DNA of 64,000 nt, from NCBI RefSeq assembly GCF_964194025.1, contig NC_134468.1, positions 930,001 through 994,000 of the forward strand, in the 5' to 3' direction. Below the pieces are notes generated by a model, which made no database searches, was not told the origin of the DNA, and was given only the letters and a program-made list of their open reading frames with translations. The stretch is from Convolutriloba macropyga. Taxonomy: Eukaryota. Positions 1 through 64,000 of this stretch are shown here, one piece after another. How positions within the stretch are numbered: position 1 is the first letter of the stretch; every line of letters begins with the position of its first letter. The translations under genes and the position numbers were made by a program.

Positions 1-2283
1 AGTTTTTTACTCAAAATTATGTGGTCGCTTTTAATTTTAAAACTATTTGATTTTCAGATAAACAATGGCTTTCTGTAAAACAATTATTTTCTTCTAATTA
101 GGTCATTTTTTAGCTTAGTATCAGCAATAAAATGCTTATTTTTTCTACTGAATTTAAATTTAGTCTTTATTTCGGTTTTATGCGTTAAGTTAGGGTTTTC
201 TGGCTTTGATGCTACCAGACTTCTCAAATTTTTTTTTGTATTTTAGCATTTGCCCATATTCACTGATTGCACTCGTGAACATTTTTAACAGTTCACATAA
301 CATTACTGGCGTTTAAAAAAGGCATAACTTAATCTATCGAAATCTATAAAACTACAGATTGTGGTTTCAACGGCTTCGACACCACTTTCTCGAAGAATTA
401 AATTGTTTTTTTTTTACTTTTGTCTTTTGCTTTCGTTTTCACTTTGTCTTCTAGTCGTATAATTTTTTGTGCAAACTGACTGGTCTTTAAATGAAATTTT
501 AGATGACATTATATTCTGATTTGAGCTGAAAGTTGATGGTTTTCTTGACCTGGAATCCAGTTGTTTAAAAAAACTTTATAGCCTCGCATTTGTTCTTTTT
601 TTTGTGTATTTGTTCGTTATTCTCGTTGATTAAAGTTCTTATATGACAATATTGGCGTTCAAAGAAGGTGCAGATGTGCTAAAAATCTAAAGATATCAAA
701 GAGTTTGTTTTGGCTTTGCTGGCTTCGTCACGGGTTTTTCGCAGAAAACAGTATATTGTTTTTTTTTACTTTTGTCTATATTTGACGTCTTTTTTTGTAA
801 CCGTAGGACATAAATTGAATAATTAAAGGTCTCAATTTTTTGGAGTAATAAAAAATCTATTTAATTTTGTCATTTGGTAGCCAATAGCTCTCATGACTTT
901 AAAAAAAAGCATCCGAAAAAAAATATATATTTTTTTATTTTACACCTTTTTCTATTTTTGTCAGCTTTTTACATTCTCTCGTTAATGAGAGGTCGCATAA
1001 CACATAAATGCTATTAAAATAAGACGCTTCCGAACATATTTTGCCGGGGAAAAATATAGCTTTACGCTTCGACGGTGTTTTCTTGCAGGTTTCAATTGAG
1101 TTTTCGTTTGTTGTCTCTAATTGTTGCTCTTTTTGTAGCCTCAAAAATTTTCAATAGAGACAAGTCTTAAGGCCCTCCTACATAGGAATTGGTGATAATA
1201 AAACATTTGGATATTTTCAGCTGATATCTAATATCTTTTTGGTTTGAAATTAATTGTTTTTAAAAATATAAGCGAATATAAATTCTCTAATATTTTAAAA
1301 AACATTTATTTCCAATAATGAAAGCCATTAGATATCCGAGCCTTATTATCTGTTGGTCCCATGTTTTTTCTAGTAAAATACAAGTTATTTTGTTCAGTTT
1401 CAGTTTTATCGGACGCTATCTTGACTTTGTTATTAAATTTTTTTTAAAAAAATGGACACAAACTTTTGGACGTAATTAATGTTTGTGGCTGTTGTTTGAT
1501 TTTGTTGTCCTTCTTGCCTCGCTTTCTTAATAATGGCAGATCTCATCAATCTAACGAGGCTTTTTTGACTCCTCTGAAGTATTTGCGTTGGAGGCGATAT
1601 CTTTGTTGATGCCCCAATTATTAAAAAAAAAGAATGTTTGGGGGTTTTCTTTCTGTTCCTCATTTGGTAGACATTTATGCCAAAATGCGGATGAGCGGGG
1701 TCGGAACTTTATGTGCGAACGCATATTACCGAGCCTCCTTGCTGCTTACGTTTATGGGTAACAGTTTGATTTGTTTTTTGCTTTCGGGTTCCATTTGGCG
1801 CTATCGTGAACCGGAGCCGACATTTCAAATAAGAAAATTACAGCTTCATTTAAACAACTGTGGAGAAATGTTAACCCATAAATAATAACTGATAATCACG
1901 AAATGAATTATTTGAGAACTTCACATCAAATTGATTAGGTTCAAGCAGACAAGCAGAGAGCAGTCTGCCGAGCTTTTATATCTCGTGGGACCTGATGTGA
2001 AATAAAATAAGTGTGTTTCTGCGTAATCGCAGCGGAGCAGCATTAGGCTTTCAGTATAAAGTGAATTAACAGTAGCCTGTTCTCAGCTGTCCTTTTTCAA
2101 TTGTTCCCCACATCTCAGACTGTTCATTTGGTGAGCATGAATGCTCTTTTTTGGTGACTATGGACACTTTTTTTGCATCTGACACTTTCAACTGTTACCA
2201 TAATTGCAGCCAACATTGGTCAGGCTATGGTCAACCTGAAGCTATGGTTAAGAAAGAGCTCATCCTCACACAGACAGCTTCAA

Positions 2284-2349
2284 GGAGGCAGGGGATTGAA
2301 CTCTCAATCATTGGCGTGTGAACCACACACCTTACCTCTCGGCTATGGC
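2284..2349 (-). mobile_element. tRNA-derived SINE head or tRNA pseudogene
   Basis: Minus strand reads GCCATAGCCGAGAGGTAAGG...GAGAGTTCAATCCCC, giving an A-box-like TAGCCGAGAGG and a B-box-like GAGTTCAATCCC at tRNA spacing. No clean cloverleaf. Confidence 0.4.
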
Positions 2350-3358
2350 AAAGGAACACATGTTTACCTTACTCAGATCATTCGTTTTACAATAAAGAGA
2401 TGTTCATATATTTGGCAGTAGTAATACTTCAGCAAAGAAAGTACTTCCACATTTATGGCTCTAATATTTCTTAGTCGTCTTAAGTAGAACGTCAATTAGT
2501 TCTTGGTATAATCCTAAGTAATCGAAGTTCATTGCTAAAAACGAGAAGAAACTGCAAAAAATCTTATCACAAATTAAGAATAGAAAAGAGTTTGAGAGAA
2601 GAAAAGGCGAAAGAACAAAATATGTCTGGTAAAAAATCCGCTCAAATAAAACGAAAAAAGAGTGATTCGAGTTTATATCATCAGAGGTCCAGAAAAATAT
2701 TCTAGTCATTTTTAAGTAATTGATTTTGCACAACTAATTTAAAAAAAGATAGCCGAAAATTTAAAATAACTCGCAAACGAAACTGTCATTTTGCCGTGTC
2801 AATAAAATGAAAATCAATTATCGAAAGCGAGCAAGATAAAACAAGCAATAATAGCATACATGGATCATTTATGAGAAATTCCCATCAAAACGCAACAAAC
2901 AATTCAAAAAAAGGACAGTCAAAGTTCAACGAAAATAAAGTTGCGCATTGATAATTTCGAGCAAATTTGGCTACTCACTTTTAGACAGCAAAAAACTCAT
3001 TCATCTTAATATGATATGACAATAAAAACGATATCAATTTTTTAGAAAACCAAAATTCATTGCTTTTCTAAACGAAAAAAAATATTCGACAAGGACTGCC
3101 CCAACTTTAGTTTAAATGTAGAATTTCAAAAATAAAAAATCGCTTCAACATTGTGAGGCGTCAAAAATTAGTCCTTAAAGCTATAACTTTACTGTTTACT
3201 AGCTGCGAAGTTGCAAGTCTGAGCTTAGGTCATTATCTTGTTCATTTTTGCTTTGTATTGAGGCTCATTTATGACTTACATGTCTTATTTCAAACTAGAA
3301 AATTTTTTCATCTTTTCACGACATTCCTCAACTGATTACAATAGGGCGACGTAATTTA

Positions 3359-3534
3359 TTGCACTCATTAGCAGTGAACTTATAACTCAATTGGTTGAAA
3401 AATTTTAATCACTAATCTAATTAACTCTCTAACATTACTTCAAAAAGTCTTTATTCAAAAAGTCCACAATTAACATAACAAAACGAAAAATATTGACAAA
3501 AAATTGGCTATAAACTCACTGCTAATGAGTGCAA
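3359..3534. mobile_element. MITE-like element (~176 bp)
   Basis: Perfect 19-bp inverted repeat TTGCACTCATTAGCAGTGA (3359-3377) / TCACTGCTAATGAGTGCAA (3516-3534), extending imperfectly inward. Non-coding interior. Confidence 0.6.
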
Positions 3535-6289
3535 CATTTGATATCAGATGCAGACTGTCATAGAAACATTGACCAAGTTGCTACTGAAGAATGAGTTAAC
3601 TCTCTCTCACTCACTCTAAGTAACATTGAGCACAATTATTAAGATTTTTTGAGAGGTCTAAATCCGCAGAGGTCAATTGAGCAGTTTTATATAAGGCAAG
3701 TACTACTAAAAATATTTCACTGGATACGCTTTTCCATTCAAATTTCTAAAATTTTTGTTTCATCGATTGCACCGGGGTAGGTTTTTCTCAATGCAGTGGC
3801 AACTTTTTAAAATCAATTCTGTATCTGTTGTATATTCTACGGACGGAGCGAAACTATTCGGCTGCGCTTTGTAGATTTTGCAGCCTAAGTTTTCAGAGCT
3901 ACAATAGCTTTAAGGCTTTTTTCCAAAAATGTCAAATTTTCTCAGCAAAATGGGAATTCAAAAATCCTTTTGCAGAAAATGTTACGGTGCAAGCGCTATC
4001 AAATAATAACGGTCACTTGTCTAAAATTATTTACATTTGAGGTCTCAAAAATGACAGTAATAAAGATTAAATAAAAATTACAGGGCTACTGTATTACAGA
4101 GGGCTCAACTGGATTTGGCTCTATGGTAGGCATTGGGCTCAATTGGAGGCGTCTTTCCACCTGCCAAATTTGTGAAAGTATAATTTTGCAATTTTGAGAT
4201 CCCCGCTATCTTTGTTAGATTAAACGTTACCCAGTAACTCTATATGGAGATGTCTGATAACTCTTGGTTTAAAATCTAATTTAAAGAAAATTCATTTTCG
4301 ATATAGGTGATTATTAAGAAAAAATTACCCACGTTTTCTAAGTTCGCTTTAACTGGCTCATAGGAATTCTCTAATACTCCATCCATTGAGTTTGATATTT
4401 TGAGATTTCATGGAGTAATTTTTGATTCTGGAGACAAATTAAATGGTCTTACAATGCTAACACAAATTTTGCTGAAGTTATTTTGTACAGATTTCATAAA
4501 ATGAACACATTTTCTGTTATTTTTCACAATAAATAGCTGTTTTGAAGAAAATCGTTGCATTAAGACAGATCAATAACATTTCAATTTTTCAAATAAAACA
4601 AATCCTCACTCAAATTATAGTCTTGAGTTCATTAAAATTGGCTTTTGTTCATTTTGAAACTCAGAGATGTCCTGATATTCTGCCGTCGTGTCAATAAACT
4701 TCGATTAAACTTGGCAATGGTTCGACCCAATATCATTGGCTTGTTTCATTCAAAATTAACTTTTGTTCTGACCTCAAGTAATGCGGAAAGGAACCCTAGA
4801 CTGGCTTTCTCTTTAGCCCATTTCAACACATTAAAATTATTCCAAGACGATTCATTTTATAGTATCAACAAGGCGGCTCTTTAATCTGCGTTCGCACATG
4901 ATGTTCCGACCCAAGCTCATCTACTTTTTTGACTTAATTGTCAACCAAATGAAGAAATAACAAAAATAGATGTTTGAGATTAAAAAAATCGTTACACAAC
5001 GTATCTACTAATTGAATTACATAATGCCATGCCTTATTACAGCGCCAATGAGATCTGACCTTAGTAGTCTACGAGACAAAAAACACCAAAAAAATTAGCA
5101 AAAACAAAAACATCACGGCAAAAACTGAATATCTAAATTTAAAAGCACATAACGTCAAAATAAAGTCAAATAAAACCTCAACTACTCAAATTTAATTTCT
5201 AATAACTACACAGCTGACGGAAAGCTTTCCTAATGAGACTATGTTACAAGTCAACAAAGAGTACGATCAATGAGGCGAAATTCAAAAAATCAAAATTTTT
5301 GAAACCAAGAAATTACAAGTCTTAAAAATCATTAGCGTTTAACTAGATAATCCTCGATAAATTACTAAAAAAATACTACAAAACCAACAGGCCTTGTTTT
5401 TGGGTAGTTTTTCCCTAAGAAACGAACTAAAGAAAATACTAAAAAATTAGAAACGATTTGTCAAAACACAAACTATTGCTGCCAATAAAATCATTAGCTA
5501 TTATCTGAATATTATATCTTTTTATTTCAATTCTTATTTCTACTAATTCAGCTGCAGCAGGAAATATACTGAGGAACTATATAAGTTTATTTGGGCCACA
5601 TTTGAAAACCTTTGGATCTGTTATTACGCGATTGTGCTGAAAGAAGAGAAAAAGAAGCGCAAAAATTGACCACTCAAAAAACGTTTATAAAAACGCATAT
5701 TGTCCAACAAACCGAGCATCGGTGACAAAAAATCAGTAGATATGTTAATTTTTTGGAATACAACAAATTGGATGTGACCTCTCATTGATGAAAATAAGTT
5801 GACGAATTTGACGAAAAGAACAACAAAAACTGAAAAGTTTGAAAATTGTTTGAAAATGTATATCACAAATTTTAATACTAAAGGCTATAAACTGACTAAC
5901 TGATTCGATGAACATCATTAATTCAATCCTCAATTACAAGCCTAAGTGACTTGTCAGCTATTTAGAGCTACCTAAACAACAAAAACAGGCAAAAACAGCA
6001 ATATCAGGAAAAAAAATTGAGCGAGAAAAGTGTCGAAAGCATTAAAAAACGAACTTTTCACTAAATACCACTAAATACTTTTCTATTTTCAATTAATTTT
6101 TAACAGCAACAGTATTCTTCTTTTTTATCAACATATTTTGAAAAAGTCAATTGTGAACAATTATATTAGAACCATGAAAATTTTCAGAAAACTCGTATCA
6201 ACGCCATTAATTTCATTTCATTATTTTTCAACGAAATGCACTAAATACGCCAAATTACGCCTGCATGCGACGAAAAGTTTGTTGGCCAT

Positions 6290-7820
6290 TCATATTTGTT
6301 CAATAAGACCTTACAACAGGTTGTTGAAGATGAAAACAGACAACAAACAAAAGTTCAGAAGAAAAGTGCCAGAAGAAAGTGTCGCAGCAATTTAAATCAT
6401 AAGTTCATCTCTGAAATTTTTATATGATCCGTTGAAACTCTTGCCTAAACTAATGGGAGTTATTAGTATTAAGACAATGTGATAAGATTTCAAAGGATCC
6501 CAGAATAAGAAAAAGTACAAAAAATTTTTCAAAAAAAAACAAGAAAACTAGGGGGCAATGAAGAACTAATGGGTAGAAGATAAAACCGCTAACCAGATTA
6601 TTTTTGGCTGCATTAGAAGTGAAAAAAAAATCTTTAAAGTACTAAGGCTGACTAACAGTTTAGGATCGGTTAATGTTCAAAAAATTTTCGAAATACTTTT
6701 TTTTAAGGCTTAACAGCCATTAAACTCAAAAGCTTTTAACGGGGGTCAAAAGCTACGCTCAAAAATAACAAGATTGCAGGAAAAAATGTTTGTCTTGCAT
6801 AGATAATCAAAAAGAGATCACAACATGTAATATGACTATGAAAACAACAACAAAATCAGGCAAAGACCAAAAATTCAGTAGAGAAGTGCGAGAAGAAATA
6901 TTCCAAGCCATTTAAACCTTTAGTTTTTCTCTGGAAACTTTATCTGTGATCCACTGAATGTCTTTTCCAAGCCAATGGGATTAGAATAATATTTGGATAA
7001 TAGGTATAACATTTGGATAATGTGATAGGAGTTCAAAAGTAACCGATAAAACGAAAATTTCCAATTTTATTTTTTTATTTTGAATTCTTGTGTTATTAAA
7101 GTCTTATAATCAATAGTTAGAAGATAAAACCACCAACGAAATTTATTTTCGTTTCAGTAGAAAGCAATTGGGTTCCCTCAATACTGAGACTGACTGACAG
7201 TTCAAGAAAATTTTAAGATTGTTTAATGTTCAAAAAAATTTTTCGAAAAATTATTTTTAAATACTTAACAGCCATTAAATTCATTAAATTTCAACGGAAG
7301 TCAATAAATACGCTCACATATGCTTCAATAGGAGTATGGGGATGTTTGTTTTTCATAGGTGATCAATAAGACATCACAACAAGTCTTATGACTATGAAAA
7401 CAACAACAAAATCACGCAAAAACCAAAAATTCAATAGAGAAGTGAGAGAAGAAAAGGTCGAAGACATTTGAAACCATAAGTTTTTCTCTGAAAAATTTAT
7501 CTGTGATCCATTGAACGTCTTTTGGAAGACAACAGGAGCTGTCAATTTTAGTATAATGTGATAAGATTTCAAAAGTAACCAATAATACGGAACTATCCAA
7601 AAAAAATTTGAAAAGTTTTTGAAATGTTTTGTCATTGATGTCATATTACTAAAAGTTAGAAGATAAAACCGCCAGCTAGATCATATTTGATTACAGTAGG
7701 ACAGAAGAGGGTGCTGTCATCACAGAGACTGACATACAGTTCACGATAATAAGTTTATGATTGTTTAATGTTCGAAAAAATTTTCGAAAAATTATTTTTA
7801 AAGTCTTAACATCCATTAGC
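6290..7820. repeat. Three diverged tandem copies of a ~520-555 bp unit
   Basis: Recurring blocks (AAGTGC.AGAAGAAA, GATCC..TGAA, AGAAGATAAAACC, AATGTTC.AAAAAA.TTTTCGAAA, TTAACA.CCATTA) near 6360/6885/7440, 6580/7120/7660 and 6675/7228/7770. Confidence 0.7.
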
Positions 7821-9881
7821 TGTTACCCACTCGAAGCACTAAATATGCTCAGTTAAATCTCATTACGGAACATATTGAAATGTTAGTCAATGAGACCATG
7901 CCATAGGGCTCCAAAATATTAGTAAAACCCAAAAAGAAATTCAAAATTTCATTTAAAATTACGAAAACTCAGAGTCGAATTTAAAAAAATCATGAGCAAT
8001 TCCTTGAAAACAATTTATTTTGTTCATTGGTCTTCTTTTTACTGTAAAAAAGGTTTGTCATTAACGGAAACTCAATATGAAATGTGATTTATCTCTAGAT
8101 GACTTTAAAAAGCAAAAAAGTAGAAAATTTTATAAAAAAGAGCTCTCAAATAGATTTCGAACTTTTTTGATATTGAAGCTCCCTATGAGACCAGAACTAG
8201 TCTTTTTTTATTGCCTTTAGTCATTTAGGAACACGAAATTGGTTCACTTTTTGGCAAGAATTTTAAGTTTCAAATACTATTTTTATAGATAATATCTTAA
8301 TATGAAGAAAAATCACACTAATTGTGAACAAATAACCCGTGTTCACACAAAACTTCAATCCTCGATAACTCCTCGAAAAAAACCGAAAATCAAAAAAATC
8401 TTTTTAATTTTGAATTCTACACTGGACCAGCTTTTTAATGATACCACTCACATTTCTCTGCGATGAATATATCGATCGGCCAAAATTGACTGAACAAAAA
8501 AAAACCATTTGAGTATATAGTTCCTCCCCCCCCCACAAGTGGGGTGGGAACAATTAAAAGCAAGTGCAGAGTGTTTGCAGAGACAATTTATAGACGCGTT
8601 CAATTTCCTGGGATGATGTGGCGATTAGAAAAACTACGTTTTCCCTCAGTATCCAGGGAAAACTCATTCGAATTCAAAATAAATTTTTAATATTATTCAG
8701 GTGAAAAATTTAGATTTCAACAATTCAATCGTGGCTTCATGGTTAGACAGTAGTTTTTCGCTAAACTCATACAGTTTTCTTCTAGAAATTTTTCATCGAT
8801 CATTTTTGCTTTTTTCCTGCATTTTCCTACTTTGTCTACTTACTGATAATCTAACGGACAATAAATGTCAGTAGCGCGCGAGTTTCTCTTGCAATCCGTC
8901 TTTTCTAATTTGTCTGTCAACTAACGCTACTCTTCAAATTTGGTTTTGTTACGCGAACATGCAATTGTTTCCCTTGTTTGAAGGTGGCTGCAAGAAAATT
9001 GTCGTTTAGCTGTCTTCGACAATACCTTTTTCTTCAAAAAGATAGTTTGATCTGTATTTCGTTCTGTTTTGTTTTATTATTTCAGCGTTTTTAAATGTGT
9101 AATTCCTAAAAATGTATAAAAATTCTTAGTTTTGAACACAGTTCTTCCCACTTTTGCTCGAAATTTAACCCCTCCAGTTTTTCTGTTTTATCCAGAATAT
9201 AATATTTTGAAGATATTTTTCTCTGTTTTTTCCTTTATTTCACGGCACAACCTACCACAATCTTGGGTCACAGAGGGCACCATTAATTGGTTTGCATTTA
9301 CGGAAAATATCACAATTTAATCTTGTTTTTTTGAAAACATTATACCTTTCTTGACACTCATAGTCAAAATACAAAGTTCAGCTGTTGAGAACATCGGTTG
9401 AACTTTTCCAGCAAAAGTTGATAGAAATTGTAAGATGTGAATTTGGCTATTTAAAAGCCCGTCAATTTTCCACTCCCAATCAATAGCTTTTCAAATTTTG
9501 CGATTAATTCAAATCATTTGAGCCGCTGAATACAGATGACTTTAATTAATTAGGGGTGAACTAATTAAAATCTGATAGAATTCAAATGCACGCGCTATTT
9601 CTAAGTTTATGCGGAGATTGTTTCCTTTTTGTGGCAGAAAAAAAACTAGCTAACGTGATCAATAAAATTTACTGATGACTAGATTGTGTATTAAGACGAA
9701 GGAACAGTATTACCCAATTTTGGGTACAAAATCATTATTGAGACAATAGCCGTCAGTGGTTTGCTAAACTCAAATAAGTAAACAGAAAACAATTGAGGAG
9801 AGGGGGGGGGGGCTAAAGGAAACAGACCCGAAGAATGGTTTAATGATAGATTTTCGAAAAAGAATATGAGAGTTGATGAGT

Positions 9882-11663
9882 CTACTTTGACAGAATGTCT
9901 AACTGAAGGACACGTGTGGGGGGTACTTCTAATTCCTGGTTCACTTTGGAGTTTATATACTGGTTCAACAGCAGTCTCAGTTCTGCATTCTGTTGTCTCA
10001 GACTGTCAGTGTCACTGATCAGCTTGCTTCTCTCTTTCAGAATGGAGCAATATTTCTCTTCAGCCGTCACCAGTGACGTCAGCAGTTTTTCACGCTCCAC
10101 TGAAACTATATCAGCCAATTGTCGCCAATAGTCACTGTCTTTTGAATCGTCTCTTTCTTCTAAAGTCTGCAGTGATTTAAAAATGCTTTGCTGCTGGTTG
10201 ACCTGAAGTTTTCGGTTTTCTTGAATGAATTTTCGCAGAGCCTTAACAACGTCGTTTTGCTTAATCAGAATTTCATCAAAACGCTGGTTTGCTGAATTTT
10301 GTCCTTCAATGATTCGAGCCACTTCTTCGTCGGGGTCTTGATTAGACTCTGATCTAGGCGTCACGTTGTATTTGATAAAGTATGATGCAAGCTTGTTTAT
10401 GTCAGATTCTGTATCGACGCCTAAAGCCTGGAAAATTGCATCCAGTCGCATCAGACTTTGGTCATCGTCATCTAATGGCTTCAACAATTGCTTCAATTTT
10501 GATTCCATTAGGAACCCGGATTCGTCAGTTAACAATGTCAGGATCCTTTGGATTATAACTGGATCTACATCTGGAATCTCGCCAGTTGCAGGGTCGTTTG
10601 GTATCGCAAGTTCGTCCGAGAGACCTTCAGCTTCGGGTCCCGACGGCGGTAAAACTGACGAGTCTTGCTGTTCGCCCGTGACGTCAGTTCCACTGGCTCC
10701 CATAGCCGAATGAGCGCCCAGAATTTCACGTGCAAACTCGACCGCTGTTTTCTCTGTTTTAAGTTTCTCAACTTTCATAATTGGTCCTCGGTTCTGCAGA
10801 GCTGAAGTGTTCGGTTGAAGATACTCTTGACCTAAATGCTGTTCGGCAATAAGTTGGTCGGCGCTTAATAGTTTAAATGCTTTAGAATGGCACATTTCTT
10901 CTTTCATAAGCCACAAGTCCCGAAATTTTTTGAAATCAGCCTCTTGGAAAATCTTCACCTTCTTCTGCAAGTCCTTGAATTGTTCACAAATTTTCTTGTA
11001 TTCCTCCATTAGAGAAACATTTCCTTTTTTGGTATCTTTTTCCTGGTCGTTTAGTTTTGATTTGAGATTATTGAGGACATCCTGAAGCTTTGTTATTTTC
11101 CTCTTCTGTTGATTTTTGGTGATGGTGTTTTCGTCATCACGCTTTTTCAGAACCTGGAAATTGTACTCCAGTTTTTCTTGATTCAGCTGGTAGGTAGCCT
11201 TCATCTGCTGGACCTGCTGTTCCAAAATTTGAACGTCAGTTTCCATTTTGATTTTCACCGAATTATAATCCTCGGCGTCTTTGACACGAAGTTCCTGCAA
11301 AACTCTCTCGTTGTCTTCCATTTTCGTCTGTCTGTTATCCAAATAATTCTCTTCTTTGTCTTGTTTGTTTTTCATCAAATTGTCGAATTTGTTGTTGCTG
11401 TTCTGCAGAAGTTCTTTTCGTTCTGAGACAAATGCCTTCTCGACCTGCATCAATTCTTCGCGGTGAGTTTTGGTAAGATTCTTGATTTGATCTTCCATTC
11501 TCTCAACCATTAAGTCGATATCTTCAGCCTGCTTTTTCAGGTCTTTCACGTACTGATCGTCTTTCGTTTTAAGCTCCTCTTGAAACTCTTTGATCAGTTT
11601 ATTTTTCTCTTCTATCATTGCGTCGCATGCCGACTTTTGTTGCATTAGAAGGTCGTGTAGGTC
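9882..11663 (-). CDS. DRC1: Dynein regulatory complex protein 1 (CCDC164), coding exon 2 (last)
   Basis: Long coiled-coil ORF with DRC1-type motifs (LEQQVQQMKATYQLNQEKLEYNFQVLKKRDDEN; QQNAELRLLLNQYINSKVNQELEVPPT). Acceptor TTTTTTAG|GAC at 11665/11663 is phase 0 and in frame with exon 1; joined product ~732 aa. Confidence 0.93.
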   Translation of the reverse strand, partial: DLHDLLMQQKSACDAMIEEKNKLIKEFQEELKTKDDQYVKDLKKQAEDIDLMVERMEDQIKNLTKTHREELMQVEKAFVSERKELLQNSNNKFDNLMKNKQDKEENYLDNRQTKMEDNERVLQELRVKDAEDYNSVKIKMETDVQILEQQVQQMKATYQLNQEKLEYNFQVLKKRDDENTITKNQQKRKITKLQDVLNNLKSKLNDQEKDTKKGNVSLMEEYKKICEQFKDLQKKVKIFQEADFKKFRDLWLMKEEMCHSKAFKLLSADQLIAEQHLGQEYLQPNTSALQNRGPIMKVEKLKTEKTAVEFAREILGAHSAMGASGTDVTGEQQDSSVLPPSGPEAEGLSDELAIPNDPATGEIPDVDPVIIQRILTLLTDESGFLMESKLKQLLKPLDDDDQSLMRLDAIFQALGVDTESDINKLASYFIKYNVTPRSESNQDPDEEVARIIEGQNSANQRFDEILIKQNDVVKALRKFIQENRKLQVNQQQSIFKSLQTLEERDDSKDSDYWRQLADIVSVEREKLLTSLVTAEEKYCSILKERSKLISDTDSLRQQNAELRLLLNQYINSKVNQELEVPPTRVLQLDILSK

Positions 11664-11908
11664 CTAAAAAAGTGAATGACTGAACCATAAGTCGACTTTT
11701 GATATTCGCCTCAAAAATGAAACAATACAGGTAAACTTGACAATTAAATAGTGCTTTTTAGTAAGGAAATGAGGGCAGTCGTGGCAAACCTTTACAAAGA
11801 ATCTTGATCACTGTGAACACTTAATAGAAGGTAGCAACCAAGGTCATCGATGGACATAACGGCAATAATATATAGTATTCTGCACGAAAACAAACAACGC
11901 CCTAAACA

Positions 11909-11909
11909 A

Positions 11910-11961
<52 letters not shown>
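11909..11961. repeat. (CT)n microsatellite
   Basis: Direct inspection. Confidence 0.95.
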
Positions 11962-11963
<2 letters not shown>

Positions 11964-13229
11964 GCAAAGGAACAAATATCTCCAGCCTGCAGCCTAACAA
12001 AAACGGTAGGAAAGGAGTAAGAGCCTTGAAACCCTTTAAAAGCAGGATAAAAACAAGTTTACTCTCAAAAAGAAAGCTTTTCAAACTTTCAAAGTGACCT
12101 TATAAACGTAAAGTTCACTGTTGCTGTTGTTGCAGCTGTTGCATAGAACTGCAATTCGTGGGTAACTTTGGAGGGATATTGCCGATTATTGCCATTTTTC
12201 ACTGGTTCCTTAGTTGCATTGGTATAATAATAAAAATAGATATATTACTAGAGTGACTACCTATCCATAACTCACTTGTGGTGCGGCGAGCTTTTTGGAT
12301 CTACACCATGATGAATGAAATGCGGTCCCCGGGTTAGGGGGACTAGGAGGGGCATCGTCAACATAGGGGAAAGGGGCAAAGAAGGTAGATTTTTCTGTGC
12401 AGTGTGGTCGTGGGACTGATAGTATTAAGACCAGCCAGTTAGCTACCTCTACTGGACTCTTTAGGTCCATTGTAATCTCACTGCAGTTGAAAATGTGATT
12501 TTCGTCATGCAGTGCTAATTCTCATTTTGGACAGCAGTTAACAACATTGGTACAAATCCTACTAAAGTAGGTGTTCAGCAGGCGCAGCATCCAGTTTTCA
12601 ATAGTGCCAATCGGATGACGTGGAATTCGTGGCAGCGTCTGTTTTTCTGCTATCTTTGGTGGAGGTTTGTCTAGTTATTTGACGTCTTTGTTCCGCTGAG
12701 AAAGGACCATGTGTCGGTGAAAGTTTTTGAGAGCAATTTTGTATTCTTTGCGATTTATTTGCTCTTTATTGTTGATGTGTTGTTTCACGCAGTCGCTACA
12801 AGTATCATTTAGTGTCGATCTGATGGGACAAAAACAGGTTTTAGGTATTGTTTTGTGATCTGCACAGTGTCTCTGGTAACTGCCGGCCATGAATTGCTGC
12901 GCTAACGGTTCTGTGTAACAGGTAGTATTATTTCAACGTCATTGAGTAAGTCATGGATGTCAGACATTTTCACACAGCCAGTAAGTGTGCGAAGAGCAAC
13001 GTTTTCTGGTGTTTGCAGGTGGTTACAGTTTGTATTGCTGATTGTGGAAGCCCAAACGGGAGTACCGTATTTCATGACGCTCCGACCGACAGCCTTGTCC
13101 CTGAGAATGTCTCTTTGGTGCAGCCCCGGTGGCTACAGCAATCCTTTTCTGTATGTTATCGAGCTTTTGCAGTTTCTCTTTGGTGCTCTCTTTCAGTTTG
13201 TCTTTTTGTAGTTTCTGTTTCAGGCAAGC

Positions 13230-16200
13230 CTTAATAAAGGAGTTCACTGTTGTCGATATTACACGCGACATTTTGTCTCGTCGCAACGACAGAAACACCA
13301 CAAAAAGAAGCGCATACTTAAATCTGCATCAGAAAACCTTTCTAGAAGCGAAAAATTTATAATCCTCGGGAATAGAGAAGTCAGGAAATGATTCAGAAGA
13401 AAAAAAGAAGACGAATGAACTAAAAGAAAAGGCGTCTTGAAAACCTGAGCAGAAAATTTAGGGNNNNNNNNNNNNNNNNNNNNNNNNNNNNNNNNNNNNN
13501 NNNNNNNNNNNNNNNNNNNNNNNNNNNNNNNNNNNNNNNNNNNNNNNNNNNNNNNNNNNNNNNNNNNNNNNNNNNNNNNNNNNNNNNNNNNNNNNNNNNN
13601 NNNNNNNNNNNNNNNNNNNNNNNNNNNNNNNNNNNNNNNNNNNNNNNTGTGTCTGTATGCATGTATGTATGTGTATGTTTGTGTGTATATGTGTGTGTGT
13701 GTGTGTTTTGGCGTGTGTGTCTGTCTGTGGGGGGATCTTCCTCTGTCACCCTGTTTCTGAATGTATTTACTCCTTACTGTGGCACCGATTGCATGGCGTT
13801 AGATTCACGTCCACATATGATTCAAAGATCTAGACCTCCGCGGCTAGACCTGCAGTGCTTTAAAAAGCGAGACCTCTAAAACCTAGATCTCCACTGCTTT
13901 ACCAGTGAAAAAACTCAAACGCACCTTCCAAAAAGAAGCACAGAGTTAAGCAGTCCATTACTCGATGGATTCAAAGAACTGTGTCAAAATGCGTTGTTGA
14001 TATGCAACAAGTATGTCTCATTAAAGAAAAGAGATAAACTAACTAGTACCGCAGGAACAATTCGGAGATTAAAACCCCTGGAAGAGCAATAATTGAAAAC
14101 TCTACACGCTGACTCAAGCAAGGACAAAAAACTCGATGGGAATAGCATCCGTGGCGTTCCAGAAAGTAAGGCAAAGCGAACTAGAGAGAAAAGAGCAAGA
14201 CATGACGGAAGTCAGCAATATGCTCTCCCTCATGGCGATTGATGGCAAAATAGAACACATAAGACCTCTGGGAAACTACAAGTTCAAAAAACTCAAACTC
14301 TTTTGCTTCGTGTAACTAAAACTTATGATTGGAGACATTCTACTTTCCGTGGCTTAGTTGAAAAGCTATGAGAAAGAGTACTATGTATACAGAGAACTCA
14401 GCAACGAACAGCTAAAAAAATTTCCTTTGGGTGACCAGGGAAACATCGAACTTGATCAATTCAAAAAGACGCTTCAGCGTCAAGTATAAAAGGGCACCTC
14501 TCTAAAAAAACTGGCTAAACTTGAAATGCATAGCCAACAGCTGGCTGAACAACTCCAAAAAAACCAGATGAACCTCAAATTAAAAATTTTCATTGATAAA
14601 AATGTTCAGAGATCAAAAAGTACCTAAAGAGCATAAAAAGGAACACAGCTTCTTTCAAAAATGTATCTGAACAACACAAAAACCTCAGCAGACGCTGAGA
14701 AATCTGAATCGTTAATTCTTTTTTCTAATTTGTGTCCATTGAGATGCATTATTACTTTAGGGACCTCGATCAATCATTGCCTGTTAAAATTGACAAAATT
14801 CATTTTACGAGGGAAGAAATTGAAACTTCATTATTTGAGGTCACAACTACATCCTTGGCTAGCGTTCTACATCATGGCTCGACATTTCTGCTGAGTTTTA
14901 ATGAAAACATTGCATTTGAATACCGCCATATATGCCTTCTTGGTGATTTTAACTTTCCGAAAACTGATTGGTCGACTTTCAGCTCTTCATCTGCGAGAGA
15001 AACTAGCTTTTTAAACATCTAAGATGACTATGAAATGTGCCCTACTATTCTCAGTTCCACGCACAACCGTGGCAACTCTCGACAATATTCTCGTCCCCTC
15101 ATCTATCACCGGCTGTTTTGACTGCCACGTCCTTCCACTCACTCGGTTCTGAGATCATGCTCCCATATCAGCAAAGATATATACAAAGTCCTCCCCCTCC
15201 TCTTTAAGAATCCGAATTTATGCTTTTACTGAGCCAGGCATTGTCACTTTTTGCTCACTATGGCAAAGTTAAACCTTCTTCAACTATCCTTCTGCGGACA
15301 CGGTCGCCGATTTCTATCACCATCTGCATGTTAGTGTCAAACAGTCTTTTCGGAGCGTAACCAGAAAAATGGCGTCCCTGCCAACCTACTACCCATCCCA
15401 TACTGTGCATGCTTTGAATAAACTGGCAACTAGCAAGAGAAAATGTCATTCTGGTCATTATGTCGTGCGGAACCTTGAGGACACCCTTGAGAAATCTTTG
15501 GAATTGGACAAGATGCTCTACATATCTGGGAAAGTTACTTCCAACCTGGATTCTTACTTCAAACGCATCGAAAGCTTCAAGGATAATACTCTTCCCCATC
15601 CAATGTTCTCAGTACATCAAAACTTGGTTCTTAGACTGACGTTGCAAATGCCTTCAATGATTTATTTGCTTCGAATTTCAACACGAACTCGTACGAAACA
15701 AGGATACCAGATGACACCCAAAGTCTTATTTTCTTGGATGATTTCTGTGGTTCGTTTAGCGCCTCCGATATTCTTCAAAAAATTCTAAACAGCACTGCTT
15801 GCACTTATGAGACCCATGATGACTTCCCGAATGGACTATTGAAGAAATGCTTTGGTCTTTTTGCAGCGTTGTTCCGGATCGTCTTCAATTGCGTAATCCT
15901 GAACTGCCAATTCCCCAAAATATGGAAGTCTTCATTTATAAAACCCACTCACAAAGGAGCTTACCGGAACGACATCACCAATTACCCTCCAATTAGTCTG
16001 CTGCCGAAGATCTCATTGATATTAGAAAAGTTACTCCACAAGTTTCTTATTGATCTACTCAAGAATAAAATTTATCCGAGACAGTATGGTTTCCAGTCTA
16101 AGAAATCTACGATTTGTCAGCTTCTAGAATACGTCAACTACCTCTATCTCAACAAGGGAGACATACTATTCTCAATGTACTTCGATTACGAAAAGCCTTC

Positions 16201-17290
16201 AATCGTGTGCCACATTCCGTTCTTCTAGTGAAACTCCGAAAATTTGGTCTGGACTCGAATTTTGTTTCCTTCTTTGAAAGTTACCTTCTCGGAAGATTTC
16301 AAGCAGTACGAATCACCGGGTTTTCTTCGATGCACACAAGAGTATTGAGTGGCTTACTCCAAGCTTCAGTACTTGGGCCCTTGCTCTTCTTGATTTTTAT
16401 CAACGACCTGCCGTGTATTCTTCTGGACAGTATTATGTGGTTATTTGCTGATGACGCGAAACCAGTTTTCAACTCCTTGAATTTCAATGAAGATCTTGTA
16501 CGTTTCTGCAATTGGAATCAAGCAAACGGGATGTTAGTCAACGCGAAAAAGAGCCTATGTATTTCCTTTGGGACTCGAGCCCATGTTAGAGTACGCCAAC
16601 ATCACAATTCCACAACAAGAGTGCTTGAAGGATCTCGGAGTTTATGTCAACAGAAAGTTAAAATGGAACACGCACACTCAATGTAAAGTCACCAACAGCC
16701 TCAGAGCTTTCTACAAGCTTAAAAATACTATAACTTGGAGCACTCCATCACATATCAAGTACAACGTCGCCTATGTTGTTCCAATACTCCTCTATGGATC
16801 TCAAATCTGTCGCTTTTCACTTGCAGACCTCAGGCTTTTCGAGAATATCTAAGAAAAGTGCGAGATGGGTTTACGGGAGTTCTAGGAACTACTTGGACAC
16901 TCCTCTCACACATAAAAACCTACCGATGGCCTTTCGAATCCAAGTTGAGGACTGGCGACTGTTCATTCTCTTGGCCCAAAGGAAGCTATTGAGCAACTTC
17001 TGTGATAATGTTGAAGTTTTATCTCTTGGTGTGACGAGAAGACGGAGAAAAATAGTTCAAACTCAAAGGTAAAGTAGCCCCTGAATCTTTCTACGAAATG
17101 TCCATCAACATGATCAACTTTTTCTATCGTCATGGGATAGTCGATGATGACTACTTCAAGATCAACAAGATTGTTGAACATTTTGAAACCATCATCCCAT
17201 GTTTCAATCCCTGTTTTCGATGCTAATGGTTTGTTTGTTGCAATTGCCCCACTTGTACGAGCTTTGTAAATGTTAAATAGTAGAAATGAA
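13230..17290 (+). mobile_element. Decayed CR1/L2-type LINE (LINE-C) in the DRC1 intron: ORF0 relic, ORF1 relic, APE-RT relic
   Basis: ORF0-like VVDITRDILSRRNDR...YLNLHQKTFLE (13250-13350). ORF1-like GFKELCQNALLICN (~13970) and IRGVPESK (~14150), homologous to 50789-51643. APE GDFNFP (~14940). RT NYPPISLLP, QYGFQ, KAFNRVPH, LQASVLGPLLFLIFINDL, LFADD. Many frameshifts and stops. Confidence 0.85.
13464..13647. other. Assembly gap (N run), followed by a (TG)n-rich microsatellite to ~13730
   Basis: N characters followed by a TG-rich tract. Confidence 0.99.
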
Positions 17291-17439
17291 TTTCATTGAT
17301 TTTTAGTTATTGGCCCTTAATCGGGAATTAAGTCTTTCTCTCTCTCATTGCCATCGATAACAAGCATGCGTTTCTACAAAGTTGGAAAACAAGATTAATC
17401 GTTTCTCTGTTCAAAGATGGCGAAAAGCAATCAATAGCA

Positions 17440-18520
17440 AACTATAGACTAACCACACTGATGAATTGCACCTCACATGTCCTGGAGTCCTTTATTTTCT
17501 TCGAAGTGGTATACCGTAATTGGATTTAGCACTCTAGAACAGCGCGGTTTTACCAAGAGAAAGTCAACTATGGCACAATGGATACTTTATTTTGCCCGAC
17601 ATATTTGAAAAGCTTGACCCTCACACCCTATATCCACATTACACCTGGACTTTGAAAATGCGTTCGGAAGAGTCAATCACGAAAAACTCATTCAAAATTT
17701 TTGAGTCTTAGGCATTAGTGGAGCAGCCTCAGATCTTATTGAAATTTATCAAAACGAAAGAACTCAAAAAGTGATGGTTGGAAACAAGTTCTGTAAGGAA
17801 CTAAAAGCCGTCAGTGGAATCCTGCAAGGCCCGCTCCCAGTCAATAATTTCATGAGCAACTTGCCGGGCAGAATAATGGGAGAAGGCTAGTGATTATGAA
17901 GTTGTCGCAACAAACAATGCTGCCCTTCAAATCGATGCCAGCAGAATCGGGAGACGGTACATTGGAAACTATGATAAACCGCAACTTGTCAAAATGCAAA
18001 GATCTGAGTAAAAAGGCCAACACAACTGTGAAATTCGAAGGTACAACTCTGGTTAAGTGTGTAGCAGAACAAGACCCCGACATCGTCGCCTGATCTGATC
18101 TGTTATGGTCTGCTCACGCACATAAAAGATAAGAAAAAGCTCTTCCATCATTCTATCTTATTAAGCGGATCTGGTCTATCTTGCTGGATTGTTAGCAAAA
18201 ACTTCTACCACAGCTTCGTAGTTACCATCTTTTCCTACGGAGCAGTTTTGTGGAAAGCAAGCCAGGCTAATGTCAAAACGAAAGAAGAAATTCAGAGGAA
18301 AGCAATTTTATTGATCATGCGAACGGGAAAACTTAGTTACAAAGACTGTCTACAACAATTTGATATGCTGCCTCTGTCACTGAACCACAAAATGCATATT
18401 TGCAATTTTTGGTTAAGAGCAATATAACTAGCTGACTTTTTCGGACGATTTTTTGGATGTGGAATCAACAAACTAACTTCAAGCAAAATCTGACAAAAAT
18501 GTACAGCAGGTATTTTGAAA
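17440..18520 (+). pseudogene. Second, more degraded CR1-type RT fragment
   Basis: Residual LDFENAF..VNHEKL and SGILQG motifs and C-terminal RT-like remnants, broken by indels. Confidence 0.55.
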
Positions 18521-18928
18521 GTTTTCGACTGCAGAAATATATATACATTCAGGTTAACATGTTTGTGCAATATCTGAAAAAGAAGAAAAGACGCTTTAAT
18601 TTGACTAGATGTATAATATATGCAAGCAATTGCACATTAAGTCAAACTGTGTAAAAAAATGAATTCACATATTATTTCGAGACATATAGAAGCTAAAATT
18701 TGACTAAAATGGAACTGGAAATAAATATTTTTCTTGGACGCTGTCCTAAATTCTTTTTTATCATTATTATTTCTAAACGTTGAATGATTAATCAATGTCC
18801 ACATATTGTTCTATAGAAGCAGACGAATCTGTAGAAAAATCTGTACAAAAAAGACACTTTTAGACGTTAACCTGATTTACTTTTTAGTCTGTCCTTTAGC
18901 CTAACATTAAGAGCTAGCAATCAAAAAC

Positions 18929-19331
18929 GGTGGCCGCCGTATTGGCCGACAGGGCGTTTAGCCGACAACCAAAAAATGAGAACTTTAACCGACAATTTAG
19001 GTAAAATTTAGCAATAAAACTTATTCTGAAGCTGTGATTGGCCAATTTGAAACACTATTTCGTAAGCGGACAAAAATACCGCAGTGCTTTCATCAACTAG
19101 TGTAAAGAACGTCTATCCATGGTCGGACCGTATTTAACCGCATCTGGTCATGCCTTGCGGGCCATGGCCATGCCTCAGCGACCCGTGGGGCTTGATATGA
19201 ATCTATCACAACCGAACTACTGATTTCTGGAGCAATGAGACTTTTATGACCAATTATGAGAAAACTGTCGGCTAAATTTCTCATTTTTTCTTTGTCGGCT
19301 AAACGCCCTGTCGGCCAATTTTCCTAGCACC
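18929..19331. mobile_element. MITE with long terminal inverted repeats, ~70 bp inside the DRC1 intron
   Basis: ATTGGCCGACAGGGCGTTTAGCCGACAA..AAAAAATGAGAA.TTTA.CCGACA (from 18941) is mirrored by the inverted copy ending at 19319; outer GGTG/CACC. Confidence 0.75.
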
Positions 19332-19398
19332 ATCAAAAACAATTTATGAATAACGGGATCTGAGAATGTAAACTCAAATAAAAAAAATGAAGTTTTAC

Positions 19399-19815
19399 CT
19401 GCGGTATCTCTTTCATATCAGCAGCCTGCCAACGTTTAGTTATTTCTTCGAAACGCTCTAAGGCTGTCTTTGCTTCCGATTCTAGTCGTTCAGCTCGAGA
19501 TCTATTATTGTCGTTATTCTCTTTACGACGTAAATGTTCACGTTCATCGGCAGCAACTTTGATATTGTCAACTAAATTAGAACCATCCTTTTTCAGCTTT
19601 TCTACGCGGTCTTTGCTATCTTTCATCTGCTTTCTAGATTTGGAAAGTTCCTGTTTCGTAGACTTTGAGTCTAAGGAATCTTCCCCCATTGCTGCTTTCC
19701 TTTGCTGCTCTAGTCGCTTCTTTATCCGCAATCGACGAGCCATGATTCGCTCTTCTGGGTCAGCTGATTCAACTGATGGCCCTTTCATTTCCTCAGTTTC
19801 TTCCTGTTGTTCCAT
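19399..19815 (-). CDS. DRC1: Dynein regulatory complex protein 1, coding exon 1
   Basis: MEQQEE...GPSVESADPEERIMARRLRIKKRLE...FEEITKRW...IPQ is a typical DRC1 N-terminus. Donor CAG|GTAAAA at 19399/19398; 417 nt, phase 0. Confidence 0.9.
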
Positions 19816-21330
19816 ATCGGAAATATTAAAAACGTCTCAATCTGAAAAAGAGTAATCGCTTGAAACCACGTAGATAGATTTTATTAAAATAATTTGGCAG
19901 TATTTCGAAGTGTAAAATATTTATTCAAAAATTTGAGTTTGATTTTCACAAATATCAGGACAATGCACACATAAAGTGTGATACAGTACATAATTATAAA
20001 CACAAGCAAACGCAGCCGAAAAACAAAACATCAAAAAAATCTGACCTTACCGATCGGATTTTAATATCTGCAGCTCCATCAAAAAGTTTTACTATTGACA
20101 ATGGGATCTATTGATTTGTGTCCCTATTTACAAATTATGTATTGTTATATAGCATGTTACAAGGCAAAAAAAGAGCACGCACTCTTGAGGGCCGAATAGA
20201 TCCTGATAATGCACTACCACAAAATAGCAGCGAAATGCTGACTGCATGGAGGAAGAGAAAGACCGCAAAACATATTTGGTGTTGCTGGCAGATTTCTAAA
20301 ATAAAGTAAGTTTGTCCAGCAGCAATTCCTACTCTTTGAATGTACCTTTACGCTAACTTTAGCTATGAATACAAGCAGCTCAGAACGAAAATAACAAAAA
20401 GGCATATAGCAGACCTTTGTCTTCATAAATCAAAAATTATGTCCGTGTTTACAAGTGTTACAAGCAGATTACGTGTTTCTAGCAGATCTCGGTCATTTAT
20501 CATCTTTTCTTTTTTTTTGCGAATCTCTGCTGTCGATAGAGAGAGAAAGATTGAATTGCCGTTTTTGGATATGAAAACATATTGGTTATCAAAACAACCC
20601 TGTGTTAATATATGGATGTAGGATATTGGCTGTTAACTCTCGGCTGTCAAATCTTTGTTGTCGAATCTCGGTTGAACACTTTTCCTACTGGCATGTGTCT
20701 AATTGCTAACTTTGGTCACCTCGAATTATTCGTTTCACTTATTTTTTAATGCTACAAAAGACTGCCAAAAAGGGAAATCAGATAGTTGACTACAACAAAG
20801 TCTGCACTACAAATGATGGAAAAGTCTAAATATCGATAAGAGAAGTTTTTACTAACACGTTCTGCTATATAAGTGTAATTTTTCAAGCACGTTATCCCCA
20901 AGTCATCATTTGAAGCATCTAATGAATAAAGCTTATCAATCAGTAGCTTCAATAAACCAAAAACTAAATCTGCAAAAACTCAACTTCAACTCAGCTCAAC
21001 AAACTTCCTATTCAATAGTTTTTCCAGACTTAATCTACGGACTAGAGACGTAGATGAACTTTTTCATATCGAAATCAAACAGCATTATCGAAAAAATTTC
21101 GTGTTCTGGAAAATGTTGATGCGGAGTGAGCAAGTACACCTCAACCACAACGCTATTAAATAAGTTGATGTTTCAAGATATACACGGATTAAAAACAGAA
21201 CAATTGCAAAGTTCTAAGCCAATGTACTGCACAATAATTTTTGTATGGAAGGTTGTTACCAATGGGAGGAAAACCTATGTGTAAAGATTTTGCGAAAGAA
21301 CTTTTTTATCAACCTATCTTAATCTTTATT

Positions 21331-21463
21331 GGGGTCTTTCCCATTATAGCCCCCCCCCCCAGCTTAGTGGTCAGATAACCTATAGCCCCCCCAATCATGG
21401 TAATTATACCATAATGGGGGGGGGGGGCTATAATTTAATGGGGGCTATAATGGGAAAGACTCC
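21331..21463. mobile_element. Small MITE-like palindromic element (~133 bp)
   Basis: GGGGTCTTTCCCATTATAGCCCCC ... GGGGGCTATAATGGGAAAGACTCC inverted repeat, with internal copies of the TATAGCCCCC motif. Confidence 0.65.
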
Positions 21464-21788
21464 TCTATTGTAGTCATTTTTAAACTTTACACCTTTACAA
21501 AAAGTCTGAACAATTGAACGATTAAATTTGGTGTTTTTATATAACAGTGTATAAGTTTCGAACGATTGTCTTTGTGATCTGATGGTTGATTCAATCTCCC
21601 TTATCTGCACCACAAATTCTGCAATGCCTCTAGCAAAGAATATCAAGTAACGGTGGAATGCCAAAACGCATGCAGAATATGGACCGATATAAGACTCTAT
21701 TGGCAAGAAATGAGAGTACAAACATAACTTGATTTTATAGCTGTTTCTGCGCTGCGAAACAGTTGTAGCAATAACGAAATCAGTTTTC

Positions 21789-22412
21789 TAATATCCGTGT
21801 ACTGTATACGGTTACGGGTTGTGTTGGGGGTTTTTCTTAAGCACTTTAAACCTCGGGGTTAATGATGAAAATCCTCTAAGTCTAAGACTTTAATTTTATT
21901 AAGAAGATGTAAATACTCAAACGGTTCAATATAGAGTTAGAATTATTGATTGGAAATTCAATAACTTAAAAAAGATGAGAAGAAGTAAAGCTTTTAAGAC
22001 AAATGCAGCTCAATTATAAAGATTTAGTTTTGAATGGTCTTTGGTTTTGGTCCTATCAATGGTTGATTATTCTTAGGTTATTTTTTACCCATTTTCTTTA
22101 ATCTCTTTGGGATTTTCTCAAAGTTATTTTCTACCGCACGTGTCTCTGTTAGTTGAACCAACAGATAACAGGCTTTCCTGCCTGACGAATCCCGTCAAGA
22201 ACACACATTCGCTGACGTCTCCCGTCAAGATGAATTTCCCTGATGACTCCCATTATTATTTACGATGCGTTCTTTATATTCTCTCTTCAAAGTCTGGTGT
22301 ACTCCTGGTAACCATCTCTTTTTGTTCCTTCTTTAATTGTGAAAATTTCAAATTGTGCGTTCACTATTTATTTTGTGAGCATGTCATACGTTACGTTCTA
22401 TGGTTTACTACA
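21789..22412 (-). repeat. 3' LTR of the Gypsy element (624 bp)
   Basis: Homologous to 31440-31797. Minus strand starts TGTAGTA immediately after the polypurine tract AAGAGGGAGGCAG (22413-22425). Confidence 0.88.
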
Positions 22413-22537
22413 CTGCCTCCCTCTTAGAAAATGTGAGTGTTCCACTCACTCACAAGCAAGAGTTTCAAAGGTCCATTTTCGAGTTCATATATTCTGCTTT
22501 TTCAATCGCGTACTTGTCATAAATATTACGGGCCTCC

Positions 22538-23302
22538 TCATCTTCCATGTTTTTTTTGCCTGAAGAATAATTTTGAACAGGTCCTCCCGACCACCCTTGT
22601 CCGGATGACAGAGCATTGCCATCGTTTTGAATTGTTTCTGGATAGTACTGGTTGTGGCCCCCTGTGACAGGAATAGAAGCTCATAAAAGTTCGGAAGTCG
22701 ACTGAACAGTCTCTGCGCGTTGATCGCCTCCAGCCTCCTCTGGATGACCTTTTTGAGGTCTGCTCTGTTCTTACCCTAGTCCTTAGTTTTCTGATATCTA
22801 TCTCGGCATTCTTCAACTCCCGAGCTAAACACTCCCGCTCATCCACCAGAGCGATACATTATCTTGTCTTTGTTTCGGCTACATTCGTAACCTCCGCCAA
22901 CTCTTTCTTCAGTATGTCCACCTTCCTCATGCAGGACTCCCGCTGATTCCCAGCGTATTCAAGCAGTCGTATGGTCTCAAGCAATTGATCGCTTAACCTA
23001 TGACTTTCAAGTTTCAACTGCCGGAGCTCCTCTTCGAGCCGAGCCCCGGAAGTTCCCAACATTTCGCTGTGGTCAATCTTCTTTTGCTGTTCCTCGATTC
23101 TCTGATGCATGCCATTTGACTCCATAACACTAATTGCGGCTCTATCCACTTTATTGGGCGGTTGCAGCTGTGTCAATGGCCTCACGTATCTTTTATTTGA
23201 GGTTACTCCAACAATCCGATACACTTGGTGCCTGACTATTGACTTGACCTCGAACAATTTGGGTAAATAGTAGCAATAATCGCCAATTTTTGGTTCTTCC
23301 AT
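22538..23302 (-). pseudogene. Accessory coiled-coil ORF between env and the 3' LTR
   Basis: ORFs 22859-23302 and 22538-22846 are in the same frame, separated by one stop. Heptad-rich LEEELRQLKLESHRLSDQLLE. No recognised family. Confidence 0.5.
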
Positions 23303-23329
23303 TTTTAAATATCATACATTTAAATTAAT

Positions 23330-25386
23330 CTAATGTGTCAATCTCAATTTCTCTCATATCTGGTACAGATTTAGCCTTTTTTGCTTTTATAACTACAATA
23401 TCTATATTACCATCACACAGTTCAACTGTCATTTTTCTTGTCAATTTTTGTTCTTTAGTACATTGTTTTAGATGATTAAAATAAGCTAGTTCCCCCATTG
23501 GGTTAATGGGTTGCAGAGCAATTACAGGATTGGTGCTACTGCGTAGCATATCGATTCAAAGAAACACACGTATCAAACAAAATATGATTTTAGATCCAAA
23601 AAAATAGTAACCAAACTGATGGTTATTTACCTGGCCACATGCCAGAATTTTTTCACTTCGCTACCCAAGTATTCAAAAATCAGCAATTCATGCCACTGGT
23701 GATTGTACTTCAAGTCCGTGTTGAAATACTCTTGAGTCTCATGCTCATATGAACCTCCTTGTCCCAGGAAAGATTCTCTTCCTGTAATCGTTTTTCTCAA
23801 ATGCCTTAATCTTTGGGCCCTCTTGCTGAGTTCCAGGTCTTTGTCACTGAAAAGTTCTGCCATTGGCGCGGAAGTTGAGCAATTGACGTTAACTCTGTAA
23901 TTAGGCATATCGTTGGGTTTATCAATCAGTTGTATTCGTCTGCCATATGTTATCCGTGACCCATTCTGCAATTCAATAGCGTTCGGGTACATGGGGTTGC
24001 AATTAATGAATGTGAAATTTCTATAGAATACTCTTGCTATAGGGTCCATGTATCTAACTCTTTCTAAACTGTTGTCAGCAAACACCCTAATTGATACTTC
24101 CTCGGAACAAAACTGGTTTTCGACAACATGTACGATAACTTTAGCGCACCTATGGACATAAAGCATTTCTCCCGCTCTTTCAGCGTGTGTACCCAGAGCG
24201 TTTTGTTGATTTAGGACAATTTCGTGTGAGTCCCCGTTAATTGGTGTCGTTAAAATCATAGCTCTGTGCAGTGTTTCCATGTGACAATTCAATAACTCTA
24301 TTTTTTTTTAGATTTTCAAACATGCCTCAAAAATCCCGCACAAACACAAAAATTTGGTCGAGTTTTATGTCTTTGAGATTTGTCTCTGATATATCTGTTG
24401 GTAAAAAATTTTTATCCGTGGCCGTCAACGTTTACTTTGTGTATAACAAATTTCTGTGTTTTGTTTCAACAAGCTGAAAATTGTCCATCTGTTTTGTCCT
24501 GGTTTTAAACTGAACAACTAATTTTCTTTTTCTGTCTAATTTGATCGTCAAGTACATTTTGTTCCCCGAGGGGACTATTTTTGCTGTTATCGAGTCTGGA
24601 AATTTAACTATCGTTAAGACAATTGATTTTTTGTCTTGGTAGAACAAATACTGTACTGAATTTATTTAAAATGTGTCTCTTGATATAACAAGGTCTGCTC
24701 CTGTTTCAGAGGTTCTTTAAATTATAAAGTTCCTTCATTTGCCTCCCTAGTTTTAATGACCAAAGTCTTCATGAAAATTTCAGCATTTATCATGATATTA
24801 CCTTTCTGTGTTTCACGTTTTCGATTGATCTACTCCAAGGGGTCAACATAATTCTTTCCTTTCTCATCTCCGCCTTTCATGAATGTTATTGATACCTTTT
24901 GAACAAACTCTGGGTCGGTTCGGTCAACACTCATCTCATTAGGGACTGCTCTAGGAGAATTGAATTCAAAGTCCCCAAGACCCGGTAACCGCTCTTTGTG
25001 TCCCTGCCATAGGTTTTGGCAGACTGATTCTTTTATTGGGTAAAACGTTGGAATTATTTGTGATTTTGCGTTTAAGTAAGTTGCGTCGTCATACCAACCA
25101 CTTTTTTCAGCACAGTTACCGTATATTCAGCCCTGTACATGCAGTGTTTTAGTTTACTCCTGCTGCTCTCAGCGTAGATGAGTCCACCTTTATTTACCTG
25201 CTCCTCTTTTATATGTGACGTTTCAAATTGCGTCGGTTCCGTCATGGCAAATTTTTGCGTCTGCAGATTATTCTCAAAATCATACCCCCCAATCTCCAAG
25301 GATTGTGAAAAACCTACTATGCTAATCAATTGGAGAAGTTTCCAGTTCAGCTGCACGTTCCAATGAGGGTTCCATGCCCTCTGCAT
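23330..25386 (-). pseudogene. env-like glycoprotein resembling chuvirus-type glycoproteins
   Basis: Signal-peptide-like WKLLQLISIVGFSQS followed by GYDF; Cys-patterned core RAGEMLYVHRCAKVIV...CSEEV...YMDPIARV...INCNPMYP; hydrophobic segment near 23560-23625; located 3' of integrase. Confidence 0.65.
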
Positions 25387-28300
25387 TTTGTCGTATCCTC
25401 TTTTAAAAAAAATACATCATTTTCAAATTTTTCATCTGAATTGTAATCCTTGAATAAAAAATAGTCTTTGAGTTTCCGTGGTCTTGTTATTCCCGACGCA
25501 TTTTTTGTTTGATATCGTCGATCGGTAACATTTTGCGAAGCAGAAGCCGTGCTTTCATTTGGAAATTCTTCGCCTTCACTCCTTTCGGATGTTGCCAACA
25601 GGCTATCCCGCTTCTGCTGCGTGGCTACTTTAGGCGCAGGTATCTTTGTGCTTCTGCTTTTATTGTTTGTGGTTTTTGTTTCTCTTGTACTCCCACACAT
25701 AGGTGTTTCAAACAATTCCTCCTTGACTGTCTCATTGTGAGTTTCAGTACTATGGTCCATTTGACTATTACTCCCTTCCCGTGTCATTCATTTTGAGAGT
25801 GACTACTTCAATTTCCACAAAATCATTGTCCTCCCTAATGTCATTTTGGGATATTCTCGGTTCACTCTTTGCCTTCTTAGTTTCTCTTTTATCAGTGGTA
25901 GCACTTCTACTGTTAAAACGTTTGAGTTGATCGTAGTGGAACATTTTGTGGTTTTGTCGTTTTAACATCCTCAATAACAAAGTTTCGATCGTTGATTATT
26001 TCACGTTTTACTTGCGGTCCACTATAAAACGATTCAAATTTCTTTGTCTGGTCAGCTTTCAATGTGGGGTTGAACACCATTACTAAATCACCTACCTCAT
26101 ATTTTGGTCCAAATGTGCTATGGTCACAGTAGGTTTTGTGTCTCTTTTGCTACTCATCCATGCTTTCCCGAACCACTTCATAGCACGTCTCTAGTTCGTC
26201 TTTCAGGCAACTAACGTAATCACTCAAGTTCGGGTAGATTTTGGTTTGTATTGTTTGATACATGTAATCAATCGGTAGCGCGCATGATTGTCCAAAAAGG
26301 AGGTAAAAGGGGCTGTACTTGGCAACAGAGTGACTTGATGATCTGTACGCCATCACTACTAGCTGAAAGTAGTCGCTCCAGGTGTTGTGATGTTCACACA
26401 CATATTTTGCAAGACTCTTTTCGATTATGCGATTGGTGCACTCTATCATTGCGTTTCCTTGAAGATCATAAGCTGTTATTGATGTCCTGTGAATTCCCAG
26501 CACTTTACACATGTTCTTGAAAAGATTCGAAATAAAGTTACTGCCCTTGTCGCTATGGAGATTTTCCTCACAACCAAACCTTGAAACCCATACTTTTACA
26601 GAAGCCCTAGCTACCATTTAAGCCATTTGATTGCTCATGAGAACTGCTTCATACCATTTTGTATACTGATCTCTACTTAACAGAATGTATTTGTTTCCAC
26701 TTGACTCAGGTAAATGTCCCATAATGTCCAAGGCGACTTGCCATAACGGATGACTTGGTTTCCTGTTGTCAGGCTGTGTATTTGTTTCTGGCGCGGAGAC
26801 TTCTTTTGACAGCATACTTCGCAAGAACTTACTCACTCGTGAACATCTTTTTTCATCCCGGGCCAGTAGAATCGTTCTCGAACCCGATCAAATGCCTTTG
26901 CCATACCAAAATGTCCGCAATATTTATGAAGGAAAGGTAAAATTTCTTTTAAATGTGATTTCTGAATGACTATTTGTGTTAAGTTGTTAAATTCGTCATT
27001 ACGTCTCTGTCTCTTGATTAAACCATCTTCAATCTGTAATTTTCTGATATCAGTCCAAAGTTTCCACAGTGACTTGGAGGCTCCTGCCATAGTTTTTCTT
27101 TGAGGGCGTCTCCCGTTCTCAATCTAGTTTCTTAGTATAAGGAGGTCGGCTGCATTTTTGTGACGCTCAATTAGTTGTTCAATAGATTTCCGTAGTCCAA
27201 TGGACCAGATATTTTTGTATTTCGTATTTACTTGGTTCACTTGATCGCAGTTTTTGACTTGGTCTTCAGTCTGTGGAACTCTTGACAGACAATCTGCGTG
27301 AGGGATCTTTTTTCCCCGCTTCGTGTTTGATTTCAAAATCAAACTGTCCGAGATTTTCAATCCATCTGGCCAATAATCCGTCTGGTTCCTTAAAACTATA
27401 TAACCACGTGAGGGCACTATGGTTGGTAACAATTAAAAACTTTTGTCCCAGAAGATAATTTCTGAAGTGTTGAGTAAAATAAACTATTGCAAAAAGTTCT
27501 CGTTTTGTCGCAGAATAGTTTGATTGGTTTTTGCTGAGTGCTTTGCTTGCATATGCAATAACTCTTTCACCCCATTGTTGTCTTTGTGAAATAATTGCCT
27601 CAATGCCAAACAAAGAGGCGTCGGTGGTTATCGTATAGGGATCCCGGTCATTCGGATAACCCAATATTGGTGCTTTCTGTAGTGCTTGTTTTAGTTGTTC
27701 AACTGCTGATTCACACTCTTTGCTCCAAGAAAAACATTTTTTTTGTTTAATAGCTTATAAAGCGGCTCTGCTATTTTTCCAAATTCTTGTATGAATTTTC
27801 TGTAAAGACCAACTAGACCTAATATTGCTCTCAATTCATTTATTGTTCTTGGGTTTTTCATTTTATTGACTGCCGCTACTTTCTCCTTGATTTAATGCAA
27901 TGTGTCCCAAAAAATAAATATTTTCCTGAAAAAAACTACATTTTGAGCCTTTTATTTTCAATCCAGCGTTTTTAAGTCGTCCAAGTACAAGATTTAGACG
28001 GTTGGGACGCTCCTCAAAGGATCGACCGAAGATGATTATGTCATCCAGGTATAACTAAAGCCACTTCATAGGAGAGTCGCGCCATGATCAATTCCAGTAA
28101 GTTTTGGAAAGCTCCTGGCGCTGACGCCAAACCCATGGGTAGCCTCTTCCACTTGTAGAGTCCCATTGGAGTTACAAAATTGTCAAGTTCTGAGACTCTT
28201 CATCCAGCGCCATTTGAAAAAATCACGATGTCAAATCAATATTGGAAAAGTAACAATTTCCGTCTCGAGAGTCGATAACGTCATTTATTCTTGGTAGCGG

Positions 28301-29400
28301 CCAACTAGTTTTATCGATTTGTTTGTTCAAACCCCTGTAATCTACAACCAGTCTGTAGCTGCCATCTTTGTTTTTCACCAATATTGATGTTGCTGCCCAA
28401 TACGAATGAGTTGGTTCAATTAATTTTGCTTCTTCTAGATCTTCGACTATTTTTTTCTTTGCTTTTCTTTTATCAAAAATCATACTATAATAAGTTCTTC
28501 TGAACGGCTGTGCATCTTTGTTGAGTTTAATTTGGTGTTTAATTTTGTGAAAATATCCTAAGTCATTCGCGTTTCGGGATGACACTTGTTGATGTCTCAT
28601 GAAAAATTCCAGTACTTCTCAATTCTCTTTCTGCTGGTTATCTAGATTAGAACCTTCCAAAATTGCGTGTTTTCCCATTTGAAAAATTTCCAATGTCTTT
28701 GGATTATTTTGATTTGTAAAAACTCCATTCACAACTAAGTTCTGTTTGTGTTCAAAATAGGTTCCTACTTTAGTACTTTTATACACGGTCAATGGTGCGT
28801 CCGTTAGATTTAAGACTTTTATCAAACTAGAACCATCTTTCATTGATATCATACAGGCTAAACGCAAATCATTCGTTAGTTGAAAATCTTCAATTGCTTC
28901 CACTAATCCCTCCACTCCCAGAATTTTTTCTCCGTTTTCATCAGCTAATCTAATTCTCATTAGACTGCCGTTTTTACTCTGTATATGAGTGTTTTGTCCC
29001 GCAAGTGCAAAAACCTGAACACTTTACGTTTTCTCTGTGGTAAGCGGTATTGAAATTTCAATGTGACTGCTATATAGTTTCTATTCGTGTAAGTTCAATA
29101 CACATTTATCGGTTTTCAGGAAATCAATTCCCAGCAGACATTCAATACCTTCGTCTGCCGTTATCACAAATTCTTGTTCAACCTCAGGTAGTCTTGGTTG
29201 CAACTGTACCAACAGCTTTACTCTTCCTATTTTTTACAGCTGAGTTATTGGCTGTTAACACTCGTTTTGTGTATGTGTGCACAATTCCCGGTTTGCCCAG
29301 TTTTTCTAATGTGGACCAGCTCAAAAGCGATATACTACTTTCACTGTCTATTAATCCAACGCATCTGTTCCCATGAAGTATGATTTCCGTGTTTAGGCAT
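25350..29400 (-). pseudogene. Gypsy pol (PR, RT, RNase H, integrase), disrupted
   Basis: LIDSESSIS protease relic; YRLVVDYRGLN, PLPRIND, YLDDIII; TDAS, YSATKRELFAI; integrase H...GHFG, VALDIMG, LHSDKGSNF, GPKY (GPY/F-like). Confidence 0.9.
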
Positions 29401-29479
29401 TTAATTCTGTTTGTCGAAAAAACTCTAATGATATACAGTTGTTGCTGGTTTTCTTTTTAAAAGGCCAGTTTCTGTAAAA

Positions 29480-30408
29480 GTGTTGGGAACTTCCACATAG
29501 GAAACAATTTCGACAATTCCTCAATTTGTGTCCTTCTTGTCCATAGGCTCTACACTTGAAACCCTGCCTGTCGTTCCTCCTAGACGGTTCATATATTCCG
29601 AAAGATCTGTCTCGGTGACTATGTCCTGGCGTTAGAAATAGCCGCCGATCGTTGAGCCCACGATCTTGTTGCTGTCCTCTATCACTTCTATCGTCACCCC
29701 ATCGTCCCCGGGAATTGCTTTGCTCCCTAGATATGTTTCAACGATTTTCTCGCTGTTTGTCATCTACTGGCAATTGGTTCACAAGCTTGGTGGCGGCCTC
29801 CACTAAATCTTTTGCTTCGTTCCGTCTAATTACCGCAACTTTTGATGTTTGCTCTTCCTCTTCTATTCATGTTACAACTTCTAGATGCAATGCTCGTTCC
29901 AAAACTGTTTCAATTTCCATATCCTTGTTGCTGATTTGCTTTCTGAAATCCAACCTCACCTGACTATGGTTGATTCCTTCTAGAAATCCTCTCAGAACGA
30001 GATGGTCTCTAATGTCCTGCGACTCCGTTGGGTAAGCTTTCAAAGCCAACTGCTTTAAATCTTCCAGAAAATCTGTCAGTTTTTCTCCTGGTGGCTGTAC
30101 AAGGCAAGCTAGCCGTCCCCGGAAAACAACCGGTTTTTCGCTATAGTGTTCTCGGAAAGGTTGAACGCATTCATCATAATTTCCTCTTGTAGCTTGCGAT
30201 AGAGTGCGATAGAACTCTAGGGCAGATTTTTGTAAGCCAAGTGCAAAATAATGCGGCCGTTCATTAACTTCGCGGGCCGGATCTCCTTCATTTCTTTTCC
30301 ACTTTTGTAGTTCCGTTAATAGCTCAAAATGCGTCAAATAGCTTTCCAATTGTCTGAACCGGTAAAAGCTTCCGGTAATAGCATTCTAGAGGTCGAGCCA
30401 GTTGCCAT
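29480..30408 (-). pseudogene. Gypsy gag (capsid plus degenerate zinc knuckles)
   Basis: MATGSTSRMLLPEAFTG.., ESYLTHFELL, QPPGEKLTDFLEDLKQLALKAYP, LRGFLEGI; knuckle remnants near 29480-29560; frameshifted. Confidence 0.8.
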
Positions 30409-31439
30409 TTTACTGTTCCCCTACTTGTATCGTGCCTTTTTAAAACTTTGTTTAGTTGTTGAAAATAATATTTTCTATAAATTACCAAGTAGATTGTCAC
30501 TGGTAGGTGTTTTCTATTTTAATCTTTGAATTTCAATAACACTCTCTTTATTTTAATGTTTAAAAACGTTTGTTTATAAAACCAAACGCTTATTTCAATA
30601 CAATATTTCCTTGTTACATTTTTTTAAATCTAACGAAGTTTTAAGTTTTAATTTACAGTCTTATAGATGACTGTCCCATCTAAAGTTTCTTTATTATTTT
30701 AATATGATACTAGCTGATCTCCGATTTTTCTTGTTTTTTTGATGTTTATAATATTTCTTTCTAATTACGACAAGGATGATATTAGGTGCTTCAATTTTTT
30801 ACTTTCTCCTGCTTATTGTTACCCGGTTAACTTTTTTTTCGCTGTTTTTTTGTTTTTTTCTAATTAATGGTAGTTTCAGAAAAAAGTCAATATATGATTT
30901 TCAGAGTACAAAACAACGCAATTGCTTTAATTGACTTTACAACGCAAGTATCCTGCAGTTTATTTCGACCGATGGTTATACCGCTCGCTATCTACGAGTC
31001 AATTTTGCAACTAAGATCGAAAGAAAAAAAATATTTCCTAGACTAACAAGACTAACGCAGTGGCAATCCGTTTCAATTACCAACGCCAACAACTAGAGAA
31101 AAATATTTATTTCTAATCACTTGGTAAGATGCGGTCTTTCCACACAGGCAATTTTCTCTATTCACCAACGAGTAAAAGTTAGCCCCACGCGATTAAGTTC
31201 TCACTTTTGAAAATTGACTTCCTGCGATTGATTCCGCTGTGACTTCTGCAACTAACTCCCGCAAACACTGGTGGAAATTGGTGATTTGTTATCCCAAATC
31301 TTGTGTTTGTGTATTTATCTCGAGATTAATTCGATTCTCGAGTTCTCGGGATTAAAGTGCTTTTTATGTGCGTCTTCCTACAGAAAAATTCGTTAAAGTT
31401 TTCAAAATGTAAACTTTTTTAAAATCTCTGTCGCCAGAG

Positions 31440-31797
31440 TGATATCCGTGCACTGTGTACGGTTAAGGGTTGGGTTGGGGGTTTTCTTAAGCACTTTAAA
31501 CCTCGGGGTTACTGATGAAAATCCTCTAAGTCTAAGACTTTAATTTAAATATGAAGGTGTTAAAATTCAAACGGTTCAATATAGAGTTAGAATTAATGAT
31601 TGGAAATACAATAAGTTAAAAAAGATGAGAAGGTGTAAAGCTATTAAGAGAAAGGCAGCTCAATTATAGGAGGCTTAGTTTTGAATGTTCTTTGGTTTCG
31701 GTCCTATCAATAGTTCATTAATCTTAGGTTAATTTTACCCATATTTCACAATTTATTTTATGAGCATGTGATACATTAGGTTCTATGTTTTACTACA
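31440..31797 (-). repeat. 5' LTR of the Gypsy element (358 bp, internal deletion relative to the 3' LTR)
   Basis: TG...CA termini. Followed on the minus strand, after 3 nt, by the PBS-like TGGCGACAGAG (31436 downward). Confidence 0.88.
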
Positions 31798-32499
31798 GAT
31801 AGAACAGAAGGAGAGCGAAAGCAACTCGACACCTAAGGAAAAACTTCAGAAAGTAACGATTAGTATATGTGAAATCAAGGAGTTGAACACTAACCAATAC
31901 GTTGAACATTAGTAGAGTTTCGCCGTAATTGTCAAAAGAGTTATTAAATAACAGATAGAGCAGAAGAAGCGGTCCAACATCTTGAACTCTAACTACCCAG
32001 CCTGATCCTACCAATGTAGAAACTGATGACAAATTACCTGTATCTGAAACAGAAACTGCTCTCAATATCCCCATAAAGTTCGATTTTCAAAGAATAGGTA
32101 AACTCAACAGAGACGATAAACAGCTATAACGCATACGGTGCGAAACGGATAAAATGAAATGGGATTAATTTTGAAGCGCAAAATTTCCAAAGAGACTGAG
32201 CGCTTTGAATCTGTATACCTACATCCGGACATCGCAACATCTGGAAGAGAGGTCCGAAGGGAATTAAGAAAATAAAATGACTAACGATCTAACGAATAAA
32301 TTGAGTCAGTTTCCAGACGAGCAATTCAAAATAAAGGGTAATCTAATAATTCAAATGAGATCGTCATGAACAAGCGTATGTCTTTGGAACGTCAGAGAAG
32401 TAAGAACAAATTTGAAATTAGCCTTGAATGAAGATCTAAAAAGACTTTCTAATTCTGACGGACACATTCAGTACCACATCACTGAATATACAGAATTTC

Positions 32500-34717
32500 A
32501 CGTAATCTTTTACTCAGTGTAGCCAATGTCAACGCGGTGCCTTGTGAATATGTTGTTTTGCATATGCCTTGAGAATACGCCTTGTGAATATGTCAGACTC
32601 TATGTCATTGTCATAGAATATACAGGCCTGTTTGAGTATACAGGTCGGTTTGTGTCTGGTGTCAATTTGACAGAGAACTTTTGAGTATAGCCAATGTCAA
32701 GGCAGTATCTTGTGAATATGTCATTGAAATCCATTAGAAGCTGTTCTGATCCTTCCTTGTCTTTGACAGAGAGTACACTGTCGCTCCTTTTGAACGAGTT
32801 CAGTAAAGATTTCCTTTCTTGGTTTTCCGACAGTGGTTCAATGGCTTCAATGTTTTTGACCTTGACGAGCTCGTCATATATGCGTTATTCAACTGCACTC
32901 ATCTTGAATGTGTCCAGATTGGGTTCTGCGGTAGGAAAACAAAACGCGTGTTTTTTGTTATGTGATCTATTTTGCCTTTTGCTGTTCTCTCTGTAGATTT
33001 TTCTATTTGTTTTACTGTTTTCTTTGAATTGCTTGTTTGGAAAAATTTTGACTCAAGTGGTTTCAGGTAGCGAGCTTCCTCTGGTGTGATAATTTGGAAT
33101 GTTGGTACTGGAGAATTTTGTCTAATGTGAGGTATAAATTCTGTTATATTGATTGCAAGTAGGGTGGTAAATTGGATCTTTATAAGTTTGTCAAGCGTGT
33201 TTGTTAGACCAAGGCCCAGTTTTTCAAATTTGACAGTACGCTCTACTAGTCCAATTTGTTCTTATTCATGAAAATCCTCTGATTGGATTTGTTATAGAGA
33301 TTTTTGTTCTCCGGATGAGAAAGTATATGTTGTTCTGGTTATGAGCATGATTTTTTTTCTGGCTGTTGAGAAGTTTTTGTTTGCTGATGTGTATGTTTTA
33401 TGTGCATAATTTTTATCTGAAAACTAATTTTCGGTGTTTGAAGTACTCTGTTGTGGGCATCAATAATAATCTCATTTTTGTCAAAGATGAAAAACAAAGA
33501 AAAACAGTGGAAAATTTTTCAAACCTCTGAACTGTTCCTAAAATGTAAATGGCGGATTGTAATTACAGGAGGATTTTTTTCTGGTTTCTTGTAGAGGTTT
33601 CTGCGTATTCTATCAAAATCTTCTTTGAAATGGCGCTGCTGAATGCTCCAGTGTCTGCTTTTGCAATCATTAACAAGGTTTTGAACTGCAGAGTTTTTAT
33701 AAATACATTTTCGCTATAGTTTATGCTAACGGCTAAATATATAAAGGGAAAAACATGCAAACTATTTGTTTTTTAAAATTGATTCAATGGCATATTTCAA
33801 TCGCGGTACGCTGGTTAACGTTCTGAATCGTCTCTGGCAGTGTAATTATTGCTACCACATGTTATGCAATATGTTCTCATTTGTGTAGGAGATCTTTCTT
33901 TACGTCCATTACTTCGGTTGTTTCGCTGGAAAATTACTATTCCTCTCGAATAATTTCCGCGACCTCTCTGAAAGTGTCTCGGATCACGTCCTTTTGCTGT
34001 TGTAGTTCTTACCGTTTTCTCGGCCATTTTGGCTTCTATTATGATGGTTCGTTCGTCTGTTGTAATTGTAGCCTCTGTATTTAATTCCTCTGCTGTATCG
34101 AGCGTACTGAGTACTCTCAACACGCTGATGCGCTTACTATGCTACCTGCACTATGGATTGTACCACTGCAGGTTTTCCTGATGCGCTTAAAACAATGAAA
34201 AAAAAATGTATATTGTGGATCTGGGCTTATCTGAGCAATTCGGAACTGTCCTTTGATGATAGCGCACAGTTAAATTACAGTGATGTTGTCATTTTCTTCC
34301 AGCAATAATTGTTTGTACTTGAAGGCTATGCCTTGCATGAATTGTTTTCTTGTTTGTCTCGTTCTTTCGTCAATGTGGTCGGGTCTATGTGAGCTGCAAT
34401 GCCTTCCAAAATTACGAAGTTGGTGAGGCCTTGCAGATTTGTGAGGAAGTCATAAGGTTGCTCTTTTACCGGATCCAACATTCTTGATTGAAGATCGAGT
34501 TGGCTAGGTCGTTTCATGTGTTTTTGGCGAATCCAAAGTAATAAGTGAATTGCCAGCTAAGAGTATTTTGAGACATAGTGCACGTTTTTGATTTGCTTCC
34601 GGAAATCCAGATACAAACAATGGCTGTCGTCAACGTTCTTTCATATTCTGACCAGTTTTCATTTGGTAGTCCTGAGAATTTGTTCAAATGTAAGTGAGGC
34701 GGACTTGGATATGCCAT
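32500..34717 (-). pseudogene. Second, heavily decayed Gypsy-like gag-protease relic
   Basis: MAYPSPPHLHLNKFSGLPNENWSEYE gag start, an RG-rich tract with a CITCGSNNY knuckle relic, and an ADTGAFSSAIS aspartic protease motif. Confidence 0.55.
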
Positions 34718-36389
34718 TTTATTTTAGTCAGTTTGTTAATGAAGTGTTTTTGTGGAAGGAGAAATTTGTGCGCTTCTCCAATTCAACTGTGTCACAGAGT
34801 TCTCAGTGTAGGCTGTTTAGTCAGTCTTTTTTGTTCTTCTTAGCAGGATTTTGACTTACTTTTTTATCGATTGTTTTGTCGTTGAATAATACGAAGGGCT
34901 TTCTAGGTTGATGACCTTCCATTAGTCATAAAAGTGTTGTCTTAGCTTGCGTGGTATACTTTTTTTGCTAGCAAAGCAAAGATGTTGATTGCTCATTTAA
35001 TTTTGAATGCGTAGAATTGGTCTTTGTTTGTGTGCTTGTAGTGTGGGAATTCTTTTATTTTGAAAAAAAATGTAAAATTCTGAGTTCCTTGTAATACGGA
35101 TCCGTTCAATGTCGGATTGATTGTCTTCTTGTGAGATAAAATAAAAGCTAATGGCAGTGTTTGTTTTCCTGATGATTCAAAATTTGTAAGTTTTTCCGTT
35201 AATGAGTAATTCCATGAGGTGCAAAATTTTCCCACTTTTTAACAGAAGGAAGCGTTAAAAATTTGTGTTGCCATATGATAACACTCCTCTTTTGATTTTT
35301 TTTCTGTCTTTCAGAAGCTGCTTTGTAGATGCTTGTGCAAAGTGCTCGATTAAATGAAGACTGAGTTATTGTTGCAAACTCGTTTCTAATAAAGTCTATC
35401 AATTGAGGTTTTTGCTGTTTTATTTAGCGCGCGGGTTCTGTAAAAACGCTGTTTTTCTTTTAAAAGGATTTTTACTCAAGTATTTTTGTAATCGACTGAA
35501 ATGTAGTGAGCAGATTCAACTGAGTGAGTTTCAAAATATTAAAAAGCTTAATGAATAACACTACAAATGTTTTTCAACCGTCATATCACTATCGTCATAT
35601 TGACTTTGGGAAAAATTACACTAAGAAGTTTAATTATTCACTAATCGAGATGTTGTTCTTGTTTTGACAAACCAAGTGACTATCAAGTTGCAAAAAAGCG
35701 ATGATTTAGGTGCATTAAAGGCCCAAAAAAATCCTTGTCACAGCTATATCAGTAACCAGAAAAATGTGCTGTCCAAAACTACAAAAACTGAAAGCAGAAG
35801 GAACTGCTGTACTGTTTATGCGGCTAAAGACTGGAACAATCTACCCGAACAGGTTACCAAGACTAGAAGGGTTCTGGGTTGACCTCCATACACTCATTTG
35901 AGATATGGAACGGCACAATGGAGCTGGTTCAAGAGGCAACGCCTGCCAACTGGATAACCTGGTCTGACCTGCGAGTGAAGAAAAAGCACCTGAATCCCAA
36001 AATCTTTTACTGGAAAAATTTTATCACTCTGAAGAAAGAACTGAGTATATAATAAATAATTATTTAAAGCAAACATTTTTGCTATAACTAGCAACATGAT
36101 GTTATGAAATTTTAACAACTGAAAGTTGGAGTGTTTGAAACAAAAATGATATAAATTTATCTTGTGAGCTTTTCACAATAAAAAGTACACAAAACATGTA
36201 ATTTAAATTAAAGGGTACTTTTTTCTAATTTGGTTGCAGGTTTGGGCCTTCTTTGCTGTTTTTCGCACCTTTTAATAATTTATTCCATTTCTTTGAACGG
36301 ACCTCTCTTATTTAAAATTTTGCAATGAACTCGAATTTGATTTCAGCAACATGTAATTTTCAAAAAGGCCATATGGGTGCATATAGACC

Positions 36390-39300
36390 AATGTTTGAGT
36401 GTTAGCTCTCTGCTCCTTTGTTCATCACGCGTTTTGAGCGCCGGCTTTCGCTGCGCAACGTAAATTGCTTCCAGTGTCATTAGCTTTTAGAACTCGTTGC
36501 ATTGATAAATGACACGTCGCTCAAAAACCCGCGAAGAGCCAAAATATTTACTCACCTGTTGTTCAACTGCGGAGTATATTATTTGATGCTCTGCTTTGCT
36601 TGATAGGTAGAATTACATCCACTACAACTTTCTGGTAAACCACATGAGACTTCAGATGTTTCTCAAACCCCGATTTCAAGTTTGCTAAGCATGCCTTGAG
36701 CTTGCAGTTTGTGAAAATCGCATTTATATCTGCTGCACTATTTAGTTTTTCCTTAAACCTTAGGCTAAGGTTACTTCTGTATTGCAGAAATAACGAAGGT
36801 ATTCCATTGTCCTTTTTCCTTAATGATTCATTTGAGGTGATTTTGTGCGACAGGCTTGTTCATCTTTTGATTGTGTTTACATTTTTTCTAACGTTTCATT
36901 TAATACTTTGGAAGTCCAACTCTCTGGATTTTGAGTTTTTAGCCAAATTATTTATCAGATTTTAGAGTTTTCTCAAAGTTTTTCCAATTAATCGTGCAGC
37001 GCACTAGCCTACGGATTTTCTTTTCGATATTATTCCTCTTCTGTTGAAGCGGTACAAACTTCAGAAATTAAGGAGAGTACCAATGTCTGTTGATTAAGGT
37101 TGCCTCTGTTGCCTCTGCGGTGCACAACTTCGGAAGTTAATAATTTTACTAAGGTCTGTTGGTTTTTGGTACCATTTACAAATATCAATTTTTGTTCATT
37201 GGGGTGCATTGTCATATCCAAAACCGCCACTTCGCGCTTATCATTTAAATATTAAAGAGTAAATTTCAAATTCGGATGCAAATCATTGACCTCTTGTAGC
37301 AATTTAAAGGGGTCATCTTTTGCGGTACAAGAAATTTCATCTACATATCTTTCAAAAACTTTACGTTTTCTGCCATAGTCTTTTTGGCATATTTTTGCAG
37401 TTCAAACTTATCCAAACAACAACCCCAAATTTTTCAAATCGCTCTTAGAATATATTTTGACTTTTGATATGGTACCAGTTTTGGCATTTTTTACACTCGC
37501 CAGCTTGCTGTTCCAAGCAATCTTTCGATCGCAATCTGGACATCTTTTCTTTGGGATCTTTGCTTCTCACACTCGGTGTTTGACTTTTACCACTCATTTT
37601 TTCTTCAAAGATTTTCATCCAAATGTTAGCTAAGACAACTGCTAGGGATGCATCCATTACCAGGTTGTCTTGCTGACAGTACCAGATATCGTTGTTTTGA
37701 AATGAACATTGGTGACTGCCAATGTTTTTCTCAAAAAGTTAATCACTCTGGATAATGATTCATCCCGTGACAAAATAGTAGTGTGAAACAAAACAATTTT
37801 TCAATTAAAACTTACTTCCGATATTTAAAAGAATCGTTCTTGAACATTACTTCATCGTCAGGTTAAATGTGTTTCACAAATTGTTGAAGGATAAAATGAA
37901 TATGTACTTACATTTTTCTGACACCACAATTCTCGGAACTATTCTAGAAAACTCATATGAAATATTTAGCCTAATTACATTCATAGTTCCATCTGCTATC
38001 AATTTCTTTGAAAACTTTCCTATTCCAGATTTTTTGAATTTGGTATTGTTTTTTTTATTTCTGGGGCTATTCCAAATTTGCCCTAACCCTAATAATATCT
38101 GTTGTGGAGGTTTTGCAATTTTTTTTGCCATGCACAAATTGTTTTTGGCCCAATGTACCCTTATCTAGTCAAAATTATGATTTGAAATAATATTTTAGCG
38201 TGAGTTCCCGCCACCTATATTCATCGCGTGTGTTTAGTGCCGGCTTCAGCTTGCTGATGTATATAGCTTCGATAGTAATTAGCTTCTATACTGTGCGAAA
38301 GGCATCCAGAATTTTTCATTCAATGCCTTTAGTGGAGTCACTACATTCAACAATATGTTAACCCAATTGTGACTCATTCTTTTGATGTTCTGATATCCTA
38401 GTGGTAACATGACGGCTTGCTTACCTTACAAAGATGGATCCACATTCATTACATTTTATCTCGTATACCACTTGGGATTTCAGGTCTCTATCGAAAGATG
38501 ATTTCAAGGTGGGGAGTCATGAGCTTAATTTTCGCGTTATAGAAACCACTTGCAAATGATTTCTATAGAAACCACTTGCATAGTTTCCTCAAGTTGCTTG
38601 CAAAGTTTTGATTAAGGTTGCCTCTGTTGCCTCTGCTGTGCACAACTTCGGAAGTTGATGATATTACCAAGGGCTGTAGGTTTTTGGTACCGTTTACAAA
38701 TATCAATTTTTGTTCATTGGCGTGCATTGCCGAATACAAAACCGCCTATTCGTGCTTATCATTTAAAGTGTCAATAGTGAATTTCAAATTCGGATGCAAA
38801 TCGTTGACCTCTTGTAGCAGTTCAGAGGGGTCATCTTTTGCGGTACAAGAAGGGTCATCTACATATCTTTCAAAAATTTTATGTTTTCTGCCATAGTCAC
38901 CTTCTGGCATATTTTTGCAGTTTAGACGTATGCAAACGACAATTCCTACTTTTTCGTACCAATCTTTGTCTATATTTTGGAATTTGATAATTTGATATAA
39001 TACCAGTTTTCGCATTTTTTACACTCGATAGCTATATTGCTCCAAGCAATCTTTCGATCTCAATCTGGACATTTTTCTTTGGGATCTTTATTTCTCACTC
39101 TCGATGTTTGACTTTCGTCACTCAATTTTTGTTCAAAGGATTTCATCCAAATATTAGCTAAGACAACTGCTAGGGATACACCCATTGCCAGTCTGTCTTT
39201 CTGACAGTACCAGTTATTGTTGCTTTTGATATGAATATTGGTGACTGCCAATGTTCTTTCAAAAAATAATCACTCTCGTTAACGATTCATCCCCTGACAA

Positions 39301-42300
39301 AGTAGTAGTGTTAAACGAACCAATTTTTCAAATAAAAATTACTTCCGATATTTGAACGAAACGTTTTCGAACTTTAAGTCCATCGTCAGGCTAAGGTTGT
39401 TTCACAAAATATCGAAGGATGAAATGAATATGTAATATGATTTTTCTGACACCACATTTCAAACATTTCTAGGAACTACTCTTAAAAATTCAATCGAAAA
39501 TTTTTTCCTGAATAAAATATTTAGCCTAATTGCAACTCATAGTTACATCTGTTATCAATATCTTTGAAAACTTTCCTATTCCGGATTTTTCAATTTTGGC
39601 CATGTTTTTGTATTTCTCAGGTTATTCCAAATTTGCCATAACCCTAAGTATCCCTCTTGAAGGTTTTTCAATTTTTGTTTTGTCATGCACAAAATGTTTT
39701 TGGTCCTATGTATCCTTATCGAAACCAAAATTGTGATTTAATTTAATATTTTAGCGCGAGTTCCCGCCCCCTATATTTGTCGCGTGTGTTTAGTGCCGGT
39801 TTCAGCTTGCTGATGTATATAGCTTCGATAGTCATTAGCTTCTCTACTGTGCGACAAGCATCCACAATTTTCCATTCAATGTCTTTCGTGGAGCCACTGC
39901 ATTCAACAATATGTTAACCAACCTGTGACTCATTCGTCTGATGTTCTGATATCCTAGTGGTGAAATGCCGGCTTGTTTACTAAAAATAGATGGATCCGCT
40001 TCCATTATTTTTTATCTCATATACCACGTGGGATTTCAGGTCTCTATCGAAAGATGCTTTGAAGGTGGGGAGGCGTGATCCTAATTTTTGCGTTATAAAA
40101 ACCACTGGCAATGCGCATAGTGTCTACAATTTGCTTGCAAAGTTTTGATTAAGGTTGCCTCTGTATCATAGTAACCAAATTCTCAAAAAATGGCTTTTGC
40201 GTGAAAAACCTGCGATAAGCTTAGGGGCTCCACGAGAGAAGGTTAATCACTCTGGTTAAAGGTTCATCCCCTGAGAAAGTACCTTTTCATCATAGAAACC
40301 AAATTCTCAGAAATGGATATTTGCGTGAAAAACCTGCAATATGCGTAAAAGCACCCCGACAAAACGGAACGCGAACAACGCGTGATTGATTTAGAGCACA
40401 ACACATTCACCAGCTATTCTGACTCTTGACTTTGCCTGCATTGAATCGTCGGCCTCGCGAAGCATTTTTTCGTAGTCGCGGCGTCGAAATTGTTAATGCT
40501 TTAAAGGGAGCTGTTTTTGAAGAAGGTTTTTCTCAGCCTATATTGTGTAATATTTTCATTTTATTGATAGGTGTAAAAAGTACGAAATGCTCTATGAAGA
40601 CGTAGTGCTGGGAGGACCACTGACCAGCCAATATTCGCCCAGTGTAAGGAAGAGGTTTTTTTCTTTTTATTTTTTTTCCGATGCGCCAAAACTAGACTAA
40701 GAGGTTTTTAACGGTTTTGATTGAGCATGATTTTTCTATTGTGACTTATTCTTGTGTTTCACAAAGACTATTTTTAAATTTTGGGGATTTAAATTTTGGG
40801 GCTTTCTAGATTTAGTTTGGTTTTTAGATTACATGCAGGAGTGGAGTCTTAAGTGGAGTCACTACATTCAACAATATGTTAACCCAACTGTGACGCATTC
40901 TTTTGATGTTCTGATATCTTAGTGGTAACATGCCGGTTTGTTTACTTTACAAAGATGGATTCACATTCATTACATTTTATCTCATATACCACTTGGGATT
41001 TCAGGTCTCTATCGGAAGATGATTTCAAGATGAGGAGGCATGATCTTAATTTTCGCATTATAGAAACGATTTGCAATGCGCATAGTTTCTGCAATCTGCT
41101 TGCAAAGTTTTGATTAAGGTTGCCTCTGTTGCCTCTGCGGTGCACAACTTCGGAAGTTAATAATTTTACTAAGGTCTGTTGGTTTTTGGTACCGTTTACA
41201 AATATCAATTTTTGTTCATTGGCGTGCATTGCCGAATCCAAAACCGCCTATTCGCGCTTATCATTTAAAGTGTCAATTGTGAATTTCACATTCGGATGCA
41301 AATCGTTGACCTCTTGTAGCAGTTCAGAGGGGTCATCTTTTGCGGTACAAGAAGGGTTATCTACATATCTTTCAAAAATTTTATGTTTTCTGCCAAAGTC
41401 ACCTACTGGCATATTTTTGCAGTTCAGACATAACCAATCGATAATTCCTACTTTTTCGTACCGATCTTTGTCTATATTTTGGAATTTGATAATTTGATAT
41501 AGTACCAGTTTTCGCATTTTTTACACTCGATAGCTATGTTGCTCCAAGCAATCTTTCGATGGCAATCTGGACAATTTTTTTTTTCGGATCTTTATTTCTC
41601 ACTCTCTATGTTTGATTTTCGTCACTCAATATTTCTTCCAGGGATTTCATCCAAATGTCAGCTAAGACAACTGCTAGGGATGCACCCATTGCCAGTCTGT
41701 CTTTCTGACAGTACCAGTTATTGTTGCTTTTGATATGAACATTGGTGACTGCCAATGTTCTTTTCAAAAATTAATCACTCTCGTTAACGATTCATCCCCT
41801 GACGAAATTGTAGTGTTAAACAAACCAATTTGTCAAATAAAAATTACTTCCGATATTTGAAAGAAAAGTTTTCGAACTTTACGTCCATCGTCCATTTAAG
41901 GTTGTTTCACAAAATATCGAAGGATGAAATGAATATGTAATATGATTTTTCTGACACCACATTTCAAACATTTCTAGGAACTACTCTAAATAATTCAATC
42001 GAAATTTTTTTCCTAAATAAAATTTTTAGCCTAATTACAACTCATAGTTACATCTGTTATCAATTTCTTTGAAAACTTTCCTATTCCGGATTTTTCAATT
42101 TTAGCCATGTTTTTGTATTTCTTATGTTATTCCAAATTTGCCCTAACCCTAAGTATCCCTCTTGAAGGTTTTTCAATTTTTGTTTTGTCATGCACAAAAT
42201 GTTTTTGGTCCTATGTATCCTTATCGAAACCAAAATTGTGATTTAATTTAATATTTTAGCGTGAGTTCCCGCCCCCTATATTTGTCGCGTGTGTTTAGTG

Positions 42301-42655
42301 CCGGTTTCAGCTTGCTGATGTATATAGCTTCGATAGTCATTAGCTTCTCTACTGTGCGACAGGCATCCACAATTTTCCATTCAATGTCTTTCGTGGAGCC
42401 ACTACATTCAACAAGTTGTTAACCCACTCTTTTGATGTTCTGATATCCCAGTGGTGAAATGCCGGCGTGTTTACCCAACATAGATTGATCCGCATCCATT
42501 ACTTTTTATCTCTTATACCACGTGGGATTTCAGTTCTATCGAAAGATGCTTTGAAGGTGGGGAGGCATGATCCTAATTTTCGCGTTATAAATACCACGGG
42601 CAATGCACATAGTTTCTTCAATTTGCTTGCAAAGTTTTGAGTAAGGTTGCCTCTG
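36390..42655 (-). mobile_element. Tandem cluster of decayed Penelope-like element fragments (RT + GIY-YIG), about 5 partial copies
   Basis: RT motifs WYCQKD.LAMG.SLAVVLANIWMK and FERYVDD...LHPNLKFT; GIY-YIG LKS.VVY.IKC..C and C-terminal KPALNTRD.YR.RELTLKY. Copies at about 36390-38190, 38190-39740, 39740-40165, 40850-42245 and 42245-42655. Confidence 0.85.
40630..40842 (+). pseudogene. Duplicated fragment of the SNAPC1-like upstream region plus the first codons
   Basis: Matches 47678-47830 joined to 52531-52580 (...GATTACATGCAGGAGT), then breaks into Penelope sequence. Confidence 0.8.
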
Positions 42656-42963
42656 TATCATAGTAACCAAATTCTCAGAAAATGGCTTTTGCCTGAAAAT
42701 CCTGCGATAAGCGTAGGGGCTCCCCGAGAAAAAGTTAATCACTCTGTTTAAAGGTTCATCCCCTGACAAAATACGTTTTCATCATAGAAACTAGCCTAAT
42801 TGTTGTGATAAACTTATTAAATATTGACCCCTTTCCCTTTATCAAATCGTGTATTTTCAGGAGTTTGATCTAGAGGACTGAACATTCCACGAAAATTAAG
42901 TTGATTAATTAAGTCCCACTGCCTCTAGATTAGTGGGTGAAGATATTCCCCAGAACAACATTT

Positions 42964-43616
42964 ATGGTGTTTATCATCGGCGCTAGCTGCCTAGCCAACG
43001 CTATCAAAGTTGCTCCCGAGGCACTCAGAAGTCAAGTACAGCCTACACTTTTCGCCAGAAAAGGACTGAGCCTGAACCCCAACGCCAAGAATAAACGGAC
43101 GAATCTCGAGCTCCTACTCACCCGTGGACCATTAAAGAACAAAAAGAACTTGATACTTTGGCACGGAGTGATCAGCAACTCCATCACCAGGCACATCTCG
43201 AACAATTACAGTGCCCTACCCGTCTCCAGCCTCGTTGAACTACTGCGACGTTTCAGTGATCGGATCTCGGCTATAGTGTACTGTCAACGACTAGGATCCA
43301 AAACATATTAGAGGAATTAAGAAAGCTTGACATCCTGGTGATCGACACAGGAAAGAAGTTACTATCAAAGAGACGCCAACGATCAGGGTGGTATCGGAAA
43401 CAGCTTTCATTGGTTCATCCGGACTCTGCGATAGAGTTAGGGCTTCTTACAAGAGTGCTCCAGAGAAGAAATAACCTGAAGAGCATCGTTCTTCGGAACA
43501 GGTCCTCCGGACGGAAGCGCCCATCTCAGAAGAGAAGCGAAAGAAAAACAAAAAGGAAACGACCTTCAAAGAACAAGAACAAGAAGAAGAGAAACAAGAG
43601 TACCGGCACCAAGTAG
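42964..43616 (+). CDS. LINE-A ORF0: SGNH-hydrolase-like protein with basic tail (1-nt frameshift near 43300)
   Basis: MVFIIGASC (block I-like), KGLSL (II), LILWHGVISNS (III), LVHP (V), then a K/R-rich C-terminus. Homologous to 52006-52476. Confidence 0.65.
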
Positions 43617-43779
43617 TCGCTAGCGCGTGTATACCACTGCTCTGGTAGCTTCCTGGAACTTCTGTTCCGGTGCGGCCTAGGTGGTGGTATACTCCAAGTA
43701 GTCACTAGCGCGTGTATACCTCTGCTCTGGTAGCTTCCTGGAACTTCTGTTCCGGTGCGGCCTAGGTGGTGGTATACTC
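43609..43779 (+). repeat. Two tandem 85-bp units, each a long stem-loop, between ORF0 and ORF1
   Basis: Units start at 43609 and 43694 and differ at two positions. GTATACCACTGC...GTGGTGGTATAC outer stem and CTGGAAC-TTCT-GTTCCGG inner stem. Confidence 0.9.
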
Positions 43780-43797
43780 GCCCCTGACAAGGTGAAA

Positions 43798-44782
43798 ATG
43801 CCACCCAAACGGACGAAACAATTAACTTCTACCAGTGGAGAGGAAAGAGATGGCTGGAATTGCGAGAAATGCAAGAAAGTGTTTATAGACCCCAATGACA
43901 AGATAATTGAATGCGACCGCTGTAGCAAACACTACTGTATCAAATGTATCAACATGCCAAGCGCAGCCTATGAATACATGACCAGACCAGAAACCAGAAG
44001 TTATCTGGTGTTGTGATGCATGTATCGACTTCGCCAGGACAACCATAAAAGAGGCAACACATCCAGGGAATGATGTCGAAGAACTACGTAGCGACCTAAA
44101 CACCACGATGAACTCGGTCAAAGCGCTGATGAATGACTTCTATTGCTTCATGAACGGACAGAAGAGCAGAGAGGTCCCCCAATCGAGCGGATCTACGGCC
44201 CAAATTTGGGTCCCTGTTCCTCAGCAACCGGTGAAACCTAGAAAAGAAATAATCCTAGAAGCATCTGCCGAACAGAAAAGAGAACAGGAGGAAGAAAGTA
44301 GACGAAGGAAGAACATTGTAATTCACAGAGCACCGGAAGAAAACCAACAGGGAGAAGAAGAGAGACTCAAAGAAGACGACGAACTAGTTGACTCATTACT
44401 GTGCGAGATTGAACTACCAGACTTACGAGCCAAAAAAGGCAAGAGACTTGGTAAGAAACCCACCCAAGATGACCCAAATGCAAAAGATAGACCACTGATG
44501 GTAACATTCGAGACAGAGGAAGAGGTTGCAAAAGTTCTACAGAATTTGACTAAACTGAAGGGGAAGGAAAAACGACTCGTCAACCTGAGAGTTTCTCCAG
44601 ACCGAAGTATGAAGGATCGAGAAATTGTCCGAGAACTAGTACAGAGGGCAAAAAACCTGACAGCAAACGAAACAGGAGACTACAAGCACCTCGTCCGAGG
44701 GAAAACCATAATAAGAGTCAGAGCCAGAAAAAAACATACAGACGGAACCTCGAACTCTGGTTCAGCAACGTGGACACACTAA
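43798..44782 (+). CDS. LINE-A ORF1 (PHD finger, coiled coil, RRM-like), frameshifted by a 7-bp duplication near 43990
   Basis: CEKC...ECDRCSKHYCIKC...WCCDAC; RRRKNIVIHRAPE, RLGK, RPLMVTF, VSPDRS. Confidence 0.85.
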
Positions 44783-47571
44783 GTGCCCAGAAGACATCAG
44801 ACCTTAGGATACAAATTGAGGGATCAACTGTCAAACCGGACATTATCCTGTTATCAGAGGCAAAACCAAAGAACTCAACTCTACCATGGGACCCATTATG
44901 GCACAAAATTGACAACTATTCACTGGAGGGTACCAATATGAACCCAAAGGAAAATGGACGAGGACTTCTGACCTACATCCGAGACGACCTAAAATATAAC
45001 TTGATAAGTGCGGAATCCATTACCGAGATCCAACAACTTGAGATCAAATTAGCCGGCAGCACTTTAACATTAGTAAACATGTATCGTAGCCCGAGATCCT
45101 GCGACGAAAACAACGCGAAAATCAACGAGTATCTGAAAAATATCGGAAGATCAAGGAAAAAATTCATAGTGGTAGGCGACTTCAATTATCCAGATATTGA
45201 TTGGGAAGTGGCACGTGCAACTGGTGAAGCAGAGAGCAACGAATGGAGATTCCTGGAAGCCGTGAAGGACTCTTTCATGGAACAACATGTGAAGACGCCA
45301 ACTCGAAGTGCCAGAAACAACCGACCATCTTTGCTAGATCTAATGCTGACGCATAGTTCCCTGGAACCAAAGAGAATAGACCATTGTGCACCCTTAGGAA
45401 AAGGCGATCATGTAATGACCAAAACATCGTTTGCTCTAACTGTAGGAACTGACATCAAGTATCGCCGAAACTACAGGAAAACCAATTTCAGAGCCATCAG
45501 AAAGTACCTGAAATCTAAATTAGACACCAACTCCACAGTCACCCAAAATGTAAACGAGAAATGGGAGCTCTTCCGGGACACGATCCAGACCGCAGTGGAG
45601 AACCACGTTCCATTGACAAAAATAACAAGAGGAGAAAAAAGTAGATTACCACTTGACTCCGCAACTAGAGAAGCCATCAAACAAAAGAAGAAGACATGGA
45701 AGCAGTTCATCAAGGAGAACTCGGACTGGTCATATCGAGAGTACGCACGAAGACGGAACATGGTCAGGAAGCTAACTAGAAAACGCCAACATGAAAAAGA
45801 ACAAACTGTGGCAGCGGTGTGCAAGAGCAACCCGAAAGCCTTTTGGTCTTTCGTCAACCAGAAAACGAAAACAAGGGAAACCATCCCCGACCTTGAGAGG
45901 GAGGATGGAAACACGACAAGCTGTGACTATGAGAAAGCAGAAACGTTATCCAAGTTCTTCGCATCTGTGTTTGTCCACGAAGAAGAACCAGACTGGGACA
46001 TTGCAGTCACAAACCGAGACCAAATCGACGACAACATCAATATATCAACAAGTGAAGTCTTAGAGCAACTAAAAAAATTAGACGACACGAAATCACCAGG
46101 ATATGACGGAATCCACGCTAGAGTTCTGCTGGAAGCAAGAGAAAAAATAGCTGAATATCTCACAGAAATTTTCAACGAATCTTGGAGAACATGTACAGTC
46201 CCGGACGACTGGAGAAGGGCCAACATCTCAGCGATCTACAAAAAAGGACCAAAGAAAGACGCAGCTAACTACAGACCGGTTAGCCTGACATCCGTATGCT
46301 GCAAAGTTATGGAGAAGTTTGTAAGAAAACACCTCATGAACCATATTCTGACAAACGACCTGATTAGTCAGAAACAGTATGGGTTCATGACTGGAAGGTC
46401 GACAACACTGCAGATCTTAAGAGCAATGGACGATTGGACAGAAGCGCTTGATAAGAATAACGAAGTGGATATTATCTACCTTGACTTCAAAAAAGCCTTC
46501 GACACAGTCCCTCACCAGAGACTCTTCAGAGTACTACATCAACTTGGAATTGGAGGTAAAACCCACGACTGGATCCGAAGCTTCCTCAATGGAACAGAGC
46601 AAAGAGTGATGGTAAACGAAATTCCTTCAAGATGGGAACCAGTACTGAGCGGAATACCGCAAGGATCGGTACTAGGACCAGTCTTGTTCATCATCTACAT
46701 CAACTCAATGACAGACGTGGTTCAGTTCCCACTCCTACTGTCCGCAGACGACGCTAAGCTCTACAGAGAGATCTCAACAGTAGAAGATCAACTAATCCTC
46801 CAGAAAGACCTAGAAGAACTCCGAACATGGTCGAAGACGAGCCTCCTTGAGTTCAACGCAGAGAAATGTGTAAAGATGACATTGACATCAAAGAAGAAGA
46901 CCACATCAGAGAGAACGTACAATCTTAACAAAGACCAAAATCTTAAGAGTGTGTACAAAGAGAAAGACCTTGGAATAATGACCGACAGCAAACTTAGTTT
47001 CGAAGAGCACATCTGTATGAAGTTGAAGAAAGCGAACTCTATTCTTGCCCTAATCCGCAGAAGTTTTATTAACATCAGCAAACAAGTATTTCTACAACTG
47101 TACAAAGCATTAATCAGACCCCACCTAGAGTACGCGAACCAAATCTGGTATCCAAATCTTAAAAAGCATAAGACCAGTATAGAAAATGTTCAAAGAAGAG
47201 CCACAAGGCTAGTTGTATCCCTGCGAGGTTTAAGTTATGAAGAGCGGCTCAGGGAACTCAAGCTACCAACCACAGAATACAGAAGACAAAGAGGCCGGAT
47301 GATAGAAATCTTCAAAATCATCAATGGAATGTACGGCGAATCTGTTACGGGAAATCTAATTCAGTTTATCGATCGAAACTCGAGGAAACATGGGCAGCAA
47401 CTTTCCATCAGAAGAGCACGACTGGAGCTGAGGAAAAAGTTTTTCTCAGTTGATGGACCGAAAGATTGGAACGAGTTACCAGAACACGTCATGTCAAGTG
47501 AAAGCTTGGATATCTTCAAGACACGACTTGACAGACACTGGCAACACAGGATGTTCCGCGAATTGTCCTAG
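44729..47571 (+). CDS. LINE-A ORF2: apurinic endonuclease + reverse transcriptase
   Basis: Open frame with LWFSNVDTL, LSEAK, GDFN, DH; NYRPVSLTS, QYGF, DFKKAFDTVPH, GIPQGSVLGP. Catalytic motif reads SADD instead of Y/FADD. No AUG at the 5' end, so the start is approximate. Confidence 0.93.
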
Positions 47572-47831
47572 GGTAAGGGACAACACGGAGGAGCTGGTCG
47601 ACAGAGGCAACAAACCTACAGACCAGAATACTCGAACTCAGAAATGGGCTTTTGCTCAGAAAACCTGCGATATGCGTAATATTCACCCTGTGTAAGGAAT
47701 GTTTTTTTTGTTTTTTTCCCGATGCGTCAAAACTAGGCTAAGAGGTTTTTAACGGTTTTGATTGAGCGTGATTTTTCTATTGTGACTTATTTTTGTGTTT
47801 CACAAAGGCTATTTTTAATTTTTGGGGGTTC

Positions 47832-47863
<32 letters not shown>

Positions 47864-47902
47864 GAGAGTCTTTAGGGTCGGAGCCCTCGGGTGTGGAACC
47901 CT

Positions 47903-50788
47903 TCAGTTTTCGTTTGGCACGAGTTTTTTCATTGGATTGCAGATTCCACAGTTGCATAGAAGTCTCCAGGTGCAGCTGTCGTGTTCGTTGTAGCTTCTGT
48001 GGAAATAGTTTTGGTACATCTCTGTCAGAAGTTTCTTCGTCATTGGCTTCTCCGTTGTCCTACTGATGATGTTGAATAGCTTTGTGGCTCTGAAGAAAAA
48101 ATTTTCGTCTGATTTATGTAGTCGGTGTTTGGGGAGTTCAAATTCCTGCTTTTGTCTTGTTTCGTTTTCTTTTCGCTTTGGCAGTTTGTCTTCGGGGACG
48201 TAGTAATTGCCTTCTAGGATTGAGAGGAGATAGAGGACATCGTGCATTTCCATGTACATGGAGAGTGGGAGTATTTTCAGCGTTTTGAGTCTTTGATGGT
48301 ATTCGTCGTTTCCACCGCATATCCACTTTGTTGCCTTTTGCTGGATCTTCTCGATTGATTTCATGTCAGTCTTCGAAGGGTACCAGACTTGGGAGGCGTA
48401 AGTGAGTACGGGCACTACGTATCCTATGTAAGCGTTCAGTTTCGTTTCCATTGAGGTTCTGCTCGAAACATTTCGTTTGAGTGTGTAGAAGGCTTTCCAC
48501 GCTTTGGTTGTTCTAAGTTGGCAGTTTGCGCTCCAAGAGAGATTTCGAGACATTACGACTCCGAGATCTTTTTGGGTGGCAACGGTTTCAAGACCTGCTT
48601 CGTCACGCTGGGCTAGATCCCCTCTGATGAGGAGAGTTTTACTTTTGCTAACATTTAGGTCCATATGGTTTGCTTTGCTCCATTTCTGTATTTCCCCGAG
48701 AGTGGTCTCGCATTCGTGTTCACCGTGGGTAATTGCTTTGAAATCATCCGCGTATCCGAAGGCCGGGATGTCTGAGATTTCTTCGGGGAGATCGTCAATG
48801 TAGATGATGAACATCAGAGGCCCCAAAATTGATCCCTGAGGTACTCCGCTGGTTACATTTCTGGTCTTTGATTTGCTTGTTCCAATTTTGACGCGTTGCG
48901 TTCGGTTTGTGAGATAGCTTTCGAGTAGTTGGAGTAGCTTTCCTCCGAGGCCAATGTTCTCGAGCTTCTGGATGAGTCTTTTGTGCGCTACTTTGTCAAA
49001 GGCTTTTCTGAAGTCAACATACAGAGTTCGAATGTCATTGCATTTTTTCGATTCAAGTTGCTGGTATAGTTCGTCTGTGAAGAGGATGAGTTGAAGTACT
49101 GCTGATCGTTTCTTTCTGAAACCGTGTTGGGAGTCAGAGAGGGTTCTTTCTATTGGTGGGTAAAGCCGTTCGAAGATGACTTTCTCGAAGACTTTTGAGA
49201 CGTTCTTCAATAGACTTATTGGTCGATACTGTGTGATGTCTGCTTTGTCGTTTTCTTTGTAGATCGGGGTGATCTCACTTGTTTTCCAGCTCTCTGGGAA
49301 TTTTCCTTTATTAAGGCAGGTTTGGAAGATAAGTTTGAGAGATTTTGCCAAAGCTGGGGCGTTTTTTAAGATTATATTTCCGATGTTGTCTGGGCCGCAA
49401 GCTTTGTTTGCCTGGAGGCCCAACAGTTGTCTTTCGATTTCTTCTTCAGAAATTCTGAGGTAGTTGAGTCTCTGTTTTGGGTAGACTGAGGGTTCGTTGA
49501 TTTTACCATCTTTGGTGAAAACGTCGGAGAAGAAGTCGTTGAAGAGATTGCACTTTTCACTATCGGTTGTGGCTGTTTTCTTTGTTTCTTGTCCATTTTG
49601 CACAACATTGTAGTACATTTCATCAGGGAAGTGTTTTGATTTGCGTAGGGATTTCAGGTATTTCTGTAGATCAGACATTCGGCGGCTTTTGAAGAGTTTG
49701 TCTTCGTAGACTGCCTGATCTGTCAGGATTTGCTCATTGAGGAGTTTTTCGCGTCGTTTTATCTTTATCAGGAGGTTGAGGGTCGGTGCTCTCTCGTATT
49801 TTCTTTTCATCGTTCCGAGGATCTTGAGTTCGTGTGATGTGGCAGAGGAAATCCATGGGGGAAGGTTTGCTCGGTGCTGGGTGACACGGGGGATTAGTAT
49901 CTCAATTATCTTTTCGATCCATAGGTACCATTGGTCAACAAGTTCATCGACGTTGCTGAAGCAGTAGGGTGAAAAGGGATGGTCTCTGATGTGGCTGTTA
50001 AATTCTTTCCAGTCCACCTTGTGATATGCATGTTTCACTTTGGGGGCTGGTTTCGTAGCTGATATGTCGATGGAAATGGTTGTCCGGAATGCTTGATGGT
50101 CGGAGCATCTCTTTCCGTTGATTGAGTATTCCCGTGTTAGGTTTTTGTCGACTTCGGCAAGTTCAATGCTGTCAGGAGATTGGGTGAGGCATACATCCAG
50201 TGATTGATTTCGTTTGCAAGGCAGAATTTGCTGAAGTTGGTGGGTTTCAAAGTTGTTGAGAAGCGAAAGTTCGTAGTCATCATCTGAGAGCATGCTGTTC
50301 CAATCAGCTCCAGGGAGGTTGAGATCGCCGCTGACAATTAAGGTGTAACTATCCCGTTGTTTCATCTGTTTTTCGATTTCTTCCAGGGTTTCGTGGATTT
50401 GACTGGCTGGTGCCCTGTAAGGGCTAGATTTAGGAGGGTTGTACATGCAGCAAATTACAAGTGATTCAGTTGGAGTTTGTAACGCAATCGATACACTTTC
50501 CGAGTGCGTTGTGTTTTTCAGTCTGTAGTGAGGAATGTCTTTCACCGCAATGAGAACTCCTCCGTGTTTTGAGTTATGGTTTTCAGTAGGTCGGTCAGTT
50601 CTGTGGATTGTGTATCCAGTAAGGAAGAGTGCATTGTCAAGTACATCGCTTGTTAACCAGGTTTCCGTGAGACAGAGTACATCGTAGTTCCTCTTTGCTA
50701 TTTCATTGGCAAAGATTTGTCGCCTTTGGAAGTCAAGCAGACTTCGCACATTGAAACTGAGTATTTGGAGTTTGTTTTTATTTTGTAG
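47903..50788 (-). CDS. LINE-B ORF2: apurinic endonuclease + reverse transcriptase (intact)
   Basis: LQILSFNVRSL, LTETWL, GDLN, SDH; YRPISLL, QHGFR, DFRKAFDKV, GVPQGSILGP, YADD; C-terminal CTW...CNCGIC. The frame opens directly after the ORF1 stop. Confidence 0.95.
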   Translation of the reverse strand, partial: LQNKNKLQILSFNVRSLLDFQRRQIFANEIAKRNYDVLCLTETWLTSDVLDNALFLTGYTIHRTDRPTENHNSKHGGVLIAVKDIPHYRLKNTTHSESVSIALQTPTESLVICCMYNPPKSSPYRAPASQIHETLEEIEKQMKQRDSYTLIVSGDLNLPGADWNSMLSDDDYELSLLNNFETHQLQQILPCKRNQSLDVCLTQSPDSIELAEVDKNLTREYSINGKRCSDHQAFRTTISIDISATKPAPKVKHAYHKVDWKEFNSHIRDHPFSPYCFSNVDELVDQWYLWIEKIIEILIPRVTQHRANLPPWISSATSHELKILGTMKRKYERAPTLNLLIKIKRREKLLNEQILTDQAVYEDKLFKSRRMSDLQKYLKSLRKSKHFPDEMYYNVVQNGQETKKTATTDSEKCNLFNDFFSDVFTKDGKINEPSVYPKQRLNYLRISEEEIERQLLGLQANKACGPDNIGNIILKNAPALAKSLKLIFQTCLNKGKFPESWKTSEITPIYKENDKADITQYRPISLLKNVSKVFEKVIFERLYPPIERTLSDSQHGFRKKRSAVLQLILFTDELYQQLESKKCNDIRTLYVDFRKAFDKVAHKRLIQKLENIGLGGKLLQLLESYLTNRTQRVKIGTSKSKTRNVTSGVPQGSILGPLMFIIYIDDLPEEISDIPAFGYADDFKAITHGEHECETTLGEIQKWSKANHMDLNVSKSKTLLIRGDLAQRDEAGLETVATQKDLGVVMSRNLSWSANCQLRTTKAWKAFYTLKRNVSSRTSMETKLNAYIGYVVPVLTYASQVWYPSKTDMKSIEKIQQKATKWICGGNDEYHQRLKTLKILPLSMYMEMHDVLYLLSILEGNYYVPEDKLPKRKENETRQKQEFELPKHRLHKSDENFFFRATKLFNIISRTTEKPMTKKLLTEMYQNYFHRSYNEHDSCTWRLLCNCGICNPMKKLVPNEN

Positions 50789-51643
50789 TCAATTTTGTTC
50801 CGGAGGTGAGCTGCTGCCAGTAGGAGTGACATCAACGTCAATCCATTTCTTGTTTTCTTTTTTCTGCAGTTTCAGATTGCGAATTCGCAAGTCTTTTAGG
50901 GCTATTTTCTCGACATCTATGAGGTATCTGCGCTTGATCAACAGAGCATTTTCAAGCTTTTTCTCGTCCGGACTGAGTTCTCGGCTCACGAAAATTGGTT
51001 TATCGTAGGTTGCAAGTTTGTGGGCGGACAGCAGGACAAGTCGCCGATGATGTTCACTGGAGAATTTTGCAATTATAGTTCTCGTTTTCTCTTTTTCGTA
51101 GGTTCCAACGCGTTTTACATCATCCATTGGGCAGTCGATATCCATGTGGGCGAGGATTTCCTTTACTTTCAGAACATCTTCATCATAACGCTCTCTGGCG
51201 GTTTTTCCGGAGGATTCGGGAATCCCTCGGAAGCGTACCCCATCGAATGTTGGCTTTTCTCGGATGATCGGCTGTGCTGGTTGACGCACGGCTGGTTTTG
51301 TCGGCTCGGGCGGAGGGGACTTGATTTCCGCTCGGATTTTGGATATCTCAGATTTGACTTCATCGAAGCTCTTTGCTATTTCCGCCACGTCCGGGGATTC
51401 TCTGCTGGATGCCAAGTTGTCTAGAACTCGGTCTCGTTGGTTGTTCTGCACACAGTCGTTACATATGAGCAAAACATTTTGTCGGATTTCCTGTAGTCCA
51501 TATATGGCTTTTTCACTCATTCCACTGCATTTCGGGGTCAGGTGCATGGAGTCGCCACACGAGACACAGTTGAACACTGCACTTTTGTTACTGATGGGGA
51601 GGGAGCACGTTTTGCAGGTGCTTTCAGGTTTTGATCGAGTCAT
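50789..51643 (-). CDS. LINE-B ORF1 (PHD-like zinc finger + RRM-like)
   Basis: ATG at 51643 (MTRSKPES); CKTC...CVSCGDSMH...C...ICNDC; VRFRGIPES, RVG, RTIIAKF, IFVSRELS. Confidence 0.88.
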   Translation of the reverse strand: MTRSKPESTCKTCSLPISNKSAVFNCVSCGDSMHLTPKCSGMSEKAIYGLQEIRQNVLLICNDCVQNNQRDRVLDNLASSRESPDVAEIAKSFDEVKSEISKIRAEIKSPPPEPTKPAVRQPAQPIIREKPTFDGVRFRGIPESSGKTARERYDEDVLKVKEILAHMDIDCPMDDVKRVGTYEKEKTRTIIAKFSSEHHRRLVLLSAHKLATYDKPIFVSRELSPDEKKLENALLIKRRYLIDVEKIALKDLRIRNLKLQKKENKKWIDVDVTPTGSSSPPEQN

Positions 51644-51663
51644 CTCGGTTGCTTTATAAACCA

Positions 51664-51964
51664 GTCGCAATTCCGAGGTAACAATTGAAACCTCCGGATT
51701 CACTGACGGGTTTATACCTCAACCGAGGGGGTGACTTTCCAACACAGATCCGCGATCCCAAAGCAAGCTAATTGATCCTGGATTCACAGGATTTGATAGG
51801 AAACTACGAGGAAATTACACAATTCCGCGATCCTAAGACAATAAATGTCTCCGGGTTCACAGGAAGTGTGATTTAGGGGAACGTAAGTACTATTACTGAG
51901 GTTTCCTTACTAATTTCTGATTGCGATCCTGAGATAACAAGACCTCCAGGTTCACTAACCAGAA
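51664..51964 (-). promoter_or_regulatory. Array of four conserved RNA stem-loops in the LINE-B ORF0-ORF1 spacer
   Basis: Cores at 51667-51703, 51752-51787, 51827-51860 and 51923-51955 share GUGAA...AU(C/U)GC, with compensatory changes in the flanking stems. Confidence 0.75.
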
Positions 51965-52005
51965 AAAAGAAAAGAAAAAATCAGAAAAACAGTGACTTAC
52001 TCTGT

Positions 52006-52476
52006 TTACTCTTGCTGTTCTGCTTTCTTGCTTTCCCGCTTCTTCTTTCTGTCCTTTTGGCGTTTGTTCGGTTTCTTCTTTGCCGGCTTCTTCGATCGCT
52101 TCTTCTTGATCAGCTTTCGAAGATTTCGACAGTTTAAGAGAATAGTGGTGACCAACTTGAGATCGATGTGGGTTTCGGGGTGTACCTGGGTTAACTGGTA
52201 AAGATATTCAAAATTTGCCTGTTTTCTTCTTGAGCTCAGGTTTTTGGTAGCTTCTAGAATGAGGATGCCGGTTTGTCGGAGGTCGATGGATAAGTCAGGG
52301 GTACCAGCTCGGCGGGTGTAGACTATGGCCTCAATCTGCCCGTTTGAGTTGAGCTTCTTGAGGATTTCGACCAGTTGCTCGGGGGAGAGGGGTCGATTGT
52401 TGTTACTTCTGTGGGGGGTGATGCTATTGTTGATCACGTCGTGCCAGATGACTATTCGTTTTCGATTTAGGAGCAC
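52006..52476 (-). CDS. LINE-B ORF0 (5'-truncated): SGNH-like protein with basic tail
   Basis: IVIWHDVINNSITPH.SNN..PL, AIVY.RR.G, LSSRRKQ and QVHP align with LINE-A ORF0; KKKRSKKPAKKKPNKRQKDRKKKR tail. Confidence 0.7.
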   Translation of the reverse strand: MLLNRKRIVIWHDVINNSITPHRSNNNRPLSPEQLVEILKKLNSNGQIEAIVYTRRAGTPDLSIDLRQTGILILEATKNLSSRRKQANFEYLYQLTQVHPETHIDLKLVTTILLNCRNLRKLIKKKRSKKPAKKKPNKRQKDRKKKRESKKAEQQE

Positions 52477-52570
52477 AAATTTGTCAATTTAATGTAGGTC
52501 ACCAATGGTCCTTCAAAAATGCGCTTGCCTATTTTTGGGGCTTTCAGATTTAGTTTGGTTTTTGGATTAC

Positions 52571-52844
52571 ATGCAGGAGTCGACTGGATTCAGGAGTGAT
52601 GTGGAAACACTCCTCTCAAATTTCATCGACACGGATTCGGTTAGGTTTGAAGACTTTGCACGAATTTATAAGGAAATGAATTTTTCGCTGGTGTTCTTCC
52701 TGCTTGATGACGAAGAGTTGCCTGCTTTCCTGGATTCAGCATACTCTATAACGAGGAGTTTTCTACAGTCCAAGTTTCAATTTCAAGTTCGAGTTGGTGC
52801 CCTATATCTTTTGTATGCTCTCTATTCACAACAGCCTTTCCATG
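52571..52844 (+). CDS. SNAPC1: snRNA-activating protein complex subunit 1 (SNAP43)-like, first visible coding exon
   Basis: DVETLLSNFIDTDSVRFEDFARIYKEMNFS...FQVRVGALYLLYALYSQQP matches the SNAPC1 N-terminal domain; phase-1 donor G|GTTAGA. Confidence 0.82.
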
Positions 52845-53289
52845 GTTAGATTAAATTTGGTTATCAACGCCTTTAGCATTAGATGACTGCTTCTCGACGT
52901 ATTGAGTTATTCAGGCTGCCATTGTCGAAAAGCAGCAGTGTAATGTTCTTTATTTACAAGCCTGCCTGTTTTATGTGAACGATTTGATTTCCGATCTATC
53001 TTTAAAAAGTATTCATTTGACGGTTGTATTGTTGCACTCGTAAATCAGTGGGTACAAAATAAACTTACGCCTGTAGTTTAATTAGTTTCAAACTTAATGG
53101 AAAACTTAAAAATTCGACCCCTGCCGCTTTTTCGAAGCTTGAGTATGTTGAAAAATTGACAACAAGCGGTAGAATAGATTTTTGTAATTGAATGATATGA
53201 ATCTTAAAGTGGAATTGTACATATCTGAAAAAGGTACGAGACATATATCTGGTAATTGATAATCAATAAGTTAACAGAAACTGTTTTAG

Positions 53290-53482
53290 GGACAGATCGA
53301 ATCAAGATAAAATTCACCCCAGAAATGTGGACTGAATTTGTAGACCTAATTGTTGAAGTGAAGGAACAAGAGCACCACGATACCAACTTTATATTCTACC
53401 AGCTGTATGCCAGTAAGGCTTTCTATCTAGTAGCCCACGCTGAGATGGTTGTCATGAACAGGGAGCAGAACAAAATTAACAC
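53290..53482 (+). CDS. SNAPC1: SNAPC1-like, next coding exon (3' end uncertain: 53447 or 53482)
   Basis: Acceptor GTTTTAG|GG is phase 1, compatible with the previous exon. KIKFTPEMW...EHHDTNFIFYQLYASKAFYLVA continues the SNAPC1 domain. Candidate donor GTTAGT at 53483. Confidence 0.75.
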
Positions 53483-54389
53483 GTTAGTGTTTAATAGCCG
53501 CCTCAGCTTCTCAGCCGGCTATTATAGATATTATATTTTTTTTACAATTCAAAGAATTTGAATTATATTGGGGCGCTGTCTTTTTTTAAGATCTGTTCAC
53601 ACGTTTTCACGATTTTTGAAGTACTTGAGTAGTGATTTTGGTCACGCCGAAACAGGAAGTGGAGCGAAAAAGCGGGTGGTTTTGCGGCGTGAATTTATTT
53701 CGCTCCAAATTTAAAGTAGAGTGAGAAAACGGTGTTTGAACAAAAATTCGCTTTCTCGCTAGTGGTTTTTTGTTTACATCCGGCAATTTCACTTTGATTT
53801 TTACTGTTTTTTCGATTCTTTGGATCGGATTTTTTTTAAATGGTTTTTCCAATCCATTCATAGTCCGTTCTAGGTCTAGTTTTCTGTTTAGTCAATGAAA
53901 ATTCTTTGAATTGTACGTCAGGACTTGTCCTGCTATGTCTTTTTACTTCGTCGAACTTTTTTTCCGCTTTACCCATTTTGCCACTTTTTCGGCATTTTGC
54001 GTGAAATATTTTTGACTTCTCTAGGCTAGTTTCACTCTTCTGTCATTCTGCTCAAAGTCCTTTTAAACAGCAGCTGCTCAGCAAAGTAATTCGAAATGAG
54101 GAGAGTCAGTATGAAAAAAATCAAAGTCAGAAATAGAAACGGGATAAACCCATAAAGCCCATTTTTTGATGCCCGGTACTTGAACTTTTGTTGGCGCCAC
54201 TTCAAATCAGCTAGAAAAGCCACCAGACAGCAAGAAATAACCTTTGAAACTGAAAAAACTTAGAATTTGTCAAATCTCAAAAATGGTCAAAACTGAAAAC
54301 TTTTATAAGTCGGGACCGAAAATTTGTCCACCCCCTCCGATTTTGGGAAGGCAAAATCCGAGCAACCCGAGAATATGGCAGACGGTTAG

Positions 54390-55173
54390 TGTTACCTCTA
54401 AGCTATCCATGGACCCAACACACGTTATTGCATCAGACCCACAATTGTGGCTATTAGCACTTATATGGTGCAATATTGGCATTTTTCGATATTTTATTTA
54501 TTGTTAAATTTCTTAAGTTGTTTATTTTATGATACTTTAGATGATCATTAAAGGTGAAACACCGTACATTCGATGCATCTAGAGCCACGTAATAATCATC
54601 CATGCTTATGTCAAAAAAGTAAATATTGCAGTAATTTGACATTTACTATGTAAACAATGACCTAATACATTTTCTTGATTAACCAATCAGAGACAAGTGC
54701 CAATGATGTTAAAATGATAAATATTTGATTATTTACTTTAACCCAATTGTTTGATTAGTGAAACCGTATTGTATTTAGAACCATTAGAAACTGTTACCAA
54801 GAGCAGTTGGCTCTCAGATAGACTAAAATTTGATTCTTTAACAACTTTAGTCTTTTTGCTAAGATTTGCTAGATCTTAAGATCTTGCAAGTTCTAAGTTA
54901 GTTAAGCTTACTTAACGAGAAGTTTGCAACAATACTAGCTACTGGCTGAAGCCTTACAAACTTCAGCACGAGATTGAATATAGATTATCACTAAGGATTT
55001 TCTTAACTTCAATCAACAAAATTAAAGTTACAGTCCTTTAATACGTCCGAGCGACTAATTATTTCTGCGAGATCGTTAGTCAATCGAACCCAGTGAAAAA
55101 CCAGGCCGGCGTAAAACTCGAGAACCAGGCTGTGATATATCGGTTCCGCTGAGATTCTTGAGCAGCCGCAACA
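54390..55173 (+). repeat. 5' LTR of a BEL/Pao element
   Basis: TGTTAC...GCAACA termini followed by the PBS-like TTTGGTCCGCCGACCCGG. The partner LTR is not in the window. Confidence 0.7.
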
Positions 55174-55264
55174 TTTGGTCCGCCGACCCGGACAACAACA
55201 GCAGTAACATAAACAACAACGAATGTTCGATTCAACCTGGTGGACCAAAACACAACCAGCAACG

Positions 55265-58200
55265 ATGGCCAGCAAAAGTCCCAACAGACACTGGAAGACA
55301 GCTGATTGGAAGGCGAGTGGTCAACTCAAGACGTTAGAGAAAGAGCAAGTTGATCTACTCAAGTCCTTCTCCAGATACCTCAACGAGCTAGAAGGCTTCC
55401 TGACACAAAACAAAACAATGACGGCCGAAGGTGCTTATCGATGTTTCTTCGAGACATACGACAACTTGGAAGACAACCGACAACAGCAGAGGTTACTATT
55501 AAAACCAAAGTATTTTGAAAGCTTTGACAATGACACCAAGCGTATGTTAGAAGAAAAGAGGAAGGTCTTGCGATGGGTAGTTGACAAAGTACCAGATCTC
55601 AGAGGCATTGAAGATTGTCGCGCAATAGTCGTCGACTACCGGAAAGATACACTGAGAGAGTACAAATTATTGGGAGATTATGTTCCAATCGCGAACGAAT
55701 TGTTAGAACTCGAAGAGAAATTGAAAGCAGAAAATTTAAGCGAATCCGAAAAACAGATACTGTGTGATCAGGCGGAACGGTTATTAGAAAAGCTAGATGA
55801 AATTTGTGCAGAAGCTCTTCGAATAGCGAAGACAGAAGCTTGTCACCATGGGTTTACGAATTTCAGTAATGCTAGGAGTCACTACCAAGACCTGATCAAA
55901 CAGTACAGGCTCAGCAAGGATTGTGGAAACCAAACATCGTTAGTGTCAACTACATCGGCTGGTGACAAAGACCCAAACGACGAAACTGTAATTGATACAG
56001 GTAATGGAGCAATATAAAACGCTGAAGAGAACAACGAGGTCTCTTCCAAGCATTCTGCTACACACGGAAGCAGAAAACAGCACAGTATCGCCAACTCGCG
56101 ATCATCGAGAAGGCGACAGATTGAGGAAATGGAGCTCGAAAACCTAAAAGCAAAGAAAGAAACAGAGCAACGACTGAGAGAGCGTCAGTTGGAGTTAGAG
56201 CAGGAGCGTGAAGAAATAGAACTTCGTCGCCAGCAAGAAGAGTTACGTTTACAACAGCAACAACAACAACGAGAACAAGAGTTACAACAACAAGAACAAG
56301 AGTTACGTCTAAAGATGCAACAACAAGAAGATGAACTGCGTCTTCGACAGCATGAGCGAGCATTTGAAATTGAAAGAAAGAAAGCAGAGGAAGAAGAAGA
56401 AAGACGTATGAAACTTGAGCTGACCAAAGGAAGCTCAAGAGCATCTGGATCAGTGGCAGATGAGATAGAAAGTGTTGGATCAAAACGAAATCACGAAAGA
56501 ACAGCCGGGTGGGTAGAATCAGGGGCTCAACAGTCTGTCCCCCAACGGTCACTATCTCCAAATGTTGTTATCGACCCTCCAAAGAATGTCGCACAGGACA
56601 GAGTTGAAAAACGTTTCAGCACCTACCCGAAAACTACCCCACTGTTCCAACCGGGTGAAGGACTTTTCTCAACGCAACTGACAGAACCGAGCATTCTCAA
56701 GAAACCAGAAATCCGTAAACCAATTAGAGTAACGGAACCACCAGCACCGCCGTTGACAAGGACGACGTTTCAGCAGCAGGGAACGTCAGCAGTTCAAGAC
56801 AGAAACAGGAGTCAGAGTCCCATTAACAACTCTCGAAACAGGTCTGCTGAGAGCAGAAACAGGAGCATAATGAATCACACCACTCCCCAAGTCATTTACC
56901 AACCAGTACCAAGCAGTGGTGCCAGTGGCTTGCCAAAACTAAAACTGACTGAGTTTTCAGGAGACCCACTGGAGTGGCCAGAGTGGTCAGGTCTTTTTGA
57001 TGTTGTTGTCCTTCAAAAGCCAATCAGCGATACAGAAAAGATGCAATATCTGAAGACCAGTCTCACGGGCCAAGCGAAAGCAGCAATATCGGGAATGGGA
57101 TTCAGCTCACAATCATACTATCATGCTTGGGATATACTCTGTGAGAAGTATGGCAGATCAGATTTCATAGTCAACGCGCAATTCAAGAAAATACATGCTC
57201 ATTCTCCAGTTCGGCATGACGATTCTACAAGCATCGTCAAATTCGCAAATGTGGTTACAAATGTGGTAAACACTTTGACTCAACTTGGATACACATCAGA
57301 CCTAGAAGCAGAAACAGGGCTAAGTTCAACAACGAGAAAACTTTCTCCGCAACTGAGAGAACAGTGGTTGCAATACATGCAAGATCGTCGACTACTGAGA
57401 GGTAACCTGATTAATTTCAAGGAGTGGCTTGCCTCCAAAGCTGCAATTCATGAGAACTTGTTAGCACAGACAAACTCGTCGTTTGACAGAAACAAATTTC
57501 AAAGCCGTGATAAGCCGAAGACGAGTACCTTTGCATCAAACGCTGAGGAGTCAAGCAAACCCAAGAATTTCGAATGTCCCTTCGAAGACGGACAGCATCC
57601 TATATGGACGTGTGAAAAGTTGAAATCACTGAAAGTAAATGAACGACGAGAGCATGTCCAGAAATTCAGACTGTGTTTCAATTGTTTGAAACCAGGTCAC
57701 ATGTCGAAGGACTGCAGAAGCAGGACCTGCAGCGTACCCAGCTGTGGAAGGCGGCACAACAGGCTTTTGCACAGCGAACTACCGAAGAAGGAAACTACAA
57801 AGAATGTCTCAGATGCTACAACGGCAGTTGCAACTAACATCACCCAAGGAGGACTCCCTGTGGTACGAATCAAGCTGAGAAACAGAGACTTAAGCCTAAA
57901 TGTACTAGCGATGTGTGATTCAGGATCCTCAATCTCATTTGTGGACAAATCAGTGGTGTCAAAACTCCAACTCCAAGGCCGAAAAGCATCTCTATCAGTA
58001 GCAGGGATCCATGGATCACAGGATGTAAAGACTGAAATTGTGCCGATAGCTGTTTCAGCACATGAGAAGTCTCGACCATTGACAACAGTGCAGTTCTACG
58101 TACACGAAAAACTGAAATTGGGTGACCAAATTGTGGAGTTGCAAGAATTGAAAGACCGTTACCCACATCTGAGGAACTTGCCAGATCAGAGCTACAATCT

Positions 58201-60454
58201 AAACGATGTTCAAGTGATTCTTGGACAAGATTGCTACGACATTCATCACCCTTTTGAATTCAAGAAGTCAGAAGACAAAACTGCACCATGGGCAGTGAAA
58301 ACAAAGATTGGTTGGGCTTTAAGTGGACCCCTACCAGCGAAGCAAGCAGCAATTCTTGCAACCACAGCAACTTCAATTGCAGATGATAAATTAGCAAACC
58401 AGTTGAGTAAGTGGTGGGATATCGAGTCCTACGCTTCAAACTGCGATGTCACCGGACATTCAAAGGAAGAACAACGAGCAATCAAGACGTTGGAACAAAC
58501 GACCCGATTCAACGGTGAAAGATACGAAGTTGGACTTCTGTGCCGAGAGGACGAAGTGAAGTTACCAAACAACTTCTACTCTGCAATGGGGCAACTCAAG
58601 TCCCTAGAACGACGCCTACAGAAAGACGAGACGCTAAAGAAGCGCTACCAAGAAACCATTGACACGGATGTCATCGCTGGATACGTTCGGAAAGTTGATC
58701 AAGCTGAACTGAATGAAACCAAAGACAAATTGCAATGGTATTTACCACATCATCCCGTCATAAACCCGCACAAACCCGAAAAAGTCAGAACAGTGTGCAA
58801 CGCAGCAGCAAACTATCAAGGTGTAGCCCTAAACGACAAACTTCTACCTGGGCCAGACCTGCTGCAGAGTTTGATCGGAATCATATTTCGCTTCCGAGAA
58901 CACCAAATAGCCTTATCAGCCGATATATAAGCAATGTTTCTTCAAGTAGCTGTCCCAAAGGATGACAGCCGATGTTTACGATTCCTCTGGAGAGAAGATC
59001 CAGAGCGGAGAATAGAAATCTACGAGTACACACGACACGTTTTTGGGGCGAAAAGCTCGCCGACTTGTGCAAATTACGCCTTGCACCAAGTGGCGAAAGA
59101 TAATGCAGTCAACGACGAAAATCTGGTCAAAGCTGTCCAGCGAAACTTCTACATGGACGACTTCCTCAAGTCAGTCAGAACACCTCAAGAAGCGATTGAA
59201 ATCTACCAGAAAGTCAGAGACATCCTTAGCAAAGGTGGATTCAATTGACGAAATGGATAACCAGTGACGAAGAAGTCAAGTCACACATTCCAGAGACAGA
59301 CAGATCAAAGAAAGTTGTGAAAACTTTCGAAGCAGAACCACAATCATCCTCAATCCTAGGACTCAACTGGAATGTGGACACAGACAGTCTCATAGTCTGT
59401 CGTGGAACTGAGCAAGAAGTTCCAGCAAAAATAACTCAGAGAATCGTCCTATCCTTTGTCTCAGCAGTGTTCGACCCACTTGGGATATGTTCACCATTCA
59501 CCATACGAATGCGGTTTCTACTCTATACGAAAGCGTCTGGGCAGCAATGGGACAAGCATGGGACAAAGAGTTGTCAGCAGAACACTCAAAACTGTTCTGT
59601 GATTGGTGCTCTGAGTTGAGAGAAATAGGGACAATGTCAATAAATCGACTTTATTTTGAAAACGGATGCACAAACTTGAGACTACACATCTTTACAGATG
59701 CATCAGAGGAAGCAATGTGCATTGTGGCATATCTGCAAGATGAAGCAACGCTTAAACTGACATTTGTCATAGGGAAATGTCGTGTGGCACCCATCAGACA
59801 TATGACGGTACCGAAATTAGAACTTCAAGCCGCATTCTATGGAGTTCGTCTCAGAAAGCGGATACTCAATGAACATGATGTCAAAATTGACAAAATCTAT
59901 CATTGGACCGACTCATCAACAGTGCTACAGTGGCTCCAGGCAGATGAAGAAAAGTGGCCAAAGCTGTGGTGCCAAGTGAACGAACTCGAACCTGAGCAAG
60001 TTACGAGTACTGTAGCAACAGAAACAAAACTAGACCAAATATTTGACTGGAGACGATAGTTCCTTCAACCGAATTAGAAACTTCATTGCCTACTGCATGA
60101 GGTTCAAGACAAAGCAGAAGGGTCCCCTCAAAGCAGGCGAAATTCATCAAGCAGAGCAAATACTGTTTCGATTTGTTCAAAACGAAAGCTTCCCGAATGT
60201 TTCGAAGTCTATAGCAAACAGCAAAGAAATCCCCAAAACTTTAAACATTGCCAAATTGTCACCCTTCATAGAGGAAGATGGAACAATTAGAGTTAAAGGT
60301 CGACTGAAGCATTCAAACCTTGATTACAATGCAAAACATCCAATATTATTAACCGCGAAACATCCAGTTGTACAACTTCTGTTGGAGAGAGCGCATCGAG
60401 ACAACCTACATGAGGGCACAGAATATGTGAGAAACATGCTCCAACAAGAATACT
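55265..60454 (+). mobile_element. BEL/Pao LTR retrotransposon gag-pol (disrupted; interrupted in the integrase)
   Basis: LPKLKLTEFSGDPLEWPEW (DUF1759-like), CFNCLKPGH..C..C...CGRRH knuckles, CDSGS protease, YLPHHPV, FYMDD RT, FTDASEEA RNase H, H..NLHEG integrase start. Stops at 56015 and 58928 plus frameshifts. Confidence 0.93.
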
Positions 60455-60489
60455 AGTAGTAACGTATACACCATGGAAGATCGGGGGGG

Positions 60490-60650
60490 GGGGTTGTCAT
60501 CCCATGTAAGAGATAGGGTTTTCCTGAGGACAACCCTACCTTTTGCATTGGGAAGGACAACCCAACCCGATACATGCGCTATGACAACCCAACCTTTTGC
60601 ATGGGATAGGACAACCCAACCTTTTACATGCAGGGACAACATAACTTTTA
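60490..60650. repeat. Subterminal ~27-28 bp tandem repeats of the Polinton terminus
   Basis: About 4.5 copies of GACAACCCAACCTTTT(G/A)CATG, plus one inverted copy (GGGTTGTC) near 60490. Confidence 0.85.
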
Positions 60651-60767
60651 CATGTAACAGCCGAAATATTATCCAAACATTTTACCCTTTTATTGAGGGA
60701 GACTTGACAAAGGGATTAAGGGGATTGGGTTACTGTCTAGAAATTACCATTTCTGAAATAGTGCGCG

Positions 60768-61181
60768 ATGACAACAATTGCTACGGTGGATTTGGATAGG
60801 ATTCATGAGATATACAAGAAAGTGAAAAAAGAATATTCGCAATACGGTGAAAGATTTTTGTATTTTTTAGCAACTTGCTTGTATTTGGATCCTGACCTCG
60901 ATTTGGAAATTGCATTGAAATTGAGACCGTATGGTGGATTGATTGGGATTGACAATTCTTCGTTAGACGTTTATTTCAAAAATTTTAAAATTTTAAGACT
61001 ACATGCAATTCTTCATGATGCTTGTGGTTTTGTGTATGAGTACAGTGAAAAGGGACCCGGTTATTCATACGTTTTACCCTGTCCAGTCACAAATGAATAT
61101 GTGGGTCATGTGACTGGTATCGCTTTCTGTTTTTACTTAAAGACTTTCAAAAACCGTTTATTCAATCGATTGGAATGTTGA
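60768..61181 (+). CDS. Polinton small protein with LHAILHDA motif (possibly PLA2-like)
   Basis: 137-aa intact ORF with a His-Asp dyad in a predicted helix after a Gly-rich segment. Function tentative. Confidence 0.6.
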   Translation: MTTIATVDLDRIHEIYKKVKKEYSQYGERFLYFLATCLYLDPDLDLEIALKLRPYGGLIGIDNSSLDVYFKNFKILRLHAILHDACGFVYEYSEKGPGYSYVLPCPVTNEYVGHVTGIAFCFYLKTFKNRLFNRLEC

Positions 61182-61762
61182 CTGCAAGAGTGGTTGTTCT
61201 TGACTTTGAAGGCTTTCGAAGCAAAAAATCTGATTTTATTGTGAAAGAGCTAGCCATAACTTGCAATAACTACACGGATACAATTTCATTCTCACCTCCG
61301 CACTCATTCAATTCTCTTACTTTGAGTGAACAAAAATCTTATCAGTGGGTTTCAAAATACCTTCATGGTTTAGATTGGGAAAAGGGAGATTACCCATATT
61401 GCTATTCAAAACAAATTCTTCAAAGTGTAGTGCTTCGATTTCCTCTATCAGATTTTTATGCGAAGGGTGTAGAGAAAACTGATACGTTGCAAAAATTGCT
61501 TCAGAGGAAAGTTACAAACCTTGAGGATTTGTTATGCCCCAAAATTGAACATTTGAGTTTCTATCGGGAGACCCCAATTTGTGACTTGCATTCAACAACT
61601 TGCCCAAAACGACAGAAAAACAAACATTGTGCGAGGAAAAAGGCCCAATTGTTCTACTACTGGCTGATCCATGAACAACCGTCGATTAGAAAAGACAGCA
61701 CCGTCTGTACTCCAAGTGAATTTGTCTCCAAATTTGATCGTTTACAGTTGCTTAACGGCTGA
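61175..61762 (+). CDS. Polinton DnaQ/DEDD-like exonuclease-fold protein
   Basis: VVVLDFEGF (ExoI-like D-x-E), IVKELAI, HGLDWEKG, C-terminal C..H...HCA. Confidence 0.7.
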   Translation: MLTARVVVLDFEGFRSKKSDFIVKELAITCNNYTDTISFSPPHSFNSLTLSEQKSYQWVSKYLHGLDWEKGDYPYCYSKQILQSVVLRFPLSDFYAKGVEKTDTLQKLLQRKVTNLEDLLCPKIEHLSFYRETPICDLHSTTCPKRQKNKHCARKKAQLFYYWLIHEQPSIRKDSTVCTPSEFVSKFDRLQLLNG

Positions 61763-62003
61763 AAATCAATTGACTGTTACACTAGTCAAGGAGGAGAAAA
61801 TTGACAGTCGGGGACAAACTGTATTGAGGAAACAGCAAGTTGTTTGCACAGGAGCCGAAATAGAATCCTTCAAAAAATATCTTTCACTCTTAGAATATTT
61901 TCAACTGTATCATGTCTATGAAAGAGAAAATGCAAAGAATGAATCTAACCCCTTTACCTATGCCCAAGCGGTCAGTTCCAGTGCAAGTGCCTCTGAACGA
62001 TGA
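61671..62003 (+). CDS. Polinton hypothetical protein
   Basis: 110-aa ORF overlapping both neighbours in the compact gene block. Confidence 0.45.
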   Translation: MNNRRLEKTAPSVLQVNLSPNLIVYSCLTAENQLTVTLVKEEKIDSRGQTVLRKQQVVCTGAEIESFKKYLSLLEYFQLYHVYERENAKNESNPFTYAQAVSSSASASER

Positions 62004-62166
62004 CAATCTACCTAAGGAAATTAAGCAGCTTGTAGAACAAGGATGTGTGGATTCAGTTACGTATTACGGGATGGAGTATGGCATGAAAGCAAGCTACACA
62101 GTTGTTTACAAAAAAGAGGGCAAAAACTCTCATTATACAACTTATGAATTTTTTATAGTAGACTAA
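61912..62166 (+). CDS. Polinton hypothetical protein
   Basis: 84-aa ORF within the same-strand compact block. Confidence 0.45.
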   Translation: MSMKEKMQRMNLTPLPMPKRSVPVQVPLNDDNLPKEIKQLVEQGCVDSVTYYGMEYGMKASYTVVYKKEGKNSHYTTYEFFIVD

Positions 62167-62235
62167 CAATATTCATGTTGATTTTTAAATTTAATTATTT
62201 TGTTTGAATTCATTTTTGAAAAAAACGTTTTCTCC

Positions 62236-62511
62236 ATGAGTTCAACTGCGGATCAGTTAGATTCGGGAGGTGGCATAACCGATTTGGTTTTTGATGAGAA
62301 TCAACAGGAAAGGAGATCTTGGAGATTTTGTAATTCAAGAGTGCCACGATCAGAAGTTGTTTATTTCACTCAAATTTTCATTATAGTTTTTCTTATTGCA
62401 GTATCTCTCATCAAGTTGGTATTTTTTCAATTGGATTGTGAGGAGTCAACATTTTGGTTTTCGCTCCTCTCTTGCACAGTTGGCTACGCACTTCCAAACC
62501 CAAAGCTATGA
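62236..62511 (+). CDS. Polinton small two-TM membrane protein
   Basis: EVVYFTQIFIIVFLIAVSLIKLVF and FWFSLLSCTVGYALPNP hydrophobic helices. The stop overlaps the ATPase start (ATGA). Confidence 0.7.
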   Translation: MSSTADQLDSGGGITDLVFDENQQERRSWRFCNSRVPRSEVVYFTQIFIIVFLIAVSLIKLVFFQLDCEESTFWFSLLSCTVGYALPNPKL

Positions 62512-63236
62512 ATAAAATTATTTCAACGAGCGATCGACTCTTTATGGCAGTGTCTGGTCCATCTTGCTGTGGAAAAACTGAGCTGATTTTCAAAATGTTA
62601 CTTCAAAACACTTTTTCACCAAAATTTCAATCCATTTTTTATTTCTATCAGAATGAACAACCAAAATTTGAGTCCTTAGAGAGAAAATTGAATATACAGT
62701 TTAAAAAATTTACAAGTTTTGAAATTATCTCAGAGTTAGAAGACTGTCTTCTTGTTTTTGATGATTCATGCGAAGAAATTTTTAACGATAAAGAGTTTTC
62801 AAAACTTGCGACTGCAGGTCGTCACAAAAATATAAGTGTTATTTACGTTAAGCACAATTTATTCCAACAAAGCAAGTGGTCGAGAACAATTGACTTGAAT
62901 ACAACACACATCATCTTATTCAAATCACCACGTGATACTCAACAAATTGGTTTAATTGGTCGACAGCTCAACAACACACAATTTCTTAAAGAAAGCTACG
63001 AGCTAGCTACCAAACAGCCTTTTGGTCATTTATTAATTGATTTAGACCCAAAGACGTCGGACGTTTTGCGATATTGCTCAAACATTGTGCCTCCAGGACC
63101 ATCAATTTTCTACTTACCGTCTGCGAAAGCTGTAATAACAAATCTAACAAATGAAACAGAGAGAACTATGTATGCTGCGGCAAATGCTTCAGTCAAGCGA
63201 CATCAACTTAAAAAAACTGATAAAGACAGCTTCTAA
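62508..63236 (+). CDS. A32/FtsK-like DNA packaging ATPase
   Basis: Walker A GPSCCGKT, Walker B LLVFDD, AGRHKNISVIYVKHN (Arg finger/sensor region), PFGHLLIDL. Confidence 0.9.
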   Translation: MNKIISTSDRLFMAVSGPSCCGKTELIFKMLLQNTFSPKFQSIFYFYQNEQPKFESLERKLNIQFKKFTSFEIISELEDCLLVFDDSCEEIFNDKEFSKLATAGRHKNISVIYVKHNLFQQSKWSRTIDLNTTHIILFKSPRDTQQIGLIGRQLNNTQFLKESYELATKQPFGHLLIDLDPKTSDVLRYCSNIVPPGPSIFYLPSAKAVITNLTNETERTMYAAANASVKRHQLKKTDKDSF

Positions 63237-63450
63237 AAACTTTATTCGATTTCTCTGCGAGTGTTTTCTCAACGTAGTCAACGGTAATGTTGAAATTAAT
63301 AAAAAACTAATCGAAAATCACGAAAAATCATTTCGAAAAATATTATCCAAACAAACAGGTTTGAGGGAAAAGAAAAGAATTCTTGGCAGAGAATCAGAAC
63401 TGTTAAAAGCCGTTGGTCTTTCCTGTTATTTCTACTTGATGAAATCATAA
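63151..63450 (+). CDS. Conserved-looking Polinton small basic protein
   Basis: FIRFLCECFLNVVNGNV motif of the kind seen in small ORFs following the ATPase in Mavericks. Confidence 0.6.
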   Translation: MKQRELCMLRQMLQSSDINLKKLIKTASKNFIRFLCECFLNVVNGNVEINKKLIENHEKSFRKILSKQTGLREKKRILGRESELLKAVGLSCYFYLMKS

Positions 63451-64000
63451 TGCATACAGAAGAGTTCATTTTAATTCCAAAACGAATGTTTATAACAAAG
63501 CAACCCCAAAAGAGCGAAATTATTGAAAACCCACAATATAAAAACAAAGCTATTCAGTTATCACTTATGCAACGAAACAAGCTAAGGGAAGATATAGGAA
63601 AAACGGACAGAGTGATCCCAACAGATCCAACAAATATTGAACGAGATGTAGATAAAGCAGATAGAGTGGTCCAAACAGATCCAACCCAATTTGAAGATGA
63701 AAAAATGGAGGCTTCTAGTGATGATAGTGAAATGGATCCAATTGTCACAAAAAAGCCTACAGTTGAATCATTTGAGTCGATTATGAAAAACGTTAAATTA
63801 AAAGAAGCTCACAAAATCAAACGTGCAGAAATAGTACTTGATTTTATTCTCCAATCAAACCAAATCACTATTGGGGAAGAGAGCCAACTAATTTACATTG
63901 ACAATAAACCCACGGATGTACAAGTTTCATCTTTTTTGTATGATTTGCAACAACCAACCAAGAAAATTGATCAAGAGGCATATTCAAGAATCTTGATAGT
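63450..64000 (+). CDS. Polinton hypothetical protein (truncated by the window end)
   Basis: TAATG stop/start overlap; MHTEEFILIPKRMF... frame appears open to the window edge. Confidence 0.6.
   Translation, partial: MHTEEFILIPKRMFITKQPQKSEIIENPQYKNKAIQLSLMQRNKLREDIGKTDRVIPTDPTNIERDVDKADRVVQTDPTQFEDEKMEASSDDSEMDPIVTKKPTVESFESIMKNVKLKEAHKIKRAEIVLDFILQSNQITIGEESQLIYIDNKPTDVQVSSFLYDLQQPTKKIDQEAYSRILI

Follow-up and report, generated by a model that had tools for sequence, protein, structure and literature searches.

A covarying RNA hairpin repeated upstream of ORF1 in a clade of CR1-like LINEs and its putative role as a protein-recognition array

The window, by which we mean the whole stretch of 64,000 nucleotides of Convolutriloba macropyga DNA that was analysed, contains on its minus strand LINE-B, which is a CR1-like LINE with the following features, given in window coordinates from the 3' tail to the 5' end of the element.

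47832..47863, minus strand: (ACU)n microsatellite 3' tail (Tandem Repeats Finder: period 3, 10.7 copies)
47903..50749, minus strand: ORF2, encoding an apurinic-type endonuclease and a reverse transcriptase (Pfam RVT_1, 6e-33; Exo_endo_phos_2, 7e-11)
50789..51643, minus strand: ORF1, with its AUG at 51643; the protein has a PHD-type zinc finger joined by a linker to a C-terminal half in which the motif GIRVRGIPES resembles L1 ORF1p
51644..52484, minus strand: AUG-free leader, from the 5' end of the element to the base before the ORF1 AUG
51961..51989, minus strand: 29-nt pyrimidine tract between the ORF0 stop and the first hairpin (HP1)
51995..52000, minus strand: GUAAGU, a 5'-splice-site-like hexamer, 5 nt past the ORF0 stop
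52006..52476, minus strand: ORF0 remnant, AUG-less and open over 156 codons, with a Lys/Arg-rich C-terminal tail

Microsatellite 3' tails of the (ACU)n type are typical for CR1-group LINEs. The 5' end at 52484, which is the predicted transcription start, is common to 14 LINE-B copies, and the DNA contigs diverge into different flanks at this position. The region of the hairpins described below was found in approximately 17 copies in the genome of 1.18 Gb, with 86–100% identity and with eight copies at 98% or more, and the read depth over LINE-B in four public DNA runs was approximately eightfold that of the flank, which fits approximately eight young copies. The C-terminal half of the ORF1 protein (ORF1p) was placed weakly near the L1 ORF1p families by Protein-Atlas scores of 0.84–0.85, which serve as a lead only, and a profile search of solved structures for the fold of ORF1p resulted in weak PHD matches only.

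The ORF0 frame of LINE-B opens at the first bases of the element, and approximately 70 N-terminal codons present in relatives, including their MVF(I/V)VGAS start, are absent. Between the young and old subfamilies of LINE-B, the fixed differences in this frame were 6 synonymous and 3 non-synonymous, against a random expectation of 22.5% synonymous (binomial P ~0.006, weaker if transitions are favoured), and this synonymous excess, small as the numbers are, gives a hint that the frame may still be read. The original prediction had placed the hairpins between ORF0 and ORF1, which holds with respect to their position, whereas the ORF0 frame of LINE-B has no AUG and starts at the 5' end of the element. 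The same GUAAGU/GURAGU motif as that past the ORF0 stop was found at the ORF0 end in families C, D and E, introduced below, and in others. The 35 nt upstream of HP1 are 89% pyrimidine.

Four hairpins were read from the sequence at 51965–51662 of the window on the minus strand, which is the sense strand of the element, where the original prediction had placed them. The stem sequences that it had given were correct on re-reading, as was the position of the last core, which ends 23 nt before the ORF1 AUG (51643). The hairpins and a predicted extension of the last one are as follows.

51914..51965, minus strand: HP1, with a 9-bp lower stem, bulge A, GUGA:UCGC, A.A, CCUG:CAGG, bulged G, distal stem and loop
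51823..51865, minus strand: HP2, with UUCC:GGAA, bulge U, GUGA:UCGC, A.A, CCCG:UAGG, bulged G and AGACA:UGUCU
51748..51792, minus strand: HP3, with AUCC:GGAU, bulge U, GUGA:UCGC, A.A, UCCA:UGGG and a weak distal part
51662..51709, minus strand: HP4, with GUC:GAC, bulge A, GUGA:UUGC, A.A, UCCG:CGGA, bulged G and AGGU:ACCU
51644..51727, minus strand: predicted extended basal stem under HP4, present in the minimum free energy (MFE) and centroid folds and ending at the base adjacent to the ORF1 AUG

The shared design consists, from the base upward, of a lower stem of 3–9 bp, a 1-nt bulge (A or U), GUGA:UYGC and an A.A mismatch, and above the mismatch of a 4-bp stem (usually UCCG:CGGA), a bulged G, a distal stem of 3–5 bp and a loop. 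The 4-bp stem followed by a bulged G, which is present above the A.A mismatch in all four hairpins, is a refinement of the design first described. The core is GUGA:UCGC (UUGC in HP4) with U.G as its second pair in all four, the core of HP4 being a tandem U.G/G.U, and in HP2 a single C x A mismatch interrupts the 4-bp stem, CCCG:UAGG. A covariance model of the four LINE-B copies (R1) scored 49 bits for HP1 (51919–51960), 59.6 for HP2, 52.6 for HP3 and 51.3 for HP4. With its filters off, R1 gave no further copy in LINE-B, including the 3' UTR, and 3.8 kb separate the module from the (ACU)n tail downstream. The extended basal stem under HP4 drew no covariation support from the fixed differences within LINE-B; its analogue in family D is 10 bp long and ends 4 nt before the AUG of that family. 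The spacers between the LINE-B hairpins are unrelated, as had been claimed, and the spacer before HP1 is the 29-nt pyrimidine tract.

The MFE fold of 52010–51640 contains all four hairpins at −128 kcal/mol (z = −6.78), which 0 of 100 shuffles equalled, and the fold of the antisense strand is weaker, at −105.7 kcal/mol. When the whole leader of 855 nt was folded, HP1, HP2 and HP4 were kept in both the MFE and the centroid structures, and HP3 was found to compete with a small local alternative hairpin. The stability of single hairpins is −11 to −21 kcal/mol each. In a MAFFT alignment of the four LINE-B copies, 96.8% of the cells pair and 9 of 17 pairs show a double-sided change; 0 of 500 shuffles reached these values, and registers slid by 1–3 columns paired at 22–43%. 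Indels among LINE-B copies occur almost only in spacers and loops, the sole exception in a stem being a 2-nt deletion in HP2 of copy L013. Both of the fixed differences between young and old subfamilies that fall inside hairpins maintain or improve pairing, and HP3 has U.G in the young subfamily where the older subfamily has U-A. The number of hairpins is flexible, as shown by a young copy in which ORF1 is intact and only three hairpins are present.

The search with R1, which had been proposed with the original prediction, was run on the genome and on the regions upstream of divergent ORF1 homologues, and the module was found in four more LINE lineages, with 45–57% ORF1 identity to LINE-B where measured among those positive for R1. 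The occurrences are as follows.

Family C: 2 hairpins; copies old and decayed, ORF1 identity not measured; array between the end of a basic-tailed ORF0 and a PHD ORF1
Family D: at least 5 hairpins; ORF1 approximately 55% identical to LINE-B; units of 88–127 nt
Family E: 4 hairpins; ORF1 identity 49%; on a 329-kb contig of another assembly, the spacer having no DNA match in this genome
Family F: 1 hairpin; ORF1 identity 45%; hairpin end 10 nt before the AUG
Tara Oceans contig: 3 hairpins; ORF1 identity 57%; D-like copies

In all significant matches, the module was on the sense strand of the element and just upstream of ORF1, its copy number across lineages ranging from 1 to 5 or more. The array lies between the end of the basic-tailed ORF0 and the ORF1 AUG in every case, at 20–60 nt from the ORF0 stop in the four lineages in which this could be placed (B–E). 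In families B, D and F, 0–25 nt separate the last hairpin from the AUG; counted from the end of that hairpin or of its predicted extended stem, the gap is 0–10 nt in these three families and in the Tara contig, whereas families C and E have approximately 50–65 nt between the last hairpin and the AUG. The core is kept even though no alignment of the spacers is possible among B, C, D and E. The core of family E is GUGC:GCGC, in which A-U is replaced by C-G with the architecture retained, and single copies of this family have changed G-C to A-U or U.G to C-G, while neither the bulge nor the A.A mismatch nor the stem lengths are altered. In family D, the repeat unit (88–127 nt) spans the spacer as well as the hairpin and is clearly a recent tandem duplication, and one further locus has tandem units of 1.45 kb with one hairpin in each.

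The module is low in copy number: a degenerate pattern of the motif gave only 67 genomic matches, against 1 for the reversed control, and use of the motif by SINEs or host genes was rejected, as all 67 matches are in LINE-like arrays. With a broader model (R2), no module was found in ten loci with 33–48% ORF1 identity, in L084, in L085 or in LINE-A, and the presence of the GUGA module in such distant families was thus rejected. More distant families (33–43% ORF1 identity), including LINE-A, have their own unrelated tandem hairpins in the same place: LINE-A has two hairpins of 85 nt, and L068, L069 and L084 have two or three repeated hairpins each. Because these distant families carry duplicated hairpins of their own, a structured and repeated spacer is therefore general in this LINE group, and the GUGA-type module is specific to one clade.

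Among 60 distinct copies from five lineages, 91.5% of the cells pair and compensatory double changes are present in 12 of 15 pairs; none of 500 shuffles reached the paired fraction, the count of doubly changed cells or the covariation score, 14 of 500 reached the number of doubly changed pairs, and slid registers paired at 25–46%, all of which, with an alignment that is model-fitted and sequences that are related and compared without a tree, amounts to strong support short of a tree-aware test. The G.U cells numbered 126 and the A.C cells 28, and because of this excess the structure can be assigned to the sense RNA, in agreement with the earlier claim that the G-U pairs are specific to the sense strand and with the poorer folding of the antisense strand. 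The A.A mismatch has A in 56 and 57 of the 60 copies on its two sides, the bulged G is present in 52 and the U.G pair in 51, whereas the sequence of the lower stem and the identity of the 1-nt bulge vary freely among copies. The proposal that selection acts on the structure, beyond mere tandem duplication, is borne out by the compensatory changes, by the presence in five lineages and at least one other assembly, and by the restriction to the sense strand. These comparisons of sequences identify the four hairpins as copies of a single cis-acting RNA module, which selection maintains on the sense transcript of a clade of CR1-like LINEs.

The leader through which ORF1 has to be reached was analysed for AUG triplets. 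The LINE-B leader has 0 ATG in 841 nt over all frames, compared with 8.7 expected, and only 0.1% of 2000 dinucleotide shuffles of it were without ATG (P ~0.001). This depletion is strand-specific, because CAT occurs 8 times in the same leader. There is also no ATG in LINE-A between the ORF0 start (42964) and the ORF1 start (43798); the ATGs in the approximately 1.1 kb between the ORF0 and ORF1 starts in four decayed copies of family D are private to single copies, and family E has one ATG in 1.1 kb. Because the leader is AUG-free in LINE-B, LINE-A and family D, ribosomes most likely start scanning at the 5' end and pass through the array on their way to the ORF1 AUG. The depletion of ATG inside ORF0, a frame in which ribosomes initiated at the ORF0 AUG would be engaged in translation and not in scanning, is what leaky scanning predicts, whereas it would be superfluous under internal entry or under reinitiation after ORF0. 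Leaky scanning also fits the U at position −3 of the ORF0 AUG of LINE-A, the two out-of-frame AUGs of family D that open a 20-codon uORF overlapping the ORF0 AUG, and the lack of any upstream AUG in LINE-B. Hairpins of −11 to −21 kcal/mol are within the unwinding capacity of scanning complexes. We therefore read the array, from the sequence features of the leader, as probably lying in the path of scanning ribosomes rather than being a ribosome entry site. ORFs I–III of rice tungro bacilliform virus are on a polycistronic leaky-scanning RNA. The leaders here resemble it in the long stretch free of AUG in all frames that spans the upstream ORF and in the upstream start being weak, non-AUG or bypassed, whereas the repeated conserved hairpin is found only here, the likeness concerning the context of the hairpins.

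It is on these grounds unlikely that the array acts as a translation element that recruits or repositions ribosomes for ORF1, be it as an internal ribosome entry site (IRES), a shunt or a reinitiation signal, and the original proposal of an internal-initiation element is disfavoured by the AUG-free upstream region of LINE-B, LINE-A and family D and by hairpins of just −11 to −21 kcal/mol. Such a role would be consistent with the array being directly upstream of the ORF1 AUG, with the extended last stem 0–10 nt from it in B, D and F, and with the UCUU-containing pyrimidine tracts ahead of several hairpins. In its shunt version, ribosomes would take off after termination of ORF0 and land past the last stem, and the ORF0 stop is indeed located 5 nt before the base of the predicted extended stem of HP1, a spacing that resembles the shunt geometry of caulimoviruses. 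Against this, no AUG is present in any frame over ORF0 and the spacer, 0.8–1.1 kb in B, A and D, and this, as indirect evidence from the sequence, counts against an IRES or reinitiation because neither would select for the absence of AUG: upstream AUGs are not selected against with an IRES, whereas the leaders of LINE-B and LINE-A are AUG-free and those of family D have private AUGs only. The hairpins are, furthermore, only moderately stable, C and E deviate in the distance to the AUG, and the ORF0 of LINE-B is without any AUG. ORF0 is also long (150–230 codons), and an upstream ORF of such length normally abolishes the competence for reinitiation or shunting. In the caulimovirus shunt, a short ORF terminates 5–10 nt ahead of a stable stem, and the landing site with its start codon follows that stem closely. 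Here the stop is 5 nt before the predicted extended stem of HP1 and the last stem is 0–10 nt before the AUG in B, D and F, whereas ORF0 is long, several separate hairpins take the place of one enclosing stem, and 50–65 nt precede the AUG in C and E.

A further alternative, which we consider improbable to a similar extent, is that the hairpins, together with the pyrimidine tracts and GUAAGU, bind cellular proteins, with a role in protection from nonsense-mediated decay after ORF0, as in the Rous sarcoma virus stability element, or in nuclear export or germline localisation, as in the signal of the Drosophila I factor. The array begins 20–60 nt past a stop codon with approximately 4 kb of RNA downstream, CU-rich tracts adjoin several hairpins, a U1-complementary GURAGU is present at the ORF0 end in many families, and different lineages have different hairpins in the same place, all of which would suit such host factors. 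However, pyrimidine tracts are not present before every hairpin, the array is retained in LINE-B despite its AUG-less ORF0, and the constant core co-evolves with the lineage of the element, which fits a partner encoded by the element at least as well. The RNA stability element of Rous sarcoma virus is a PTBP1-bound region after the gag stop with unstructured, pyrimidine-rich PTB sites. The array is similar to it in being just past the stop of an upstream ORF in the RNA of a retroelement and in having CU-rich tracts, and is dissimilar in its covarying hairpins and in the absence of the tracts before some of them.

The least tenable alternative, to which we assign a very low probability, is a repeat that matters at the DNA level, as monomers of an internal promoter like those of the mouse L1 5' UTR, or that is a relic of tandem duplication with no RNA role: the recent tandem duplication of the whole unit including the spacer (88–127 nt) in family D, the locus with 1.45-kb tandem units and a hairpin in each, and the 1–5 repeating subunits reported near the 5' UTR of vertebrate CR1-group elements (PMC13343379) would agree with it, whereas the compensatory double changes in 12 of 15 pairs, the excess of G.U over A.C with a constant U.G wobble that would be a mismatch at the DNA level, the alikeness of the LINE-B hairpins with unrelated spacers, and the internal position of the array at 480–1000 nt from the 5' end argue against it. 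The A, Tf and Gf monomers of mouse L1 and the CR1-group subunits are comparable to the array in their variable tandem number upstream of the first essential ORF and in their lineage-specific units that evolve by duplication. In contrast to these 5' repeats, conservation here concerns the structure of an RNA, with compensatory changes and with wobbles that occur in the sense RNA only, and not a DNA sequence, and the array is downstream of ORF0 and not at the 5' end. Whole-unit tandem repetition including the spacer was seen in family D and at the locus with 1.45-kb units and not in LINE-B, and where promoter monomers would be conserved as DNA without pairing, 12 of 15 pairs show compensatory change with 126 G.U against 28 A.C cells.

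The reading that we prefer, although tentatively, is that the array is a putative array of protein-recognition sites that nucleates the ribonucleoprotein particle (RNP), gates ORF1 translation, or both. Of the two functions originally proposed, a multimeric protein-binding array is the best fit, as a putative assignment. The constant irregularities, which are 4 bp apart, may form a specific surface for recognition by a protein, because the irregular features are constant while the helical sequence changes, which is the usual signature of a protein-recognition site. The array could then serve as a multi-site landing pad for an RNA-binding protein encoded by the element, the candidates being the Lys/Arg-rich tail of the ORF0 protein (ORF0p), the stop of which is 20–60 nt upstream in B–E, and the L1-like ORF1p encoded just downstream. 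A protein bound there would start RNP assembly in cis, on its own encoding RNA. Once enough protein is present, an occupied array could also block scanning into ORF1 and shut off the translation of ORF1 and ORF2, a possibility that comes from the closeness of the last hairpin to the AUG (0–25 nt) in families B, D and F. Such gating cannot apply throughout, with the last hairpin approximately 50–65 nt from the AUG in C and E. L1-type ORF1 proteins are largely sequence-unspecific single-strand binders, which counts against this reading. The unrelated hairpins in distant families may also mean that generic structure matters more than a specific site. The flexible number of hairpins, including the young copy with an intact ORF1 and three hairpins, likewise counts against the reading.

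In comparison with known RNAs, Rfam 15 gave only chance-level matches for 51000–52600 of the window (the strongest scored 23.8 bits, where the gathering score is 70) and no match at E ≤ 1 for families D and F and the Tara contig; the module, as examined by this comparison that the original prediction had called for, matches no Rfam family. Full-text searches of the literature also found no description of such a hairpin array. Tandem repeats in the 5' regions of LINEs and single recognition hairpins in their 3' UTRs are already known; what appears to be new, in that no description was found, is an array of hairpins that covary around a constant non-canonical core, lie between ORF1 and an ORF upstream of it, and are conserved in different lineages and assemblies. 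In LINEs of the stringent type, such as eel UnaL2 and zebrafish ZfL2, the 3' UTR stem-loop is recognised by the ORF2 protein of the element itself (PMC4176376). The module is similar to this stem-loop as a small conserved hairpin in CR1/L2-group elements, for which the recognition role is here putative, and differs from it, a single copy at the 3' end, in its 1 to 5 or more copies upstream of ORF1 and in its motif. Among viral RNAs, the MS2 operator, HIV TAR and RRE, and lambda boxB are short stems bound by basic peptides or coat proteins, and in some cases the binding represses translation from the adjacent start codon and starts packaging. The module has in common with them short stems with bulges and non-canonical pairs as constant features, and it differs in having no identity of sequence or motif, in being an array in a retrotransposon and in the putative nature of its protein partner.

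The translation of multiple ORFs by non-LTR retrotransposons and their choice of their own RNA (cis preference) are poorly understood outside mammalian L1. As a more speculative extension of the protein-recognition array, and one that we regard as rather unlikely in its entirety, the element may be a tricistronic CR1-like LINE in which ORF0 and ORF1 are translated from one capped RNA via leaky scanning along an AUG-free kilobase and the hairpins, just ahead of the ORF1 AUG, act as an operator-like switch, such that ORF0p or ORF1p binding in cis halts ribosomes and converts the message into a packaged template for retrotransposition. If true, this would represent a translation-to-packaging switch of the phage or retrovirus style in a non-LTR retrotransposon and would provide a physical basis for cis preference. 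The module is a compact, sequence-defined handle of approximately 43 nt with pairing supported by covariation and three nearly invariant irregular features, and the AUG-free leader with a separate, basic-tailed ORF0 ending just upstream makes the system testable with reporters and retrotransposition assays. In genome annotation, the hairpin model shows where ORF1 begins in members of this clade of LINEs.

Several other readings of the segment were rejected or are disfavoured. A kink-turn or box C/D-like motif requires a 3-nt bulge followed by tandem sheared G.A/A.G pairs, whereas in the module a bulge of 1 nt is followed by four pairs, all standard or wobble, and by one A.A mismatch. An intron formed by GUAAGU, the pyrimidine tract and UUAG before HP1 is disfavoured, as the 3' AG is not conserved, the bulge being C in family D and U in HP2 and HP3, and as the equivalent in family C would span only 28 nt; no genomic copy or DNA contig without the segment and no joints in the DNA reads, which do not bear on transcripts, were found. 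Families B, C, D and E all retain GURAGU where ORF0 ends, whereas YAG is absent in family D and in HP2 and HP3, and GUAAGU may at most be a U1-binding or stop-context motif. The pyrimidine tract as an obligatory partner of each hairpin is not general, some hairpins being without a tract. Palindromes are present in the loop of HP4 (CAAUUG) and in one loop of family E (GAAUUC), but dimerisation by kissing loops was rejected because loops differ from family to family and the palindrome is disrupted in older copies of LINE-B.

The leader of LINE-B was found to contain no ATG in any frame from the 5′ end of the element to the ORF1 start, and the same was true, from the ORF0 start to the ORF1 start, of LINE-A, another three-ORF LINE in the window:

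51644-52484, minus strand: ATG-free leader of LINE-B, 841 nt
42967-43797, plus strand: ATG-free segment of LINE-A, 834 nt

The family D relative, analyzed as the joined copies L079+L061 and L080+L059, likewise had no ATG over the ~1.1 kb from the ORF0 start to the ORF1 start, apart from ones private to single copies. Judging from the sequence, this AUG desert, which is shared by LINE-B, LINE-A, and family D, suggests that ribosomes reach ORF1 of such three-ORF LINEs by leaky scanning.

The 5′ end of LINE-B was located at 52484 and was common to 14 copies, and it is because of this end that the ORF0 frame (window 52006-52484, minus strand) has neither an AUG nor its N-terminal codons, with ~70 codons, including the putative GAS esterase block, missing compared with LINE-A and families D and E. 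The differences among LINE-B subfamilies in this frame were biased toward synonymous ones (6 vs 3). Non-AUG initiation or recent loss is possible for this AUG-less ORF0. In families D and E, a cluster of out-of-frame AUGs was present immediately 5′ of the ORF0 AUG, ~25-45 nt or less from the element 5′ end:

positions 1249-1311 of joined L080+L059: out-of-frame AUG cluster
joined L079+L061: out-of-frame AUG cluster
positions 1866-1880 of L077: out-of-frame AUG cluster

The upstream AUGs of family D start a uORF of 20 codons overlapping the start of ORF0, by which ribosomes would be diverted past ORF0.

A 5′-splice-site-like motif, GURAGU, was observed in many families at or just past the ORF0 stop codon, often inside UAAGUAAGU:

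window 51995-52000, minus strand (LINE-B): GURAGU
L057 ~4980, L061 ~440, L077 ~2580, and L084 ~2835: GURAGU

The LINE-B motif precedes CUGAU, a pyrimidine tract, and UUAG on the 5′ side of HP1, the first hairpin, resulting in a 46-nt intron-like segment (52000-51955). Conservation of its 3′ AG was lacking, and none of the genomic copies and contigs had the segment spliced out.

The copy number of the hairpin array is flexible, as indicated by a young LINE-B copy (L018/L019; G000:C9:45002890-45004039) with an intact ORF1 (99% identical) and only three hairpins, a single unit being missing between HP2 and HP3. Another LINE family (L086, G000:C7:28586500-28592500; ORF1 identity ~39-52%) carried at least three tandem 1.45-kb units 5′ of ORF1, which were 91-93% alike with one GUGA-type hairpin apiece, a layout resembling that of L1 monomers. 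Three hairpins were also present in a D-like LINE fragment on a Tara Oceans marine metagenome contig (L083, ERZ907786), where the true ORF1 start is 283, not the called 379, and lies 4 nt past the last extended stem; a planktonic marine animal is a possible host. Three-ORF LINE families at a greater distance had their own duplicated hairpins between ORF0 and ORF1, unrelated to the GUGA type:

window 43609-43779, plus strand (LINE-A): two 85-nt hairpins
L068: three repeated hairpins
L069, L084, and L065: duplicated hairpins

With respect to the products, the ORF0 of L084 (2251-2832; ORF1 identity of the family, 41%) matched the Pfam family GDSL-like lipase (PF13472) below threshold, with E = 7e-5 and a score of 23.9 bits where the cut-off is 32.9, and no Pfam match was obtained for those of LINE-B, LINE-A, and family E. 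The C-terminal half of the ORF1 protein (residues ~130-284; window 50792-51250, minus strand) exhibited a GIRVRGIPES...RTILVKF pattern and weak Atlas feature matches (0.84-0.85) to L1 Transposase_22 families, suggesting that ORF1 consists of a PHD plus an L1-type RRM.
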